Shown here: piece after piece, positions 1-64,000 of the stretch
How the letters are laid out: each line of letters begins with the position of its first letter
How positions within the stretch are numbered: position 1 is the stretch's first letter
Program-made: the position numbers and the translations under genes
The notes under the pieces: generated by a model
What the model was told of the DNA's origin: nothing
The model's input: the letters and a program-made list of their open reading frames with translations, nothing else
The model's database searches: none
From: Deltaproteobacteria bacterium
Lineage (GTDB): Bacteria; Desulfobacterota; Binatia; HRBIN30; JACQVA1
Assembly: GCA_016178705.1 (NCBI GenBank)
Contig: JACOST010000028.1
Coordinates: 4,951-68,950 of the forward strand
DNA: 64,000 bases
Reading direction: 5' to 3'

Positions 1-426
1 TGAAAGGCGTGTAGAAGGTCCACCCGGTATCGACGCCGCCGGTGACCATAGCGAACAACGTGAACAGCGCGCCGACGACGTAGATGTACCAACTCAGCAG
101 GTTGAGCCGCGGGAACGCGAGGTCGCGGGCGCCGATCATGATGGGAATGAGAAAATTACCCAGTACGGCGGGAATCGACGGCACCAGGAAGAAGAAGATC
201 ATCACGATGCCGTGCATGGTGAACAGCTTGTTGTAAGTGTCCGCCGTCACCAGGTCGCCCGCGGGGGTGAGCAATTCGAGGCGGATCAGCAACGCGAACA
301 CGCCGCCGAGAAAGAACATCAGCGTGATCGATGCCAGATAGAGCAAGGCGATCCGCTTGTGGTCCACGGTCAGCAGCCACGACCGGATGCCGTAGTCGGC
401 GTTGAGATAGTGTGTGCGGGGTTCCA
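1..426 (-). CDS. coxA: Cytochrome c oxidase subunit I, N-terminal part (gene continues beyond window start). It is not in the ORF track because there is no stop within the window
   Basis: Manual minus-strand translation gives [31 protein letters not shown]...[13 protein letters not shown]...GWTFYTPF, the canonical COX1 N-terminus. ATG at ~424-426. Confidence 0.85.
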
Positions 427-557
427 TAGGATTGGGGGTCAGACGATAATCGCAAGACGCGGGCGGGCCGCCCGCGCTACCGGGATGCTCTTGGATCCGG
501 TAGGGCGGGCCGCCCGCCCGCCTCCCTTCATTCTTGGAAGGCTCTTGATGGGGTGAC

Positions 558-1520
558 TCACGAGTGTGACTCCTGTCTGACCGGCCCCTGATCCCCAACC
601 CCCAGCCCCTTGAGATACGCGATCAACTGCAGCAGGCCCTCTTCGCTTACCAGGCCTTTGAACGTCGGCATGATCGGTTGATAGCCGGCGACGATCTTCG
701 CTTGCGGGTTGAGGATCGAATCACGCACGTAGGCTTCGTCGACGACGATGGTGTCGCCGCTCTGCATCTGGACCTTCTTGCCGAAGAGGCCATCGAGCGC
801 CGGACCGCGCGCGCCCGACTCGCCGCTGTGGCAGGTCACGCAGCCGAGTTGCTGGAAGAGCGTTTCGCCCGCCGACACCAGCGACTGCTTGACCCCGCCG
901 CTGAGCCACCCCTCGTAATCAGCCGGTTCCATCACGATCACCGATCCGATCATGCCGGAGTGCTGCGTGCCGCAGTACTCGGCGCAAAAGAGATGATACG
1001 TGCCGGGCTTGGTGGCCTCGAACCACGTCGCGGTGTAGCGGCCGGGAATCGCGTCTTGCTTGATGCGAAACGCCGGCACGTAAAAGCTGTGGATCACGTC
1101 TTCCGACGTCATCGTCACTTTCACCGGGCGACCGACCGGCACATGCAGCTCGTTGATCTCGCGCTGCCCCTCGATGTGTTGCAGCTTCCACATCCACTGC
1201 TTGCCGACGGCGAAGACTTGCAGCGCGTTGTCGGGCGGCCGTTGCAGTCGCACGAATACGCTCGCGCCCCACACGAACATGACCATCGCGATGCCGAACG
1301 GAATGATCGTCCACACCAACTCTAACGCAAGCGCCCCTTCGATGGCGTGCGGCCGATCGGTAGCCGAGCGACGCCGATAGCGGACTGCAAACACGACCAG
1401 CAGCACCGCGATCAGCGCAGCGAAGAACGCGCTCACCGCACACAGGAAAAAGAACAGCGCGTCCACGTCCTTCGCGACGGTGGAGGCTTGCTCCGGAAAC
1501 AGTGGCAGGTGCGACAGCAT
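558..1520 (-). CDS. coxB: Cytochrome c oxidase subunit II, caa3-type, with a C-terminal cytochrome c domain
   Basis: CuA site [14 protein letters not shown]-terminal CVTCH heme motif. Two N-terminal TM helices. Start MLSHLPLF chosen inside the long GC-rich ORF 558..2522. Confidence 0.9.
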
Positions 1521-1525
1521 GAGAC

Positions 1526-2446
1526 TTATATTCTCCCTCTCCCACTGGGAGAGGGCTGGGGTGAGGGCGGAGCAACGACGGGCTTTCGCTCCCCAACAGA
1601 GGCGAGAGCAATGTCTCGGCGGCGCTGCGCGCGCTCGCGGCGCAGCATAACGATCATGAAGGTAGCGATGCTGAGCACGGTGATGACGCCGCCGAGCCGG
1701 ACCATGTTCAAGGCGACGGCGCCGTAGCGGCCGGTCGCCGGATCGTAGTGGAAGCAGTACAGCAGCAACTGATCGATCGGCGAGCCGATGCGATTCTCCG
1801 CGGCTTCGACCAGTCCGAGTCGCAGATCGCGGGGCGCGTACTCGACACCGAAGAAGTAGCGCGCGATGCGTCCCGCCGGTGTCAGCAGCGTGATGCCGGC
1901 GGCGTGGGCGTACTGCTTTTGCTCGGGGACGTAGGTGTAGCGAAAGCCGATCGCAGCGGCCAAGGCCGTGATCGCCGGCTCGTCGCCGGTTAAGAAGTGC
2001 CAGCCGCGTTCCGCACCCGGGCGCTTGTAGCGTTCGAGGTAGGTCTGCTTCTTCGCCGCGGCGAGTGCCGGCGTTTCGCGCGGGTTGAAACTGACGGTGA
2101 CCACTTCGAATTGTTCGCCTACGTTGAAGCTGAGGACCGCAAGGGCGCTGGCGAGGCCGTTGAGCGTGAGGGTGCAGAGCATCGGGCATTCGTAGTAGAC
2201 CAGCGCGAGGATGACGGGCTTGCTTCCAAAATATTGCCCGAGCTGAACCGCCGCACCGGTTTCGTCGCGGAACATCAAATCCAACGGCACCTGCTGATCG
2301 AGGTGCTGGTCGATACCGACCTCGCGAAGTACGGCGGGCTGCGCGGTGTCTTCCGCGCGTGCGACGGTGGCGAACGCGAGGAGCAGCAGTGCGACAGCGA
2401 GTAGTGGGCGCCAGCCGCCGACCTCCGAACCGTAGGGGCGACGCAT
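1526..2446 (-). CDS. SCO1/SenC copper chaperone for oxidase assembly
   Basis: Thioredoxin-like fold with the CPMLCT (CxxxC) copper-binding motif. N-terminal signal/TM segment. Start MRRPYGS lies inside a palindromic repeat. Confidence 0.8.
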   Translation of the reverse strand: MRRPYGSEVGGWRPLLAVALLLLAFATVARAEDTAQPAVLREVGIDQHLDQQVPLDLMFRDETGAAVQLGQYFGSKPVILALVYYECPMLCTLTLNGLASALAVLSFNVGEQFEVVTVSFNPRETPALAAAKKQTYLERYKRPGAERGWHFLTGDEPAITALAAAIGFRYTYVPEQKQYAHAAGITLLTPAGRIARYFFGVEYAPRDLRLGLVEAAENRIGSPIDQLLLYCFHYDPATGRYGAVALNMVRLGGVITVLSIATFMIVMLRRERAQRRRDIALASVGERKPVVAPPSPQPSPSGRGRI

Positions 2447-2535
2447 GCGTCGCCCTCCGGCGTGACGGCGCGGGGATAGGAAGGCGATGTGTGCGATGAC
2501 ACCGAATCGGAGGGCGACGCATGCGTCGCCCCTAC
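2432..2535. repeat. Inverted pair of GC-rich palindromic REP-like units (GTAGGGGCGACGCATGCGTCGCCCTCCG / its reverse complement)
   Basis: Seen in sequence. The same unit recurs at four other loci. Confidence 0.85.
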
Positions 2536-2556
2536 AAGGACGGGCGGTGGTGCGTA

Positions 2557-2949
2557 TCATCGCGCCACCTTCGTCGGCGCCTGCCGCTGCGCCAGCAATT
2601 CCATTGCGCGCTCGATCGGAATGCGGGTCACGCCGGCCTTGCGATCGACCCAGCCGTAGGTTTGCAGCACCGCGTCTTCTTCGACGCGCATTTGTAGGAG
2701 ATCCTTGCGCGGATCGGTTTGCAGACGCGGCTCGGGCGGCACCTGCCGTCCGAAGCTGTGCGCCAACGGATTCGGCCGCGGGCTCTCTCTCGCCTCGTTT
2801 GTTGCCAGATGCGCGAGCAGTCCCCAGGTCAGCAGCAGCGATCCGCAGAGGAGCACGACCAGTCCGATGAGTCCGCCGACCACCGGCCGCAGGTAGACGT
2901 CGCGCGTCTCGTGGCCGACGTTGGTGCTGTGGGGATCGGAATGCGCCAT
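2557..2949 (-). CDS. Small single-TM membrane protein, possibly an ActG-like subunit of alternative complex III
   Basis: 130-aa product with one hydrophobic helix (LIGLVVLLCGSLLLTWGLL). Position directly downstream of actF. Confidence 0.45.
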   Translation of the reverse strand: MAHSDPHSTNVGHETRDVYLRPVVGGLIGLVVLLCGSLLLTWGLLAHLATNEARESPRPNPLAHSFGRQVPPEPRLQTDPRKDLLQMRVEEDAVLQTYGWVDRKAGVTRIPIERAMELLAQRQAPTKVAR

Positions 2950-2960
2950 GCCCTCAGTGC

Positions 2961-4151
2961 TCACGCGGCCTGCGGCAGCGAGGGATCGTGAATCGCCACC
3001 AGCGACCGACCCTTGAGTTGCCAGATGAAGAACCACAGCCAAATCCCGCCGACAGCAACGACGCAGGCGAGATCGAGCCAATGCACGCTGAACTCCGCCG
3101 GATGAAAGGCCGGCGTGACGAGCCAGAACAAATCGACGAAGCGAATCACGATGACGCCGAAGGCTACCGCGGCCAGCTTGCGAGCATCCCGCTTCACGTC
3201 GCGCGAGAGCAGGATGATGAACGGCAGCACGAAGTGGCCGAGGATCAACGCAATGCCGATCCACTGCCATCCGCCGCGCAGGCGACTGAGGTACCAGGGA
3301 ATCTCTTCGGGCAAATTGGCCGACCAGATGATGAGGAACTGCGACAGCGAGAAGTACGTCCACAACATCACGAACGCCAGCAGCAGTTTGCCGAGGTCAT
3401 GGAATTGCTCGATCTCGATCACATTGGCGAGCGGACCGCCGTCGGCCGCCAACAATGCCGCGAGCGGAATCACGAACGCCATAGCCGCCAGCACCTGGCC
3501 GCCCATGATGAGGATGCCGTAGATGGTCGAGGCCCAGTGCGGCTCGAGCGACATGATCCAGTCGATCGACGCGAAGGTCACGGTGAGGCCGATCAACAGG
3601 AGACCGCCGCGGCTGAGTTGCTCCAGCCAGTTGCCCGGCCCGGGATCGGTGGTGCGATCCTGCTCCAGCGACCAGCGGTTGAGGAAGTGCATCACCGTGA
3701 GCCAGGCACTGAAGTACAATACGGCTCGGGCAAGAAAGAACGGTACGTTGAGATACGCGCTCTTGTGCAACAGCGCCGCGTCGTGCGCGACGTGCTCGGG
3801 CTGCGCCCACGTGTACAGATGGTCGACGCCGAGCGCGATCGGCACGAACAGCACCGCCAGCAACGGTAGCGTGCGGGTACCGCATTCGAGCAAGCGGCGG
3901 ATCACCGCGCCCCACGCCCCGCCGGCGATGTGGTGGATCATCAGGATCGCCATGCTGCCCAGGGCGATGCCGAACCAGAACAGGTAGGCGATCAGATACG
4001 AGCGGAAGAATTGTGTCGGACTAGTCATCGCGCCGGCGCTGCACAGACCGATGCCGAGCACGCCGACCGCCAGCGCGAGTCGCTGCACGCGATTGAGCGC
4101 GTGGTCCGGGCTCAGCCGGATGTCGTCGAAGGCGTGAGCGCGGCTAGTCAT
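2961..4151 (-). CDS. actF: Alternative complex III subunit ActF (NrfD-like integral membrane protein)
   Basis: ~396 aa with multiple TM helices. Homologous in style to actC. Sits in the act gene order. Confidence 0.7.
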   Translation of the reverse strand: MTSRAHAFDDIRLSPDHALNRVQRLALAVGVLGIGLCSAGAMTSPTQFFRSYLIAYLFWFGIALGSMAILMIHHIAGGAWGAVIRRLLECGTRTLPLLAVLFVPIALGVDHLYTWAQPEHVAHDAALLHKSAYLNVPFFLARAVLYFSAWLTVMHFLNRWSLEQDRTTDPGPGNWLEQLSRGGLLLIGLTVTFASIDWIMSLEPHWASTIYGILIMGGQVLAAMAFVIPLAALLAADGGPLANVIEIEQFHDLGKLLLAFVMLWTYFSLSQFLIIWSANLPEEIPWYLSRLRGGWQWIGIALILGHFVLPFIILLSRDVKRDARKLAAVAFGVIVIRFVDLFWLVTPAFHPAEFSVHWLDLACVVAVGGIWLWFFIWQLKGRSLVAIHDPSLPQAA

Positions 4152-4752
4152 GACTCTGTGCCAGTGTCGCCCGTTCAGCCGGCGGGACATCCGACAGCGC
4201 GGCGTGCTGACTGAGCTGGAGCGCTCGTATGTAGGCGACGATCGCCCAGCGATCGGTGACGGGAATTTGCGACGTGTAGTCGGGCATCGCGCCGAAGCCA
4301 CGGCTGATGACATCGAAAACGTAGCCCGGCGCGGTAGCGCGCAGCCGGTCGATGTGCAGCGACGGCGGACGGCGATAGCCGCGGCGCACGATCATGCCCT
4401 CGCCGTTGCCGAGGCGGTCATGGCAGGGCGAGCAATAGATGTCGTAGCGTTCCTGTCCGCGATCGAGTACCTCGCGCGTGATCGGGAGCGGGAAGGTGGC
4501 CACGAAGTCCGCACCTGACTTGCCGGTGTGCAGCGCGTCGTCATCGTCGAGATGGCCGCGCGCGACCGTGTCGGGCACCAGCGGCCGTGACGCACGGCCG
4601 TCGTCGAAGAACGGACTCGATTTGAGCGGCTTGTACTTCGGCTGATCGTGCATGTCCTGCCGACAGCCGGCGAGTAGCAACAGGGCGAAAAGGCAGATAG
4701 CAGATGGCTGATGGCGAATCGCTCCCTTTAGCCGATCTGCGGCGTGCGACAT
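4144..4752 (-). CDS. actE: Alternative complex III subunit ActE, monoheme cytochrome c lipoprotein
   Basis: Single CSPCH heme-binding motif. Lipobox LLLAGC. Confidence 0.75.
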   Translation of the reverse strand: MSHAADRLKGAIRHQPSAICLFALLLLAGCRQDMHDQPKYKPLKSSPFFDDGRASRPLVPDTVARGHLDDDDALHTGKSGADFVATFPLPITREVLDRGQERYDIYCSPCHDRLGNGEGMIVRRGYRRPPSLHIDRLRATAPGYVFDVISRGFGAMPDYTSQIPVTDRWAIVAYIRALQLSQHAALSDVPPAERATLAQSHD

Positions 4753-4779
4753 GCGACGAGTGACCACGCGCGTCTTCAG

Positions 4780-4820
4780 ACAATCCGCAATCCCCAATCC
4801 GCAATCCGCAATCATCAATG
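4780..4820. repeat. AATCCGC heptamer array (about 5 units) at the actD/actE junction
   Basis: caatccgcaatccccaatccgcaatccgcaatcatcaatg. Confidence 0.8.
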
Positions 4821-5351
4821 CTCCACCTCGCTGATTGAACGCGGCACCTGCCGCTCGAGAAAGCGGCGCGTCGTGTCGCGATCGAACAGCGGATCGGTGC
4901 CTTCGATGCACAGGAAGAAGCGGTCGCGCGTCGCCAACGCGAAGCGCGGCACGTTGAACACCGGGTGATACGGCATCGGCAGCCCATTGAGCGCGAGCAT
5001 CCCGAGCACCGCCGTCAGCGCCGCGACCAGCACGGTGCACTCGAACGTGATCGGGATGAACGACACCCAGCTATGGAACGGCCGGCCGCCGACGTTGATG
5101 GGATACTCGATCACCGATGCCCAGTACTGCAACCCGTACCCGCCGAGCCCGCCGAGGATGCCGCCGATGAGCACGAGCAGCGGCAGGCGATTGTGATGGA
5201 AGCCGAGCGCCTCCGACACTTCTTCGATCGGATACGGCGTGTACGCATCGAGCTGGCGGTAGCCCGCCTCGCGGGCGCGGCGCACCGCGGCGATCAATTC
5301 GTTCGGTTCGCTGAACTCGGCCATCAGGCCATGGATCGGCGGTCGCTTCAC
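4815..5351 (-). CDS. actD: Alternative complex III subunit ActD (DUF3341-type membrane protein)
   Basis: 178 aa. TM segment GGILGGLGGYGLQYWASVIEYP. 4-bp overlap with actC. Confidence 0.7.
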   Translation of the reverse strand: MKRPPIHGLMAEFSEPNELIAAVRRAREAGYRQLDAYTPYPIEEVSEALGFHHNRLPLLVLIGGILGGLGGYGLQYWASVIEYPINVGGRPFHSWVSFIPITFECTVLVAALTAVLGMLALNGLPMPYHPVFNVPRFALATRDRFFLCIEGTDPLFDRDTTRRFLERQVPRSISEVEH

Positions 5352-6724
5352 AGCACGCCCTCCTTGACCTCAGCCTCGGGAACGAGCGTGCGCATTTCGA
5401 AGATCGAGATCATTGGCAAGAAGCGCAGGAACAAAAACAGCAAGCTGAGGAACAGTCCGATCGTACCGATGAACGTCGTCCAATCCCAGATCGTGCCGTG
5501 GTACATGCCCCACGACGACGGCAGGAAGTCGCGGTGCAAGCTGGTGACGACGATGATGAAGCGCTCGAGCCACATGCCGACATTGACGAACAGGCAGATG
5601 ACGAAGAGCAGCGGAACAGTGGCGCGCACTTTCCGGAACCACAGCAACTGCGGCACGACCACGTTGCACACCAGCAGCGACCAGTACATCTGCGCGTACG
5701 GACCGAAGAAGCGATTGGTGATCATGAACTGCTCGTAGGGGTTGGCGCTGTACCACGCCATGAAGGCTTCCATCATGTAGCCGTAGGCCACGATGAGGCC
5801 GGTGGCGAGCATGACCCTTCCCATGTAGTCGAGATGGCGTGCGGTGATGAAGTCTTCGAGGCCGTAGGCTTTGCGCAACGGGATCGCCAAGGTCATCACC
5901 ATCGCGAAACCCGCGTAGATCGCACCGGCGACGAAGTACGGCGGGAAAATCGTCGCGTGCCACCCCGGAGTCACACCGACGGCGAAGTCGAAGCTGACTA
6001 TCGTGTGCACCGACACCACCAGTGGCGTCGACAGGCCGGCGAGCAGCAGGTACGCCGTCTCGTAGCGATGCCAATGCGTCGCCGATCCGCGCCATCCCAT
6101 CGCCAGCATGCCGTAAATGAAGCGACCGGCGCGATTCGGCGACCGATCGCGCAACGTGGCGAGGTCGGGAATCAGACCAACGAACCAGAACATCAACGAC
6201 ACGATCGCGTACGTTGACACCGCGAACACGTCCCAAATCAGCGGGCTGCGAAACTGCGGCCACACGCCCATCGTGTTGGGGTAGGGGAGCAGCCAGTAGA
6301 ACAACCACGGCCGGCCGAGGTGGAGCAGCGGGAACATGCCGGCGCATGCAACCGCGAACAACGTCATCGCTTCCGCGAAGCGGTTGATCGAGGTGCGCCA
6401 CTCCTGACGCAGCAACAGTAGGATCGCCGAAATCAGTGTGCCGGCGTGGCCGATGCCGATCCACCACACGAAGTTGATGATGTCGAAGCCCCAGCCGACG
6501 GGGATGTTGACGCCCCAGATTCCGATGCCCTCGGTGAGCAGATAGGCCACCGAGTAAAGGAACAGCATCAGCAGGCTGAACGAGATGGCGAAGCCGACGA
6601 ACCACCAACGCGGCGTCTTCCCGGTCAACACCACCGCGCTGATCTTGTCGGTGACCGAGCCGAACGTATGCCCCGGCCCGATGATCGGGGCCGTCCGAGA
6701 TTCGGGCCGCGAGTCTTGGCTCAT
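5348..6724 (-). CDS. actC: Alternative complex III subunit ActC (NrfD/PsrC-like quinol-interacting membrane subunit)
   Basis: 458 aa, ~10 TM helices, NrfD-family signature regions. 4-bp overlap with actB. Confidence 0.85.
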   Translation of the reverse strand: MSQDSRPESRTAPIIGPGHTFGSVTDKISAVVLTGKTPRWWFVGFAISFSLLMLFLYSVAYLLTEGIGIWGVNIPVGWGFDIINFVWWIGIGHAGTLISAILLLLRQEWRTSINRFAEAMTLFAVACAGMFPLLHLGRPWLFYWLLPYPNTMGVWPQFRSPLIWDVFAVSTYAIVSLMFWFVGLIPDLATLRDRSPNRAGRFIYGMLAMGWRGSATHWHRYETAYLLLAGLSTPLVVSVHTIVSFDFAVGVTPGWHATIFPPYFVAGAIYAGFAMVMTLAIPLRKAYGLEDFITARHLDYMGRVMLATGLIVAYGYMMEAFMAWYSANPYEQFMITNRFFGPYAQMYWSLLVCNVVVPQLLWFRKVRATVPLLFVICLFVNVGMWLERFIIVVTSLHRDFLPSSWGMYHGTIWDWTTFIGTIGLFLSLLFLFLRFLPMISIFEMRTLVPEAEVKEGVL

Positions 6725-9700
6725 CCTCGATCCTCATCGCCGAGTTCCGGATTGGGATTGCGCAGGCGCGCCAAGTAGGTCGTGCGCGGGCGCGTGTTCA
6801 GCTCGCCGAGCAGCGAGTAGTTGCGCGCCTCGGCCTTGAGTTTGGCGACGCGGCTCTGCGGATCGTTGATGTTGCCGAACACGATGGCCTCGGCCGGGCA
6901 GACTTGCTGGCAGGCGGTGACGATTTCGCCGTCGCGGATGCTGCGGTCCTCTTTCTGCGCTTCGATGCGCGCAAAATTAATCCGCTGCACGCAATACGTA
7001 CACTTCTCCATCACGCCACGGGTGCGCACGGTGACATCCGGGTTTTCCGCCATCTTGAGGCTCTCGACAGTTTGGTTCGAGTACAAGAACCAGTTGAAGC
7101 GGCGCACTTTGTAGGGACAGTTGTTCGAGCAATACTTAGTCCCGACGCAGCGGTTGTAGACCATGTCATTGAGGCCTTCGCTGCTGTGCGTGGTGGCGCC
7201 GACCGGGCAGACGACTTCGCACGGCGCGTTCTCGCAATGCATGCACGGGACCGGTTGATGATAGGTCGTCGGGTTGTCGAGGTTGCCGGCGTAGTAGCGA
7301 TCGACGCGTATCCAATGCATCTCGTGCCCGCGCGCAACCTCGGTTTTGCCGACGATCGGAATGTTGTTCTCCGCCTGACACGCAATGGCGCAGGCGTTGC
7401 ATCCGGTACACGAGTTCAGATCGATCGCCATGCCCCACGCGTAGCTGTCGTACGGATGATCGTTCGGGTACAGCGTCATGTCCGCCGGCGGCGGCTCGGC
7501 TAATTCCCGGATGAAGTCGGGATGCGAGCGATACTCCTCGATGGCGCCGGCCAGAGCGAGGTGGCGGCCTTCCATGCTGTGGTGGTGCTGCGTGCAGGCG
7601 AGCGGATACGTCTCGCCGGTTTTGCGCAGCGTAGCGCCGCTCGCCGACCACGGGGCGTTGGCCGTACGAATCGTGTAAGCGTTGAAGCCGCTGCCGTTGC
7701 CGACCCGCCCGGCGCGGGTGCGGCCGTGTCCAAAATGAATCGTGATGGCATCGGCGACGTGGCCGGGCATGATCCAGATCGGCGCTCGCACGCTGCGGCC
7801 GGCGTAGCGCACTTCGACGAGATCTTCGCTGGCGAGCGCAAGCCGCTCGGCGGTGGCCGGCGCGATCAACGCGGCGTTGTCCCACGTCATGCGCGTCAGC
7901 GACTTGGGCAGTTCCTGCAACCAGCCGTTGTTGGCGAAGCGTCCGTCGAAGATGGTCGCGTCCGGCCGGAAGATGATTTCCAACGTGTCGTCCTTGGGAT
8001 TGCGTTCGACGCGGTCGCGCGCCTTGTCCCAGTCGGGTCGCAGCGACACGGACTTCGCGGGCAACGCGCTGCCGGCCACAACGCCGTTGTGCAGCGACTC
8101 GCGCCAGAAGCGCTCGAAGTCGAGCGCCGGGTGTTGGGTCTTCCAATGGTCGCGCACGATGTCGTGGCTGGTGCGATCAGGGTGGTCCGACATCGCGGCC
8201 AGCACTTCGTGCGCGGTCTTGCCGCCGTAGAGCGGGGCGATCAGCGGCTGCATGATCGTGATCGTGCCGTCATAGGCGCGCGCGTCGCTCCAAGATTCGA
8301 GGCAGTGCGCCTCGGGGATGTGCCAATGGCACAGCTCCGACGTCTCGTCGTTGTAGAGGCTGAGGTGAACGCTCAGCGGAACCTTGCTCAGCGCGGCGCC
8401 GAAGGCGATGTCGGCCGGCGCGTTGAACACCGGGTTGCCGCCGAGGATCATCAATGCCGCGACCTTGCCGGCATCCATGTCGGTCACCAATTCGCGCAGC
8501 GAATCGGTTTGCGGGACCACGGAGGCCGAGACCGGATCGGTATGAATCACCGTCTGTCCGTGGTTGCCGAGTGCGTGATTGACGACGTGCACGAGCGTGT
8601 GCACGATCGGCGGCTGCTCATCGCCGGCGATGACAATGCTGGTGCCGCGATGACGTTGCAGGTCGGCCACGATCGTCGCGGTCCAGCGTGGGTGAGCGCC
8701 GAGCCCGCCCGGTGTCTGCACTGGCACGCCCAAAGCCGCCGCGATCGAGCGTGCGAAGTCTTCGATCTCGCCCGGCCGTAGGGCAAGTCGATGATCCGCC
8801 ATCGCGCCGGTGTTCGACGGTGTGCTCTCGACCACGTAGAGCCGATTCATTTCGCTGCGCGGGTTTTGCACGCGGCGTTTGCCGCTGAAGTCGCGTACGT
8901 AGCGCACGTGCGCGGGACCGCATGAGAGGAAGTCCGCGTCGAGCGCGAGCACAACCTCCGCCTTGTCGAAGCGATACTGCGTCTCGACGTTCTCGCCGAA
9001 GGCGCGCCGGGCGCCGGCATACACCTGATCGCGGTTCGCGGGTTCGTACTGGTGCCACTTTGCGAGTGGAAACTCGGTGAGCAGCGCGCGAATCTGGCTG
9101 GCGAGCGTCGGCGAGGTGATCGTCTCAGTGAGCAGCCGCAACCCCGCGCCGCGTTGCTCACGCTGCGCTTCCAACGCGGTGCGCAGGCTGGCGAGCAGCG
9201 CACTCCACGGCCGAATGTCGCCGACGGTGGTAATCACTTGCGAACGATCGGGATCGTAGAGCGTCAACACCGCGGCCTGCGCGAAGGAGTCGGTGGCACC
9301 GAGGCTGGCGGGATGATCCGGGTTGCCCTCGACCTTGGTCGGGCGCCCCATGTGGCTTTCGACCAGCACGCCCGACGCGATGCCGCCGAGGGGAATCGCG
9401 GTGGCGAAGAAGAGCGGTCGACCCGGAACGATCTGCTCGGGCTGTCGGACGTACGGCACGATCTTCTCTTCCGGCTGGCGCGTGCACGCGTTCAAGCCGG
9501 CAAGCGCGAGCGACGCGCCCATCAGTTTCAAAAAGTCGCGCCGCTCGATCCCGTTGCCGCTCTCGCCGAAGGCAGCGCTGTGGCGCGGGAACTCGTTGTG
9601 CAGGAACCACTCGAAGTCGTCGGTCTCGGCCAGCTCTTCGAGGCTGCGCCAGTATTGCTTCCCGGTGGCGTTGGCGAGCTTGCGCCGGATGGCGGCGAGA

Positions 9701-9768
9701 TCGACACGCTTCTTCATCGGTTCGCTGTCGCGCAGTCGTTCCGGTTGTGTGGTCAACTTCTCGTCCAT
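6721..9768 (-). CDS. actB: Alternative complex III subunit ActB: fused molybdopterin-oxidoreductase-like domain plus 4Fe-4S ferredoxin domain, Tat-exported
   Basis: Twin-arginine signal RRDFLKLMGASLALAG. C-terminal Cys clusters CTGCNACAIAC and CMHCENAPCEVVCP. Confidence 0.9.
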   Translation of the reverse strand: MDEKLTTQPERLRDSEPMKKRVDLAAIRRKLANATGKQYWRSLEELAETDDFEWFLHNEFPRHSAAFGESGNGIERRDFLKLMGASLALAGLNACTRQPEEKIVPYVRQPEQIVPGRPLFFATAIPLGGIASGVLVESHMGRPTKVEGNPDHPASLGATDSFAQAAVLTLYDPDRSQVITTVGDIRPWSALLASLRTALEAQREQRGAGLRLLTETITSPTLASQIRALLTEFPLAKWHQYEPANRDQVYAGARRAFGENVETQYRFDKAEVVLALDADFLSCGPAHVRYVRDFSGKRRVQNPRSEMNRLYVVESTPSNTGAMADHRLALRPGEIEDFARSIAAALGVPVQTPGGLGAHPRWTATIVADLQRHRGTSIVIAGDEQPPIVHTLVHVVNHALGNHGQTVIHTDPVSASVVPQTDSLRELVTDMDAGKVAALMILGGNPVFNAPADIAFGAALSKVPLSVHLSLYNDETSELCHWHIPEAHCLESWSDARAYDGTITIMQPLIAPLYGGKTAHEVLAAMSDHPDRTSHDIVRDHWKTQHPALDFERFWRESLHNGVVAGSALPAKSVSLRPDWDKARDRVERNPKDDTLEIIFRPDATIFDGRFANNGWLQELPKSLTRMTWDNAALIAPATAERLALASEDLVEVRYAGRSVRAPIWIMPGHVADAITIHFGHGRTRAGRVGNGSGFNAYTIRTANAPWSASGATLRKTGETYPLACTQHHHSMEGRHLALAGAIEEYRSHPDFIRELAEPPPADMTLYPNDHPYDSYAWGMAIDLNSCTGCNACAIACQAENNIPIVGKTEVARGHEMHWIRVDRYYAGNLDNPTTYHQPVPCMHCENAPCEVVCPVGATTHSSEGLNDMVYNRCVGTKYCSNNCPYKVRRFNWFLYSNQTVESLKMAENPDVTVRTRGVMEKCTYCVQRINFARIEAQKEDRSIRDGEIVTACQQVCPAEAIVFGNINDPQSRVAKLKAEARNYSLLGELNTRPRTTYLARLRNPNPELGDEDRG

Positions 9769-9778
9769 TGAGTGTCGC

Positions 9779-10435
9779 TCAGCGATGACACGTCGAGCAA
9801 TTGGTCAGATGCGCGACTTCGATGTTGTAGGTCTTGAGCAACGCGAGCCCCTGCGTGATCTGGTCACTCGGCGGCTGCCAGTTCATGTCAAACACGTGCT
9901 CGCGCGGTCGCAGGTATTGTTCCGGATGGCGATGGCAGTCGAGGCACCACTCCATCTGCAGCGAGGTGGCTTGCCAGGTGAGGTTCATGCGATCGATGCG
10001 CCCGTGGCACGAGCCACAGCCGATGCCCTTCTGCACGTGAATGCTGTGATTGAAGTAGACGAAGTCGGGCAGGTCGTAGACCTTGGTCCACTGGATCGAC
10101 CGGTCGGTGCGAAAACTCGCGCGCACCGGTTCGAGCATCGGGCTGTCGACCCAGATTTGGGCGTGGCAGTTCATGCAGGTTTTCGTCGGCGGCACGCCGG
10201 CGTACGCGGTTCGTTCGACGGCGGTGTGGCAGTAACGGCAATCGATCCCGAGCTCGCCGGCATGATGGCGATGGCTGAACGGAATCGGTTGCTCGCGCGC
10301 GACCCCCGCCCGGGTGACGTAGCCCGAACGATTGATGAGCGCCAAGCCCCACAAACCACCGGCGATGACGAAGGCCGCCCCGAAGATGCTCAACCGCGAG
10401 AAGGTATTCGTACTCGGATGGAAGACCTGCGGCAT
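9779..10435 (-). CDS. actA: Alternative complex III subunit ActA, pentaheme cytochrome c
   Basis: Five CxxCH motifs (CRYCH, CMNCH, CGSCH, CLDCH, CSTCH). N-terminal TM anchor. Confidence 0.9.
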   Translation of the reverse strand: MPQVFHPSTNTFSRLSIFGAAFVIAGGLWGLALINRSGYVTRAGVAREQPIPFSHRHHAGELGIDCRYCHTAVERTAYAGVPPTKTCMNCHAQIWVDSPMLEPVRASFRTDRSIQWTKVYDLPDFVYFNHSIHVQKGIGCGSCHGRIDRMNLTWQATSLQMEWCLDCHRHPEQYLRPREHVFDMNWQPPSDQITQGLALLKTYNIEVAHLTNCSTCHR

Positions 10436-10614
10436 CCTGCCACCGTTGTGTTCGTGGAAAAGTGTTCGCCAAAAACTGCGGCAGCTCTATCAGGGTGCCG
10501 GGTCACCTGCCAAGCAGACGCGCGACTAAATCGCCTAACGACACTTGCAAGGGTGCCTTATCTGCTTCGTGTCGTGTCTCGCCAACGTCAGCAGCGTGCG
10601 ATCTTCTTCGAGGC

Positions 10615-10698
10615 GTAGGGGCGATGCATGCATCGCCCTCCGTGTGTCTTTGCGACGGTCACGTCCATTCGCGGGCGACGCATGCGTCGCCCCTACAG
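10615..10698. repeat. Inverted pair of REP-like palindromic units
   Basis: gtaggggcgatgcatgcatcgccctccg ... gcgggcgacgcatgcgtcgcccctacag. Confidence 0.85.
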
Positions 10699-10771
10699 GG
10701 AACCGGGATCGCTTCGTCGCGATGCTCGCCTCGCTGTCGGCTTGACTTCGGCGCGCACCGTAGCGCACAGC

Positions 10772-12043
10772 ATGCCGATGGCAATGCAGCCGAGACCAGA
10801 GGCGGCGCCGCGTCATGTGGCGCTGGTGATGTCGGGCGGCGGGGCGCGCGGCGCATACGAAGCGGGGGTGCTCTCGTACTTGTTCGGCGATCTCGCGGCG
10901 CGACTCGGTCGGCCGATTCACTTCGACATCGTGACCGGCACAAGCGTGGGCGCCGTCCACGCCTGCTACGTCGCGGCGACGCAACAAGAGCCCGACGCGG
11001 GTACACGCCTGACGGAGATCTGGCGCTCGCTGTCGTTCGAACGCATTTTCGAAATCGGTGCCACCGACGTGTTCCGCGTGCCGTGGCGGCTATTGGGCTT
11101 CGGAGGGCTCGGCGACTGGCTGCCCGCAAGCGACGAGAGTGCGCCGAAGCGCTTGCCGGGCCTGTTTGACACCGAGTCGCTGGAAGCGCTGGTGCTCGGA
11201 CGCATCGACTGGGCGCAGCTGCGCCGCAACATCGACGAGGGTGCGCTCGAAGCGTTGGCGATCGCCGCGACCGAGGTGGCGACTGGACGCTCGGTGGTGT
11301 TTGTCGACAACCAGAGCCAGACCGTGCCGCGTTGGGCGCGCGATCCGTTCGTGATCGCCCGCGCGGCGCGCATCGACGCCGACTATGCGCTGGCATCGGC
11401 GGCGATCCCGCTGGTGTTCCCCGCCGTGCGCATCGACCGCACGTATTACTGCGACGGTGGGCTGCGCCTCAACACGCCCCTGTCGCCCGCGTTGCGCTTG
11501 GGTGCCGACCGCGTGTTGGTGATCGGCCTGCGCTACCCGCGCTCGCCCGCCGAGGAGGATCGCATCGCGCGGCGGCGCGCGGCGAACTATGCCAGCCCGA
11601 CGTATCTGGTCGGCAAAGCGCTCAACGCGCTGCTGCTCGATCGCATCGAGTACGATGTCGACCGCCTGCGCTTGTTCAACGCGATTCTCGACAGCGGTGT
11701 GCGCAGCTATGGCGCCGACTTTCTCGTCCGCATCAACGAGCCGATCATCGCGCAGCGCAACACGCCGTACCGCATCGTGCGCGATCTATTTCTGCGGCCG
11801 TCGAAAGACCTGGGCGCGATCGCCGGCGAGTGTCTGCGCCATCAGCCGCGTAGCCACGGCCTGCGCGATTGGCTCAGCCGCAACGTCGCCCGCTACGCCG
11901 CCCGCGGCGCGATGGCTGAAGCGGATCTGCTCTCGTACCTGTTCTTCGATCGCTGCTACGCCGAGCACCTGATCGATCTCGGGCGTCACGACGCCGAGCA
12001 GGCAGCGGATGAGTTGATCGAGTTTCTTTCGATTGCGGATTGA
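10772..12043 (+). CDS. Patatin-like phospholipase
   Basis: GGGARG oxyanion motif and GTSVG (GxSxG) nucleophile. Confidence 0.85.
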   Translation: MPMAMQPRPEAAPRHVALVMSGGGARGAYEAGVLSYLFGDLAARLGRPIHFDIVTGTSVGAVHACYVAATQQEPDAGTRLTEIWRSLSFERIFEIGATDVFRVPWRLLGFGGLGDWLPASDESAPKRLPGLFDTESLEALVLGRIDWAQLRRNIDEGALEALAIAATEVATGRSVVFVDNQSQTVPRWARDPFVIARAARIDADYALASAAIPLVFPAVRIDRTYYCDGGLRLNTPLSPALRLGADRVLVIGLRYPRSPAEEDRIARRRAANYASPTYLVGKALNALLLDRIEYDVDRLRLFNAILDSGVRSYGADFLVRINEPIIAQRNTPYRIVRDLFLRPSKDLGAIAGECLRHQPRSHGLRDWLSRNVARYAARGAMAEADLLSYLFFDRCYAEHLIDLGRHDAEQAADELIEFLSIAD

Positions 12044-12062
12044 GGATTGCGGATTGCGGAAT
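12031..12062. repeat. GCGGATT heptamer array spanning the patatin stop codon, between convergent genes
   Basis: gattgcggattgaggattgcggattgcggaat. Confidence 0.8.
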
Positions 12063-12418
12063 CAGGTCGCGCGCTGGAATAGGACGAGGAAGGCACCGTT
12101 GGGATCGGTGACCCCAGCCGTCCGGCCGTGCGTGCCCATGTCGCGGATAGCGGTGGTGCGGTGGCCGCTGGCACTCAGCTCGGCGAGCGCGGTGTCGAGA
12201 TCGGCGACCTCAAACACCGGTGTCGGTACGTTGAGCGGCGCGCCCATGCCTTCCTCGGCGCACGCAATGGCGAGCGAGACATCACCGGCCTGAAATTGAA
12301 TCCAGCGATCGCCATCACGGAACTGGAGCGGCAGGCCCAAGGTCTCGGCATAGAAGCGCGCCTGCGCCGCTGGGTCGGTGGTGGCGATGAACACCTGCCG
12401 CAGCTTCTTGATCTGCAT
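12062..12418 (-). CDS. VOC/glyoxalase-bleomycin-resistance family protein
   Basis: 118-aa beta-alpha-beta-beta-beta module pattern typical of VOC domains. Confidence 0.6.
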   Translation of the reverse strand: MQIKKLRQVFIATTDPAAQARFYAETLGLPLQFRDGDRWIQFQAGDVSLAIACAEEGMGAPLNVPTPVFEVADLDTALAELSASGHRTTAIRDMGTHGRTAGVTDPNGAFLVLFQRAT

Positions 12419-12534
12419 GCGGCGTCCTTACCACGCCGCGAGCGAGATGGCACCGGGGGCCGTGCCCTCTTGAACGGAGCGCGTCCAACCAGTACGGAGC
12501 GGCTTGCGCCGGCGGGTATCAGGAGGACAGCAGC

Positions 12535-13683
12535 ATGCGACGGGACATCTTCAGCGCGGAGCACGAGTTGTTTCGCGATCAGTTCAAGCGCTTCGCCGAG
12601 AAGGAGATCGCGCCGAAAATCGAAGGCTGGAATGCGCGCGGCATGAGCGACCGCGAAACCTGGCGGCGCGCGGGCGTCGCAGGGTTTCTCGGCGCCAACG
12701 CGCCGGTCGAGTACGGCGGCGCCGGCGGCGACTTTCTCTACGATGCGATCGTGATGGAGGAGCTGGCGTGGCTGCGCGCGCACGCGATGATGATCTCGCT
12801 GCATTCGGACATCTGCATGCCGTACATTGCGACCTACGGTTCGGAAGCGCAGAAGCGCAAGTACCTTCCCGGTGCGATCAGCGGTGATCTCCTGCTCGGC
12901 ATCGCGATGACCGAACCCGGCACCGGCTCCGATCTCGCCAACGTGCAGACCAAAGCCATCCACCACGGCGATCACTACGTGCTCAACGGGTCGAAGACGT
13001 TCATCTCGAACGGCCAGATCGGCGACCTGTTCATCGTCGTGGCGAAAACCGATCCCGACGCCAAGCCCGCGCACAAGGGCATCAGCCTGCTGCTCGTCGA
13101 GGCCGACCGCCCGGGCTTCGTGCGCGGCCGCAAACTCGACAAGCTCGGCCTGCGCGGACAAGACACCAGTGAGTTGGCGTTCGAAGACTGCACCGTGCCG
13201 GCCGAGAACCTGCTCGGCAAAGCTGGGCAGGGCTTCAAGATGCTGATGGAGAAACTGCAGCAGGAACGGCTGTCGATCGCGGTGGCGTCGATCGTGTCGT
13301 GCCGCCGCGCGCTCGCCGACACCATCGACTACGTGAAACAACGGCGGGCCTTCGGCCGCGCGATCGCCTCGTTCCAGAACACGCAGTTCAAGCTCGCCGA
13401 GCTGGCAACCGAAGTCGAAATCGGCCAAGCCTTCGTCGACAAGTTGTTGGTAGCGCACGTGCGCGGCGAGGAGATCGTCACCGAAGTGAGCATGGCGAAG
13501 TGGTGGACCACGGATTTGCAGAAGCGCCTCACCAGCGAGTGCGTCCAGTTGCACGGCGGCTACGGCTTCATGCACGAATATCCGATCGCCACCGACTACG
13601 CCGATGCAGCAGTGCAAACGATCTATGCCGGCACCAACGAAATCATGAAGGTGATCATCGCGCGGCGAATGGGGCTCGAATAG
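12535..13683 (+). CDS. Acyl-CoA dehydrogenase
   Basis: Full ACAD architecture, including GTNEIMKVIIARRMG at the C-terminus. Good RBS AGGAGGA. Confidence 0.9.
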   Translation: MRRDIFSAEHELFRDQFKRFAEKEIAPKIEGWNARGMSDRETWRRAGVAGFLGANAPVEYGGAGGDFLYDAIVMEELAWLRAHAMMISLHSDICMPYIATYGSEAQKRKYLPGAISGDLLLGIAMTEPGTGSDLANVQTKAIHHGDHYVLNGSKTFISNGQIGDLFIVVAKTDPDAKPAHKGISLLLVEADRPGFVRGRKLDKLGLRGQDTSELAFEDCTVPAENLLGKAGQGFKMLMEKLQQERLSIAVASIVSCRRALADTIDYVKQRRAFGRAIASFQNTQFKLAELATEVEIGQAFVDKLLVAHVRGEEIVTEVSMAKWWTTDLQKRLTSECVQLHGGYGFMHEYPIATDYADAAVQTIYAGTNEIMKVIIARRMGLE

Positions 13684-13782
13684 TAGGCAGTAGGCAGAAG
13701 GCAGAGGGCAGTAAGAAGGTGAAGGACGGACCAGCGGGGCAGGGCGGGGACTGCATACTGCCTACCGCCTACTGCCTACTAC
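13681..13782. repeat. TAGGCAG heptamer array starting on the acd stop codon, plus its inverted copy. The pair forms a long potential hairpin between acd and xthA
   Basis: tagtaggcagtaggcagaaggcagagggcag ... ctgcctaccgcctactgcctacta. Confidence 0.8.
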
Positions 13783-13786
13783 GCGC

Positions 13787-14554
13787 ATGAAGATCGCGAC
13801 CTGGAACGTTAACTCACTGCGCGTGCGGCTGCCGCTGCTGATCGAGTGGCTCGCCACGGTGCAACCCGACGTGGTGGCTCTGCAGGAGACCAAACTCGTC
13901 GACGATGATTTCCCGGTCGCCGAAATCGAGGCGGCGGGCTATGACGCGGCGTTCGCGGGGCAGAAGACCTACAACGGCGTCGCGGTGCTCAGCCGCGGTG
14001 CGATCACCGACGTCGAACGCGATGTGCCCGGGCTCGACGACGTGCAGCGCCGCTTGCTGGCCGCGACCACCGGCGGCGTGCGGGTGATCAACGTGTACGT
14101 GCCGAACGGTGAGCACATCGGCTCAGACAAGTACGCCTACAAACTCGACTGGCTCGACAATCTGACGGCGTACGCCGCGGCGCAGCTTGGCGCTCATCCG
14201 CGTCTGGTGTTGCTCGGCGACTTCAACATCGCTCCGGAGGAGCGTGACGTGTACGATCCGAAAGAATTTCAGGGGCAGGTGCTGTTCAGCGAGCCCGAGC
14301 GCGCGGCTTTTCGCCGGCTCCTGGCGAGTGGACTCACCGACACGTTCCGCTTGTTCGAGCAGGCCGATCGCAGCTTCAGTTGGTGGGACTATCGAATGAA
14401 CGCGTTCAAGCGCAATCGCGGGTTGCGCATCGACCACGTCCTCGCCAGCTCGGCGCTGCGCGCCGCCTGTGTCGCCTGCCGCATCGACATCGAACCGCGC
14501 CGCCGCGAGCGGCCTTCGGATCATACGCCGGTGATGGCGGAGTTCGAAGGATGA
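13787..14554 (+). CDS. xthA: Exodeoxyribonuclease III (AP endonuclease)
   Basis: [18 protein letters not shown]...ALQETK...RIDHVL...DHTPV, the EEP-family catalytic motifs. Confidence 0.9.
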
Positions 14555-14585
14555 GCCGTCGAGCAGGAGTTGCTTACAACGGATT

Positions 14586-14616
14586 GAACGGATTCAACGG
14601 ATTCCGCTACGCATGA
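14586..14616. repeat. SAACGGATT 9-mer x3 array downstream of xthA
   Basis: caacggattgaacggattcaacggattccgc. Confidence 0.75.
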
Positions 14617-14640
14617 AATCGACAGGGAGGCCTTGGGCGT

Positions 14641-15108
14641 ATGAGCCAACATCCTCGACACTTTGACCGAATGACGGCGGCTGATCGTATCTTCAATCGT
14701 CTCTTCGGGGCACTTGTCGGACTCGGAGTCGGCCTGTCGCATAACTACTTACTGGAAGTACGTGGCCGGAAAACCGGGACCCTCTATTCAACCCCGATCG
14801 ATCTCTTGCGTCGAGAGAACCGACTCTTCTTGGTTGCGCCACGCGGATTCACGCAATGGGTCCGCAACGCGCTGGCGGCGGGCCGCGTGACGCTCAAGAA
14901 AGGTAGACAGCGGAACGAGTATCGTTTGCAGAATGTTGACGACGCGCAGAAACCGGAACTGCTCAAGGCGTATCTCGATCGCTTCAAACTGACCGTCCAG
15001 CGTTTCTTCCTCGTCCCAGCGGGCTCGCCGGTGGCGGGCTTCGTCCCCCTCATCGATCGCTACCCGGTATTCGAACTGGTGCGATCCGACGACACGCCGG
15101 GCCGATGA
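14641..15108 (+). CDS. Deazaflavin (F420)-dependent nitroreductase-like protein (DUF385 / PNPOx-like split barrel)
   Basis: 155 aa. NRLFLVAP...RNEYRLQNVDDAQKPELLKAY, typical of the DUF385 family. Confidence 0.6.
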   Translation: MSQHPRHFDRMTAADRIFNRLFGALVGLGVGLSHNYLLEVRGRKTGTLYSTPIDLLRRENRLFLVAPRGFTQWVRNALAAGRVTLKKGRQRNEYRLQNVDDAQKPELLKAYLDRFKLTVQRFFLVPAGSPVAGFVPLIDRYPVFELVRSDDTPGR

Positions 15109-15683
15109 AGACCGATCTCGCGAAACCGCGCTGCGGTTGGGCCACCCGCGATCCGCTCTACATCCGTTATCACGACGACGAGTGGGGCGTACCGGCGCAC
15201 GATGATCGGCGCTTGTTCGAATTTCTCATCCTCGAAGGCGCGCAGGCGGGATTGAGCTGGCTGACGATTCTCAAGAAGCGCGAGAACTATCGTCGCGCGC
15301 TGGCGCGCTTCGACGTAAAACGAGTGGCGACGTTCGGCGCAGCAGACGTGAAGCGTTTGCTCGCCGATGACGGCATCGTGCGCAACCGCCTGAAGATCGC
15401 AGCGACCATCGACAACGCGCGCGCGTTTCTCGCCGTGCGGAAGGAATATGGCAGCTTCGATCGCTTCGTGTGGTCGTTCACAGGCGGCCAGACGATTCAG
15501 AATCGCTGGCCGAGTCTGGCGCAAGTCCCCGCGCAGACCCCCGAGGCCGAGGCACTCAGCCGTGAGTTGAAGCGCCGCGGCTTTCGCTTCGTCGGTCCGA
15601 CGATCATGTACGCCTTCATGCAAGCGGTCGGGATGGTCAACGATCATGTCACGACGTGCTTCCGGCATCGGGAGTTGAGGTAG
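15105..15683 (+). CDS. tag: DNA-3-methyladenine glycosylase I
   Basis: RCGWATRDPLYIRYHDDEWGVP...FLILEGAQAGLSW. Conserved Cys/His zinc site. Confidence 0.9.
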   Translation: MKTDLAKPRCGWATRDPLYIRYHDDEWGVPAHDDRRLFEFLILEGAQAGLSWLTILKKRENYRRALARFDVKRVATFGAADVKRLLADDGIVRNRLKIAATIDNARAFLAVRKEYGSFDRFVWSFTGGQTIQNRWPSLAQVPAQTPEAEALSRELKRRGFRFVGPTIMYAFMQAVGMVNDHVTTCFRHRELR

Positions 15684-15732
15684 GTAGTGTCCTGTCTCAC
15701 GAGCGTCAGTAGCATGCGATCTTCTCTGAAGC

Positions 15733-15815
15733 GTAGGGGCGATGCATGCATCGCCCTCCGGCTTCTCCGCAGTGGACACGTCAATTCGCGGGCGACGCAT
15801 GCGTCGCCCCTACGG
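15733..15815. repeat. Inverted pair of REP-like palindromic units
   Basis: gtaggggcgatgcatgcatcgccctccgg ... cgcgggcgacgcatgcgtcgcccctacgg. Confidence 0.85.
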
Positions 15816-15975
15816 GGAAGGGGCAATCCGATGGAAACATCATCGCAACCACGTTCATCGACAATCTGCACAGGGACAGGGAGCCAGCAATTCACCACTA
15901 ACCGCTAACTCGGGCCATAGCGCTATGAGCGAGACGCACCACTAGAGAAGAGAGCAATCAGACTCGGGTGAGGGA

Positions 15976-17226
15976 ATGAAGAGCACTCCAAACAGCACCG
16001 GCGCACTCCTCTCTGGCGTGCGCATCATCGAAAGCTCGTTGCTCGGGCCCGCCGCAGTCGGGATGAACCTCGCCGATCTCGGCGCGGACGTGATCAAAGT
16101 CGAGAACCCCGGCGGCGACTACGTTCGCAAGATGGCGTTCCCGACCATCGACGAGGTGTCGCTGCTGCATTGGCACCTCAACCGCGGAAAGCGCAGCATC
16201 GTGCTCGACCTGCGCAAGCCGGAAGCCGTCGAGGCATATCTCGATCTCGTGCGCGATGCCGACGCGGTGATCGAAGCGATGCGGCCGGGAGCGCTGGCGC
16301 GCCGCGGACTCACGTTTGAGCGGTTGCAGGCCGTCAATCCGAAGATCGTCTTCTGTTCGATCTCGGGGTACGGCATGACCGGGCCGTACAAGGACATGCC
16401 GAGTCACGGCATCGCTTACGACGCGTGGGCCGGTGTCGCGCGGCCGACCGTCGACGCGAACGGCTTCCCGACGATCCCGAGTTACACCGCCGTCGGCATC
16501 AATGCCGGGCCGCTCTATGCCGCACTCGGCATTCTCGCGGCGATCATTCGCGCGCGTGCGACGGGTCGTGGTTGTCGCTTCGAAGTGGCGCAGAGCGACG
16601 CCGCGGCCGCGTTCAATTGGAACGGAATCGAAGGCAACAAGGCGTACGAGCGACCCGAAGACGAAGTGACCGGCAACGACGGCGACGGCAAGGGGCCGCG
16701 CCGCCCCGTTGGTGACAACAGCATGACCGAGTCGGTGCGCTATCAGTACTATCGTTCGAAGGACGGCATGGTTCTCTTCATGGCCTCGGAACGCGAGTTT
16801 TGGAAAAACTTCTGCGAGGGCATCGGACGACCCGAACTGTTCGCGCACAACCCCGGCTCGAAGTATGCCGACCACGCGCGCGGCAATGTCGCGCTGCGGC
16901 GCGAGCTAGCCACGATTTTCGCCACCAAGACCACGGCCGAGTGGCTCGCATTCGGGCTCAAGGTGAACACGCCGGTAGCCCCGGTGAACGATGTGAAGTC
17001 GATCACGCGCGATCCGCAGTTCGTCGCGCGCCTGCCGTTTCGCCCGCATCAGCAGCACGGCACCGAGCTGATGCCGTCACCGATCAAGTTGCTCGACGAA
17101 GAGCTGCCGGTCCCGTCCAAGGCCGCGGCGGTGCCGGGACATGACACCGCCGCGGTCCTGGCCGATGTGCTCGGCTACGATGCCGCGCGCATCGCCGCGC
17201 TGCGCCGCGCCGGCGCGCTTGGCTGA
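15976..17226 (+). CDS. CoA-transferase family III (CaiB/BaiF)
   Basis: N-terminal RIIE...GP...LADLGADVIKVE motif. 416 aa. Confidence 0.85.
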   Translation: MKSTPNSTGALLSGVRIIESSLLGPAAVGMNLADLGADVIKVENPGGDYVRKMAFPTIDEVSLLHWHLNRGKRSIVLDLRKPEAVEAYLDLVRDADAVIEAMRPGALARRGLTFERLQAVNPKIVFCSISGYGMTGPYKDMPSHGIAYDAWAGVARPTVDANGFPTIPSYTAVGINAGPLYAALGILAAIIRARATGRGCRFEVAQSDAAAAFNWNGIEGNKAYERPEDEVTGNDGDGKGPRRPVGDNSMTESVRYQYYRSKDGMVLFMASEREFWKNFCEGIGRPELFAHNPGSKYADHARGNVALRRELATIFATKTTAEWLAFGLKVNTPVAPVNDVKSITRDPQFVARLPFRPHQQHGTELMPSPIKLLDEELPVPSKAAAVPGHDTAAVLADVLGYDAARIAALRRAGALG

Positions 17227-17243
17227 CCGCGGCGCCGCAGGCG

Positions 17244-17723
17244 ATGACGATGAGCGTGGGGATCTGCATCGCCAGCGACGCCGATCTTGCCGCACTGGTG
17301 CGGCTCGCCTCCGCTTTTCGCGATCACCTCGGACGCTCGACGCCGACGGAGGCTGAGTTTCGAGCGTCGATCGCGCAGCTACTACGCGATCGACAGAGTG
17401 AGTTCTTCCTCGCCCGCGATGGTGGAGGTGCCGACCTTGGCTATGTGCAAGCTCGCTACCGCCACTCCGCATGGACTTCGGGGCTCGATATGGAGATCGA
17501 GGACGTCTTCGTGCTCAGCGGCGCGCGTGGCGGCGGGTGCGGACGACAACTGGTTGAGTTCGCGATCGCCCGCGCCGTCGAGAAGCGGTGTCGCCTGATC
17601 GGGCTCAACACCAACGAACGCAACGCCGGTGCGCTCGCACTGTATCGATCACTGGGATTTGCTGCCGAGCGCGCGTTGTGGAACGGCGCTCGGCAGCTCT
17701 GGCTGGAAAAGTCTCTGGGCTGA
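17244..17723 (+). CDS. GNAT family N-acetyltransferase
   Basis: Acetyl-CoA-binding motif RGGGCGRQLVEFAI...ALALYRSLGF. Confidence 0.75.
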   Translation: MTMSVGICIASDADLAALVRLASAFRDHLGRSTPTEAEFRASIAQLLRDRQSEFFLARDGGGADLGYVQARYRHSAWTSGLDMEIEDVFVLSGARGGGCGRQLVEFAIARAVEKRCRLIGLNTNERNAGALALYRSLGFAAERALWNGARQLWLEKSLG

Positions 17724-17744
17724 ATCGCGGGCGTTGACGGCTCA

Positions 17745-19304
17745 TCAGTTCAGGTCGAAGTCTGTCAGGCCATTGGTTCCCGGCACACCGGCGGGCGACG
17801 ACGCATCCGCTTTGGCGATGATGATCCCGCCGAAGAAACCCTGAAAGGGGAGCGCTCCATAGTACGCGAGTTGCTGGCCGTCGTGGCTGTACGCCGCCAT
17901 GCTGTTGGGCAGGATGATGGTGCCCGGCTGCGGGGTCTCGCCCGATCCATTGGGGTTGATGAACCAGATAAGCTGTCCCGTCGGCCGAGTGGACTGGAAC
18001 GCGATGCGCTGACCGTCCGCGCGCAACACCGGGAACTCATCGCGGAAGCTGTTGTTGGTCACGCGGGTGATGTTGGTTCCGTCGGGATTCATCAGATAGA
18101 TCTCCAGGTCCTCGGCCTTTGAGTCGTGCGCGATGTGGAGGGTCGAGGCGAACACGATGCGATTGCCAACCCAATGCGGCGAGTTAAATCGCTCGCCCGC
18201 GTCCGGCAGGATCGTCGTCGAGCCCGACCCGTCGGCGTTGATGACCTTGATCCGACCACGCCCCACGCCGTCGACAAAGACGATGCGATTGCCGTCAGGA
18301 CTCCACGACGGCTGTCCCACGTCGGACTCGTCCGGCGTCAGGTCGGCGCGTCCGGAGCCATCGGCGTTCATGGCAGAGATATGGTAGCGCAAGCCGCCGT
18401 TTTGGTCGCGCACACTTGCCGACCAGACGATGCGCATCCCGTTGGGACTCCATTCCGGATCGCGGTCGAACGCATCGGTGGTGTTGGTGAGATTGACCTT
18501 CCCCGATCCGTCGGTGTTGAGCAGCACGATATCGTTGACCAAGCCCGCATCGGGAGCGGCGCACACGAGGCGCTGGCCGCCCACAGTGCCGGTGGTCGGG
18601 GTGCGAGTTGGCGACGGTGTCGGCGTTGGGCTGGAATTGCTCACCGGTGTCGTAGGCGTGGCAGTGGCAGGCAGACGGGAATGCGTCGGCGTCGGCGTGC
18701 TGCCGTCCCCGGCCGCCACGGTTCCAGAAAAGGGCTGGCCGTTGATCGATATCATCAAGCTGCCACCACCCCCACCCAGGCCTGGCAATGTGCCGCTGAT
18801 GCTCACGTCGATGGTCCCGCCGTTGCCGTCGGGAATACTGCCGGTGACCGTGAAGACGCCGGTGTCCAAGTTGACGTCGCCGGTGATCGGACCGGAGGCG
18901 ATCACGGCCGACGCGCCGCCGAAGAAACCGGCCGCTGCCGCGTCGCGAATAGCGAACGTCCCGGTGACGCCTCCCGTACCGCCCACAGTCAGCGTCGCGG
19001 TGGCGCGGCGCCCATCGTTGAGCATTGCGGCGCCGAAGAACTGGCCAGTGAACGGACAGCTGTTTAGGGCGTTGTTCACGGCGACAATCAGCTCTTCAAC
19101 AGTCACTTCATTGTCGTGACCGGCATCGAACGACGGACACTGCTGCAGCGCCGTTGTGCCGAGCGCGATGTTGACGCCCAGCACCAACTCCTCGACGGTG
19201 ACCGCTCCATCGCTGCTGCAGTCGCCGTCGCATGCGCCCGAGGCCCAGGCACTCGGCTGCGCCAACGACATCGCCAGTATCACCGCAACAATCAGCTTCA
19301 ACAT
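17745..19304 (-). CDS. Secreted multidomain protein. It has a signal peptide, a pair of dockerin/EF-hand-like Ca-binding repeats, a Gly-rich beta domain, a Thr/Pro linker and a TolB-like PD40 beta-propeller
   Basis: Signal peptide MLKLIVAVILAMSLA. Two DGDCSSDGAVTVEEL / DAGHDNEVTVEEL repeats. PTPTPSPTRTPTT linker. Repeated DPEWSPNGMRIV / QPSWSPDGNRIV PD40 blades. Strong RBS GGAGGAGG. Confidence 0.8.
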   Translation of the reverse strand: MLKLIVAVILAMSLAQPSAWASGACDGDCSSDGAVTVEELVLGVNIALGTTALQQCPSFDAGHDNEVTVEELIVAVNNALNSCPFTGQFFGAAMLNDGRRATATLTVGGTGGVTGTFAIRDAAAAGFFGGASAVIASGPITGDVNLDTGVFTVTGSIPDGNGGTIDVSISGTLPGLGGGGGSLMISINGQPFSGTVAAGDGSTPTPTHSRLPATATPTTPVSNSSPTPTPSPTRTPTTGTVGGQRLVCAAPDAGLVNDIVLLNTDGSGKVNLTNTTDAFDRDPEWSPNGMRIVWSASVRDQNGGLRYHISAMNADGSGRADLTPDESDVGQPSWSPDGNRIVFVDGVGRGRIKVINADGSGSTTILPDAGERFNSPHWVGNRIVFASTLHIAHDSKAEDLEIYLMNPDGTNITRVTNNSFRDEFPVLRADGQRIAFQSTRPTGQLIWFINPNGSGETPQPGTIILPNSMAAYSHDGQQLAYYGALPFQGFFGGIIIAKADASSPAGVPGTNGLTDFDLN

Positions 19305-19371
19305 CGCTGTTCCTCCTCCGCCCGTATCGGTCAGATCAATGGCTTCCGATGCAGAAGGCGTTCAAAGCGAC

Positions 19372-19397
19372 TGAACAGTGTTCAGTGGCGGGTGAAC
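19372..19397. promoter_or_regulatory. Candidate operator: palindrome TGAACAGTGTTCA plus a downstream GTGAAC half-site, ~70 bp upstream of the start of 17745..19304
   Basis: Seen in sequence. Paralogous arrangement to 24197..24223. Confidence 0.55.
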
Positions 19398-19413
19398 AGA
19401 TGCCGTTTGGTCG

Positions 19414-22400
19414 TCAGAACTGCCAGCGGATCGGCAACCGCGGATCGGGGCGGTAGCTGCAGTAGGTCCCGGTCTTGATGGTGGTGGCGAGGTAGCGCCC
19501 AAGGTGGGCATCGCCGTCGCTGATGCGCTTGATCGTGGTCTTGATGGCGCGGGTCACGTTCACCCGCGCACGTTCGGCATCGGCGGCGCGTGCGGAGCCG
19601 CGGTTACCCAAGCCTGCGCCGGCCGCCAGTTGGTCGGCGAACATCTCGATCTCTTCGCGCAGTTTGCTCGCGCGCCCGAGGTCGTTAAATCGAGTCGCCT
19701 CGTCCAATTGGTCGCGCAGGTCTTCGATGCGCTGCTTGTCGGTGGTGCGTGCGCGCCCTTCGATTGCTGTCGCTGATGCCGTCGCCGGCGCCGCTAAATC
19801 AGTGGCGTGGAACTCGCGGCCGGGATGCTGCAGCAGTTGGCTGAGACAGCGCAGCCCCTTGGAATCCTTGAGGCGCAACAGAGTCGCGCCGCTACCGACG
19901 CTCCAGTACTGTCCCTCGAAGTGAAAGAGGCCGCGCACGCTGTCGAGTTGGTTGTCCTTCGCAGGTGACTGCTGGTGGTCAGAACCCGCGTGCGGCTCGG
20001 GTTGCCTGCGTTTGCTCTGCGGGCTGATCGTCCGAGCGGAACGCACGAGCCGGAGGCCTCCGCTCGCCGCCGCAACCGGGATCGGCTCTTCCAGTTCAGC
20101 GACAGCATGATCGCCCTCGGTGCGTACATCCAAGGTGCGCAGCTGCATCGCGAGGCTGACCATGCCGAGCGCTTCCGCTGTCGCGAGTGCGTGCGCCGCC
20201 AGGTCGCGCGCGCGCAGATGATCGCCGACGCGGCCGCGCGTCAACAGCGCGCAAGTGTAGGCGTACTGCGTGCGAGCGAGCCATGGTGGGCCGTCCATGC
20301 GGGCGTTGCGCGCCAATGCATCCTCGAAGTGCCGCGCCGCATCGTCCCATCGTGCCATCGTCGCCGCGAGGATGCCGAGATAGTGAGTCGCGGCACCGAA
20401 GCTGACGCTGGCCGCGTAGGCAATGGTGCTATCGACGTAGGGGAGCAACAGATCGTACAAGATGGCCGCGCGTCGATTATCGCGCAGGTATGCGCAGACT
20501 TCGGACAAGTACGGCAACACGCCCAGACGGCGTTCGCGCTGGAGATCGGCAAACTCGTGGTGCGCGACCTGTTCGAACTCGTAGCGGGCTTCCGCCTCCT
20601 GGTCCAACTCGCGGTGGACAAGTGCGAGAAATGTGCGCGGCACAGGGCTGAAGGGATAGCGTTCGACGAACACGTGGAGCATCGGCAACTGTCCTTCCAG
20701 TTGGCGGAGCTCGCGCTGTGCCACGAATGCTTGCACGAGGGGGTTGAGCCGAATCTCGGCGCGCTCGGCGAGCGGCGTGGCTTCCTGCGCGAGGGCGATG
20801 GCCTCGGTCCACTGTCCGCGCCACAGCGCTCGCATTGCGCGCAGGTTCGCGCCCATCCAGCGGTAGCGCGAACGACCCAACGCGGCGGCGAGCGGAGGAT
20901 AGGTTGCCAGCTCGGCGTCCAAACGATCGCCGTCACCGCCGTTCATCAGATCGATCAGGCGCCACATGCGCCCTTGGATCGCCAGCTCGCGGTCGCCGAG
21001 GCGATCGCCGAGTTGCGTAATCTCGTCGGCGATGGTGAGCCGGTCGGCGAGGTAGTCCGACCGCCACAGCACGAAGTGCTGCGCACTCAGCACGTGCGCC
21101 AGCGTCACCGGGTCGGCAAGCTCGCGCGCCATCGCCAGCGCGTGTCCAACCAAGGTGATGCCGCGCTCTCGATCGGAGACCGCCAGTTCCGCTGCCAAGC
21201 GCGCCAGCAAGCGGGCGCGCACAGCGGTCGGATCGCTGCCGAGGCCGGCGAGCGCTTCTTCGATCAGGGCCGCGACGGTGGGATCGGCGATGGATTGCGG
21301 CGCGCCGACCCCGCGGTCGGCGAAGCCGAGGGCGGCGCGCGCGAGCAGCGCCGGCGCCGCTAGGCGTCGAGCGATGGTGGCGGCGTGCGCAAACGTCGCG
21401 CGCGCGTCTTGATCGCGCCCACTGCCGAGTTGCGCTTCGCCGAGTCCGAGGAGCACCTCGCACCCCGCGGCATCCGTTTGGGTGTCGGTGAGGGCGAGCG
21501 CTTCGAGGGCGCGCTCGAACTGAATGGCGGCCTCTTCGTACGCGAACAGCGCGGCGGCGCGCTCCCCGGCGCGCACCGCGTAGCTGATGGCCTGGTGCGG
21601 ATCGCCGAGCGGTGTCGCGTGGAGAAAATGGTGCGCGATCTCGGCGTAGTGGGGTGCGAGATCGGCTGCGTCGAGTCGCTCCAAAATCTCCGCGACCTGT
21701 TGATGCATGCGGGCACGTTCACTCGGCGACAGATCACTGTACAACGTCTCGCGGATCAGCGTGTGCTGGAAGCTGTACCGCGACGATGCTCCGGGGAGCG
21801 TGGTGACGATGGCATTCGTGGACGCCTCGCCCAACAGATCGAGGAGCTGCGCCGCCGGTCGTTCGCACATCGCTAGCAGTGGTGCGAAGTCGAACTCTCG
21901 CCCGAGTACTGCGGCGATGTTGAGAACACGACGGCAGGCCGGTGAGAGTGGGCGCAAGCGCTGGCGGATCGCGTCGCCGACACCGTGCGGAATGGGCAAT
22001 CCATCGGGCGGGATCTCGGACAACCGAGCGGCGTGTTGCACGACCAATGTGCGCACCACTTCGTCGATGAAGAGCGGATTGCCTTCCGTTGTCTGATGCA
22101 CGGCTGCGACCACCGCGCGCGATGGCGCCAGCGCGAAGCCAGCCGTAATGAAGCGCGCGACATCATCGGCCGACAAGCCGCCGAGCGGCACGCGATGTCC
22201 TTCGCGGGCAATCGCCGCCAGCGTCTGCGCACACTCCGGGCGCGACGGCATCTCGATGTCGCGATACGTCCCGGCGATCAGCAGGTGCGCATCGCGCAGC
22301 TCGCGGGCGATGAACTGGAGCAGCAGGAGCGACGGTTGATCGGACGCGTGGAGGTCGTCGAGGATGAGCACAAGTGGACGCGCCGCGCCCGCACGCTTGA

Positions 22401-22926
22401 GCAGCCCACCGACGGCGCCGAACTGAGCGAAGCGCGCGTGTTCGGACGATAGCGCGGGTGGTGTCGGCGCCGGAAGATCCGGTTGCCACTCGATCAACTC
22501 GGGCACCAATTGCGCGATCAGCCCGGCCGTATCGCCGAGCAATTCGGTGCGCGCGGCGGGACCACGATCCCGCAGCACAGCGCGAATGATCTGCACCCAC
22601 GGCCAGTATGCGGGCGCTCCGCCACCTTCCCAACAGCGGCCCCAGAGAACCTGCGCGCCGCGCCGGGCGGCTTCGGCGGTCAGTTCCTCCGCGAGTCGCG
22701 TCTTGCCGATGCCGGGCTCGCCGGCGATGAGGAACACCCGCCCGCGCCCTGCCGCGGCATCGGCCAGTCCGGAGTAGAGTTCAGTGAGTTCGCGCTCGCG
22801 GCCAACAAACGATCGCGCCGTGAGCCGATGGAGCGCCTGGTTTGATTCGTTTTCCACCGGTTGTCCCGCGGCGTGCACTACTCTCGCCGCGGTCGCCTGT
22901 GTAGGTGCGGCGGCCGGGTTGGTCAA
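19414..22926 (-). CDS. Large AAA(AAA_16-like)-TPR regulator with an uncharacterised conserved C-terminal domain (paralog 1)
   Basis: Walker A LIAGEPGIGKTRLAEEL. Walker B LVLILDDLH. Long TPR/helical region. C-terminal ~200 aa (FEGQYWSVGSGATLLRLKDSKGLRCLSQLLQHPGREFHATDL...TTIKTGTYCSY) matches no domain I recognise, but is conserved in the downstream paralog. Confidence 0.8.
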   Translation of the reverse strand: MTNPAAAPTQATAARVVHAAGQPVENESNQALHRLTARSFVGRERELTELYSGLADAAAGRGRVFLIAGEPGIGKTRLAEELTAEAARRGAQVLWGRCWEGGGAPAYWPWVQIIRAVLRDRGPAARTELLGDTAGLIAQLVPELIEWQPDLPAPTPPALSSEHARFAQFGAVGGLLKRAGAARPLVLILDDLHASDQPSLLLLQFIARELRDAHLLIAGTYRDIEMPSRPECAQTLAAIAREGHRVPLGGLSADDVARFITAGFALAPSRAVVAAVHQTTEGNPLFIDEVVRTLVVQHAARLSEIPPDGLPIPHGVGDAIRQRLRPLSPACRRVLNIAAVLGREFDFAPLLAMCERPAAQLLDLLGEASTNAIVTTLPGASSRYSFQHTLIRETLYSDLSPSERARMHQQVAEILERLDAADLAPHYAEIAHHFLHATPLGDPHQAISYAVRAGERAAALFAYEEAAIQFERALEALALTDTQTDAAGCEVLLGLGEAQLGSGRDQDARATFAHAATIARRLAAPALLARAALGFADRGVGAPQSIADPTVAALIEEALAGLGSDPTAVRARLLARLAAELAVSDRERGITLVGHALAMARELADPVTLAHVLSAQHFVLWRSDYLADRLTIADEITQLGDRLGDRELAIQGRMWRLIDLMNGGDGDRLDAELATYPPLAAALGRSRYRWMGANLRAMRALWRGQWTEAIALAQEATPLAERAEIRLNPLVQAFVAQRELRQLEGQLPMLHVFVERYPFSPVPRTFLALVHRELDQEAEARYEFEQVAHHEFADLQRERRLGVLPYLSEVCAYLRDNRRAAILYDLLLPYVDSTIAYAASVSFGAATHYLGILAATMARWDDAARHFEDALARNARMDGPPWLARTQYAYTCALLTRGRVGDHLRARDLAAHALATAEALGMVSLAMQLRTLDVRTEGDHAVAELEEPIPVAAASGGLRLVRSARTISPQSKRRQPEPHAGSDHQQSPAKDNQLDSVRGLFHFEGQYWSVGSGATLLRLKDSKGLRCLSQLLQHPGREFHATDLAAPATASATAIEGRARTTDKQRIEDLRDQLDEATRFNDLGRASKLREEIEMFADQLAAGAGLGNRGSARAADAERARVNVTRAIKTTIKRISDGDAHLGRYLATTIKTGTYCSYRPDPRLPIRWQF

Positions 22927-22972
22927 GAGACGCGAGTAGCAACAAGGAAGCGGGCAGGCGTAAACGAGAAGA

Positions 22973-22998
22973 GTCGGCCCGCCTTGCGGCGGGCCGAC
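22973..22998 (-). terminator. Putative intrinsic terminator downstream of the second dockerin-like gene
   Basis: Perfect hairpin gtcggcccgcc-ttgc-ggcgggccgac. On the minus strand it is followed by TCTTCTCGTTT. A second GC hairpin lies at 23006-23040. Confidence 0.45.
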
Positions 22999-23056
22999 CG
23001 GTTCGCGGCTCGGCGCACTTCGGGAGAGCGCGCCGAGCCGTGAATAGGAAGATTCG

Positions 23057-24160
23057 TCAGTCCTTCGTCAAAGCGATCGCGAGCGCCAGCGGATGAAAGG
23101 GATCGCTGAACGAAACCTTTGAATACTGGCCGGCCAGACCGCCGGGGAAGAGCGAGTTCATAGTGAGGTTCTCGTTCGAGCTCCCGCCCGTCTTGTTGTA
23201 GAAAAATGCCCGCGGGCTCGCCACGGTTGCAATCACCGATGCGGTCGAAAGGAGATTCTTCTTGAGATCGGTGATCTTCAACTGCCCGCTGACCACTTCA
23301 ACTTTGATCTGCACTTGCCGATGATCGTTGGTCAGGTCGTTGTCGGCGTGACCGCTCCACGTACCGATCAAGTCGGCCGCGATACCGGGCGGATTGATGA
23401 GGCCGGTGGTCGGCGTCGCCGTCTGCGTCGGCAGATTGGTGTGCGTCGGGACCGGAGTGTTGGTCGGTATCAGTGACGTTGGCGTGATGGTCGGCGTCGG
23501 TGTTTGCGTCGCCGTCGGCGGGTGTGTTCGCGTCGGCGTAGGAGTGCTGCCGTCGCCGGTGACGATCGAACCCGTGAACACGGTACCGTCCAGGTTGACG
23601 CTGAGTGACCCGCCGCCGTGGAGACCGGGGAACGTACCGCCGAGATGGACGTTGTGAGTGCCGTCGCCGTCGGTGAAGCTGCCGTCGATGCTAAACGTGC
23701 CATTGTCGAGGTCGACCGAGCCGCTCAGCGACACGATCGCGATCACTGCGGCCGCGTTGCCCTGATCGAAGAGCGACGCCGACGCGGCTGAACGGATCGT
23801 CATGGTGCCGGTGACTTGGCCGTTGCCTTGTGCGACCAGATTGATGATGCCGGTCTGGCCATTGGCGAGCGCGACGGTACCGTAGAACTGGCCGGTGAAC
23901 GGACACGTCCCCAAGGCGTTGTTGACGGCGAGCACTAGCTCTTCAACTGTGACAGACTGGTCGTTGTTACTGTCGAATTGGTTGCACTGGGTGACCAAGA
24001 TGCTGCCGAGAGCGATGTTGACGCCCTGCACCAGCTCTTCGACCGTGACGACTCCGTCACTGTTGCAATCCCCATCGCATCCGGCGGCCAGCGCGCGTGG
24101 GCCGGTTGCTGCCAGTCCCAGCGCGGCCAATACGATCAACGTCCCGAATCGCTTGATCAT
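23057..24160 (-). CDS. Secreted protein with an N-terminal dockerin/EF-hand-like repeat pair, a Gly-rich beta domain, a Thr/Pro linker and a different ~130-aa C-terminal domain (paralogous N-terminal half to 17745..19304)
   Basis: Signal peptide MIKRFGTLIVLAALGLAATG. CDGDCNSDGVVTVEEL and DSNNDQSVTVEEL repeats. TPTPTRTHPPTATQTPTPT linker. RBS GGGGAGGA. Confidence 0.75.
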   Translation of the reverse strand: MIKRFGTLIVLAALGLAATGPRALAAGCDGDCNSDGVVTVEELVQGVNIALGSILVTQCNQFDSNNDQSVTVEELVLAVNNALGTCPFTGQFYGTVALANGQTGIINLVAQGNGQVTGTMTIRSAASASLFDQGNAAAVIAIVSLSGSVDLDNGTFSIDGSFTDGDGTHNVHLGGTFPGLHGGGSLSVNLDGTVFTGSIVTGDGSTPTPTRTHPPTATQTPTPTITPTSLIPTNTPVPTHTNLPTQTATPTTGLINPPGIAADLIGTWSGHADNDLTNDHRQVQIKVEVVSGQLKITDLKKNLLSTASVIATVASPRAFFYNKTGGSSNENLTMNSLFPGGLAGQYSKVSFSDPFHPLALAIALTKD

Positions 24161-24196
24161 GATGATCCTCCCCAGTCGGGGGGGCGTAACAAATCG

Positions 24197-24223
24197 TTGA
24201 ACAGTGTTCAATTCGGTTGAACG
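24197..24223. promoter_or_regulatory. Candidate operator: perfect palindrome TTGAACAGTGTTCAA plus a downstream TTGAAC half-site, ~40 bp upstream of the start of 23057..24160
   Basis: Seen in sequence. Near-identical to the site at 19372..19397. Confidence 0.55.
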
Positions 24224-24310
24224 AATGAAAATTTTGGCTTGTAGGTGTGCAATCATCGCTCGCCATCTCGTGGCTTGCACAAGAAGAATTGAGCGATCTC
24301 CCCGCTCGTC

Positions 24311-24378
24311 ATTCCGGCGAAAGCCGGAATCCAGGCACGGACCCCACGCGTCGCCTGGATACCGGCCTTCGCCGGTAT
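24311..24378 (-). terminator. Two tandem hairpins downstream of regulator paralog 2
   Basis: attccggcgaaagccggaat at 24311-24330 and ataccggccttcgccggtat at 24359-24378. Confidence 0.35.
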
Positions 24379-24434
24379 GACGACCCACTGTGAAAGCGCG
24401 TTGAGCAGGGACAAACGCGCCCAAACAATTCCAG

Positions 24435-27400
24435 CTACAAGCGCCAGCTCTTCGGCCAACGTGGATCGGGTGTGTAGGAACAGAACGTGCCGGTCTTGAT
24501 GGTGGTGCTGAGATGCCGGCCCAACGCTGAATCGCCGTCGGCAATTCGTTTCAGCACCGCTTTGATGGCGCGGGTGACGTTGACGCGAGCGCGTTCGGTT
24601 GCCGATGGCCCGCTGCGTGTACGACCGTGCAGACCAACCGCCCGCGCGAGTTCGCGCGTCAGAAACTCGATCTCGTTTTGTGTGCTGGTAATCCGCCCGA
24701 GGTCGTTGAAGCGGGTGGCTTCTTCCAACTCTGCGCGAAGACTTTGCAACTGGCGCTTGTATGCCGCCCGTGCTTGCGGGTCCAGCAGTGCCCCAAGGTC
24801 GCCGAGATTGCCGGCGCGCAACCCGAGTTGTTGCCGTTGCTCGTCGCTGAGTTGGTCGATCTGCGCCGCGGCGGGAGTCACACTGTCGGGCTTGTGAGCG
24901 ATCAAGTCGAGCGCATGAAATTCCCGGCTTGGGTGGCGCAAGAGATGTGCGATGTAGCGCAGACCCTTGGTGTCCTTGAGGCGGAGTGGGGCCATCCCTT
25001 CGCCGACGGTCCAGAACTCCCCTTCCAGACGAAAGCTGCACTCGGCAGTCGTAGCGCCGGTGGTCGCCGGGGAATGCTGCGGTGGAGCCGCGGTGATGGC
25101 TCGCCCGCGGTGTTTCGCCGGGAAACTCAGCACGCGGCCGCGAGTGGAAGCGCCCGACGGCTCCGCATCGTGCAGCGCGGAGGCATCGCCGCTGGCGAGC
25201 GCGCGGGTGATCGGTTCGCGCTGCTGCGCCGATGACGGCTCCAGACGCGCTACGTCGGCCAATGCTTGCGCGCGCTCGGCGAGCGGCGTCATCCCCAACT
25301 CGCGCGCGGTGTCGTGGGCGTGCTGCAACAGATCGCGCGCGTGTTCGCGGGAATTCGCGGCACGGAGCGCGGGCCCCGCATCCACTAGCATGCGAGCGTA
25401 GGCGTACTCGGTGGCGGCCACCGCCGGCCGGCCTCCGGCGGCTAGACTGCGCGCGCGCGCATCTTCGAAGTGTTTCGCGGCCTCATCCCATCTCTCCAAG
25501 GTTGTGGCCAGGAGACCGAGGGCGTGGAAGCCCGGGCCGAAGCAGTGCCGCGGACCGAACGAGATGAAGCGCGAACCAAACCGGAACAGTCGCTCATACA
25601 GCAGGGCCGCCGCGTGGCGATCGCCGAAGTGCGCGCACAGCTCCGCCAACCACGGCAGCATCGGTAGGAGCGCGTTGGTGCGCACGAGATCGACGAAGTC
25701 GTCGGCCGCCAGGCGACCGTACTCGGCCCGGGCCTCGGCGTCGTGTCCCTGGTCGATCTGTATCAACGCCAGCGCGCAGCGGATGATCGGCACGTGCGGC
25801 ATCTGTTCGACCCCGCGCCGCGCGATCATTTCCGCGACCTCGTACTGGCCGAGCGCCCGCTTCGCCACGTAGGCCTGAAAGCCGACGCTGCCCAGCGCAG
25901 TGTCGTCGCGCACCCGCTCGGCGAGTGCGCCAATCTCTTGGCCAAGCGCGTCGCTTTCGGCGAAGCGCCCGAGCCACAGGGCACGCATCGCTCGCAGCAT
26001 GATGGTGTTGCTGAGGTAGCGGGGTTGGCGCAGCTCGTCGGCGAGTCGACTGCACGCGTCGAGTTCGCGTTCCCACTCGCCGCCACCCACTCCCATCTCA
26101 ATGACGTCGAGCAACCGCCAGGTGTGCGCTTGCAGTGCAAGCTCACGATCGTCGGCACTCTCGGCGAGCTGAATGCCCTCGTTGGCGAGGCTGAGCCGCT
26201 CGTCGACGTCGGGCGAATCCCACAGCGCGAAATGGCGCGCATTGACGGCGTAGGCCAAAGCCGCCGACTGGCCGCAGCGGCGCGCCATCTCGACCGCTTG
26301 CCGGCTCAGTGCGGCGCGCCGCTCCTCGGCGTCCGAGAAGTACAGTTCGGCCGCCAGCCGCGCCAGTATCCGTGCGCGCAGAGGATGGTCGTGCTCGGCC
26401 AACCGCACCAGCGCTTCTTCGAGCGCGGCCACCAGAACCGGGTCGACGACTCCACCGCGCGGCAGTCCGTGACCGATGCCGCCGAGCGCGAGCACCGCCC
26501 GCGCGAACGAGTCGGACGCATTCGCGTACCGTGCGCGCTCTGCCGCACGCAGAAACGTCTCCCGCGCCTCGCTGGTGTGCCAGGCGCGCGCCTGCGCGTT
26601 GCCCAACGCCAGCAGCAGCTCGAACTCCCGCTGGGGGTCTGGGGCCCCGAGGACGAGGGCGTCGAGAGTGCGTGTGTAGTGCGCTGCCGCGTCTTCGTAC
26701 GCCAACAAGTCCGCCGCGCGGCGCCCGGCGCGCTCACCGTAGGTGATGGCCTTGGTCAGGTCGCCGGCGGGCGCGGCCTGGAGAAAATGATGGGCGAGCT
26801 CGGCGACATGGGCGTCGGGGTCGGTGGCCGACAGCGTCTCCAACACCTCGCCGATGCGTTGGTGCAAACTCAAACGTTGTGCCGCCGGCAGATCGTCGTA
26901 CACGGTCTGCCGAATCAGCATGTGCGTAAAACTGTACCGAGTGGTGATCCCCGGTAGCTTGGTGACGATGCCCGCGGTGATCGCTTCGCTGAGGATGTCG
27001 AGGACGTCGGGTGCGGGCAGCTCGGACACCCGTTGCAGCGTCAGCAGATCGAAGTCGCGACCGATCACCGCGGCTATGCTCACCACGCGCTGACAGGTCG
27101 CCGACAGCGGTCGCAGCCGCTCGTGCGTGACTTCACGAATCCCGGCTGGAATCCTCAGGCGCTCCGCGGTCGCATCAGCGAGTGTCAGGTCGCGTCCTTC
27201 TGCCAGCAGCCAGCGCACGACTTCATCGACGAAAAATGGATTGCCGTCAGTGGTGCGGTGCAGGGTCGTGATGACCGCGGGCGGTGGCGCGATCACAAAC
27301 GTGCGTTGAATAAAATGAGCGACGTCGGGTTCGGGCCAGCCGCTGAGTGGTAGGCGGTGGCCGTTGCGGGCCACGTCGCTCAGCAGGCGCGCGCACTCAG

Positions 27401-28166
27401 GTTGACGTCGCACCTCGACCTCACGGTAGGTGCCGATCAGCAGCACTCGCGCGCTGCGCAGTTCCCGTGCGGCGAACTGCAGCAACAACAGCGACGGGTC
27501 ATCGGCCGCGTGCAGATCGTCGAGCAGGATCACGAGCGGCTGGTCCACTGCCACCCGCTGCAGGAACGTGGTCGTCGCATCGAACAACGGAAAGCGGGCC
27601 TGTTCGGACTCGATCGTCGACGCCTGCGATCCGGCCGGAATGCCGGCCACGCGCTGTCGCAGGTCGGGCACCAGGGACGCGATGCACGACGCCCCGCCGC
27701 CGAGATGGTGCGCAAGTGCGTGTGGATCACGGTCGCGGATCAACGCGCGCAGGATCTGGATCCACGGCCAAAAGGCCGGCGCGCCGCCGCCTTCCCAACA
27801 CCGGCCCCACAGCACCTGCGCGCCACCGGCGCTCGCCGTTGCGGCGAGTTCTTCCGCCAGCCGCGTCTTGCCGATGCCCGGCTCGCCGACGATGAGGAAG
27901 ACGCGGCCGCGCCCGTTCAGCGCGTCGTCGAGTCCGGTGCGTAGCTCTGTCAGCTCGCGGTCGCGGCCGACGAAGGCGCGCGTGCCCGGGCGATCGGGGT
28001 CGGCGCTGGTGGTTGTCTGCCGAGGGTCACTCACGTGGGGTTGGTTAGTACGTGATCGGACGCATACGTCAAGAGACGAATGCCCGAGTCGCCGACAATC
28101 GCGGACGCGCTGTCCGTGGTTTCGCTTTCGGCGGGCTCGCGCTAGGGATGCGAGCCACAGTGCCAC
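24435..28166 (-). CDS. Large AAA(AAA_16-like)-TPR regulator with the same uncharacterised C-terminal domain (paralog 2). The true start may be the in-frame GTG at ~28034
   Basis: LIVGEPGIGKTRLAEEL, LVILLDDLH and TPR region are collinear with paralog 1. The C-terminal FRLEGEFWTVGEGMAPLRLKDTKGLRYIAHLLRHPSREFHALDL...TTIKTGTFCSY matches paralog 1. Confidence 0.8.
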   Translation of the reverse strand: MALWLASLARARRKRNHGQRVRDCRRLGHSSLDVCVRSRTNQPHVSDPRQTTTSADPDRPGTRAFVGRDRELTELRTGLDDALNGRGRVFLIVGEPGIGKTRLAEELAATASAGGAQVLWGRCWEGGGAPAFWPWIQILRALIRDRDPHALAHHLGGGASCIASLVPDLRQRVAGIPAGSQASTIESEQARFPLFDATTTFLQRVAVDQPLVILLDDLHAADDPSLLLLQFAARELRSARVLLIGTYREVEVRRQPECARLLSDVARNGHRLPLSGWPEPDVAHFIQRTFVIAPPPAVITTLHRTTDGNPFFVDEVVRWLLAEGRDLTLADATAERLRIPAGIREVTHERLRPLSATCQRVVSIAAVIGRDFDLLTLQRVSELPAPDVLDILSEAITAGIVTKLPGITTRYSFTHMLIRQTVYDDLPAAQRLSLHQRIGEVLETLSATDPDAHVAELAHHFLQAAPAGDLTKAITYGERAGRRAADLLAYEDAAAHYTRTLDALVLGAPDPQREFELLLALGNAQARAWHTSEARETFLRAAERARYANASDSFARAVLALGGIGHGLPRGGVVDPVLVAALEEALVRLAEHDHPLRARILARLAAELYFSDAEERRAALSRQAVEMARRCGQSAALAYAVNARHFALWDSPDVDERLSLANEGIQLAESADDRELALQAHTWRLLDVIEMGVGGGEWERELDACSRLADELRQPRYLSNTIMLRAMRALWLGRFAESDALGQEIGALAERVRDDTALGSVGFQAYVAKRALGQYEVAEMIARRGVEQMPHVPIIRCALALIQIDQGHDAEARAEYGRLAADDFVDLVRTNALLPMLPWLAELCAHFGDRHAAALLYERLFRFGSRFISFGPRHCFGPGFHALGLLATTLERWDEAAKHFEDARARSLAAGGRPAVAATEYAYARMLVDAGPALRAANSREHARDLLQHAHDTARELGMTPLAERAQALADVARLEPSSAQQREPITRALASGDASALHDAEPSGASTRGRVLSFPAKHRGRAITAAPPQHSPATTGATTAECSFRLEGEFWTVGEGMAPLRLKDTKGLRYIAHLLRHPSREFHALDLIAHKPDSVTPAAAQIDQLSDEQRQQLGLRAGNLGDLGALLDPQARAAYKRQLQSLRAELEEATRFNDLGRITSTQNEIEFLTRELARAVGLHGRTRSGPSATERARVNVTRAIKAVLKRIADGDSALGRHLSTTIKTGTFCSYTPDPRWPKSWRL

Positions 28167-29164
28167 CGCTGATCTCGATCCTGCTGCCCGCTTTGAACGC
28201 GGCCGCGACCTTGCCCGCGTGCGTGCGCAGTGTCTGGCGACAAACCGAGACGCGATGGCAATGCGTCATCGTCGACGATGGCTCGACTGACCATACGGCC
28301 GCGTATGTGCGCCAGGTCAGCGAACGCGACGCGCGCTTCACCATCGTCACGACGCCGCACCGCGGCTTGGTCGCGGCACTCAATACGGGTCTGGCGCACT
28401 GCCGCGGTCAGTTCATCGCGCGCATGGACGCGGACGATCTGATGCACCGTGATCGCTTGGCGCTGCAAGTGCGTGCGCTGAACCAGGCGCCGGCGTTGGC
28501 AGCGGTGGGCTGTCACGTGCGGCTATTTCCGCGCGCGCACTTACGCGACGGGCGCCGCGAGTATGAGCGTTGGCTGAATCACATCGATTCGCCCCGGCGG
28601 GTGCGCGAAGATGCCTTCGTTGAATGTCCGATCGCACATCCAACTTTACTGATCCGTCGCGACGTGCTGGCGGCCTTTGGGTATCGTGACGCCGGCTGGC
28701 CCGAGGACTACGATTTGGTGTTGCGCCTGCTCGTGTCCGGCCACGAAATCGGCGTGGTGCCGCGCCGCCTGCTGGCGTGGCGTGATGGTCCGGCGCGCCT
28801 GTCGCGCACGCACGCGATGTATGACTTGGCGCGTTTCGCCCCGTGCAAGGCGGCGTTTCTGGCGACGCACTTTTTGCGCGCGGCGGACACCTACGTGTTG
28901 TGGGGCTATGGCGAAACCGCGCGGGCGCTGCGACGGGCCTTGTTGGTGCACGGGAAGCGACCGGCCTATGTTGTCGAAGTGCATCGCGGCCGAGTCGGCA
29001 ACACAATTCACGGTGCGCCGGTGATCGGACCGTCGGAGTTGCCGCGCATCCCGCGGTTGCCGCTAGTCGCATCGGTGGCCGGCGAAACACCACGCCAGCA
29101 GATCCGCGCCGCCATGGCCGCGATGGGGTTCGTCGAGTTGCGCGACTTCATCTGCGCGGCCTGA
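28148..29164 (+). CDS. Family 2 glycosyltransferase
   Basis: ISILLPALNAA...VIVDDGSTD...RMDADD (DxD) motifs. Confidence 0.8.
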   Translation: MRATVPPLISILLPALNAAATLPACVRSVWRQTETRWQCVIVDDGSTDHTAAYVRQVSERDARFTIVTTPHRGLVAALNTGLAHCRGQFIARMDADDLMHRDRLALQVRALNQAPALAAVGCHVRLFPRAHLRDGRREYERWLNHIDSPRRVREDAFVECPIAHPTLLIRRDVLAAFGYRDAGWPEDYDLVLRLLVSGHEIGVVPRRLLAWRDGPARLSRTHAMYDLARFAPCKAAFLATHFLRAADTYVLWGYGETARALRRALLVHGKRPAYVVEVHRGRVGNTIHGAPVIGPSELPRIPRLPLVASVAGETPRQQIRAAMAAMGFVELRDFICAA

Positions 29165-29227
29165 TCGGGCGGCGCTCGCGTGCGCGTCGGCGCATCTGGT
29201 ATGGTCCGCGCCGATAGGAGTCTCACG

Positions 29228-30451
29228 ATGAAGCTGCCTCAGAACGGAATCTCCAGCGATGCGCTGTTCGCGACCATGCGCGAACGCAAGGCGGCAGACG
29301 CCGATTGGCGCGGTGGGCGCACGTGGAGCCTCGTCTATCCTGCCGGTGAGGATGTCGATGCGGTCCTGCGCGAGGCGAACAACCTGTACCTGTTCGAGAA
29401 CGCGCTCAATCCGTTCCGCTTTCCGAGCCTGCGCAAGATGCAGGCCGAGGTGGTCGCCATGACGGCGGATCTTCTCCACGGCGGCGACGACGCGAGCGGG
29501 ACGATGACCTCCGGCGGGACCGAGAGCATTCTGATGGCGGTGGAGACGGCGCGCGAGCGCGGCCGCGAGGAGAAGGGAATCACCAAACCGGAAATGGTCG
29601 TGCCGCACTCGGCGCACCCGGCGTTTGCCAAGGCGGCGAAGTATCTCTGCGTCGAGATGAGACAGGTGCCGTTGCGCGCGGATCTGCGCGCCGATGTCGC
29701 CGCCGCCGCGCAGTTGATCAGCGACAATACCGTGCTGCTGGTGGGATCGGCGCCGAGCTATCCGCACGGGGTCATCGATCCGATTACCGAACTGGCGGCA
29801 CTCGCCGCGGCGCGTAACATCACGTTTCATACGGACGCGTGTGTCGGCGGCTTCCTCTTGCCGTTTCTCGAACGACTCGGTCATCCGGTGCCGCCGTGGG
29901 ATTTTCGCGTGCCGGGCGTGACGACGATTTCCGCGGACGTGCACAAGTACGGCTATTGCACCAAGGGCGCATCGGTGATCGCGCATCGCTCGCAGGCGAC
30001 GATGCAATACCAGATCTTCATGTACGACGCGTGGCCAGGCGGATTGTACGGCTCGACCGCGATGGCCGGCACGCGTCCCGCCGCGCCGATCGCGGCCGCA
30101 TGGGCGGTGATGAACTATCTCGGCGAAGCCGGCTATCTGCGTCTACAGCGGATCGTGATCGAGACGGCGCAGCAACTGCGCGCGGGGATCGCCGCGATTC
30201 CGGGGTTGCACATCTGGGGCGAGCCCGACGCCAGTTTGCTGGCATTCGGCTCCGAGTCGTTTGACATCGCCGCGGTCGGTGATGCGATGGACGACAAGGG
30301 TTGGCACCTCGATCGCCAAAACAATCCCGCCGCGCTGCATCTCATGGTGACGCCGAATCACGCCAAGATCGTCGCGCAGTTTCTCACCGATCTGCGCGAT
30401 GCGGCCGCGCTCCACGGCACGTCACGCGGTGTGCAAGCGCGCTACAGCTAA
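29228..30451 (+). CDS. PLP-dependent group II decarboxylase / sphingosine-1-phosphate-lyase-like enzyme
   Basis: Fold-type I pattern with TISADVHKYGYCTKG (PLP lysine). RBS AGGAG. Confidence 0.75.
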   Translation: MKLPQNGISSDALFATMRERKAADADWRGGRTWSLVYPAGEDVDAVLREANNLYLFENALNPFRFPSLRKMQAEVVAMTADLLHGGDDASGTMTSGGTESILMAVETARERGREEKGITKPEMVVPHSAHPAFAKAAKYLCVEMRQVPLRADLRADVAAAAQLISDNTVLLVGSAPSYPHGVIDPITELAALAAARNITFHTDACVGGFLLPFLERLGHPVPPWDFRVPGVTTISADVHKYGYCTKGASVIAHRSQATMQYQIFMYDAWPGGLYGSTAMAGTRPAAPIAAAWAVMNYLGEAGYLRLQRIVIETAQQLRAGIAAIPGLHIWGEPDASLLAFGSESFDIAAVGDAMDDKGWHLDRQNNPAALHLMVTPNHAKIVAQFLTDLRDAAALHGTSRGVQARYS

Positions 30452-30647
30452 CCTTGATGTGACATGAACGGATTCACCGCAGAGCGCGCCGAGAACGCCG
30501 AGCCGTGGAGTGGGAGACGACGAAGGAGCCAACGAGTGTCCATTGCCAATGAGGTCAACGAAGATTGCTCGAATACCCTGGTGGCGGCTCTCTCTGCGAC
30601 CTTCGTCTCCTGGGCGGTGAGTGTTCTGTCGCATCAGGGTTGATCGG

Positions 30648-31184
30648 ATGAGCGCCGACGATCTGCGAATCGCACTGCGCCGCCTCGAGGATCGCGAAGC
30701 GATTCGCGAGTTGCACAACCAGTACTGTTTCATCCAGGACCGCGGCCATACGAGCCATGCCGAGGCCGACGTGCGGGCGTTCCTCGCGCTGTGCGCTCCT
30801 GATGTTGTGTGGGACAACAGCTCGGATGGCTCACGCGCGCACCGCGGGCATGCGGCGGTGGCGGCATATCTGCGGCAACTGTGGGCCCGTTTCGAAGACT
30901 GCATGCACTTCGTTCACAACCTGTCGATCACGTTCGACTCGGATGATCGCGCACGCGGCCGCTCCAGCTTCGATGCGGTCGGCGACGTCAATGGCGAGGC
31001 GTTCGTTGCCGCAGGCTATTACGAAGACGAGTACATTCGCACCGAGGCGGGCTGGCGCTTCCGATTGCATCGCGAAGTGCCGTTCTTCTTTGTGAAGACG
31101 ACGGAGAACTGGGCCGGCCCTAAGCCCCGCATCATGAAGGAATGGGCGGTTGCGGGCAGTCGAAAGTCAAAAGCAGAAAGTTGA
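30648..31184 (+). CDS. SnoaL/NTF2-like domain protein
   Basis: AIRELHNQYCFIQDRG start, typical of SnoaL_4/NTF2-like proteins. ~178 aa. Confidence 0.55.
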   Translation: MSADDLRIALRRLEDREAIRELHNQYCFIQDRGHTSHAEADVRAFLALCAPDVVWDNSSDGSRAHRGHAAVAAYLRQLWARFEDCMHFVHNLSITFDSDDRARGRSSFDAVGDVNGEAFVAAGYYEDEYIRTEAGWRFRLHREVPFFFVKTTENWAGPKPRIMKEWAVAGSRKSKAES

Positions 31185-31231
31185 AAGCCAAACGGGTCCG
31201 CATCTGGCTTTCAGTGTTTCACTTTGAACTT

Positions 31232-32488
31232 TCAGCTAGGTCTCTCCGGCGCAATCTCTTCCAACTCCCGGGCGGCAGTTTCGGGTAGCGTCAGGGCGAT
31301 GATGAGCGGCGCGATCGGCACAACGATCAACATAAGAGTGAGCGCGGCGGCGTGGCTGCCGACGACGCCGTAGAGCTGTCCTTCGACCCACAGGCCGAGC
31401 GCGGCACCGAGCGTGTAGACGACGGCGCGCACACCCGACGCGGTCGAGCGATAGGAGGTCGGGAACAGTTCGCCGCCGAGTGCCGCAAACAACACCAGCA
31501 CCATGGTCAACGTCATGACCATGAGCCCCCACGTCAACGGAACCCAGAAGCCAGCGACGTGATAGAAACCGGCGATTGCGCCGGCGTTCACCAGCGACCC
31601 CGCGATCATGATGCGCTTGCGGCCGAAGCGGTCGCCGAGTGAACCGGCCACCACGTTGCCGATCGGTGCGAGGACGCCGATGGTGAGATACATCACCGCC
31701 ACGTTGGCGGGCGAGTAGTGATGGACCTCTTGGAGAAACTTGGAGGCGAAGAGCAGACTGGTCTCGAACACGAAGGCGACCGGAAGGAGGGCCGCGCAGA
31801 GGGCGACAATGCGGCCGGGATACATGCGGACGAGATCGCGGAAGGGCTGCAGCGCCGCGTGCAGGCCGGATGCCGTCGCGCGCGTGGTCCGATGATATTC
31901 GAAGCGGGGCGTTTCGCTCAGCGTACGGCGGAACCACGCGATCAGCAGCAACGGGGCAACCCCGACCACGTAGAGCGCACGCCAGCCGAACGGGAGCAAG
32001 TTCACCACCGAAAAGATGATGGCGGCGAGTCCATGCCCGAGCGATCCGAGCGCGCCCATCATGCCGATGCCCCAGCCGCGGACGTTGGCGTCGAATTCTT
32101 CGATGATCACGACCACGGCCAACATGCCCTGACCGGCGATGAACACCCGGGCGAGAAACTGCAGCGCGGCGAACTCCGCCGCGGAGCGAACGAAGGCGGT
32201 CAGAAAGGTGCAGACGGTGAAGCCGAGAATCGTCGCCAGCAGTAGCCGGCGTCGTCCAGTGCGATCGGCGAGCACGGTGAGGAGGAGCGCCGGAATCACG
32301 CCGAGGCGGACCACCGCGATGAGTGCACCGACATCGGCTTCGGCCACGCCGAGTCCGGTTTGGATTTGCGGCAGCGCCAAGCCCAGCACCCCGAGATCGT
32401 AGTTGTCGATCAAGGCGGCGGCGCCCAACACACCGAGCACGTTCCACTGCCGGCTGGTCAACGCCGGCGGCTGTCCAAGCCACGGCAT
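31232..32488 (-). CDS. MFS transporter
   Basis: 12 predicted TM helices. DRTGRRRLL and GDRFGRKR loop motifs. Confidence 0.8.
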   Translation of the reverse strand: MPWLGQPPALTSRQWNVLGVLGAAALIDNYDLGVLGLALPQIQTGLGVAEADVGALIAVVRLGVIPALLLTVLADRTGRRRLLLATILGFTVCTFLTAFVRSAAEFAALQFLARVFIAGQGMLAVVVIIEEFDANVRGWGIGMMGALGSLGHGLAAIIFSVVNLLPFGWRALYVVGVAPLLLIAWFRRTLSETPRFEYHRTTRATASGLHAALQPFRDLVRMYPGRIVALCAALLPVAFVFETSLLFASKFLQEVHHYSPANVAVMYLTIGVLAPIGNVVAGSLGDRFGRKRIMIAGSLVNAGAIAGFYHVAGFWVPLTWGLMVMTLTMVLVLFAALGGELFPTSYRSTASGVRAVVYTLGAALGLWVEGQLYGVVGSHAAALTLMLIVVPIAPLIIALTLPETAARELEEIAPERPS

Positions 32489-32633
32489 CGCCCGCAGCCA
32501 CCACGGGCGCGCAGCCGAGCGTTCGGGGTCGGCGGTTGGTGATGGCGTTGTGATGATGGCGTGGCTCACGCGCGCGACAGTAGTCGAGGTGCGGGGCCGT
32601 TGCCAGGGGCGACGTACGATAGGCACTGGGACG

Positions 32634-32653
32634 GCGACGCATGCGTCGCCCCA
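32634..32653. repeat. Single REP-like palindromic unit
   Basis: ggcgacgcatgcgtcgcccc. Confidence 0.8.
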
Positions 32654-32735
32654 ACACTCGCGTCCACGATGCGCGGCCTTCTCTCTGAGCCCGTTCTCGG
32701 CCATAAGAGGGCAACGCTGCGACTCCGGAGATGCA

Positions 32736-33386
32736 ATGACCGACACACGCACCACGATCGACATCGACTCCATCGGCGAGGACGTTCCCCTACTCGCCGG
32801 CATTCGTACCACTCGCGCGATTCGGCGGCTCAAGCCTGATCCGGTGCCTCTCGAGTTGATCCGCAAGGTGTGCGAGGCGGGCACGTTCGCGCCTAGCGGC
32901 GGCAATCGTCAGCCGTGGATCTTCATTGCCGTGACCGAGCCGGAGCGCCGCGCATGGATCGCCGAGCGCTATCGCCGCGTGTTCCTCGCTTACATTCAGC
33001 CGGCCATCGAAGCGGCGCGCGATGCAAACTACCCGGCCGCGAAGCGGCGCAACATGGAGTCGGCGATCCATCTCGCCGAGCACTTGCACGAAGTACCCGT
33101 GCTGCTGTTCGTCGCCGGCTGGACACGGCGTGGCGCGCCGCAGACACAGGCGCTGTTTCCGGCGATTCAGAATGTTCTGCTCGCCTGCCGCGCGGTCGGG
33201 CTGGGTGCCTCGCTCACCAACGTCCACACCGCCTTCGGGAAGGAGATCGACGCGTGGCTCGACCTGCCGGAGAATTGCCCGACGTGCGCCATGCTGCCGA
33301 TCGGTTGGCCGCAGATTCCGTATCGCCGTCCATTGCGGCGATCGATCGATACGTGTCTGTTCTTCGAGCGGTTCGAGAAGCAGTGA
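32736..33386 (+). CDS. Nitroreductase family protein
   Basis: AIRRLKPDPVP...APSGGNRQPW motif. Confidence 0.8.
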   Translation: MTDTRTTIDIDSIGEDVPLLAGIRTTRAIRRLKPDPVPLELIRKVCEAGTFAPSGGNRQPWIFIAVTEPERRAWIAERYRRVFLAYIQPAIEAARDANYPAAKRRNMESAIHLAEHLHEVPVLLFVAGWTRRGAPQTQALFPAIQNVLLACRAVGLGASLTNVHTAFGKEIDAWLDLPENCPTCAMLPIGWPQIPYRRPLRRSIDTCLFFERFEKQ

Positions 33387-33408
33387 CCATCACGGTATGG
33401 AGAGTGGA

Positions 33409-34128
33409 ATGAACACGCGATGGCAAGGCTGGCGTAACGCTTCGCGGAACGCTGCAGCGACCGGCTGGATCGAACTCTCGCACCGTTTGCACGCTGATCT
33501 GGCGCGGATTCCTCTGTTCGACAAGCCGGACATTCGCCGGCGCATGAGCATGCCGCAGGATCCGTTCAATCTCACCGAGATTCACATGGCCTGTCACTTC
33601 GGCACGCATGTCGATGCGCCGATTCACTTCATTCCCGACGGTCCGGCGATGCACGAGATTGCGCCCGATCGCTTGTGCGGAACCGGCGTCGTCTGGCGGA
33701 TCGAGTGCGAGCAGTACGGCGTGATCGACGCCGACGCGTTCGAGTGCGCGCGCCCGGTCGTGCAAGCGGGCGACATCGTGCTGCTCGACACCGGCTGGGC
33801 GCAACACGTCGAGTCGGACCGTTACGGTGAGCACCCGTGCCTCAGCGTTACCGCCGCGCAGTGGCTGGTGGATCACGACGTCAAACTCCTCGGCGTCGAC
33901 GTGATGACTCCCGATCTCGCCGTCAACCGGCGACCGCCGGGCTTCGATTGGCCGGTCCATCACGTCTTGCTGAGCCAGGGCGTGTTGATTGCGGAGAATC
34001 TGATGAACCTCACGTCGTTGGTGGGCCAGCGAATCGAAGTCATGTTTCTGGCGCTCAACATCGAAGGCGCCGACGGCGCTCCGGCCCGGGTGGTCGCGCG
34101 GCGTGCGACTGCTGCGACCGCGGAGTGA
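33409..34128 (+). CDS. Cyclase family protein (kynurenine-formamidase-like)
   Basis: HFGTHVDAPIH motif. LLGVDVMTPD. Confidence 0.75.
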   Translation: MNTRWQGWRNASRNAAATGWIELSHRLHADLARIPLFDKPDIRRRMSMPQDPFNLTEIHMACHFGTHVDAPIHFIPDGPAMHEIAPDRLCGTGVVWRIECEQYGVIDADAFECARPVVQAGDIVLLDTGWAQHVESDRYGEHPCLSVTAAQWLVDHDVKLLGVDVMTPDLAVNRRPPGFDWPVHHVLLSQGVLIAENLMNLTSLVGQRIEVMFLALNIEGADGAPARVVARRATAATAE

Positions 34129-34205
34129 CAAGGGAAAGAAAATCGCACTCACAGGTCAACCAAAGGCACGGCTCGTTCGTCAGTGTAGGCAACGGAGGTA
34201 GCGAC

Positions 34206-34715
34206 ATGACGAAACGCAAGATGCTAATGATTGGCCTGGTAGCTGTTGGTATCTACGCAGCGGCCGCCGACGCGCAGCCGATCCCACCGGGGCCACCGAT
34301 GGAACACCATCATGAGGGACCCCATTGTGGGCACATGAAGGGTGGAGGTCCGGGACGGCTCATCCACTTGCTGCTGCGGTCCACTGATCTGACGGCGGAC
34401 CAAGAGACTCAAGCGCATCAGATTCTCGACGCGGGTCGCGTTGCTGTGCAGGACCTTTTCACCCAGTTGCATCAAGCCGATAACGATCTGGCGAATCTGC
34501 TACTCGGTGCGCAAGATGTGCTACCCGCTGCGTTGACGGCACAACAAGCGCTCATCACCCAGTTACAACAGCAGTTGGCACAACACGAAGCCGCCACCGT
34601 CTTGGCGATCCGCGCCATTTTGACGCCGGAACAGTTGGCCCAAGCGAGCGCCGCGTTGAGTGACATGGAGGCCCGGCACGCCGACGAATCGCGCCGCTTC
34701 GGAAATGGCGGTTGA
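34206..34715 (+). CDS. Periplasmic LTXXQ-motif protein (CpxP/Spy/ZraP family) with a His-rich segment
   Basis: Signal peptide. MEHHHEGPHCGHMKGGGPG. LTADQ / LTAQQ / LTPEQ motifs. RBS GGAGGT. Confidence 0.75.
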   Translation: MTKRKMLMIGLVAVGIYAAAADAQPIPPGPPMEHHHEGPHCGHMKGGGPGRLIHLLLRSTDLTADQETQAHQILDAGRVAVQDLFTQLHQADNDLANLLLGAQDVLPAALTAQQALITQLQQQLAQHEAATVLAIRAILTPEQLAQASAALSDMEARHADESRRFGNGG

Positions 34716-35335
34716 CCTGCACGCGTGTCGCAAGCGACGACGAGCGGCATTCAATTCCGTGTGCGGAGGACGGAACGGACGAGAGCGTGAAAGCGGCGGC
34801 AGCGAAAGATCAGTCAGACTACGACGCGCTCTTCCGGACGCACCATGCGCGCGTCGTGCGCTTGTGCCGACTCTTGCTCTCCGATCCAGACGAGGCTGAT
34901 GACGTGACGCAGGAGGTTTTTCTCAAATTGTTCCAAGCCTGCGAAAAATTGTCTCAAGCCTACGAACTGGGCGATCGTGAGATTGCCTGGGGAGCGTGGC
35001 TCACCCGGGTTGCCGTCAACGGGTGCCGGGATCGGCGACGCTCGGGCTGGTGGAAGTGGTGGCGCGAACGGCACGAGGAGTTTGCGGAAGCCAACCTACC
35101 GTCGGCGACACTCAACCCCGAGCAGCAGACGCTGAGTAACGAAGCCCGGCGCGGAATCTGGCGATGCTTCCGACAGTTGTCGGCGCGGCAGCAAGAAGTG
35201 TTCGCCTTGCGCCAATTGGAAGGCTGGTCGACCGAAGAGGTAGCGCAAACGCTCGGGCTGAGCCCAGGCAGCGTCAAGCGTCATCTCTATCGAGCGGTCC
35301 ATCACATGCGCACCGGGCTGGGAGGTTACCGATGA
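34712..35335 (+). CDS. ECF (sigma-70 family) RNA polymerase sigma factor (start uncertain)
   Basis: Region 2 DVTQEVFLKLF. Region 4 LSARQQEVFALRQLEGWSTEEVAQTLGLSPGSVKRHLYRA. Confidence 0.8.
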   Translation: MTCTRVASDDERHSIPCAEDGTDESVKAAAAKDQSDYDALFRTHHARVVRLCRLLLSDPDEADDVTQEVFLKLFQACEKLSQAYELGDREIAWGAWLTRVAVNGCRDRRRSGWWKWWRERHEEFAEANLPSATLNPEQQTLSNEARRGIWRCFRQLSARQQEVFALRQLEGWSTEEVAQTLGLSPGSVKRHLYRAVHHMRTGLGGYR

Positions 35336-35832
35336 ATCGATGCCTCGACGAGCGCGCGCTGCTGCGGATGTACACGCACGACGGTAGCGCCGCCGAACAA
35401 TCCCATTTGCGACTGTGTACGGAGTGTACTGAACACTACGACCAACTGGTTGGCGATCTTGAAACGATCGGCCACGCGCTCGCAACACCGCCACCGGCCG
35501 CCGTCAGCCGTCGCGCGTTGCCCGCTCGGATGTCTTGGGTGCCTGCCGGAATCGCGGGTGCGGCGCTCGCGGTCGTGATGCTAAATTTCGCCTGGGTTCG
35601 GCATTCATCGCCAGTACAGGTGGCGACTCGCCTTCACAACGTCTCGGCGTTCGCCGGGGACTTGTCCGATGCGCTGTTTGCGACGTCCGACGCGAGCGCC
35701 TTTGTGCCGCTAGCTGAGGAGGCTCCATATCTCGAGGCCGCGCTCAACGCCGGCCAACCCTGCACGCAGGATCAATTTTTCCGTGGCGCGTGCACTGATC
35801 AATTCTCCGCTCTCATGATTGAAGACGAGTAA
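35332..35832 (+). CDS. Anti-sigma factor with a zinc-finger (ZAS-like HxxxCxxC) N-terminus and one TM helix
   Basis: HLRLCTECTEH motif. TM VPAGIAGAALAVVMLNFAW. Its ATG overlaps the sigma factor stop. Confidence 0.7.
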   Translation: MNRCLDERALLRMYTHDGSAAEQSHLRLCTECTEHYDQLVGDLETIGHALATPPPAAVSRRALPARMSWVPAGIAGAALAVVMLNFAWVRHSSPVQVATRLHNVSAFAGDLSDALFATSDASAFVPLAEEAPYLEAALNAGQPCTQDQFFRGACTDQFSALMIEDE

Positions 35833-35860
35833 GGACGAACAAGATGGAGGAGATTGTCAC

Positions 35861-36358
35861 ATGTTGAAGTCCAAACTGCTGTTCACCGGGTTGGTGTTGG
35901 CCAGCCTGACCTCGGCTCCGCTGCACGCGCAACCGATGGGCGGACCTCCGATGGGCGGACCGCCGATGGGCCGCATGATGCACGGAGACGATCCGGCGAT
36001 GATGCTCCACATGGTCCTCAAACAGGCCAATCTCACAGCCGACCAGCAGGATCAGGTGCGGAAAATCATGGACGCCGATCATCAGAATTTGCGCGCGCTG
36101 TTTTCGAAATTGGAGGCGGCCAACCGTCAGTTGGCCGATAAGCTGTTTGGCCCGGGAACGGTCCAGCCGGCCGACTTGACGCCGCAGGTGCAGCAGATCA
36201 CCCAGCTCCGACAACAGTTGATGGAGCAAGGCGTGAAGACCGCCTTAGCCGTGCGGGCCGTGCTCAGCCCGCAACAACTGGCCAAGGTTGCGCAGACCAA
36301 AGATCAACTCGAGAAGCTGCAAACGCAGATGCGCAATATTATCGAGGGCAGCGACTAA
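35861..36358 (+). CDS. Periplasmic LTXXQ-motif protein (CpxP/Spy family) with a Met-rich segment
   Basis: Signal peptide. MGGPPMGGPPMGRMMHGDDPAMMLHM. LTADQQDQ / LTPQVQQ / LSPQQL. Confidence 0.75.
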   Translation: MLKSKLLFTGLVLASLTSAPLHAQPMGGPPMGGPPMGRMMHGDDPAMMLHMVLKQANLTADQQDQVRKIMDADHQNLRALFSKLEAANRQLADKLFGPGTVQPADLTPQVQQITQLRQQLMEQGVKTALAVRAVLSPQQLAKVAQTKDQLEKLQTQMRNIIEGSD

Positions 36359-36403
36359 GTCGACCAGAGGCGCTCGAATGGCAAAGTACAGCGGAGGTGC
36401 ACG

Positions 36404-36556
36404 ATGAAGCGAATTGCGATGCTGATAGTTCTGAGCTTAGGGCTGGCGATCCTCGGCAGGTTTTCCCCGACTGCCGCCAATTGTGGGCAAGCGATCGCTG
36501 CCGACGACGACGGCGGAGATGACGGCGACGGGGATGACGACGACTCCGGTGCCTAG
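36404..36556 (+). CDS. Unannotated 50-aa secreted peptide with a poly-acidic tail (below the ORF-track length cutoff)
   Basis: RBS GGAGGTGCACG then ATG. MKRIAMLIVLSLGLAILGRFSPTAANCGQAIAADDDGGDDGDGDDDDSGA*. Confidence 0.5.
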   Translation: MKRIAMLIVLSLGLAILGRFSPTAANCGQAIAADDDGGDDGDGDDDDSGA

Positions 36557-36723
36557 CGTCGAGGTCGGCGCTCTGGGCCACACCCCAGAACGCCTGGTCG
36601 TCTCGACCATCCCACACTTGGCTTCGGTTGTGGTGACCGCGCGCGCTTGATTTGGGCGCCGAGCTGGATTCGGGACGCGTCTCCGTCTATCTACGCGGCA
36701 CGCGCAACGAAGGGAGATGCGAC

Positions 36724-37104
36724 ATGAGTAGCGACCCCCATTTGCAGCTGGCTGAACGCCTAATGGCCGCGATCATGGCGGGCAACGTCGACGAGGTGCG
36801 CCACATCTACGCGCCGAACGCCGTGATCTGGCACAACAACGACAACCTCGAGCAATCGGTCGATGAGAATCTCGCGGTGCTCGGGTGGGTGGTGAAGCAC
36901 GTCTCGAATCTGCGCTACGAGATCATCCGGCGACAACGCATGGACAGCGGCTTCGTGCAGCAACACGTCCTGCGCGGCACCGCTCCGAACGGCAAGCCGC
37001 TCGAAGTGCCGGCGTGCTTGGTGTGCACGGTGCAGGACGGCCGCATCACGCGGCTCGACGAGTACCTCGACACCGCGCATCTCGCGCCGCTGGTACAACA
37101 GTAG
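36724..37104 (+). CDS. SnoaL-like / ketosteroid-isomerase-like (NTF2 fold) protein
   Basis: 126 aa. RLMAAIMAGNVDEVRHIYAPNAVIWHNN pattern. Confidence 0.6.
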   Translation: MSSDPHLQLAERLMAAIMAGNVDEVRHIYAPNAVIWHNNDNLEQSVDENLAVLGWVVKHVSNLRYEIIRRQRMDSGFVQQHVLRGTAPNGKPLEVPACLVCTVQDGRITRLDEYLDTAHLAPLVQQ

Positions 37105-37115
37105 GCAGTAGGCAG
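37101..37115. repeat. TAGGCAG heptamer pair incorporating the stop codon of 36724..37104
   Basis: gtaggcagtaggcag. Confidence 0.7.
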
Positions 37116-37133
37116 TTGCGAGCCAAGGGGAGA

Positions 37134-37922
37134 TTACTTGCCCGATTGCTGGCGACCTCTTGCCTGGATGCCGGCGCGGCGGGTGGCGATCTGCTCGGGG
37201 GTTAATTCGCGCGCATGCTCGGTAGACGCCTTGGTCTCGAGGCGCAGGCCCTCGCCCAAGGTAGTGGCGTAGCCCTCATCGATTACGCGTTTGTACGCGC
37301 GCATCGTCTCGGGCACACAGGAGAGAATGTCCGTTGCGAGTCGGCGACAAGTCGGCAGAAGGTCCTCTGGGTTGACGACACGATTCACCAAGCCCCACGC
37401 CTCGGCCAGCTCTGCGGAAAGATAGTTGCCGCTGAGGGACAGCTCCTTGGCGCGATAGATCCCGATCACTCGCGATAGTTTCTGACTCAATCCCCAGCCG
37501 GGCACGAGACCGACACGAGCATGGGTGTCGGCGAAGCGCGCGTTGGTCGACGCGATCAGAATGTCGCACGCGAGCGCGAGTTCGAAGCCACCGGTGATGG
37601 CGAAGCCGTTGATCGCGCCAATGATCGGCCGATTGAACGATGTTAGCGCGCGCACGACATCGGCGCCGGCGATGGCGGATTCGTTATCGCTCGGTGGCTC
37701 GCTCTCGCCGCTGAGTTCTTTGAGGTCTAACCCCGCGCAGAAGGCTTTGCCCGCGCCGGTGAGAATGACGACGCCGGTCCCCGCGTCGTTCTGGAGTTCA
37801 GCGAACGCTTGCACGATCGCCGCGCGTAAGGCGCGTGACAAGGCGTTCATCGCCTTGGGGCGGTTCAAGGTAAGCGTGGCGATGCCGTCGCTCTTTTCAA
37901 TGAGGAGAAGTGGTTCGGACAT
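37134..37922 (-). CDS. Enoyl-CoA hydratase/isomerase (crotonase family)
   Basis: LTLNRPKAMNAL...ILTGAGKAFCAGLDLKE. Confidence 0.9.
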   Translation of the reverse strand: MSEPLLLIEKSDGIATLTLNRPKAMNALSRALRAAIVQAFAELQNDAGTGVVILTGAGKAFCAGLDLKELSGESEPPSDNESAIAGADVVRALTSFNRPIIGAINGFAITGGFELALACDILIASTNARFADTHARVGLVPGWGLSQKLSRVIGIYRAKELSLSGNYLSAELAEAWGLVNRVVNPEDLLPTCRRLATDILSCVPETMRAYKRVIDEGYATTLGEGLRLETKASTEHARELTPEQIATRRAGIQARGRQQSGK

Positions 37923-38074
37923 TTGATCCCCCTTCGTGTCTTCGCTCAGTTCGTATCCAGCAACGGCGCCGTCGGTGCAAGTCCGAGGCGTCGCTTGCGG
38001 GACTTCCGCCTCCGTAGACCGTTGAATCGCGGCGTGTGTCCAAGTTGAAGGCGGGCTGCGCCGCGCGCGGATGT

Positions 38075-38104
38075 GAGAGAAAACCGACGGCGCGGTTTTC
38101 TCTC
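38075..38104. other. Perfect 12-bp-stem hairpin GAGAGAAAACCG-ACGGCG-CGGTTTTCTCTC in a ~700-bp noncoding region
   Basis: Seen in sequence. Near-identical second copy at 38524..38553. Confidence 0.5.
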
Positions 38105-38523
38105 ACGCTCTCTTTCGCGTCCGCTGCGCTCGGCGGAGCCTGCCCTGAGTAGCGAAGCGTATCGAAGGGGGCCGCTGCTCCCTGAGTCGGCCTCACGCGA
38201 ACGCCGCGCGACGACGGCGCCGTGCTGCGATACCAATGCTGGGCTGCTCAACGCCGAGGGTAGCCTCTGGGCTTCTGTGATCCGAGCGTCCCGCGCTCTC
38301 GCGAAGAGGTTCCGATGGCTTCTCTTCTTCTCTTGCCGGGCATCCGACTCCAACTGTGAAGGGAGTACGTGGCCTTCTTGAATCCCCGCAGAGGCCGTCG
38401 CTCGCGTGCAGCACTCGACCATTGGCGTGAACGCGGGGGTCGTCACTCGCCAATCTTTGCGCGAGGCCGTCGCTCAGTGACGCGCCCCATTTGCCCGGCT
38501 CTGAGGCGGGAAAGGAGAGCACG

Positions 38524-38553
38524 AGAGGAAAACCGGCCGCGGTTTTCCTCTCG
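38524..38553. other. Second hairpin GAGAGGAAAACCG-GCCG-CGGTTTTCCTCTC, followed by a GC hairpin (38560-38580)
   Basis: Seen in sequence. Confidence 0.5.
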
Positions 38554-38647
38554 TAGGGGCGCGGGGGCGCAAGCCCCGCTTCTAATGATTCCAGAGCGGC
38601 CGTGGCCCTGCTTGCGTCGCTGCCCGGCGGCGCGGTAGCGTCGCTCC

Positions 38648-39925
38648 ATGCCGCGAGTTCGGACGCGGGCGGGGACGCCCGCGCTACCAAGAAGAAAGAC
38701 GACGGGACGATCGCGGCAGTGGCCGGCTGAAGGCAACTGCCGTATCCCGTTCTGGGTCTATTCCGATCCCGCGATCTACGCGCGTGAGCAGGAACACATC
38801 TTTGGCGGCGCGAGCTGGTCGTACGTCGGGCTGACGGCTGAGATTCCCAAGGCGGGCGACTTCAAGCGTACCTTCATTGGCGATCAGCCGGTGGTGGCCG
38901 TGCGCGATGGTGAGGGCGGCATCAATGTCGTCGTCAATCGCTGCGCGCACCGCGGCGTGCAATTCTGCCGCGTCAATTTGGGCAACGCCAGCGAGTTCAT
39001 GTGCCCCTATCATCAGTGGACCTACGATCTGCGCGGCAACTTGATCGGCGTGCCGTTCCGCAAGGGGCTGCGACGGCAGGGCGGCATGCCGGACGACTTC
39101 ACGTTGGCAGATCATTCGCTGCAGCAGTTGCGCGTTGCCGAGCGCCACGGCGTCATCTTCGCCTCGTTTGCCGCGGCGATGCCGTCGCTCGAAGACTACC
39201 TCGGCGCCGCGATGCTCGCGTACCTCGACCGCGTCTTCGATGGCCGCGCGCTGCGCGTGCTCGGCTACATGCGGCAAGTGATTCCAAGCAATTGGAAGCT
39301 GATGTTCGAGAACATCAAGGACCCGTACCACGCCAGCCTGCTGCACGTGTTTCTCGTCACCTTCGGATTGTTTCGTGCGGATCAACCGTCGGCGGTGCAG
39401 ATGGATGACAGCGGCCGCCACGCCGCGCTGATCTCGCGCCGCGGTGAGCAGCCGCCGTCGGCGGGGACGGCGGAGATGAAATCGTTTCTCGCTGACTTCA
39501 AGCTGAACGATCCGACGCTGCTCACGCCGGTGAAGGAATTCCCCGGTGACGCGACCGTCGTGATGCAAACGATTTGGCCGAACCTGATTGTCCAACAACA
39601 ATCCAACACCCTCGCCACGCGCCAGTTGGTCACTCGCGGACCGGACGCGTTCGAGTTGGTGTGGACCTTCTTCGGCTACGAGAGCGACAGCGCGGAGATG
39701 ACGCAGATCCGGTTGCGCCAGGCGAATCTGATGGGACCGGCCGGCCTGGTGTCGATCGACGATAGCGAGATGATGGAGTTCTCGCAGGCCGGAGTGTCGT
39801 CCGCGGACGCCGGCGCCGCTGTGATCGAACTCGGCGGGCGCGACGCCGCCAACACCGACCACATGATCACCGAGACCGCGATCCGCGGCTTCTATCGCTA
39901 CTACCGCGAGGTGATGGGCTTGTGA
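38648..39925 (+). CDS. Rieske non-heme iron ring-hydroxylating oxygenase, alpha subunit (start uncertain)
   Basis: Rieske CAHRG...CPYHQW. Catalytic domain with conserved His/Asp. Confidence 0.8.
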   Translation: MPRVRTRAGTPALPRRKTTGRSRQWPAEGNCRIPFWVYSDPAIYAREQEHIFGGASWSYVGLTAEIPKAGDFKRTFIGDQPVVAVRDGEGGINVVVNRCAHRGVQFCRVNLGNASEFMCPYHQWTYDLRGNLIGVPFRKGLRRQGGMPDDFTLADHSLQQLRVAERHGVIFASFAAAMPSLEDYLGAAMLAYLDRVFDGRALRVLGYMRQVIPSNWKLMFENIKDPYHASLLHVFLVTFGLFRADQPSAVQMDDSGRHAALISRRGEQPPSAGTAEMKSFLADFKLNDPTLLTPVKEFPGDATVVMQTIWPNLIVQQQSNTLATRQLVTRGPDAFELVWTFFGYESDSAEMTQIRLRQANLMGPAGLVSIDDSEMMEFSQAGVSSADAGAAVIELGGRDAANTDHMITETAIRGFYRYYREVMGL

Positions 39926-39943
39926 GTAGTAGGCAGACGGCAG
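39926..39943. repeat. TAGGCAG-like heptamers immediately after the Rieske alpha stop
   Basis: gtagtaggcagacggcag. Confidence 0.65.
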
Positions 39944-39958
39944 TGGGAGGAAGGGCCG

Positions 39959-40432
39959 ATGGATCGCTACGCGCTGCGCATCGAGATCGATGAACTCTAC
40001 GCCGACTACGTCGCCTGTCTCGATGACGACGAATTGGAGCGCTGGCCGGAGTTTTTCACCGATTCGTGTCTCTACAAGATCGTCCCGCGCGAGAACTACG
40101 AGCGCGACCTGCCGCTCGCGCTGATGATGTGCGAGAGCCAGGGGATGTTGCGTGATCGCGTCGCGGCGGTGCGCAAGACCAGCGTATTCGCCCCGCGCGC
40201 TCTGCGCCATCTGGTCGGCAGCATCCGTATCAACGAAGAGCCCGACGGAGGCCTGCGCGTGCGCGCGAACTTTGTGCTGATGCAGAGCACGATCGACCAG
40301 GGAGTGGCGGTGTTCAACGCCGGTCAGTATCTCGATCGCCTCGTGCGTCTGGATGGACGACTCAAATTCCAAGAGAAACTGTGCATCCTCGACGGCAGCC
40401 TGATTGCCGGTTCGCTCATCTATCCCATCTGA
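39959..40432 (+). CDS. Ring-hydroxylating dioxygenase beta subunit (NTF2-like)
   Basis: 157 aa. Position after the alpha subunit. DxxxxF/Y-rich pattern. Confidence 0.7.
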   Translation: MDRYALRIEIDELYADYVACLDDDELERWPEFFTDSCLYKIVPRENYERDLPLALMMCESQGMLRDRVAAVRKTSVFAPRALRHLVGSIRINEEPDGGLRVRANFVLMQSTIDQGVAVFNAGQYLDRLVRLDGRLKFQEKLCILDGSLIAGSLIYPI

Positions 40433-40448
40433 GCCCATCGCAATGTGT

Positions 40449-40501
40449 GGGTAAATTTGCGGGCAAATTTGCCGGCAAAATTTGCGGGCAAAATTTGCGG
40501 G
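40449..40501. repeat. Tandem 13-mer array (GCGGGCAAAATTT-like), ~4 units
   Basis: gggtaaatttgcgggcaaatttgccggcaaaatttgcgggcaaaatttgcggg. Confidence 0.8.
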
Positions 40502-40563
40502 ATTGATTCGCGCGACGGGGTGCGGTTATGCTCCGGCTCGCACGGCCGAAGGGAGACCCAGCG

Positions 40564-41844
40564 ATGAAGTTTACGTGGTTCCATCTGATGCCCTATCGTT
40601 GGCTGCCGACTGACTTTCGCGAGCGCTATCACGGGGTGTGGGTCGACGTGCCCAATCGACTCTACGATCCCGAACGCGGACACGCGCTCTACAACGAATA
40701 CCTCGACATGCTCGAATTCGCCGACCAGTGCGGCTTCGATGCGGTCGGCGTCAACGAGCATCATCAGAACGCGTACGGGATGATGCCATCGCCCAACCTG
40801 ATGGCCGCGGCGCTCACCCGCCGCACCACCAACGCCATGATCCTGGTGCTCGGCAATTCGATCGCGCTCTACAATCCGCCGGTGCGCGTGGCAGAAGAGT
40901 TCGCGATGCTCGACGTGATATCCGGCGGGCGCCTGATCGCCGGCTTTCCGGTCGGTACCTCGATGGACATCAACTATTGCTACGGCCAGAACCCGGCGAC
41001 CGTTCGCGACAAGTATCGCGAGGGGCACGACCTCATCATCAAGGCGTGGTGCGAGCGCGAGCCGTTTGCGTGGAACGGCAAGTACACCAAACTGCGCTAC
41101 GTGAACTTGTGGCCGCGGCCGATCCAGCAGCCGTATCCGCCGATCTGGATTCCCGGCCTTGGCTCGATCGAGACCTGGGACTTCTGCCTCGATCACGACT
41201 ACAACTACAGCTACCTTTCGTTCAGCGGCTACAAGCGCGCGCTCAACATGATGAACGGTTACTGGGAGCATTGCGCGAAGAAGGGCAAGGAGACCAATCC
41301 GTATCGCGGCGCGTTCTTCCAGCAAGTGTGCATCAGCGATACCGATGCGGCGTGCGAACGCGAGTGGTGGCCGCACGTGGACTATTTCTTCAACAAGTGC
41401 TTGCACCTCTATCCCGGGATGGCGGGCGCCCCCGGTTACATGTCGGAAGCGTCAATGCGGGCGGGCGTGGTCTCCCAGGTCGGCAATACCAAGGGCAACA
41501 TGGGGATGGACAAAACGTGGAAGGAACTCGTCGATCAGCGCTACATCGTCGCGGGTTCGCCTGAGACCGTGCGGCAGCAACTGGAAGACCTGACGAAGTC
41601 GCTTCGCATCGGGCACTTGATCCTCGGCATGCAGATCGGCTCGGCACCGATCGATCTGGTGAATCGCTCGACGGAGGTATTCGCGCAGCAAGTGATGCCG
41701 AAATTGCGCCCGATCTGGAATGAGTTCGAAGATCACTGGTGGCCGAAGGCGCTGCCGAGCGCGCGGCGCGTGGCACCCGGCAGCACCAACGAGCCCACCG
41801 CGCGCGCGGCGCTGGTGGCCAGCGGACTGGAGGCGCGGTCGTGA
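40564..41844 (+). CDS. LLM-class flavin-dependent oxidoreductase (luciferase-like monooxygenase)
   Basis: MKFTWFHLMPY start. TIM-barrel LLM pattern with GFDAVGVNEHHQ. Confidence 0.8.
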   Translation: MKFTWFHLMPYRWLPTDFRERYHGVWVDVPNRLYDPERGHALYNEYLDMLEFADQCGFDAVGVNEHHQNAYGMMPSPNLMAAALTRRTTNAMILVLGNSIALYNPPVRVAEEFAMLDVISGGRLIAGFPVGTSMDINYCYGQNPATVRDKYREGHDLIIKAWCEREPFAWNGKYTKLRYVNLWPRPIQQPYPPIWIPGLGSIETWDFCLDHDYNYSYLSFSGYKRALNMMNGYWEHCAKKGKETNPYRGAFFQQVCISDTDAACEREWWPHVDYFFNKCLHLYPGMAGAPGYMSEASMRAGVVSQVGNTKGNMGMDKTWKELVDQRYIVAGSPETVRQQLEDLTKSLRIGHLILGMQIGSAPIDLVNRSTEVFAQQVMPKLRPIWNEFEDHWWPKALPSARRVAPGSTNEPTARAALVASGLEARS

Positions 41845-42668
41845 GCGCGGATACGGCGAAGTCTCGTATACTGGCGCTCGGCGCCGAGCGCCCGACGATT
41901 GAAGTGCTCGAAGCTGGCAGCGGCGCGCCGTTGCTGTTCCTGCACGGCGCCGGCGGCGTCGCGGCGTGGGCGGGGGTGCTGCCGCTGCTGGCGCGCGAGT
42001 TTCATGTCTATGCACCGCTATTGCCGGGATTCGGTCAGTCCACCGGTCTCGACTATCTCGACGATCAGTTTGATTTGTTTCTGCACGGCTTCGACGTGAT
42101 GGATGCGCTCGGCTTGAACCAGCCGTACGTCGTCGGTGAGTCGATGGGCGGCTGGATGGCGGCGGAGATGGCCGCGCTGCGTCCCGACAAGATCGGCCGG
42201 CTCGCGTTGGCGGCGCCGATCGGGTTGTGGCGCGACGAAGCACCGGTTGCCGACATGTTCGGCATGATGAACCACGAGATGGTGCCGTTGCTGTTTCACG
42301 ACGTCACGTGTCCGGCGGCGCAGGCGATGCTCGGACTGAATGCGCTCATCAGCGACAAGGACGATCGCACCGCCGCGCAGGTCGAGACGCTGATCGCGTT
42401 AGCGCGCGGCGCGCGCACCGCGGCGAAGTTTCTGTTCCCGGTACCGGAGAACGGACTCGAGCGGCGGCTATGGCGCATTCAAGCCGAGACACTGATCGTC
42501 TGGGGCGCCAATGATCGCTTCATCGCGCCGTCGTATGCTGACATCTTCAAGCAGAAGATCCGCAACGCCCAGGTGTTGCAGATCCCCAATGCCGGCCATC
42601 TGCTCGCGCTCGAAGCGTCGGCTGCCCTCGGCAAGGCCTTGTGCGACTGGGGCAAGCGCGAACGTTAG
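41841..42668 (+). CDS. Alpha/beta hydrolase
   Basis: GESMGG nucleophile elbow. GTG start overlaps the upstream stop. Confidence 0.75.
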   Translation: MSADTAKSRILALGAERPTIEVLEAGSGAPLLFLHGAGGVAAWAGVLPLLAREFHVYAPLLPGFGQSTGLDYLDDQFDLFLHGFDVMDALGLNQPYVVGESMGGWMAAEMAALRPDKIGRLALAAPIGLWRDEAPVADMFGMMNHEMVPLLFHDVTCPAAQAMLGLNALISDKDDRTAAQVETLIALARGARTAAKFLFPVPENGLERRLWRIQAETLIVWGANDRFIAPSYADIFKQKIRNAQVLQIPNAGHLLALEASAALGKALCDWGKRER

Positions 42669-42711
42669 TCCAAACAAGAGTGGTCCGCACAGCGGACCGT
42701 ACGGAGATCTC

Positions 42712-42737
42712 GTAGGGGCGACGCATGCGTCGCCCGC
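42712..42737. repeat. Single REP-like palindromic unit, preceded by the hairpin ggtccgcacagcggacc (42682-42698)
   Basis: gtaggggcgacgcatgcgtcgcccgc. Confidence 0.8.
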
Positions 42738-42791
42738 GAAGTGACGCGAACCGCCGCCACCAAAGGCGGCGAAAGAAAGAGAGGATGCTCT

Positions 42792-43952
42792 GTGACCCCA
42801 ACGATCCACGGAACTTGTGATGCGCGCTTCGCGCCGTTGCGCGACACCTTCGTGCGCAACTTCTCCACCTTCGGCGAGACCGGCGCTGCGCTGTCGATCA
42901 CGATCGACAACAAGCCCGTCGTCGATCTGTGGGCTGGCCACGCCGATGCCGCGCGCACCAAGGAGTGGCGGGCCGACACCATCGTCAACGTCTACTCGAC
43001 CACCAAAGGGATGGCGGCGATCTGCGCGCACCGCTTGGCGGATCAAGGGCGACTCGACTTCGACGCGCCGGTGACGAAGTACTGGCCTGAGTTCGCGCAA
43101 GCGGGCAAGAGCGACCTGCCGGTGCGCTATCTGCTCAGCCACCAAGCGGGGTTGCCGGCGGTGAAGCGCGCGATGGAACCGCACGCGATGTACGAGCCGC
43201 TGAAGATGGCGACGGCGCTGGCGGCGCAGGAACCGTGGTGGCAGCCCGGTACCAAACACGGCTATCACGCGGTGACGTATGGCTGGCTCGTTGGCGAAGT
43301 GGTGAGGCGGATCACCGGCAAGACGCTCGGCACGTTCTTCCGCGACGAAGTGGCGCAGCCGCTCGGCGTCGATTTCCACATTGGCTTGCCGGTGGAACAT
43401 GAGCCCCGCGTCGCACCGCTAATTCTCCCGCCACCGCCGACGGCGGAGCAGGCCGACCTGTTTGCCGAGATCCTCAAGGACCCGGAGTCGATGCTCGCCA
43501 AGGCGTTCATCAATCCGCCAGTGCCACTCGACGCGGTCAACTCGCGCGAATGGCGCGCCGCGGAAATTCCCGCGGCCAACGGGCACACCAACGCCCGTGC
43601 GCTGGCGCGCGTGTACGGTGTGCTCGCGAGTGGTGGTGCGCTCAACGGGACGCGCTTGCTGAGCCAAGCGGCGATTGATGGCGCGCTGATCCAGCAAGCG
43701 GACGGACCCGACGCGGTGCTGCCGCTCCACACGCGTTTCGGCCTCGGCTTCATGCTGTCGACCCCGAAGGAAAAGATGGGTCCGAACCCGCGCACCTTCG
43801 GCCACGGCGGCATGGGTGGCTCGATGGCATTTGCAGACCCCGACGCGCGTCTGGGGTTCGGCTACGTGATGAACGAAATGCACAGCGGCCTGTGGCTGAT
43901 CGACCCGCGCCCGGTGGCGTTGATCGAGGCGCTCTACGCGTCACTGGCGTGA
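42792..43952 (+). CDS. Serine hydrolase, beta-lactamase class C / esterase family
   Basis: STTK (SxxK) motif. YxN-like and HGG motifs. GTG start with RBS GAGAGGA. Confidence 0.75.
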   Translation: MTPTIHGTCDARFAPLRDTFVRNFSTFGETGAALSITIDNKPVVDLWAGHADAARTKEWRADTIVNVYSTTKGMAAICAHRLADQGRLDFDAPVTKYWPEFAQAGKSDLPVRYLLSHQAGLPAVKRAMEPHAMYEPLKMATALAAQEPWWQPGTKHGYHAVTYGWLVGEVVRRITGKTLGTFFRDEVAQPLGVDFHIGLPVEHEPRVAPLILPPPPTAEQADLFAEILKDPESMLAKAFINPPVPLDAVNSREWRAAEIPAANGHTNARALARVYGVLASGGALNGTRLLSQAAIDGALIQQADGPDAVLPLHTRFGLGFMLSTPKEKMGPNPRTFGHGGMGGSMAFADPDARLGFGYVMNEMHSGLWLIDPRPVALIEALYASLA

Positions 43953-43978
43953 GCACCGATGCGTTTCGATCAAAGCTT

Positions 43979-44127
43979 TGCGCAAGACGGCCCTCGATAC
44001 GATCGCTTCGCGATCTACTCGGGCAAACGGATATTTGGAGAGATCGTGAAAACAAACCGCTTCCCCGAGTAGTCGCACTGAGTAGAAGCCGAAGGCTTCG
44101 TATCGAAGGGCGGCGCATCGAGGGGCT
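43979..44127. repeat. ~140-bp structured dispersed element (copy 1)
   Basis: TGCGCAAGACGGCCCTCGATACGATCGCTTCGCGATCTACTCGGGCAAACGG...CCCCGAGTAG...GAAGCCGAAGGCTTCGTATCGA...ATCGAGGGGC, with internal inverted repeats. Confidence 0.8.
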
Positions 44128-44164
44128 ACTTTATGCAGCGCTCGCTCAGAAGGAGGGACAACCA

Positions 44165-44638
44165 ATGACGCTAGTTACCAAGTCGCTGTGCACTGCGACG
44201 ATCACTCTCATTGCGCTCGCCGTCGCCGCCGGCGCGTCGGCCAAAGGACACGGCTCGAAGACCCGCGCGGCAATCGAGGCCGCCAACCAACGCTTCATGG
44301 TGGCGGCTGCTCGGGGTGATGCGACCGCTATAGCGGCGCTCTACACCGCGACGGGAGAAGTGTTGCCTCCCAACGGCGAAACTCGCAGCGGCACCCAAGC
44401 CCTGGAGGCATTCTGGAAAGCCGCGTTGGATGCGGGCGTCAAGCAGGCCAAGCTCGACACTGTCGAGGTGGAAGACTGCGGCGACACGGCCTACGAGGTC
44501 GGGCGGTACAGCATGAGCGGCGCCGATGGGCAGGCGATCGACACGGGAAAGTACATCGTGGTGTGGAAACGGCAGAGGGGTCAGTGGAAGTTGCACCGCG
44601 ATATCTGGAACAGCAACCGCGCGGTGGGCGCGAAGTAG
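44165..44638 (+). CDS. Secreted SnoaL-like / DUF4440 (NTF2 fold) protein
   Basis: Signal peptide ITLIALAVAAGASA. YIVVWKRQRGQWKLHRDIWNS, typical of DUF4440. Confidence 0.6.
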   Translation: MTLVTKSLCTATITLIALAVAAGASAKGHGSKTRAAIEAANQRFMVAAARGDATAIAALYTATGEVLPPNGETRSGTQALEAFWKAALDAGVKQAKLDTVEVEDCGDTAYEVGRYSMSGADGQAIDTGKYIVVWKRQRGQWKLHRDIWNSNRAVGAK

Positions 44639-44665
44639 GCCGCGGCGAATCAAGCGCGATTCATT

Positions 44666-47600
44666 TCAGTCCGCATCCCACGCGACCGCGTGGATTCGCT
44701 GCGGTTCGGTGATGCCCTTGAGCGCTACCTCGCGAGGCGCGCCGAAGCGCGCTGCCGTGTCGCCGGTGGCCGCCTGCAACGCCGCCGACACCAGGATCTC
44801 ACCGCCTTGCGCCGTGCCGGCGATGCGCGCGGCGAGCACGACGTTCTTGCCGAAGAAGTCGTCGGCCTCGCGAATCACTTCGCCGGCGTGCAAACCGATG
44901 CGGACGCGCAACGGCTCGTCCGCATGCCGTTGATTGTAGGCGGTGAACCCTCGTTGCATGGCGATGGCGCAGTGCAGGGCGCGCCGCGCACTCTGGAAGA
45001 CGATCATGAAACCATCGCCTTGCGATTTCACTTCGACGCCGTTGTGGGCTGCGACGTGCTCGCGCACGATCGCGTTATGGGCGCGCAACACGTCGAGCCA
45101 TTTTCGGTCGCCGAGACGCTCGTTGATCACGGTCGAACCCTCGATGTCGCTGAACATGAGCGTGACCGAGCCGTCGCTCGCCGCAACCGAACGCAGATCG
45201 GGGCGGTGGCGTTGCACGTCCGCGGCGACGACCTCGATCGAGGTGGTCATCGTGCCCGACTCCACGCCTTGCGCGCGCAGCTTGAGTGCCAGCGCCATGT
45301 CGAGCCAGCCCTTGAGCCCGAGTTCCTGCGACGTGGCGAGCGCCGCGCCGAGAAGGACGCGCGCCTGCTCACGATCGCCCGGCCCGTCGCGGTCGAGCCG
45401 CATGCGAGCGTAGTCGATCTGCGTGCGCGCTTCCCACGCGCGCGCGCCGAGCCGGCGATCCATCGCCAGCGCGTCTTCGAAGTGCCGCGCCGCGCCCTCG
45501 TAGTAGCGCATGACGCCCGCTAGGTTACCGAGGGCGCGCGTGGCTGCGCCGTAGGTGGTGGCGTGGGCAAAGTGTAGATACAGTTGTTCGTACGGCAACA
45601 GAGTCCGGTACAGCTCTTTCGCACACTCGGAGTCTCGCAGCAGCGTGCAGGTGTCGGCGAGGAGCGCAAGATTCATCAAGTAGTTGCTGTCACGTAAAGT
45701 TGCGAAGCCGGCCTGCGCGATGCGATCGAACTCCGCCCGCGCTTCCGCGTCGCGAGCGAGCTCGGCTAGGTAGCAGGCGAGATGGATGGAGTAGCCCTCG
45801 ACATTCGGGTACAGATCCCGGCCGCGGCGGGTGCCGCGTTCGACCTCGGTCAACCGACCTTGGAAGCGCCGCAGCGCGCCGACCTGCGTAACGAAGACCT
45901 GAAATGCTGCTTCGGGCGCATGCTCTCGTCGCCCCAATGCGGCCTGAATGCACCGTTCCGCTTCATCGAGATGGCCTCGCCACAGAGCGCGGTCAGCCAA
46001 CGTCTGATCCACAATGCGGACGAAGTCCCGTTGTCTGAGCTCGACCGCCAGACGCTGCAAATGAACAAGCTCACGATCCACGCCTTCGCCGTCTCCGCTC
46101 CGAATGCACTCGCGGAGGATGTTGGTCCGCGTGCGGAACTCCTGCTCGCGGTCACCGGTCTCGACAGCCAAACGCAGCGACTCGGTCAACAAGCCCCGCC
46201 GCTCGTCGCTCCGTACCGACAAGCCGAGGAAGAACACGCTGGCTTGCAAATGAATGGCAACCCGGAGCGACTCAGGGTCGTCAATCGAGCGCGCCAGGTC
46301 GATCGCATGCCAGAGTCGAGCATCCCGGTCGTCATTCGTTTCGACCCAACCGCGGACCACCGTGAGCGCGTACAGTATCCGCACGCGCAGCAGGGTGGGG
46401 GCATCTCCGAGTCGCTCCATCGCCTCGTTGAGAGCCTGGCTGCGCTCATCGATCGCGGACATGCTGAAAGGCGTCCCCACATTAATGGCCAGCCCGAGCG
46501 CGGCCCGCGCGAAGAGTTCCGCGTCATCCAGTTCGCGTGCGAGTGCGAGTGCACGCCGATCAGCCTCGTCCGCCTTCGGCACCGAGCCGGAGCAGATTTC
46601 CGCCGTCGCGAGCGCGAGCAGGATCTCGCACCGGCGCCGGCCGTCGACGGTCGTGCCGACCTCAAGAGTCTGCAACGCCCGCTCGTAGTGGTTGGCGGCT
46701 TCCTCGAAGGCGAGCAGGGCGCTCGCGCGCTCGGCGGCGCGCACCGCGTAGTCGACGGCCTTGCCGACGTCGCCGCCGGGCGCGGCCTCGCAGAAGTGAT
46801 GCGCCAGCTCGGCGAGATGCGGCTCGGGCTTGGTGCCGTAGAGCGCTTCGAGCACCTCGGCGGCGCGGCGATGTGAGCGAATGCGCTGGGCAGTGCGCAG
46901 CTCGCCGTAGAGCGTCTCGCGGATCAACGCGTGCGAGAAGCGGTAACGGCCGGCAACCGGCGGCAGCGGGGCGATGATGCGTGCGGCTTCGGCTTCATCG
47001 AGCGCTTCGGCAACTGCGTCGACGGACAATTCACTGACGCCGGGGAGCACGCGCAGCTCGAACTCACGACCGAGTACCGCCGCGATCGTCAGCACCTGGT
47101 TGCAGCGTTCGGAGAGCGTGCTGAGTCGCCGGCCAATCACTTGCCGGACGCCTTGCGGAATCTCGACGCTCCACGATGCCACGGTGTCGGCTCGATCGAG
47201 ACGCCCGTCCGACTGTAAGAGGCGCACGACCTCGGTGATGAAGAAGGGATTGCCTTCGGTCTCGCGGTACACCGCCTCTACGAGTGCAGGTGGTGGTGTA
47301 CGGCCGGCGGTCAACTCGATGAAGCGCGCCACGTCGTCGCCGCTCAAACCGCGCAACAGCACACGTTCGCCGCGCTGATTGCGTACCAATTCGGCGAGCG
47401 TCTGTTCCAGCGGATGCTGGCGGCCGAGCTCGACGTCGCGATAGGTCCCCATCAGCAGCAGACGGGCGTCGCCGATTTCCCGCGCCAGGAATTCGAGCAA
47501 CAGTAACGACGGCTTGTCCGCCCAATGGAGATCGTCGAGCACGACGACCAGCGGTTTGGCGCGCGATGCGTTCCTGAGAAACGTGGTGACGCTTTCGAAC

Positions 47601-49147
47601 AGGCGGAACCGCGCTTGTTCCGGTTCGAGCCGGGGAGCGACCGGCAAGCCCGGTAATCGGTCCCGCACCTCGGAGACCACTTCGGCGATGTCGGCCGCGC
47701 CCGGACCCATCTCCGCGGCGAGCAGTTTCGGTTCGCGCGTGTGCACATAGGCGCGGATCGCGTTGACCCACGGCCAATACGCCGGCGCGCCCTCGCCTTC
47801 GTGGCAACGCCCCCACAGCACTTGCGCGCCACGCATCTGCGCGTAGGTGGCGAGTTCTTCCGCGGTGCGGGTCTTGCCGATACCAGGTTCGCCGACGAGG
47901 AGAAGAATCCGGCCGCGGCCGGAGAGTGCGTCATCGAAGGCGGCGCGCAGTTGCTGGGTTTCCTTGTCGCGCCCCACGAAAATGCCGCTGGCGAGGCGAT
48001 CCAGTGGATTCACCGCCGGGCTTGACGCTGGTATCACTCCGGCGACGGCGCTCGGAGCGTTGGCGATTTGCGCGAGTCGCTCGCCAACGATCGCCGCGCT
48101 GGCGGGGCGCTGCGCTGGACTCTTCGCGAGCAATTGCAAGGTGAGCGCTTCCAGCTCGCGCGTGATGGCTGGATTGTGCCACGAGGGCGCGACCGGCGGT
48201 GTGTTGATGTGTTGGCTGATCACCGCGACCACATCGTCACCGAGAAAGGGTGGCCGGCCGGTCAGCAATTCGTACAGCAGTGCGCCGAGCGCGTAGAGGT
48301 CGACGCTGGCAGTCACCTCGCCGGACAGGGCCTGTTCAGGTGCCATGTAGGCGGCAGTGCCGACCATCGTCCCCATCTGCGTCAGGCGCGTCTGATCAAT
48401 GTCGAGCGCGAGACCGAAGTCCCCGAGCTTGGCGCTGCCGTCAGCGGCGAGCCACACGTTGCCGGGCTTGAGGTCGCGATGGATGACGCCTCGTGCGTGC
48501 GCGTGATCGAGCGCGAGGCAGATTTGCTGGGCGATGCGCAGGGCGTCGGTGATGGATAGGGGTGCACGGCTATGCGCCGCTACAGACTCTTCGCTGCCTA
48601 CTGCTCTCTGCCTACCGCCTACTGATTCACGCAGCAGATCATCCACGCTGCCGCCAGCCATGTACTGACTGACGATGTAGGCTTGTCCGTCCTCCTCGCC
48701 GATGTCGAAAACGGTGACGATGTGGGGATGATCGCCAAGCCGCGCCATCGCTTGCGCCTCGCGCTGAACGCGCGCGCGGCCCGCGTCGTCGAGCCCTTCG
48801 GTTTTGATCAACCCGAGCGCGACGTCGCGATCGAGCCGATGGTCGCGGGCGAGGTAGACGCGCTTGCGCGCGCCTTCGCCGAGGAGGCGCTGCACCCGAT
48901 AACGTCCGGAGGCGAAGGCAGCAGGCAGGTTGTTCGTGGTTAGGTTGTTGGTTGTTTGTGGAGGAGGGGCACTACCGATTGCGGTCGGCGTACCGGCTCC
49001 CAGTGAGGCACCACATTCGCCGCAGAACTTCTCTCCCGACTCGTTGAATGCTTGGCACTGTGGGCAGCGCAGCGCGAGCAGCGCGCCGCAGTCCGAGCAG
49101 AACATCCGACCTTCACGATTGTCGCGACCGCACGTTGCGCAACGCAT
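44666..49147 (-). CDS. Multidomain signalling protein: N-terminal double zinc-ribbon, Ser/Thr protein kinase, AAA(AAA_16-like) ATPase, TPR region and C-terminal class III adenylyl/guanylyl cyclase
   Basis: CxxC x4 at the N-terminus. HRDLKPGNV and DFGLA kinase motifs. LLVGEPGIGKTRTAEEL. C-terminal VTLMFSDIEGST...GDGFMIVF...RIGLHAGEV cyclase motifs. The ATPase-TPR core is ~collinear with the two regulators at 19-28 kb. Confidence 0.85.
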   Translation of the reverse strand: MRCATCGRDNREGRMFCSDCGALLALRCPQCQAFNESGEKFCGECGASLGAGTPTAIGSAPPPQTTNNLTTNNLPAAFASGRYRVQRLLGEGARKRVYLARDHRLDRDVALGLIKTEGLDDAGRARVQREAQAMARLGDHPHIVTVFDIGEEDGQAYIVSQYMAGGSVDDLLRESVGGRQRAVGSEESVAAHSRAPLSITDALRIAQQICLALDHAHARGVIHRDLKPGNVWLAADGSAKLGDFGLALDIDQTRLTQMGTMVGTAAYMAPEQALSGEVTASVDLYALGALLYELLTGRPPFLGDDVVAVISQHINTPPVAPSWHNPAITRELEALTLQLLAKSPAQRPASAAIVGERLAQIANAPSAVAGVIPASSPAVNPLDRLASGIFVGRDKETQQLRAAFDDALSGRGRILLLVGEPGIGKTRTAEELATYAQMRGAQVLWGRCHEGEGAPAYWPWVNAIRAYVHTREPKLLAAEMGPGAADIAEVVSEVRDRLPGLPVAPRLEPEQARFRLFESVTTFLRNASRAKPLVVVLDDLHWADKPSLLLLEFLAREIGDARLLLMGTYRDVELGRQHPLEQTLAELVRNQRGERVLLRGLSGDDVARFIELTAGRTPPPALVEAVYRETEGNPFFITEVVRLLQSDGRLDRADTVASWSVEIPQGVRQVIGRRLSTLSERCNQVLTIAAVLGREFELRVLPGVSELSVDAVAEALDEAEAARIIAPLPPVAGRYRFSHALIRETLYGELRTAQRIRSHRRAAEVLEALYGTKPEPHLAELAHHFCEAAPGGDVGKAVDYAVRAAERASALLAFEEAANHYERALQTLEVGTTVDGRRRCEILLALATAEICSGSVPKADEADRRALALARELDDAELFARAALGLAINVGTPFSMSAIDERSQALNEAMERLGDAPTLLRVRILYALTVVRGWVETNDDRDARLWHAIDLARSIDDPESLRVAIHLQASVFFLGLSVRSDERRGLLTESLRLAVETGDREQEFRTRTNILRECIRSGDGEGVDRELVHLQRLAVELRQRDFVRIVDQTLADRALWRGHLDEAERCIQAALGRREHAPEAAFQVFVTQVGALRRFQGRLTEVERGTRRGRDLYPNVEGYSIHLACYLAELARDAEARAEFDRIAQAGFATLRDSNYLMNLALLADTCTLLRDSECAKELYRTLLPYEQLYLHFAHATTYGAATRALGNLAGVMRYYEGAARHFEDALAMDRRLGARAWEARTQIDYARMRLDRDGPGDREQARVLLGAALATSQELGLKGWLDMALALKLRAQGVESGTMTTSIEVVAADVQRHRPDLRSVAASDGSVTLMFSDIEGSTVINERLGDRKWLDVLRAHNAIVREHVAAHNGVEVKSQGDGFMIVFQSARRALHCAIAMQRGFTAYNQRHADEPLRVRIGLHAGEVIREADDFFGKNVVLAARIAGTAQGGEILVSAALQAATGDTAARFGAPREVALKGITEPQRIHAVAWDAD
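48594..48624. repeat. TAGGCAG-like heptamer array embedded in-frame inside the kinase domain of 44666..49147
   Basis: ctgcctactgctctctgcctaccgcctactg encodes VGGRQRAVGSEE on the minus strand. Confidence 0.7.
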
Positions 49148-49233
49148 CCCCTACTCCTGGGTGACGCGGGATAGGACGGTGGTGTTCAACGACACGGGTC
49201 TCCGCGCCCCTCACGACGCCACATCGCGGGAAC

Positions 49234-49623
49234 TCACGCTGTCTTCAGGCCCAAATGGTCGACCATCGGATCGAAGTCGCGATCGGAGTAGAGCAGCGGC
49301 AATTTCCGCTCAATGCAGTAGGTGCCGATCATCACGTCGACCGTCTTTCGCACCGTCACGCCGGCGGCGCGCAGCGCGCGGTAGTTGCGTGCGGCGCGAA
49401 CGGCCAGGGTAGGACCGAACATGCTGACCACGGGGAACACTCTGAGCAGGCGGTATGCACGGCCAAACGCCTGCTCGCTCCGGAAACCTTGTAACACCTC
49501 GGTCAGCACGAGATCACCAATCACGATGGGTTGCTCTCCGAGCGCTTCGTGGAGTCGGTCGGTTTGCGGTGTCGCGCGACCGTTGAAGTAATCGATCCAC
49601 ACCGACGAATCGACGGCGATCAT
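49234..49623 (-). CDS. vapC: Type II toxin VapC (PIN-domain ribonuclease)
   Basis: MIAVDSSVWIDYF...TEVLQG...PIN acidic residues. 4-bp overlap with the upstream antitoxin. Confidence 0.85.
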   Translation of the reverse strand: MIAVDSSVWIDYFNGRATPQTDRLHEALGEQPIVIGDLVLTEVLQGFRSEQAFGRAYRLLRVFPVVSMFGPTLAVRAARNYRALRAAGVTVRKTVDVMIGTYCIERKLPLLYSDRDFDPMVDHLGLKTA

Positions 49624-49820
49624 GCACGGCCATCGGCTCGCATGGCGTCCAGATCACCCTCCCAGCGCAGCTTGCCGCGCCACGCCTTGAGCGCGCGCTG
49701 GCGTTGCAAGCGCACGAGCACGCGGAGCCCTTCCTCCACAACGGCTCGCTTGGTCCGGATGCCGGTGGCTCGCTGCGCTGCGGCGATCAGCTTCTCATCA
49801 ATCACGATGTTGGTTCGCAT
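49620..49820 (-). CDS. vapB: Type II antitoxin VapB
   Basis: 66 aa. MRTNIVIDEKLIAAAQRATG. RBS GGGGAGA. Confidence 0.75.
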   Translation of the reverse strand: MRTNIVIDEKLIAAAQRATGIRTKRAVVEEGLRVLVRLQRQRALKAWRGKLRWEGDLDAMRADGRA

Positions 49821-50015
49821 GCATCTCCCCTCGATGTGTATGAGCGAGCATACGTATACACACTCTTGGTGCGAGCGACAACGATTTCGTTCTATGCAGG
49901 ATGGCGGCGAGAAACGTGCGGCGACGCCGAATCGCCGCACCGCGAGGATGCGCTCGGAGGCGTGATCGAGGCGGGCGATGCCAGAACGACATCGCCCGCC
50001 CGTGTGTGCGGATGC

Positions 50016-51038
50016 TTACTGGGTGTTGAGTTCGACGCGACGGTTCTGCTGCATCCCGTCGGCCGTCTTGTTGGTCGCCACCGGGTTTGCCTCGCCGAAG
50101 CCGACGATCTTGACTAAGCGGCTCTTCGGAACGCCACCCTTCTCCAGGTACTCGGCCACCGAGTTCGCGCGCTGCTCGGAGAGGTGTTGGTTGTACGCGT
50201 CGCCGCCGCGGCTGTCGGTGTGACCTTCGACCGACACGTTCACGTCACCGTTCTCCTTGAGCGTCGAGATCGCCTCGTCGAGAATCGGCTTCGCATCAGC
50301 TCGGATATTCCACTTGGCGGTGTCGAAGTGGACGCCGCGGAGCACGATCTTCTTCTTCATCGGCGCGGGCGGTGGCGGGGCTGGTGCTTCCGCCACGACG
50401 GGGGCAGGCTTCGGTGCCGGCGGTGGCGCATTGAAGGAGTACTTCATCGAGATGCCACCGGTCAGCCACTGCGCGTCCGATGGACCCTGTTGGTCGGGTT
50501 GTTGACCGATCAGTTGGTCCGGCTTCGGCGACATGTAGGCACGGTTCCATCGCCCCGACACGCCGACTGCGACTTGCGGCGTGAGGTTGTAGTCGAGGCC
50601 GCCGCCGACCGAGAAGCCGGGCGCTGAGTGTGTAAGGCTGCCGCTGACGCCGGCAAAGTATCCACCTTGCGCCGTCGCGTAGAACTCGAAAAGGTCGCCG
50701 AGCGGCAGTGACAAGCGCGGACCGACCGCGCCGCCGAGCACCGTGGTCATTTGGTTCTGGTTGTCGAGTCGGTGAGCGATGTTGGGGCGACTATCGTTGT
50801 CAGGCTCCAACGTGGTGGCGAGAAGCTGCGCTTGCACGCCGAGGTACTTGTTGAACATATATCCGGCGAACGGATTGCCGGCGACGCCTTCCTCTGCGTG
50901 CGCGAGGAAGGCATCGTTCGTCGGTTTTGCATAGCCAATGTCGACGCCGATATACGGGCCCTCGGCGGCACGTACGGACGACGCGACGGCCAATAGGCCT
51001 ATCGACAGCGACGCAAGAAGCGTTCGTGAACGTTTCAT
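50016..51038 (-). CDS. OmpA family outer-membrane protein (beta-barrel N-domain, Pro-rich linker, OmpA_C peptidoglycan-binding domain)
   Basis: Signal peptide. C-terminal NVSVEGHTDSRGGDAYNQHLSEQRANSV...RRVELN. Confidence 0.85.
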   Translation of the reverse strand: MKRSRTLLASLSIGLLAVASSVRAAEGPYIGVDIGYAKPTNDAFLAHAEEGVAGNPFAGYMFNKYLGVQAQLLATTLEPDNDSRPNIAHRLDNQNQMTTVLGGAVGPRLSLPLGDLFEFYATAQGGYFAGVSGSLTHSAPGFSVGGGLDYNLTPQVAVGVSGRWNRAYMSPKPDQLIGQQPDQQGPSDAQWLTGGISMKYSFNAPPPAPKPAPVVAEAPAPPPPAPMKKKIVLRGVHFDTAKWNIRADAKPILDEAISTLKENGDVNVSVEGHTDSRGGDAYNQHLSEQRANSVAEYLEKGGVPKSRLVKIVGFGEANPVATNKTADGMQQNRRVELNTQ

Positions 51039-51252
51039 ATGCACCCTCCTTAACGCTATTGGCAGACGGAACAACTGCGACTGTTGGGCTCCGCTCATCG
51101 TACCCATCCTCAACCTACCCGCTTCGGCAACTAGAGGACTTCGAGCAAGAAGTCAAGTGCAGAAGCTGCTGTAAGTAGGTAAACAGTCGTGTCTATCTAG
51201 TCTTGAAGCTCGGCCGTGCAATGCCCGGCGCCGGCGGTGGACATGACCGTCG

Positions 51253-54200
51253 TCAGGAACCGGCGGTGCCGATTTGGACTGTCACTGAGGGCGTGGCATC
51301 GAGGATGTCTGCCGCGGGTTCGTGACGGGTAATGCGCTGAGCGTCGATGCCGTGCAATTCGCGCAGCGCCTGTTCGACGTACGCAAGGCGTCCGTTCGCC
51401 AACGCGCGCAATTCCTCAGGGGCGATCGCGGGGCGCTCAGCTAACCAGCTATCGAGCGTGGCGGCGTCGTCCGGCGACAACTCGCCGGGCTCGTCATTCG
51501 CCCGCGCATCGAGGGCGTGTTGGATGATCTCACGAGTGCCGCGCTGCGGCAGCCCGCGCAGCTTGCTCAGCAAGCCCTGCTTGCCCCACTCGGCGCGCAG
51601 CGCTTGCTCGCGCAGCCAACGCACGTCGGCGGTGGTGACGGCGGTTTCGAGGGTGACGCCGATGGCGGGCCGGCCGGCGACGAAGCCCGCCAAACGCGTG
51701 AGCTGCTCCTCGCCTTCGCTGGCGAGTGCGCTGCGCCCAGGGCGAAAGGCGATCGTGGGCGGCGCGCTGGTGGCGACCTTGCCGTCGCTGAACACACCGC
51801 CGACGAGTTTGAGCGGCGAGGTGAGCGCACCGACGATGGCGCTCTGCAGCGCACTGCGCACGACAGTGCCGAGACCGACCTGCATGCCCTCTGCGTCGGC
51901 GGTGACCGGAATGCCCAGCGCGATGTCCCCCTGCGGATCGCGCATCAATGCAAGCGCGAACGACAGTGGAATGCCGAATTGCTGCTGGAACAGCGAGTCA
52001 CCGCTCGCCCCCTGCACATCAAGGCCGTGGAGAGTCAGCCAGTTGTCCGCATCGTAGCGTCCGTTGCCAACGCTGACCTTGGACGTCAAGGAGACCGCAC
52101 CATCCCCGATGCTATAGCTCGAATAGTGCGCTGCATACGGATTGAATGGCAGCAGCAAGAGGTGGTCGGCATTCACCTCGATCCAGCCCGCACCGTCGCG
52201 CGCGAGCGCACCGAAGATGCTGAGCTTGCCTTCCGTGGCGCTGGTGGCGTCGATTCGCAAATCACTCACGGTCGGATCGGGCCAGCGCAGATCGCGCGCC
52301 GAAATGTTGAGGGGGGCGAGGCCGCCGTTGAAAAATGGCTTCACCGCGCGATCGTCCACCGCGATTCGCCCGTTCGCCAGCCTGAACGAAGCGAGCGTTA
52401 CTTCGAAGGGTCGCGGCGGTGTGGCGGACTCCGGCGGTGTGGGCGGTGTCGCCGGCGCCGCGGCATCACCCGAGAATTTCGGCAGCACGAGACCCTCGGG
52501 CACTCGGGTCAGTTGGACGGTGGGATCGGTGAGGCGAAGGTCGCCGAGTGCGACCCGTAACGGACGCGCCGGCACATTCTGCTCGGTGGCAGGCACGATG
52601 AGTTCGGTGATCGGCAGATCGAGCGACCGAGTCGCCACGTTGAAAGTCTTCGGATCGGCGCCAACCAGCCGCAGATCGCTGAGCGTGAGGCGCCCGCGAG
52701 TGCGCAGATCGGCAGGCTGCGCGATCGGCGCCACCAACTCTGCGAGCGCAAGTTCGAGCGAGTGCAGAGTCAGCGTGAAGGCCTGCGAGCCGACACTGGC
52801 GATCTTTACGTCGCTGACCGTCAGCTGGCCACCCGCGTGCAGCGGACCAGCGATCGTGTTGGCATCGTCAGTCGAGGCGGCTGGCAGCAGCGCAGCGGCG
52901 AGCACCTCCGTGATCGCCAGGTCGATCGAGTGGATTCCAACGGTCACGCGCTGCGGATCCGGAGTAGTCGCGCCGAGGTCGGCCAGGGAGAGCTTGCCCC
53001 GTACTCGCAGATCACGTGCCGCAAGCGGACTTCCGTTTGCCGCCGCTATACCGGCTTCGACGGTCACGTCCGCGGCGAGCCGAGCGGACTGCAACTGATC
53101 GGGGGGCAGCGCGCCTGTCGTCGCGATCAACTCGGGCAGCGAGAGATCGGTGATGCGGACCGTGCCCGCAAATCCCAGCGGCGCAATCCGCGCGGCTCCA
53201 TCGACGTTCAGCGAGCCCGTGCCCACACTGAGCGCTAGCTGAACTTGCGCGGGGCGTTCGGCGTCGTCTGCGAGGTCGCTGGCCGAAACCCCGACACCAA
53301 CATCGAGCGGCGCGGCCGCACCGAGCACGTGCACGTGCGAGTCGGACAGGTGCAGGGCTGTTACGGTCCAGTGCCACGGAGCTTCCGGAGCGTCGGCGGG
53401 TGGGGGTGGCGGCGGTGCGGCTGTGTTCGATGGAGCTGCGTGGGGCCCGCCCGCCAGCAATGGCAACGAGTCGCTGCCCTGCGCGCGAACAGGAAGCTCC
53501 AGGCCAACGAGATCGACCGCTCCGACAACGACGCGATGATTGCTCAGATCGACGGGGTCGACCTTCACCGTCAGGGTTTGCCAGGCGAGCGCCGGTTCGT
53601 CGAAGTTCGGGACGCGCACGCTGACGTCACGCAACGTCACCGCGCCGCGCAATTCGTTCTGTGTCCCAGTGTCGAATCGGTAGGCCAGCGTTGCGTCGAG
53701 CGCGCCTTGCAGCGCGTTCCAGCCGACGTTCGGGATGTACAACCGGGCGCGTTGGATCGGCAGGTTCTTGGCTTCCACCTCGGTGTCAAACTTGACCCCC
53801 GCTTCACTCAACGTCAGATGCGCGTCGATGGTGAGCGATCCCTGCTCGAGCGCGAGCGCTAGGTGCAGATGCGCCGGCTCGCCGTAGAAGCCGGGGCTAA
53901 CGGCTATGCCGGTGACTTCAACAGCGTCGATGGAGCTATCGATCGGTTCGCTGTCCTTGATTTTCAAGTCGCGAAAGCGCACCCCACCATCGCGCAGGAC
54001 AAAGCGGTCGAGTCCGAAGCCCCAGCCAGACGCCGCTGCGGCGGGTGCCGCGGTGGGCGTGGCACTCTCTGGGGTGTTCTCCGGTGTCGGGGCTGGAGTG
54101 CTACTCGCTGGTACAAGTGCGAGCAAATTGATCCCGCCGTCGGCCAGCCGATCGAGCGCAACGCGGGGCGACTCCAACACGACCTCGCGCAGTTGGATCG

Positions 54201-54525
54201 TCTTGCGGAACAGCGGCAGCCACCGTACTTCGATGGCGAATCGCTTCCAGGCGATGAGCGGCGGCGCGGTGTTGGGCACATCCTCCGGCGAGCCGTTAGG
54301 TAGCGCCGCCCGCACGGTCACATCCTTCAGGGCGATGCCACCACGCAGCAGCGCGAGATCGACATCCCCAATTTCCACCTGCGCGTGCAACGCCTGCGAG
54401 GCTTGCGACATCGCGACCCGGCGAACGATCGCGGGCAACGCGATGCGGATGATGAACACCACGGCGAGCACAGTCAGCCAGCGGCGCCAGCGGTACAGGT
54501 GGGGGAGCAGCAACGAGGGAGACAT
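51253..54525 (-). CDS. Large AsmA-like / DUF748-family envelope protein with an N-terminal membrane anchor
   Basis: 1090 aa. N-terminal TM. Repetitive beta-rich sequence typical of the AsmA/TamB-like family. Assignment by overall pattern only. Confidence 0.5.
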   Translation of the reverse strand: MSPSLLLPHLYRWRRWLTVLAVVFIIRIALPAIVRRVAMSQASQALHAQVEIGDVDLALLRGGIALKDVTVRAALPNGSPEDVPNTAPPLIAWKRFAIEVRWLPLFRKTIQLREVVLESPRVALDRLADGGINLLALVPASSTPAPTPENTPESATPTAAPAAAASGWGFGLDRFVLRDGGVRFRDLKIKDSEPIDSSIDAVEVTGIAVSPGFYGEPAHLHLALALEQGSLTIDAHLTLSEAGVKFDTEVEAKNLPIQRARLYIPNVGWNALQGALDATLAYRFDTGTQNELRGAVTLRDVSVRVPNFDEPALAWQTLTVKVDPVDLSNHRVVVGAVDLVGLELPVRAQGSDSLPLLAGGPHAAPSNTAAPPPPPPADAPEAPWHWTVTALHLSDSHVHVLGAAAPLDVGVGVSASDLADDAERPAQVQLALSVGTGSLNVDGAARIAPLGFAGTVRITDLSLPELIATTGALPPDQLQSARLAADVTVEAGIAAANGSPLAARDLRVRGKLSLADLGATTPDPQRVTVGIHSIDLAITEVLAAALLPAASTDDANTIAGPLHAGGQLTVSDVKIASVGSQAFTLTLHSLELALAELVAPIAQPADLRTRGRLTLSDLRLVGADPKTFNVATRSLDLPITELIVPATEQNVPARPLRVALGDLRLTDPTVQLTRVPEGLVLPKFSGDAAAPATPPTPPESATPPRPFEVTLASFRLANGRIAVDDRAVKPFFNGGLAPLNISARDLRWPDPTVSDLRIDATSATEGKLSIFGALARDGAGWIEVNADHLLLLPFNPYAAHYSSYSIGDGAVSLTSKVSVGNGRYDADNWLTLHGLDVQGASGDSLFQQQFGIPLSFALALMRDPQGDIALGIPVTADAEGMQVGLGTVVRSALQSAIVGALTSPLKLVGGVFSDGKVATSAPPTIAFRPGRSALASEGEEQLTRLAGFVAGRPAIGVTLETAVTTADVRWLREQALRAEWGKQGLLSKLRGLPQRGTREIIQHALDARANDEPGELSPDDAATLDSWLAERPAIAPEELRALANGRLAYVEQALRELHGIDAQRITRHEPAADILDATPSVTVQIGTAGS

Positions 54526-54606
54526 CGTCGTGGCGTTCAGGCAATGAGTGGCATCTCTACACCGTCTGGTGGCGGCAGAGTAGAGCCCACGTGGGGAAGG
54601 ATCGAG

Positions 54607-55311
54607 TTAGGGCGTTCCGCTGCCGCTGTCCGCACACGGTGGAGTGCCGGCGTTGGCGACGAGACGGCTGAGGAGGATCTGGTCGTCGGGCACCAGTGCG
54701 GATTTGTGCGCCAGACAGAGACAGAGGTGCGGATAGGCCGGGACCATGTCGCCGAGGGCGATGTAGGCTTCGGCCAGGCGCAGATGATTTTCGAGCGTAT
54801 CGGGAAACGTCACCACCAGACCTTCGAGCAGTTCGACGCCGACTTCGGAGTCGCCGTGCGTGAGCAGCGTGCTGGGCGCGATCACGTACATCGTGCCGAG
54901 CAGTCGCGTCGCGGCGCCGTCGCGAAAGCTCGGGTCGAGTTCGCGGCTGCGGCGGGCACAGCGCTCGATGTCCCCGATCAAGTTGGCGCCGAGCAGGCCC
55001 CGCTGTTGGACGAATCGCCCGGTCACCGCGGCGCGCGCGAACATCGCGGGCGCCGTGTCCTCTTCGTGCGTGTGCACGATCTTGTAAGCGTACTCGCGAT
55101 CGGCGGGGGTATCGGTGCGGGCATTGATCAACGCTTCGAGCGCGTCGCTCAGCGCCAATACGTCGTTGCTTTGTGCGGCGGCCGTGACTTCGGGGTGAAC
55201 GGGCTTGCGGCCGGCACACGCGGACAGCAGGCAGAAGACGATCGCGAGCCACCAAACGGGGCGCAGCGCCAGAATGGGGCGGCATGCAATGATGCGAACG
55301 GAACACATCAT
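54607..55311 (-). CDS. Lipoprotein of unknown function
   Basis: Lipobox LLSAC. 234 aa. Confidence 0.5.
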   Translation of the reverse strand: MMCSVRIIACRPILALRPVWWLAIVFCLLSACAGRKPVHPEVTAAAQSNDVLALSDALEALINARTDTPADREYAYKIVHTHEEDTAPAMFARAAVTGRFVQQRGLLGANLIGDIERCARRSRELDPSFRDGAATRLLGTMYVIAPSTLLTHGDSEVGVELLEGLVVTFPDTLENHLRLAEAYIALGDMVPAYPHLCLCLAHKSALVPDDQILLSRLVANAGTPPCADSGSGTP

Positions 55312-55337
55312 GTGAATTGAAAGCTGCGAGAACTCGG

Positions 55338-56153
55338 CTAGTGGCCGTACGCGGCAATCGCGGCGGCGTAGTCTTCACCGCCAGTGGCGCTGAGCGAAAC
55401 AATACCGACTTCGCCGCAGGCACCATGGCCATCGTCAGCGCACACCTTGCTCAGGTTGTCCTCGAAACGTTTGCGCTCGGCAGCGGGCACCGCCGGAAAT
55501 GCCACCACCGCCATCGGCGGCAACTGCGCGCCCTGCCACACGGTGTGGATGCCGGCCGCGCCCTCGAGGTGCGGCAATTCCGCCAACTGCGCATCGTCAA
55601 TCAGGGCGCACACCGCCTCGCCGTTCAAAACCTTCTTGATCGTCTGCAGCGGTCGTTGGGTTTGCATCATCGTGAACTCGCTCAGCTTGAACTCGTTGCG
55701 GGCGACGACCCGCTCGATGAAGCGCACGTCATCGGTATGGTCGCTGGCGAGCGTCTTGCCCTTGCACCCGGCGAGATCCGAGGCGCTCTGGCTGATGATC
55801 GAGTACTGCCGCCCGCCCACCAGTGACACGGCAACCTGACCGATGATCTCAAGGTGGTACTTGTCTTTCAACCCCAAGAACGCCGCCAGGGACAGGATGC
55901 CGTAGTGGGGATGCTGCGCGCTGATGAACGCCTCCGCCGCGCTGCGACTGACGTAGTACTCGCCTTTGGCGCTCGGCCAATCGTTGAGTTCGGCTGCCAG
56001 TGCAACGAACTTGTCGAGGTACGGCTGCGCCAGCGCCGGGCTACCGACTCCGTGCTCCTTCAAGACGAGAATACTCACGCTCGGGCCATCACCTTCGGCG
56101 AAGGCCGTCGCCGAGCCGGTCACTGCGGCGAGCGCAATTGCGAACTGGAGCAT
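55338..56153 (-). CDS. Periplasmic protein, possibly PhnD/SsuA-like substrate-binding fold
   Basis: Signal peptide MLQFAIALAAVTGSATAFA. Weak family call. Confidence 0.4.
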   Translation of the reverse strand: MLQFAIALAAVTGSATAFAEGDGPSVSILVLKEHGVGSPALAQPYLDKFVALAAELNDWPSAKGEYYVSRSAAEAFISAQHPHYGILSLAAFLGLKDKYHLEIIGQVAVSLVGGRQYSIISQSASDLAGCKGKTLASDHTDDVRFIERVVARNEFKLSEFTMMQTQRPLQTIKKVLNGEAVCALIDDAQLAELPHLEGAAGIHTVWQGAQLPPMAVVAFPAVPAAERKRFEDNLSKVCADDGHGACGEVGIVSLSATGGEDYAAAIAAYGH

Positions 56154-56335
56154 GACAATGACAGAGACGCGCACCCGTGGACCTCCTCCTGTGCGAACGC
56201 CGATGGGGCGAAGCGCGAAACCGCTGTGCATTCACTACCGCTCGAAGACGCGCCGACATTCACGCCGGCCCTTTTGCCCCAAATTGCGGCGAAAGGATAG
56301 ATCCCCGAAGCGGGTATTCCAACCGGGGGCGAAGC

Positions 56336-57304
56336 TCAACGCAGACTCGCCAGGAACTCGAGTAGCAGCGCGTTGACTTCGGCGGGACGCTCTTGGTGAA
56401 TCCAGTGACCGGCACCGGGCAGCAGAACTTTCCGGTACAGCCGCGGCGCGGTTGTCTCCATCGCAGCGATGGCGGCGCCGAAGATCGCGACCACCGCGTC
56501 GCTCTCACCGCCGATGAACAGCGTCGGCTGTGGCAACGTGGCGCCAGCCAGGAATGACGTGCATTCCCACCCGCGATCGATGTTGCGATACCAGTTGAGT
56601 CCGCCGCGGAAGCCGGTGCGCTCGAACTCGTGCGCGAGGACGTCGAGATCCGCTTCGCTCACCCACGGCGGCAAGCTGTCGGGTAGCGAGAGGGTATCGA
56701 GAAAGCCCTCCGACCGAGTGAGGAACGGGCGCGCGCGTTGCTCCGGTGGCGGGTCACCGGAGAGCGAGTACAACATCATCAACAGCGTCTTGCGCGGGTC
56801 GGCGTTGAGTTCGGCGTCGGCGATGCCGGGGGTCTGAAAGTATTCCTGATAGAAGATCTGCTCGCCGGCGAGCAGTCGCATCAACTTGGTGGGTTGTATG
56901 TCTTGCCACGAGCGCTGGAGAAACGGCACGCTGAGCAGCGCGACGGCGTGGAACAGGTCCGGCCGCAACAAGGCGCAGCGATACGCGACCGGCGAGCCGA
57001 AGTCATGTCCGACGATGATCGCGCGCGTTTCCCCCAACGCCTGCACCAGGCCGACGATGTCGCCGCACAGTTGGAACATCTCGTACGCGGCGATCGGTTC
57101 GGGACAATCGGTTTGTCCGAAGCCTCGTTGATCCGCCGCCACCGCATGGAATCCGGCGGCGGCCAGTGCCGACAACTGATGCCGCCACGAATACCAGCAC
57201 TCGGGGAATCCATGACAGAGAACGACCAATGGCCCCGCGCCCTGCTCGGCGATGTGCATGCGGATGCCGTTGGTCTCAACGAAACGATGGGTCAGTGCAG
57301 TCAT
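56336..57304 (-). CDS. Alpha/beta hydrolase, epoxide-hydrolase-like
   Basis: HGFPECWYSWRHQ motif. GHDFGS nucleophile. Confidence 0.8.
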   Translation of the reverse strand: MTALTHRFVETNGIRMHIAEQGAGPLVVLCHGFPECWYSWRHQLSALAAAGFHAVAADQRGFGQTDCPEPIAAYEMFQLCGDIVGLVQALGETRAIIVGHDFGSPVAYRCALLRPDLFHAVALLSVPFLQRSWQDIQPTKLMRLLAGEQIFYQEYFQTPGIADAELNADPRKTLLMMLYSLSGDPPPEQRARPFLTRSEGFLDTLSLPDSLPPWVSEADLDVLAHEFERTGFRGGLNWYRNIDRGWECTSFLAGATLPQPTLFIGGESDAVVAIFGAAIAAMETTAPRLYRKVLLPGAGHWIHQERPAEVNALLLEFLASLR

Positions 57305-57347
57305 GGCGATAGCGGCGAGAGGAGAGTGAGCCGAGTCTTCCGGTTCC

Positions 57348-58814
57348 TCACACCCACGGTTCGACAGAGTCGGTCCGCACCATGTGCACCAAGTTGTCGC
57401 AGCGCAGGCCGTTGACGCGTCCGCGTTGGTCGCGCGTCAGCAGCAAGTACGCGGGCTCGTCGCCGGGCTTGTCGATCAGCATGAAGGCCACATCGGTGGG
57501 ATCGGCCGGACGGAGGCGGGCCCCGTCCTTCCATGTGCCCCGCCGCGAGTGCAGCACCAGACCCTGGCTGTCGGCGGAGATTTGGATGCGACCAATGCTC
57601 GAACTGACGCGGAAGCTCGTCAGCTTGCCCGGCGGCGCCTCATACACACCCGACGCACTCGCCCGCAGATCCGCATCGAGCGGCTGATTCGGTGGCGCTG
57701 CCTGCGGTTCGTTCAGCACCGCACGAACGATCGGTGTGAAGACCCGATCGGAGTCGTACAGAAAAACGTTCATGTGAATGATGATGGCCAGGCCGCGTTC
57801 GGCGACGACCAGCAGGTCGGTATTCCACCCGCCAAAGGTCTTGCCGCCGTGACCGAATGCCCGTGGTCGCGCGGAACGCGCAAACGCAAGCCCGGCGCTG
57901 TTCAGCCGCGCGTCGGGGCACCACTGCGGCGCCACCATCGCGGCGAACGCGGCAGGGCGTACGATACCGGCGCCATTGTTCAACAGCACCGCGGCATAGC
58001 GCGCCATGTCGGGAATCGTCGACTGCACGGCGCCGGCTGCCATCATCGGGCTCTCCGGCTCCCAGTGGTACTCGCCACGGATGTTGTGGCCATCGGCTGT
58101 CTCTTCGTGCGGCGGAGTGCGGCCGACGCGCTGGAACAAATCGGCCATCTCGGGCGGCAGCGGCCGATGATAGCCGGTCGCGAGTCGTGGATGAGATCGT
58201 TCGTGGCATTGAGTGTCGCGCATACCGAGCGGCGCGAAGATGCGCCGTCTCAGGATTTCGTGCAACGATGCCTTTTCCATGCGCATGAGAATCTCACCCA
58301 GCAGCGCGAAGCCGTGATTCGCGTAGGCCCATCTCGTTCCCGGCGCGGCCTCCACCACGATGCCATCCGCATAGGTCGCGGCAAAGTCGTGCGCGCGCGC
58401 CGAAGCCTGGCGGTGCGGATCCACGGAATCGGCCAACGCCGCGAGGCTCGGCGCTTCGCCGATGCCCGAGGTGTGAGTGAGCAAATGGCGAATCGCCATC
58501 GATTCCGCCGGGCCGTGGAAGACGACGTCCGTAAGCAACTCGGCAACACGGCTATCGAGCGACAAGCGCCCTTCATCGACCAGCGCCATCGTGCACAGGC
58601 CGACCATCGTCTTGGTCACCGAACCGATGCACTGACCGTGATCGGGCCGCATGGGTTGCTGGTGCTCGATGTCGGCAAAGCCGAAACCCTCACTGTACAC
58701 GAGCGTCTCCCCCGCAACCACACCGACCGCGATGCCAGGCAGATGGAACTGGGCGACGGCGGCAGCCACTGCGGCGCGAGTCCGTTCGCAGTCGCTGGAT
58801 GTGAACGAAATCAC
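57348..58814 (-). CDS. Serine hydrolase (beta-lactamase-related) with an extra C-terminal domain. The GTG start overlaps the upstream stop (GTGA)
   Basis: SVTK (SxxK) motif. The long upstream ORF extension is spurious. Confidence 0.7.
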   Translation of the reverse strand: MISFTSSDCERTRAAVAAAVAQFHLPGIAVGVVAGETLVYSEGFGFADIEHQQPMRPDHGQCIGSVTKTMVGLCTMALVDEGRLSLDSRVAELLTDVVFHGPAESMAIRHLLTHTSGIGEAPSLAALADSVDPHRQASARAHDFAATYADGIVVEAAPGTRWAYANHGFALLGEILMRMEKASLHEILRRRIFAPLGMRDTQCHERSHPRLATGYHRPLPPEMADLFQRVGRTPPHEETADGHNIRGEYHWEPESPMMAAGAVQSTIPDMARYAAVLLNNGAGIVRPAAFAAMVAPQWCPDARLNSAGLAFARSARPRAFGHGGKTFGGWNTDLLVVAERGLAIIIHMNVFLYDSDRVFTPIVRAVLNEPQAAPPNQPLDADLRASASGVYEAPPGKLTSFRVSSSIGRIQISADSQGLVLHSRRGTWKDGARLRPADPTDVAFMLIDKPGDEPAYLLLTRDQRGRVNGLRCDNLVHMVRTDSVEPWV

Positions 58815-59608
58815 CGCTGACCTCGCGCCGACAGGAAGTTGTCGACGATCTCGTTGAAGCGTTGCGGGCGCTCGAAGTACACCGAGTGTCCCGCTTGCGG
58901 TACCGACTCGATGCGCGCGTTCGTGAAGTGTCCTGCCGCCAGTTCGAGCGCGCGCGGCGGGATGACGATGTCCTCTTCGCCGATGACGAACAGGACGGGG
59001 TGCGCGAGCGCTGCGACGGTGCCGGGTGTCACGGTGCCGGCGGCGCGGATGATCTCGCCCATTTCGGCCAGCGTGCGCGCCGGGTTGAGCTCGCTGATCT
59101 GCTGGTAGAGAAAGTGCAGTGCCGGTTGCTCGCGATACATGCGGGCGCCCGCGGCGGGATGCACGCCTTCGGGAAGCGTTACGGCGTTGGTTTCCTTGCT
59201 GCTCCAGGCCGCGCCGATCTCGGGGGTGAGAAGACCGCCCGGGGTGTCGCACAACACCAGGCGGTCAACTCGCTCCGGATGTCGAATCGTGAATCCCAGA
59301 CACGTCCACCCGCCCATCGACTGCGCGACGAGATGGACGCGCGCCAGTCCGAGGTGATCGAGCAGGGCGCGCAAATCGTCGACGAACGCGGCGCCACTGC
59401 TGCCGCCGGGCTTCTCGATCGATTGTCCGAATCCGCGATGGTCGAAGGTGATGCATGTGAAGCGATCGCGGAAGTTCGGCACTTGCTGCCACCACGAGAG
59501 ATGGTTGCCGCCCATCCCGTGCGCGAACACGATCGCCGGCGCCGCGCCCGGCGGCGGGCCGTGCACTTCGTAGTAGAGATCGATATCACCGGTCGCGGCG
59601 AACGGCAT
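58811..59608 (-). CDS. Alpha/beta hydrolase
   Basis: AQSMGGW nucleophile elbow. HGMGGNHLSW. Confidence 0.75.
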   Translation of the reverse strand: MPFAATGDIDLYYEVHGPPPGAAPAIVFAHGMGGNHLSWWQQVPNFRDRFTCITFDHRGFGQSIEKPGGSSGAAFVDDLRALLDHLGLARVHLVAQSMGGWTCLGFTIRHPERVDRLVLCDTPGGLLTPEIGAAWSSKETNAVTLPEGVHPAAGARMYREQPALHFLYQQISELNPARTLAEMGEIIRAAGTVTPGTVAALAHPVLFVIGEEDIVIPPRALELAAGHFTNARIESVPQAGHSVYFERPQRFNEIVDNFLSARGQR

Positions 59609-59625
59609 ATGCGCGCGCCTGCGGG

Positions 59626-60639
59626 CTACGTCCGAGTGCCTGGCTCGACCAGCGCGTCGATGCGCGCGCAGTGTTCGTCGGGAATGCGCACGTTGAGTGC
59701 GGCGAGTCCGTCGTCGAGATGGCGCATGAGCCGCGGGCCGATGATCGCCGCGGTCACCGCTGGGTGGCGCAAGGTCCACGCTGTCGCGTACGCCGCCAGC
59801 GACGCGTCGACTTGCTTCGCCATGCCGACCAGTTCCTCGATTACTTCGAGCCGGCGCTGGCCGCGCGCGTTGGTGAGATCGAAGTTGTCGCGCACGAACA
59901 TGCCGAACTCGGTCTCATTCGTCGCGCGCGAATCCGGCGGTGGCGGCTGTCCCTTGCGGTAGCGGCCTGCCAGCCATCCCCCTTCGAGCGGGCTCCACAC
60001 GATCGCGCCGAAACCGAACTTTTCGCACACCGGGAAAATGTCGCGCTCCACTTCGCGCGAGAAGATCGAGTACGGCGGCTGCGTCGAGATGAAGCGCTCG
60101 AAGCTGTGCCGTTCGCTCAGCCACAGCGACTCGACCATACGCCAGGCGCTGAACTGGATGTCGGCGGGATCGGCGGCGTGCCCGGTCGAGACGCCGATGT
60201 AACGGAGCTTGCCCTGGCGGATCAGATCGGTGAGCGCGCTCAGCGTTTCTTCGATCGGCGTGTCGCGATCGTTGCGATGGAGTTGGTAGAGATCGATCCA
60301 GTCGGTGCCGAGCCGTCGCAAACTCTCCTCGACTTGCAGCATGATGTGCCGGCGCGAGGTGCCGCGATCGAGGATGCCGCCCATGCCGGGCATGAACACC
60401 TTGGTGGCGAGCACGACCGCATCGCGTCGTCCGCGCAGCGCTTTGCCGACAATCTCCTCCGACTCACCCCAGCAGTAGCGGTTCGCCGTGTCGATGAAAT
60501 TGATGCCTTCATCGAGCGCGCGATGGACGATGCGCGCGCAGTCGTCGTGATCCGTATTACCCCAGCGCCCGAACATCATCGTGCCCAGGCAGAGCCGCGA
60601 GACCTTGAGTCCAGTGTGACCGAGTCGATGATAGTCCAT
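59626..60639 (-). CDS. Aldo/keto reductase
   Basis: LGTMMFG...IDTANRY...GVS AKR signatures. Confidence 0.9.
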   Translation of the reverse strand: MDYHRLGHTGLKVSRLCLGTMMFGRWGNTDHDDCARIVHRALDEGINFIDTANRYCWGESEEIVGKALRGRRDAVVLATKVFMPGMGGILDRGTSRRHIMLQVEESLRRLGTDWIDLYQLHRNDRDTPIEETLSALTDLIRQGKLRYIGVSTGHAADPADIQFSAWRMVESLWLSERHSFERFISTQPPYSIFSREVERDIFPVCEKFGFGAIVWSPLEGGWLAGRYRKGQPPPPDSRATNETEFGMFVRDNFDLTNARGQRRLEVIEELVGMAKQVDASLAAYATAWTLRHPAVTAAIIGPRLMRHLDDGLAALNVRIPDEHCARIDALVEPGTRT

Positions 60640-60708
60640 GGCGACGGCTTGTACTCCAGATGGAGAGTGGAACTCAACGCGCTGGTCGCGTGCCCGCCGG
60701 CTGGGTCT

Positions 60709-60844
60709 TGCGCAAGACGGCCCTCGATACGATCGCTTCGCGATCTACTCGGGCAAACGGGCATTGGGCAAACACCGCTTCCCCGAGTAGGCGCACCGAG
60801 TAGAAGCCGAAGGCTTCGTATCGAGGTGCGGCGTATCGAGGGGC
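60709..60844. repeat. ~140-bp structured dispersed element (copy 2)
   Basis: Same sequence as 43979..44127 with a variable central segment. Confidence 0.8.
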
Positions 60845-60864
60845 ACCCGCAACGAGGCGCGACA

Positions 60865-62076
60865 CTACATCCGCTTCGCCACCGTCTCCAGGTGCTCGAT
60901 CTGGCCGTCGGCGCGCTGATGGAGAACGTCGTTGTAGCTGCTCTCGCCGCGGTGATGGCGGGCATCGGGTCGGGCGAAGGAGACTATGGCGCTGATGCGG
61001 TAGCCGTCGCGTTGGTCTGCCCTTGGCGGCGGCGCCGAGTGAACGGTATCGCTGAAGTGCAGCGAGACGTCGCCGGGCCGAGCGCGGAAGTGCGCGGCGT
61101 ACGCTGTGATGTCGCGGCGCGGGTCGTGGGCGTTGAACGCCGCCTGGTGCGACCCCGGCAGCATCGCCAACTCGCCGGTCTGCGGCGTTGCGTCGGTGAG
61201 ATACACAGAGATCACCAAAGTCGGGCACACGACCGCGTGACCGCCCATCCCACAATCGCGGTGCCACGGCAGATCGCCAAGGCCCTCAGTCACGTCAGGG
61301 TTCTTGAAGATCACGGTGACGCCCTGGCCTTCGCCCTTGCGGTAGACGAATGATTCGTCGGCAAGGTCTTTGAGGTTCAACAAGCGCGGGTCTGTCGGCA
61401 GTGTTGCTAGCTGAGGCTTGGCAACCCCGCGAGTGACCCGACACAAGACCTCGTTACCTGCGGGGGTCTTTCCCCACCACGACAGCTTGTCGCCCTGACG
61501 TGCCTCGCGTTGCAACTGGCGGGCTTCGTCGAGAAATGTCTCCAGTTCTTCAGCGCGAAATACGTCGCGCACGAACAGATAACCCGCGGTGCGGAGGAAG
61601 TGCGCCATCTCATCACGGTCCGACGCGGGAGAGAACGTCGCCTGCGGATCGAGGACGCGTCCGCTGCGATCGTGCAGCGCTTGCGTGGTCGGATCATACG
61701 GCGGACGACCATTGTAGAGAGCGCGCAATGCCGACTCCCACGCCATCAGGTCGACCGCGTTGCCACGCACGCAGCGGACCCGGCCTGCATACAGCAGTCC
61801 GGCGGGCGCTTCCAACTCGTGAACCAATCCCTGCCACGCGTCGAGATCCATCTCGATCACCGTATCCGCGCCGTCATCTCCGCGAGTGACGTCGATGCCG
61901 TTCTCTCCAACCCGATAGGTATACGCGGTTCCGGCCGGTACTCGCAGCGCGATGCTGCTGAGACCGGCGGCGGCACGCGCCGCAAATTCCGCGCGCCCCG
62001 CGGTGAGGAGCGCCGGGAGCGCTTCGTCGTGGAAGCGGTTGAAGTCGATCGCAGCAAAACCTGCAGGCAGTGCCAT
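60865..62076 (-). CDS. Phytanoyl-CoA dioxygenase (PhyH) family Fe(II)/2OG oxygenase
   Basis: LPWHRDCG (HxD) and a distal His. Start MALPAGF chosen inside the 797-aa spurious ORF extension. Confidence 0.7.
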   Translation of the reverse strand: MALPAGFAAIDFNRFHDEALPALLTAGRAEFAARAAAGLSSIALRVPAGTAYTYRVGENGIDVTRGDDGADTVIEMDLDAWQGLVHELEAPAGLLYAGRVRCVRGNAVDLMAWESALRALYNGRPPYDPTTQALHDRSGRVLDPQATFSPASDRDEMAHFLRTAGYLFVRDVFRAEELETFLDEARQLQREARQGDKLSWWGKTPAGNEVLCRVTRGVAKPQLATLPTDPRLLNLKDLADESFVYRKGEGQGVTVIFKNPDVTEGLGDLPWHRDCGMGGHAVVCPTLVISVYLTDATPQTGELAMLPGSHQAAFNAHDPRRDITAYAAHFRARPGDVSLHFSDTVHSAPPPRADQRDGYRISAIVSFARPDARHHRGESSYNDVLHQRADGQIEHLETVAKRM

Positions 62077-62155
62077 CGGCGTGGGGATCCCTTTCACGCC
62101 GGCTATAACACAGGCATCGCAAGCGACGAAGGGAAGGAGGGGTCCTGCGTTCGAA

Positions 62156-62187
62156 ATTCCGCAATCCGCATTCCGCAATCCACAATG
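62156..62187. repeat. AATCCGC-like heptamer array, followed by the hairpin gggctgcgggcgtcagcccgc
   Basis: attccgcaatccgcattccgcaatccacaatg. Confidence 0.75.
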
Positions 62188-62198
62188 GGCTGCGGGCG

Positions 62199-64000
62199 TC
62201 AGCCCGCGCTGAGCGTCCAGCGCTCGAGCCACTCGACCAGGCGCCGGTTGTAGTCGAGGCGATGGCTCGGCCGGCCGCTGACGACGAAGGCGTGGCTGCT
62301 GCCGGGGTAGCGCACGAACTGCGTGGGAACCTTGCCCGCCAGTTGCAACGCGGCGAAGAACTCTTCGCTCTGACTGATAGGACAGCGATCGTCGGCTTCG
62401 CCGTGCAGCAGCAATGTCGGCGTCGTCGCGCGCTCGGCATAGTTCAGCGGCGACAAGCGGCGATAGGTCTCGCGGTCTGTGAAGAAGTTTCCAAAATTCC
62501 ACTCGTCCACGAACGCGCCGAGATCCTGGGTGCCGGAGGCCGACTCGAGATTCGTCAGTGGCGCTCCGACGACCGCGGCTTTGAAGCGGTCGCTGTGCGT
62601 GATCATCCACGCGGTCATATATCCGCCGTAGGAGTAGCCGCACACGGCGAGACGATCGGCATCGACGAGCCCTTCGGCAATGAGCGCATCGATGGCCGCC
62701 ATCTGCTCGGGGAGATCGTATTGGCCCCAGCGCGCGCGCAAGCTGTGATTGCACGCTCTGCCGTACGATCCCGAGCCGCTCGGGTTGAGCGCGAGCACCG
62801 CCCAGCCGCGCGCCGCCAGTGTCAGCCAATACAGGCAACGCGGAAACGAGGCGCCGACGAATCCTTGCGGACCGCCGTGAATGTCGACCAACAGCGGTGC
62901 CGGGCGTGCGGCGGTGAGCGGGTGAATCACGAAGCCGTCGATGTCGCCGTGCGGGCCGGCGAAGCGGCGGCGCTCGACGCGCGGCAGCGCGATCTCGCCG
63001 AGCAGCGCGTCGTTGACGTGTGTGAGTTGCCGCTCGCCGGAACCGTCGAGCGCGCAGACGCACACGTCGCCGACATTGACGGGCGAGCTGACGACGAACG
63101 CGATGCGCCCCGCGGCCGGCCGGATGCTCGGATTCAGCACGTGCCGCTCGCCGTCGAGCACCGTGCGAACGGTGCCGCGCGCAAGATCGCAACTTGCGAG
63201 GTGTACGTTGCCAGCGTCGGCAATCGAGAAGAACAGCGCTGTGCCGTCGGCCGACCACACTGGAGGTGGACTAACCAAACTACCCAGGGCCGGAACCTCG
63301 CGGTCGAACTCCGCTGTGTGTGGCCGTGCCTTGCCACCGTCCGCTGGCACCGTCCACACCCAACCGAAGAAATCCGCGGCGCCCTCAGAGCCGTAGAACG
63401 CGATCGTCTTGCCGTCGGGCGACCACGACGGCAACGACACTGTCGGCGGTTGCTCAGTGATCCGGCGCGCGCCGCCGCCATCGCTGTCGATCGTCCACAA
63501 ATCGAACGCGTGCGAATCCATCAGACCCGTGCGCGAGGCGGCGAAGGCGATGCGCGCGCCATCCGGCGACCACGCCGGTTGCCAATGCGTGCGATCGTCG
63601 CTGGTCAACTGGCTCGGGTCGCCGCCGTTTGCGGCGACGACGAAGAGTTGCAAGCGCGCCTGCAACAGAAACCCGGTGCCGTCGAATTTATAGAGCGCAC
63701 CATCGACGACTTTGGGGCGATTGCGCCAGCGCTCGAACCCGTCGTGGTCCTTCGGTGGCGGCTCGAGTACAACCGGGGCGGCGAACAGGATTTGCGATCC
63801 GTCCGGTGACCACTGCGGCTCGCCGGCGCCCGCCGCTAGTGTCGTCAGCTTGCGCGGCTCACCGCCGTCGCGCGGCATCAGGTAGATTTGCGCTCGGCCG
63901 CCGTCGCGATCGGAAAGGAACGCGAGCGTCTGACCATCCGGCGACCAACGCGGCGCGCGATCCGTTTTAGGACCGCGGGTAAACCGCACCGGCTCTGTAC
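62199..64000 (-). CDS. S9 family serine peptidase (PD40 beta-propeller plus prolyl-oligopeptidase/acylaminoacyl-peptidase domain), N-terminus beyond window end
   Basis: WSPDG repeats. GYSYGG nucleophile. C-terminal Asp/His. Confidence 0.85.
   Translation of the reverse strand, partial: TEPVRFTRGPKTDRAPRWSPDGQTLAFLSDRDGGRAQIYLMPRDGGEPRKLTTLAAGAGEPQWSPDGSQILFAAPVVLEPPPKDHDGFERWRNRPKVVDGALYKFDGTGFLLQARLQLFVVAANGGDPSQLTSDDRTHWQPAWSPDGARIAFAASRTGLMDSHAFDLWTIDSDGGGARRITEQPPTVSLPSWSPDGKTIAFYGSEGAADFFGWVWTVPADGGKARPHTAEFDREVPALGSLVSPPPVWSADGTALFFSIADAGNVHLASCDLARGTVRTVLDGERHVLNPSIRPAAGRIAFVVSSPVNVGDVCVCALDGSGERQLTHVNDALLGEIALPRVERRRFAGPHGDIDGFVIHPLTAARPAPLLVDIHGGPQGFVGASFPRCLYWLTLAARGWAVLALNPSGSGSYGRACNHSLRARWGQYDLPEQMAAIDALIAEGLVDADRLAVCGYSYGGYMTAWMITHSDRFKAAVVGAPLTNLESASGTQDLGAFVDEWNFGNFFTDRETYRRLSPLNYAERATTPTLLLHGEADDRCPISQSEEFFAALQLAGKVPTQFVRYPGSSHAFVVSGRPSHRLDYNRRLVEWLERWTLSAG

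Follow-up and report, generated by a model that had tools for sequence, protein, structure and literature searches.

A degenerate TAGGCAG array within the kinase domain of a bacterial signaling protein, probably a fixed remnant of a heptanucleotide repeat

Several heptanucleotide SSRs are known from bacteria, including the cyanobacterial STRR, the GGGAATC repeats of Xanthomonas, the GGGGA(C/T)T repeats of Nostoc and the TAACTGA repeats of Beggiatoaceae and cyanobacteria. The TAGGCAG arrays described here resemble them in that they are dispersed tandem arrays of 7-nt units with few units each, and they are unlike G-quadruplex-forming repeats in that TAGGCAG does not form G-quadruplexes. In the "forward" TAACTGA repeats each of the three frames contains a stop, and these repeats commonly overlap the stop codon that ends the preceding gene; intragenic copies of TAACTGA are rare and sit at the protein periphery (PMC4679880). 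The intragenic Beggiatoa copies are in the stop-free "reverse" orientation and lie mostly at protein ends, whereas the array that we found in a kinase gene is in the stop-containing orientation, lies in the middle of the catalytic domain and has its in-frame TAG mutated. A search of the accessible literature for tandem TAGGCAG repeats returned only unrelated matches, in three eukaryotic (mouse/human) papers.

In-frame insertion of repeats into genes has also been described. Rickettsia palindromic elements (RPE) are genome-wide repeats inserted in frame into unrelated genes at fold-compatible sites (PMC10969869). The kinase array shares with RPE, MITE and REP elements an in-frame insertion compatible with the fold, but RPE are palindromic, ~150 bp long and encode a conserved peptide, whereas the kinase array is a 31-nt direct tandem repeat without an inverted repeat or hairpin. 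Hairpin-type insertions do exist at the same kinase loop in relatives, namely in the homolog P0086 and in a paralog from the related genome L203. The report on Borgs (PMC9879509) describes tandem repeats, intergenic as well, that add disordered segments inside ORFs, and its abstract calls them recently formed and rapidly evolving. The likeness lies in between-gene tandem repeats that also occur in ORFs and add disorder there. The kinase array differs in being degenerate, in having a 7-nt unit that is not divisible by three and so must avoid a stop, and in its stability over the time in which two lineages came to differ at about 12% of their nucleotides.

The protein that carries the array combines a double zinc ribbon, a kinase, an AAA_16 STAND ATPase, helical repeats and a class III adenylate/guanylate cyclase (Table 1). 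Its kinase domain matches PF00069 at 9.1e-47 (160 bits, against a cut-off of 31.7), and the solved bacterial STPKs PknB and StkP match it with E values of 1e-50 to 1e-54. The catalytic residues are intact and fall in invariant alignment columns (the β3 Lys K115, the αC Glu E130, HRD at H223-R224-D225, the Asn N230, DFG at D243-F244-G245, and P270-E271 of APE), so that both the profile and the catalytic residues place the domain among the Hanks-type kinases. Comparison with the syntenic ortholog gave a dN/dS of 0.19 for the gene overall and, once the insert was left out, 0.16 for the kinase domain, values that point to a functional gene under purifying selection.

Since the Pfam domain spans residues 83 to 354, the array lies inside the kinase domain. 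On the + strand it reads CTGCCTA CTGCTCT CTGCCTA CCGCCTA CTG, and on the coding strand cag TAGGCGG TAGGCAG AGAGCAG TAGGCAG c, which is translated as ESVGGRQRAVGSEESV within an uninterrupted ORF. It agrees with a perfect (TAGGCAG)n at 27 of 31 bases over 4.4 units; an earlier, sequence-only reading had placed a TAGGCAG-type array in the kinase coding sequence with the frame intact, and in this it was correct. At least three units stand head to tail, as in other heptanucleotide SSRs, and a period of 7 gives the top autocorrelation within the insert (0.40 here, 0.48 in the ortholog). No two adjacent units are identical (TAGGCGG, TAGGCAG, AGAGCAG, TAGGCAG), and the variants TAGGCGG and AG[AG]GCAG are common to this copy and the arrays at 13.7 kb.

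Table 1. Features of the kinase gene, TAGGCAG arrays elsewhere in the window, and independent insertions at the same loop in homologs.
Feature	Position or homolog	Strand	Description
Host gene, 1493 aa	44666..49147	−	Zinc ribbon/kinase/STAND ATPase/cyclase
Hanks-type Ser/Thr protein kinase domain	48086..48901	−	Residues 83-354, Pfam PF00069
Loop segment R173-P196, αD-αE	48560..48631	−	17 residues longer than in ~280 homologs
Degenerate TAGGCAG array	48594..48624	− (coding)	Encodes V176-S185 (VGGRQRAVGS)
Second 7-nt-period tract, AACAACC-type	48926..48958	−	Zinc ribbon-kinase linker, encodes QTTNNLTTNNL
TAGGCAG array, left hairpin arm	13682..13713	+	Acyl-CoA dehydrogenase gene 12535..13683 terminates at the leading TAG
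Inverted array copy, right hairpin arm	13750..13780	−	Ends 7 nt before gene 13787..14554
TAGGCAG array	37099..37116	+	SnoaL-like gene 36652..37104 terminates at the first full TAG
TAGGCAG array	39926..39948	+	Follows the Rieske oxygenase alpha subunit gene 38648..39925, whose stop is 5 nt upstream
Independent loop insertion	P0086		Octamer-array hairpin
Independent loop insertion	L203 paralog		REP-like hairpin
Independent loop insertion	L141		Period-7 remnant
Independent loop insertion	P0281

The segment containing the array is an insertion relative to other kinases of the family. The spacing between YMxGG and HRDLKP is 39 to 40 residues in 279 of ~290 homologs and 56 residues here, and the full-length homologs P0244 and P0245, which are 58 to 59% identical, lack the insertion. 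The StkP alignment splits exactly at this loop. The sequence-only reading had proposed to map the segment onto a structural model, and the AlphaFold model shows a low-confidence loop flanked by helices 168-177 and 199-218, with pLDDT below 50 at residues 180-183 and 187-192. Homolog spacing, the StkP break and the modeled loop thus concur with the idea that the repeat was inserted into a surface loop of the kinase, in frame and at a fold-compatible position. From the model, the segment is predicted to form a flexible, Gly/Ser/Arg-rich surface loop of about 15 to 17 residues, which would be functionally near-neutral. The site corresponds to the "kinase insert" found in certain eukaryotic receptor kinases (PDGFR/VEGFR/KIT class). 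The inserts of those receptor tyrosine kinases lie between αD and αE, where large flexible insertions are tolerated; the likeness is one of structural position only, without homology, and the bacterial loop is much shorter.

We also looked at the sequence next to the array. The codons for EESVAAHSRAP, which occupy the 34 nt after it, were considered as decayed TAGGCAG units and rejected, the match not being significant (P = 0.41). AAHSRAP was taken as native because it aligns better with the native AExHRLP of the homologs, and an origin of array plus tail from six units is speculation. As a candidate target-site duplication of the MITE/REP/RPE type, the sequences GAATCAGTAG and GAGTCTGTAG (8/10, an ESV...ESV motif) flank 39 nt, but the second of them may instead derive from a repeat unit that has decayed; the array-likeness of the tail beside this motif was not significant. 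A search for an inverted partner of the array gave only short, weak matches in conserved coding sequence, and the fold at the array had no excess energy (z = +0.72), unlike a hairpin-forming element. Rfam had no family anywhere in the window, which here means the whole 64-kb stretch of DNA that was analyzed.

The other four TAGGCAG arrays in the window are all intergenic, and three of the four stand at or no more than 5 nt after a stop codon, confirming at the three stops named in Table 1 the sequence-only observation that arrays elsewhere follow stop codons. The pair of arms forming the hairpin lies in a stretch (13676-13786) with a predicted RNA fold of −52.8 kcal/mol (z = −5.1). Strict arrays with a period of 7 numbered five in the window, and there were none with periods of 4 to 6, 8, 10 or 11. 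Within these 64 kb, the units therefore behave as an SSR family that is dispersed, mainly intergenic and found at gene ends.

Insertions at the kinase loop have occurred repeatedly. Among the ~290 homologs there are at least four independent ones (Table 1), most of them visibly built from repeats, and the nearest relatives of the homologs that bear them have no insertions. The suggestion that the locus is a repeat-driven indel hotspot is thus upheld on the evolutionary scale (at least four events in ~290 homologs) and fails for present-day length variation. Orthologs were recovered with a full-length query, which returned the protein itself and orthologs at 87% and 75% identity; an N-terminal query of 349 aa had yielded only fragments of at most 67% identity and missed the true orthologs, and a metagenome scan gave nothing closer than 67%. 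The 75% ortholog, P0243, has an insertion of nearly equal length without TAGGCAG units, and the distance from LL to a conserved L is 24, 24 and 25 residues in the query and in the 87% and 75% orthologs, respectively. At the DNA level, homology of the query insert with the inserts of P0243 and L141 was marginal (P = 0.05 and 0.012) and came mostly from the native tail, and P0243 and L141 were the only pair with clear homology. A single ancient insertion behind all three was not demonstrable from the DNA, and several events are favored because of the nearest-neighbor analysis. Since P0243 has an insert without units, the TAGGCAG array may not have created the insertion but arisen inside one that was already there, by replacing its sequence or by expanding in it.

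The units within the gene show how the reading frame was kept open. Because the 7-nt unit is not a multiple of three, an array in the kinase gene has to avoid a stop: a sense array presents a TAG in every frame per 21 nt, so it can survive only if the codon-aligned unit is no longer TAG. Units 1, 2 and 4, which are not codon aligned, retain TAG, and the only unit without it is the codon-aligned unit 3, where TAG would be a stop: its triplet is AGA in this gene and AGT in the orthologous one. The same array occurs in frame in the arginyl-tRNA synthetase gene of a Thermoguttaceae MAG, a planctomycete, where both codon-aligned units, and no others, have GAG in place of TAG. Since this planctomycete is unrelated to the bacterium bearing the kinase, it is an independent case of the same stop-avoidance rule.

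Could the array be a chance resemblance or an assembly artifact? TRF at a score of at least 30 did not report it, and a search with a 28-mer consensus allowing up to three mismatches missed it because it has four, one over the limit. We instead scanned at a threshold of at least 17 matches in 21, which found the array and the four others in the window and nothing in ten shuffles. Exact TAGGCAG occurs nine times in the window against 2.1 expected, a count that no shuffle reached, and by our own arithmetic a chance 28-mer with at most four mismatches is expected ~3e-6 times per 128 kb. The ortholog has an even better copy (TAGGCAG TAGGCAG AGTGCAG TAGGCAG), and three assemblies agree, the sequence being identical in a Logan assembly and in a second NCBI MAG, so an assembly artifact was rejected. 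We accordingly give practically no weight to chance or artifact, since the copy in the ortholog and the agreement of independent assemblies refute this reading. A further reading, raised by the sequence-only account as possible phase or length variation, is that of a contingency locus in which 7-nt slippage toggles the kinase frame or the loop length within populations. It is consistent with a unit indivisible by three, a single-unit change of which shifts the frame, and with the intergenic siblings, since the array at 37099..37116 is 29 nt longer and that at 39926..39948 is 14 nt (two units) longer in L203, a polymorphism in unit number. The array in the kinase gene, however, has not varied. 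The second MAG is identical in its arrays, with one mismatch and no gaps over 24,482 nt (99.996% identity over 24.5 kb), the syntenic ortholog in L203 (88.2% nucleotide identity) has an array of equal length with two substitutions, so that neither three assemblies of one population nor the 88%-identical ortholog differ in length. Nor is the tract long and near-perfect, as those of contingency loci are; slippage should be rare because no two adjacent perfect units are present. A one-unit change would truncate a gene under purifying selection that encodes a large cytoplasmic signaling protein, and phase-varying genes are usually surface or restriction genes. At the level of the assemblies compared, a present-day phase-variation switch is not supported, and we regard a contingency locus as highly improbable.

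The array could also have been retained for what it encodes or for its nucleotide sequence. If the loop were selected for protein function, such as regulatory phosphorylation or docking, the repeat would be no more than its raw material. The loop is exposed and rich in Ser and Arg, its length has been kept across the 87% and 75% orthologs, and dN/dS within the insert is 0.31, which is below 1 but comes from a tiny sample of 24 codons. The loop sequence, however, is not conserved in P0243, and most members of the family work without an insert, which makes selection for protein function unlikely; were it to hold, it would be compatible with an origin from a fossil repeat. A function of the mRNA or DNA, for example one by which the kinase transcript is attenuated or cleaved internally, would be suggested by the 11 array codons, which show no synonymous and two nonsynonymous differences from the ortholog and retain the rare codons GTA, AGG and AGA. 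About two to three synonymous changes are expected there at a dS of 0.375, and the deficit is not significant (P about 0.07 by our own estimate). It could be a hint that the nucleotide sequence itself is constrained, or that gene conversion takes place with other arrays, instead of simple coding drift. Across phyla, gene ends bearing the array in the sense orientation only outnumber those with antisense only by 54 to 6, and this strong bias suggests that orientation matters; it is, however, simply explained if the stop-rich strand is harmless at gene ends. P0243, the more distant ortholog, keeps the loop with none of the units left, folding predicts no stable structure at the array, and Rfam families were unmatched. 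We therefore consider a nucleotide-level function very unlikely; its candidate would be a binding or processing site for a factor that recognizes the TAGGCAG arrays at gene 3' ends.

TAGGCAG arrays occur in Acidobacteriota, Planctomycetota, Bacteroidota, Mesorhizobium, Chloroflexia and Binatia. That they constitute a cross-phylum, strand-oriented 3'-end element whose genic copies are kept at the nucleotide level is a doubtful proposition, and we think it quite unlikely. Were it so, the arrays may spread actively or be recognized by a conserved factor, and the genic copies in the kinase and arginyl-tRNA synthetase genes may still act as regulatory or processing sites within those genes, or gene conversion from the intergenic arrays may renew them. 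At five GTDB loci, the open frames that run antisense through arrays (on the CTGCCTA strand) resembled spurious ORFs of high-GC DNA or a 5' UTR, and a "sense" case at L074 was a spurious ORF.

The data identify the repeat, show that the segment is an insertion and where it lies in the fold, and show that it is stable among the genomes compared and that insertions recur at this site; from this we infer how the array may have arisen. In our view, the segment is likely to be what remains of a heptanucleotide SSR array, now fixed and translated as a loop, and not a phase-variation switch. The bacterium, a Binatia-like MAG filed at NCBI as "Deltaproteobacteria bacterium", is rich in tandem 7-nt arrays, which lie at gene 3' ends with the stop-containing strand, TAGGCAG, as the sense strand. 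One such array would have joined the coding sequence of the Ser/Thr kinase, either by slippage growth in place or by copying from elsewhere, in the αD-αE loop, where additional residues would leave the fold undisturbed. It would now evolve as weakly constrained coding sequence, with its number of units frozen, as the units have degenerated too far for slippage and the frame survives only if three are gained or lost at a time.

No new mechanism is involved, as heptamer repeats near stops and in-frame repeat insertions have both been described. The locus offers instead a clean and datable example of noncoding simple repeats turning into protein sequence: the donor family is still visible beside stop codons within the same 64 kb, the insertion point is a known permissive loop of the kinase fold, and the single in-frame stop is gone. 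Three genomes compared side by side show that the array froze once it was genic, while its intergenic siblings kept varying in length. Loss of TAG confined to the codon-aligned units provides a simple signature by which captured arrays can be sought across whole genomes. Annotators should note that low-complexity loops in proteins of uncultured bacteria, AVGSRQ being one example, can be repeat derived, and that they need not mean pseudogenes or misassemblies.

A second tract with a 7-nt period, of the AACAACC type, was found in the same gene upstream of the kinase domain (Table 1). TRF reported period 7 at 48928-48956, and the consensus scan also detected the tract. Residues 52-72 of the linker have an AlphaFold pLDDT below 50, and in the ortholog the tract is of equal length but has diverged in sequence.

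The heptamer tract at 48594-48624 reads CTGCCTA CTGCTCT CTGCCTA CCGCCTA CTG on the + strand and cag TAGGCGG TAGGCAG AGAGCAG TAGGCAG c on the coding strand, where it is translated as ...LLRESVGGRQRAVGSEESVAAHSRAPLS.... The sole long ORF of this region (44666..49147, - strand) encodes a protein of 1493 aa. From the position of this ORF and the Pfam domain limits (Table), the tract lies inside the protein kinase domain, as the sequence-only reading had it; in the homolog alignment the kinase has the full set of catalytic residues. The same gene has a second tract of 7-nt period, AACAACC-type (48926-48958, - strand), encoding QTTNNLTTNNL in the low-confidence linker from zinc ribbon to kinase. Its ortholog counterpart, LTANTVTTNNL, is equal in length and diverged in sequence.

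In an alignment of 32 homologs with the first 349 aa of the protein, a 17-residue gap stood opposite the query insert, except in P0086, a homolog with an insertion of its own at this site. The spacing from YMxGG to HRDLKP was 56 residues in the query, compared with 39 to 41 in the top 120 matches, and was 39 to 40 in 279 of about 290 homologs from three pooled searches. The closest solved structure, the StkP kinase, aligned in two pieces that skipped query-domain residues 98-119. Since an HRD motif at 223-225 follows helices 168-177 and 199-218 in the AlphaFold model (mean pLDDT 82), these helices are alphaD and alphaE; pLDDT was below 50 between them, at 180-183 and 187-192. The homolog gap and spacing support the proposed insertion into a kinase loop, and the structural mapping puts it in the low-pLDDT alphaD-alphaE segment, where the StkP alignment breaks.

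To recover the query protein itself (P0241) and its closest relatives, the full-length 1493-aa query was needed; with a 349-aa fragment as query, the matches were short partial proteins only, and the self-match and the 87% and 75% orthologs were missed. P0242, a syntenic ortholog on a 324-kb JGI contig, was 87% identical, P0243 was 75% identical, and the many remaining homologs were at most 59% identical. The acyl-CoA dehydrogenase of the window was 100% identical to an NCBI protein encoded on an 850-kb contig of a 'Deltaproteobacteria bacterium' MAG, and 82 to 86% identical to Candidatus Binatia proteins. A protein from a second MAG (P0361), in the query's 90% cluster, differed at 1 of 1493 residues. 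The corresponding locus (L206) showed one substitution and zero gaps over 24,482 nt, with every array, coding and intergenic, identical to the window, and a Logan assembly of SRR12113411 encoded a protein identical to the query. The ortholog locus in a related genome, L203, was 86 to 92% identical at the nucleotide level (88.2% across the kinase gene). Its coding array, TAGGCAG TAGGCAG AGTGCAG TAGGCAG, encodes VGSRQSAVGS and differed from the window's by two substitutions, with equal length and register, whereas the intergenic arrays at 37099 and 39930 were longer in L203 by 29 nt and 14 nt (two units), respectively. Between the window and L203, the TAGGCAG family thus changes at intergenic sites and is frozen within the kinase gene. 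The phase or length variation suggested earlier for the coding array was not supported, since the segment did not differ in length in L206, the Logan assembly or L203. Comparison with the ortholog gave a dS of 0.375, a dN of 0.072 and a dN/dS of 0.19 for the gene (0.16 for the kinase domain without the insert, 0.31 for the insert), and the gene is under purifying selection.

P0243 had an insertion at the same site, one residue shorter than the query's, with no TAGGCAG units but with its strongest autocorrelation still at period 7 (0.43). P0244 and P0245 (58 to 59% identity to the query) lack the loop insertion. The insertion is older than the split from P0243, and the TAGGCAG units are either original to it or a later arrival within it. 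Array likeness in the 34 nt after the coding array was not significant; judging from the alignment, the native counterpart of the AAHSRAP residues is probably AExHRLP.

The TAGGCAG strand carries one TAG per 21 nt in every frame. Numbering the coding-strand heptamers 1 to 4, only unit 3 of the recognizable array is codon-aligned in the kinase frame. It deviates the most of the four, reading AGA in the window and AGT in the ortholog in place of TAG, which is retained by units 1, 2 and 4. Because TAG-less variants (AAGGCAG and AGGGCAG) are present in intergenic arrays too, a copy like TAGGCAG TAGGCAG AGGGCAG TAGGCAG could have been open in the kinase frame from the start.

Insertions at the alphaD-alphaE loop were found in the clade of the query, P0242 and P0243; in a pair of mutual nearest relatives at 81%, L141 and a tandem paralog from L203; in P0281; and in P0086. 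Since the nearest neighbors of P0281 and P0086 are without insertions, the sequences indicate at least four independent events. In the P0086 insert, a spacer separates four GGGTTCAA octamers from four inverted TTGAACCC units, and the 43-residue insert of the L203 paralog contained the inverted repeat CCCTCTCC...GGAGAGGG. The L141 insert had a period of 7 (autocorrelation, 0.49) and the P0281 insert a period of 3 only. Elsewhere in the kinase domain, insertions of 6 or more residues occurred only in the beta4-beta5 and beta7-beta8 loops, where they were shorter and some were likewise repeat-coded. Structural tolerance is a sufficient explanation for this recurrence at loops, and no DNA-level targeting need be assumed.

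Short beta4-beta5 or beta7-beta8 inserts in other homologs (L145, L190, L135, P0092, P0119 and P0015) encode PSTSSGRA or PSTGSGRA (DNA CCTTCGACA[AG]GCTCAGG...) or carry a CCCCC...GGGGG hairpin, and they resemble widespread repeated DNA motifs copied in frame. The L203 paralog repeat is REP-like (..PHPNPLPEGEG..). This extra tandem paralog (1521 aa; L203:5431-9996, JGI Ga0373620_0000021) occupies the position of the PIN (VapC) gene of the VapBC pair in the window (49234-49940). The P0086 gene (L002, JGI Ga0210102_1014258, 159-1688) has ACACCCG-type heptamers in its post-kinase linker, and the same heptamer recurs upstream of it (88-109).

The window contained 9 exact copies of TAGGCAG, with 2.1 expected, and no shuffle had as many as 9. 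Eight were paired inside four arrays, namely the coding array, the one at 37099-37116 and two in mutually inverted orientation at 13682-13713 and 13750-13780; the ninth was part of a degenerate array at 39926-39948. A scan at 17/21 or better against the periodic consensus recovered the same five arrays and no others, with no match in ten shuffles; with 4 mismatches in 28, the coding array was absent from a search allowing up to 3. Period 7 is special within the window: it accounted for five strict arrays, compared with none for periods 4, 5, 6, 8, 10 and 11 and none in 20 dinucleotide shuffles. Other tandem repeats were an A+T-rich 13-mer (AAATTTGCGGGCA, x3.8) between two genes at 40453-40501 and those at 34925-34966 and 35933-35971, listed as 21-mer x2 and 15-mer x2.6.

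The genes upstream of the intergenic TAGGCAG arrays are real (Table). The acyl-CoA dehydrogenase and SnoaL-like genes use the TAG of the array itself as stop codon, and the Rieske gene ends 5 nt ahead of its array, so the family was correctly described as lying just after stop codons elsewhere. CGGATTG, a second heptamer family with three copies, has the same placement. A GGCAGAT-type array (4692-4715) lies 66 nt from the first of these. The inverted TAGGCAG arrays, 36 nt apart between the acyl-CoA dehydrogenase gene and an exonuclease/phosphatase-family gene, are predicted to fold into a long hairpin (13676-13786; -52.8 kcal/mol, z = -5.1). The stop codon of the upstream gene comes from the left arm, and 7 nt separate the end of the right arm from the start codon of the next gene.

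Table. Protein domains, genes and heptamer arrays
Feature	Location	Evidence or orientation	Context
Double zinc ribbon	query residues 3-46	Pfam	
Protein kinase domain	query residues 83-354	Pfam, 9e-47	
AAA_16 STAND ATPase	query residues 390-565	Pfam	
Class III nucleotide cyclase domain	query residues 1324-1478	Pfam	
Acyl-CoA dehydrogenase	12535..13683	Pfam match reaching C-terminus	upstream of TAGGCAG array
SnoaL-like protein	36652..37104	Pfam match reaching C-terminus	upstream of TAGGCAG array
Rieske oxygenase alpha subunit	38648..39925	Pfam match reaching C-terminus	upstream of TAGGCAG array
CGGATTG array	4781-4819	sense	at or just after ActD stop
CGGATTG array	12031-12060	sense	at or just after patatin-like protein stop
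CGGATTG array	62158-62186	sense	at or just after S9 peptidase stop
Arginyl-tRNA synthetase array	L035:5153-5189 (ORF 4527-6317)	sense, in frame	Thermoguttaceae MAG JAFZAL010000050.1

Heptamer repeats near stops, in-frame repeat insertions and repeat-made disordered regions are already described. Heptameric repeats are over-represented in Xanthomonas and Nostoc, on the sense strand within 50 bp of stop codons and in variable unit number (PMC4692102). TAACTGA repeats provide stops in three frames and overlap upstream stop codons (PMC4679880). Rickettsia palindromic elements are the classical in-frame insertion of repeated DNA in genes (PMC10969869), and disordered regions created by tandem repeats have been described in Borgs (PMC9879509). 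TAGGCAG as a bacterial repeat unit was not found in the searchable literature. Unlike TAACTGA copies within ORFs, which are rare, peripheral and in reverse orientation (PMC4679880), the array studied here is in the stop-bearing orientation, and the persistence of that orientation in the middle of a catalytic domain is the unusual detail.

Exact (TAGGCAG)3 was present in at least 120 GTDB genome stretches from many phyla, against a chance expectation, by our own arithmetic, of about 0.3 for this 21-mer. These loci (L003-L122) include Acidobacteriota, Planctomycetota, Bacteroidota, Mesorhizobium and Chloroflexia, and their other heptamer arrays are mostly one-base variants with a common CAGTAG core. 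Period 7 accounted for 292 of their arrays and each other period for at most 22. Of 132 arrays, 60 marked the end of an ORF 100 or more codons long, compared with 5.8% of random positions, and for many ORFs the stop codon was the array's own TAG. Orientation was sense-only in 54 and antisense-only in 6, about 9:1 at gene 3' ends. Because unselected loci from similar environments had one heptamer array per 438 kb, the (TAGGCAG)3 genomes are a heptamer-rich subset. Sense in-frame copies in genuine genes numbered 2 among 229 degenerate arrays: the kinase ortholog and a Thermoguttaceae arginyl-tRNA synthetase. In the latter, the peptide VKEAVGSRQEAVD falls at the break of the E. coli ArgRS alignment, and the array has GAG in both codon-aligned units and TAG in the rest.
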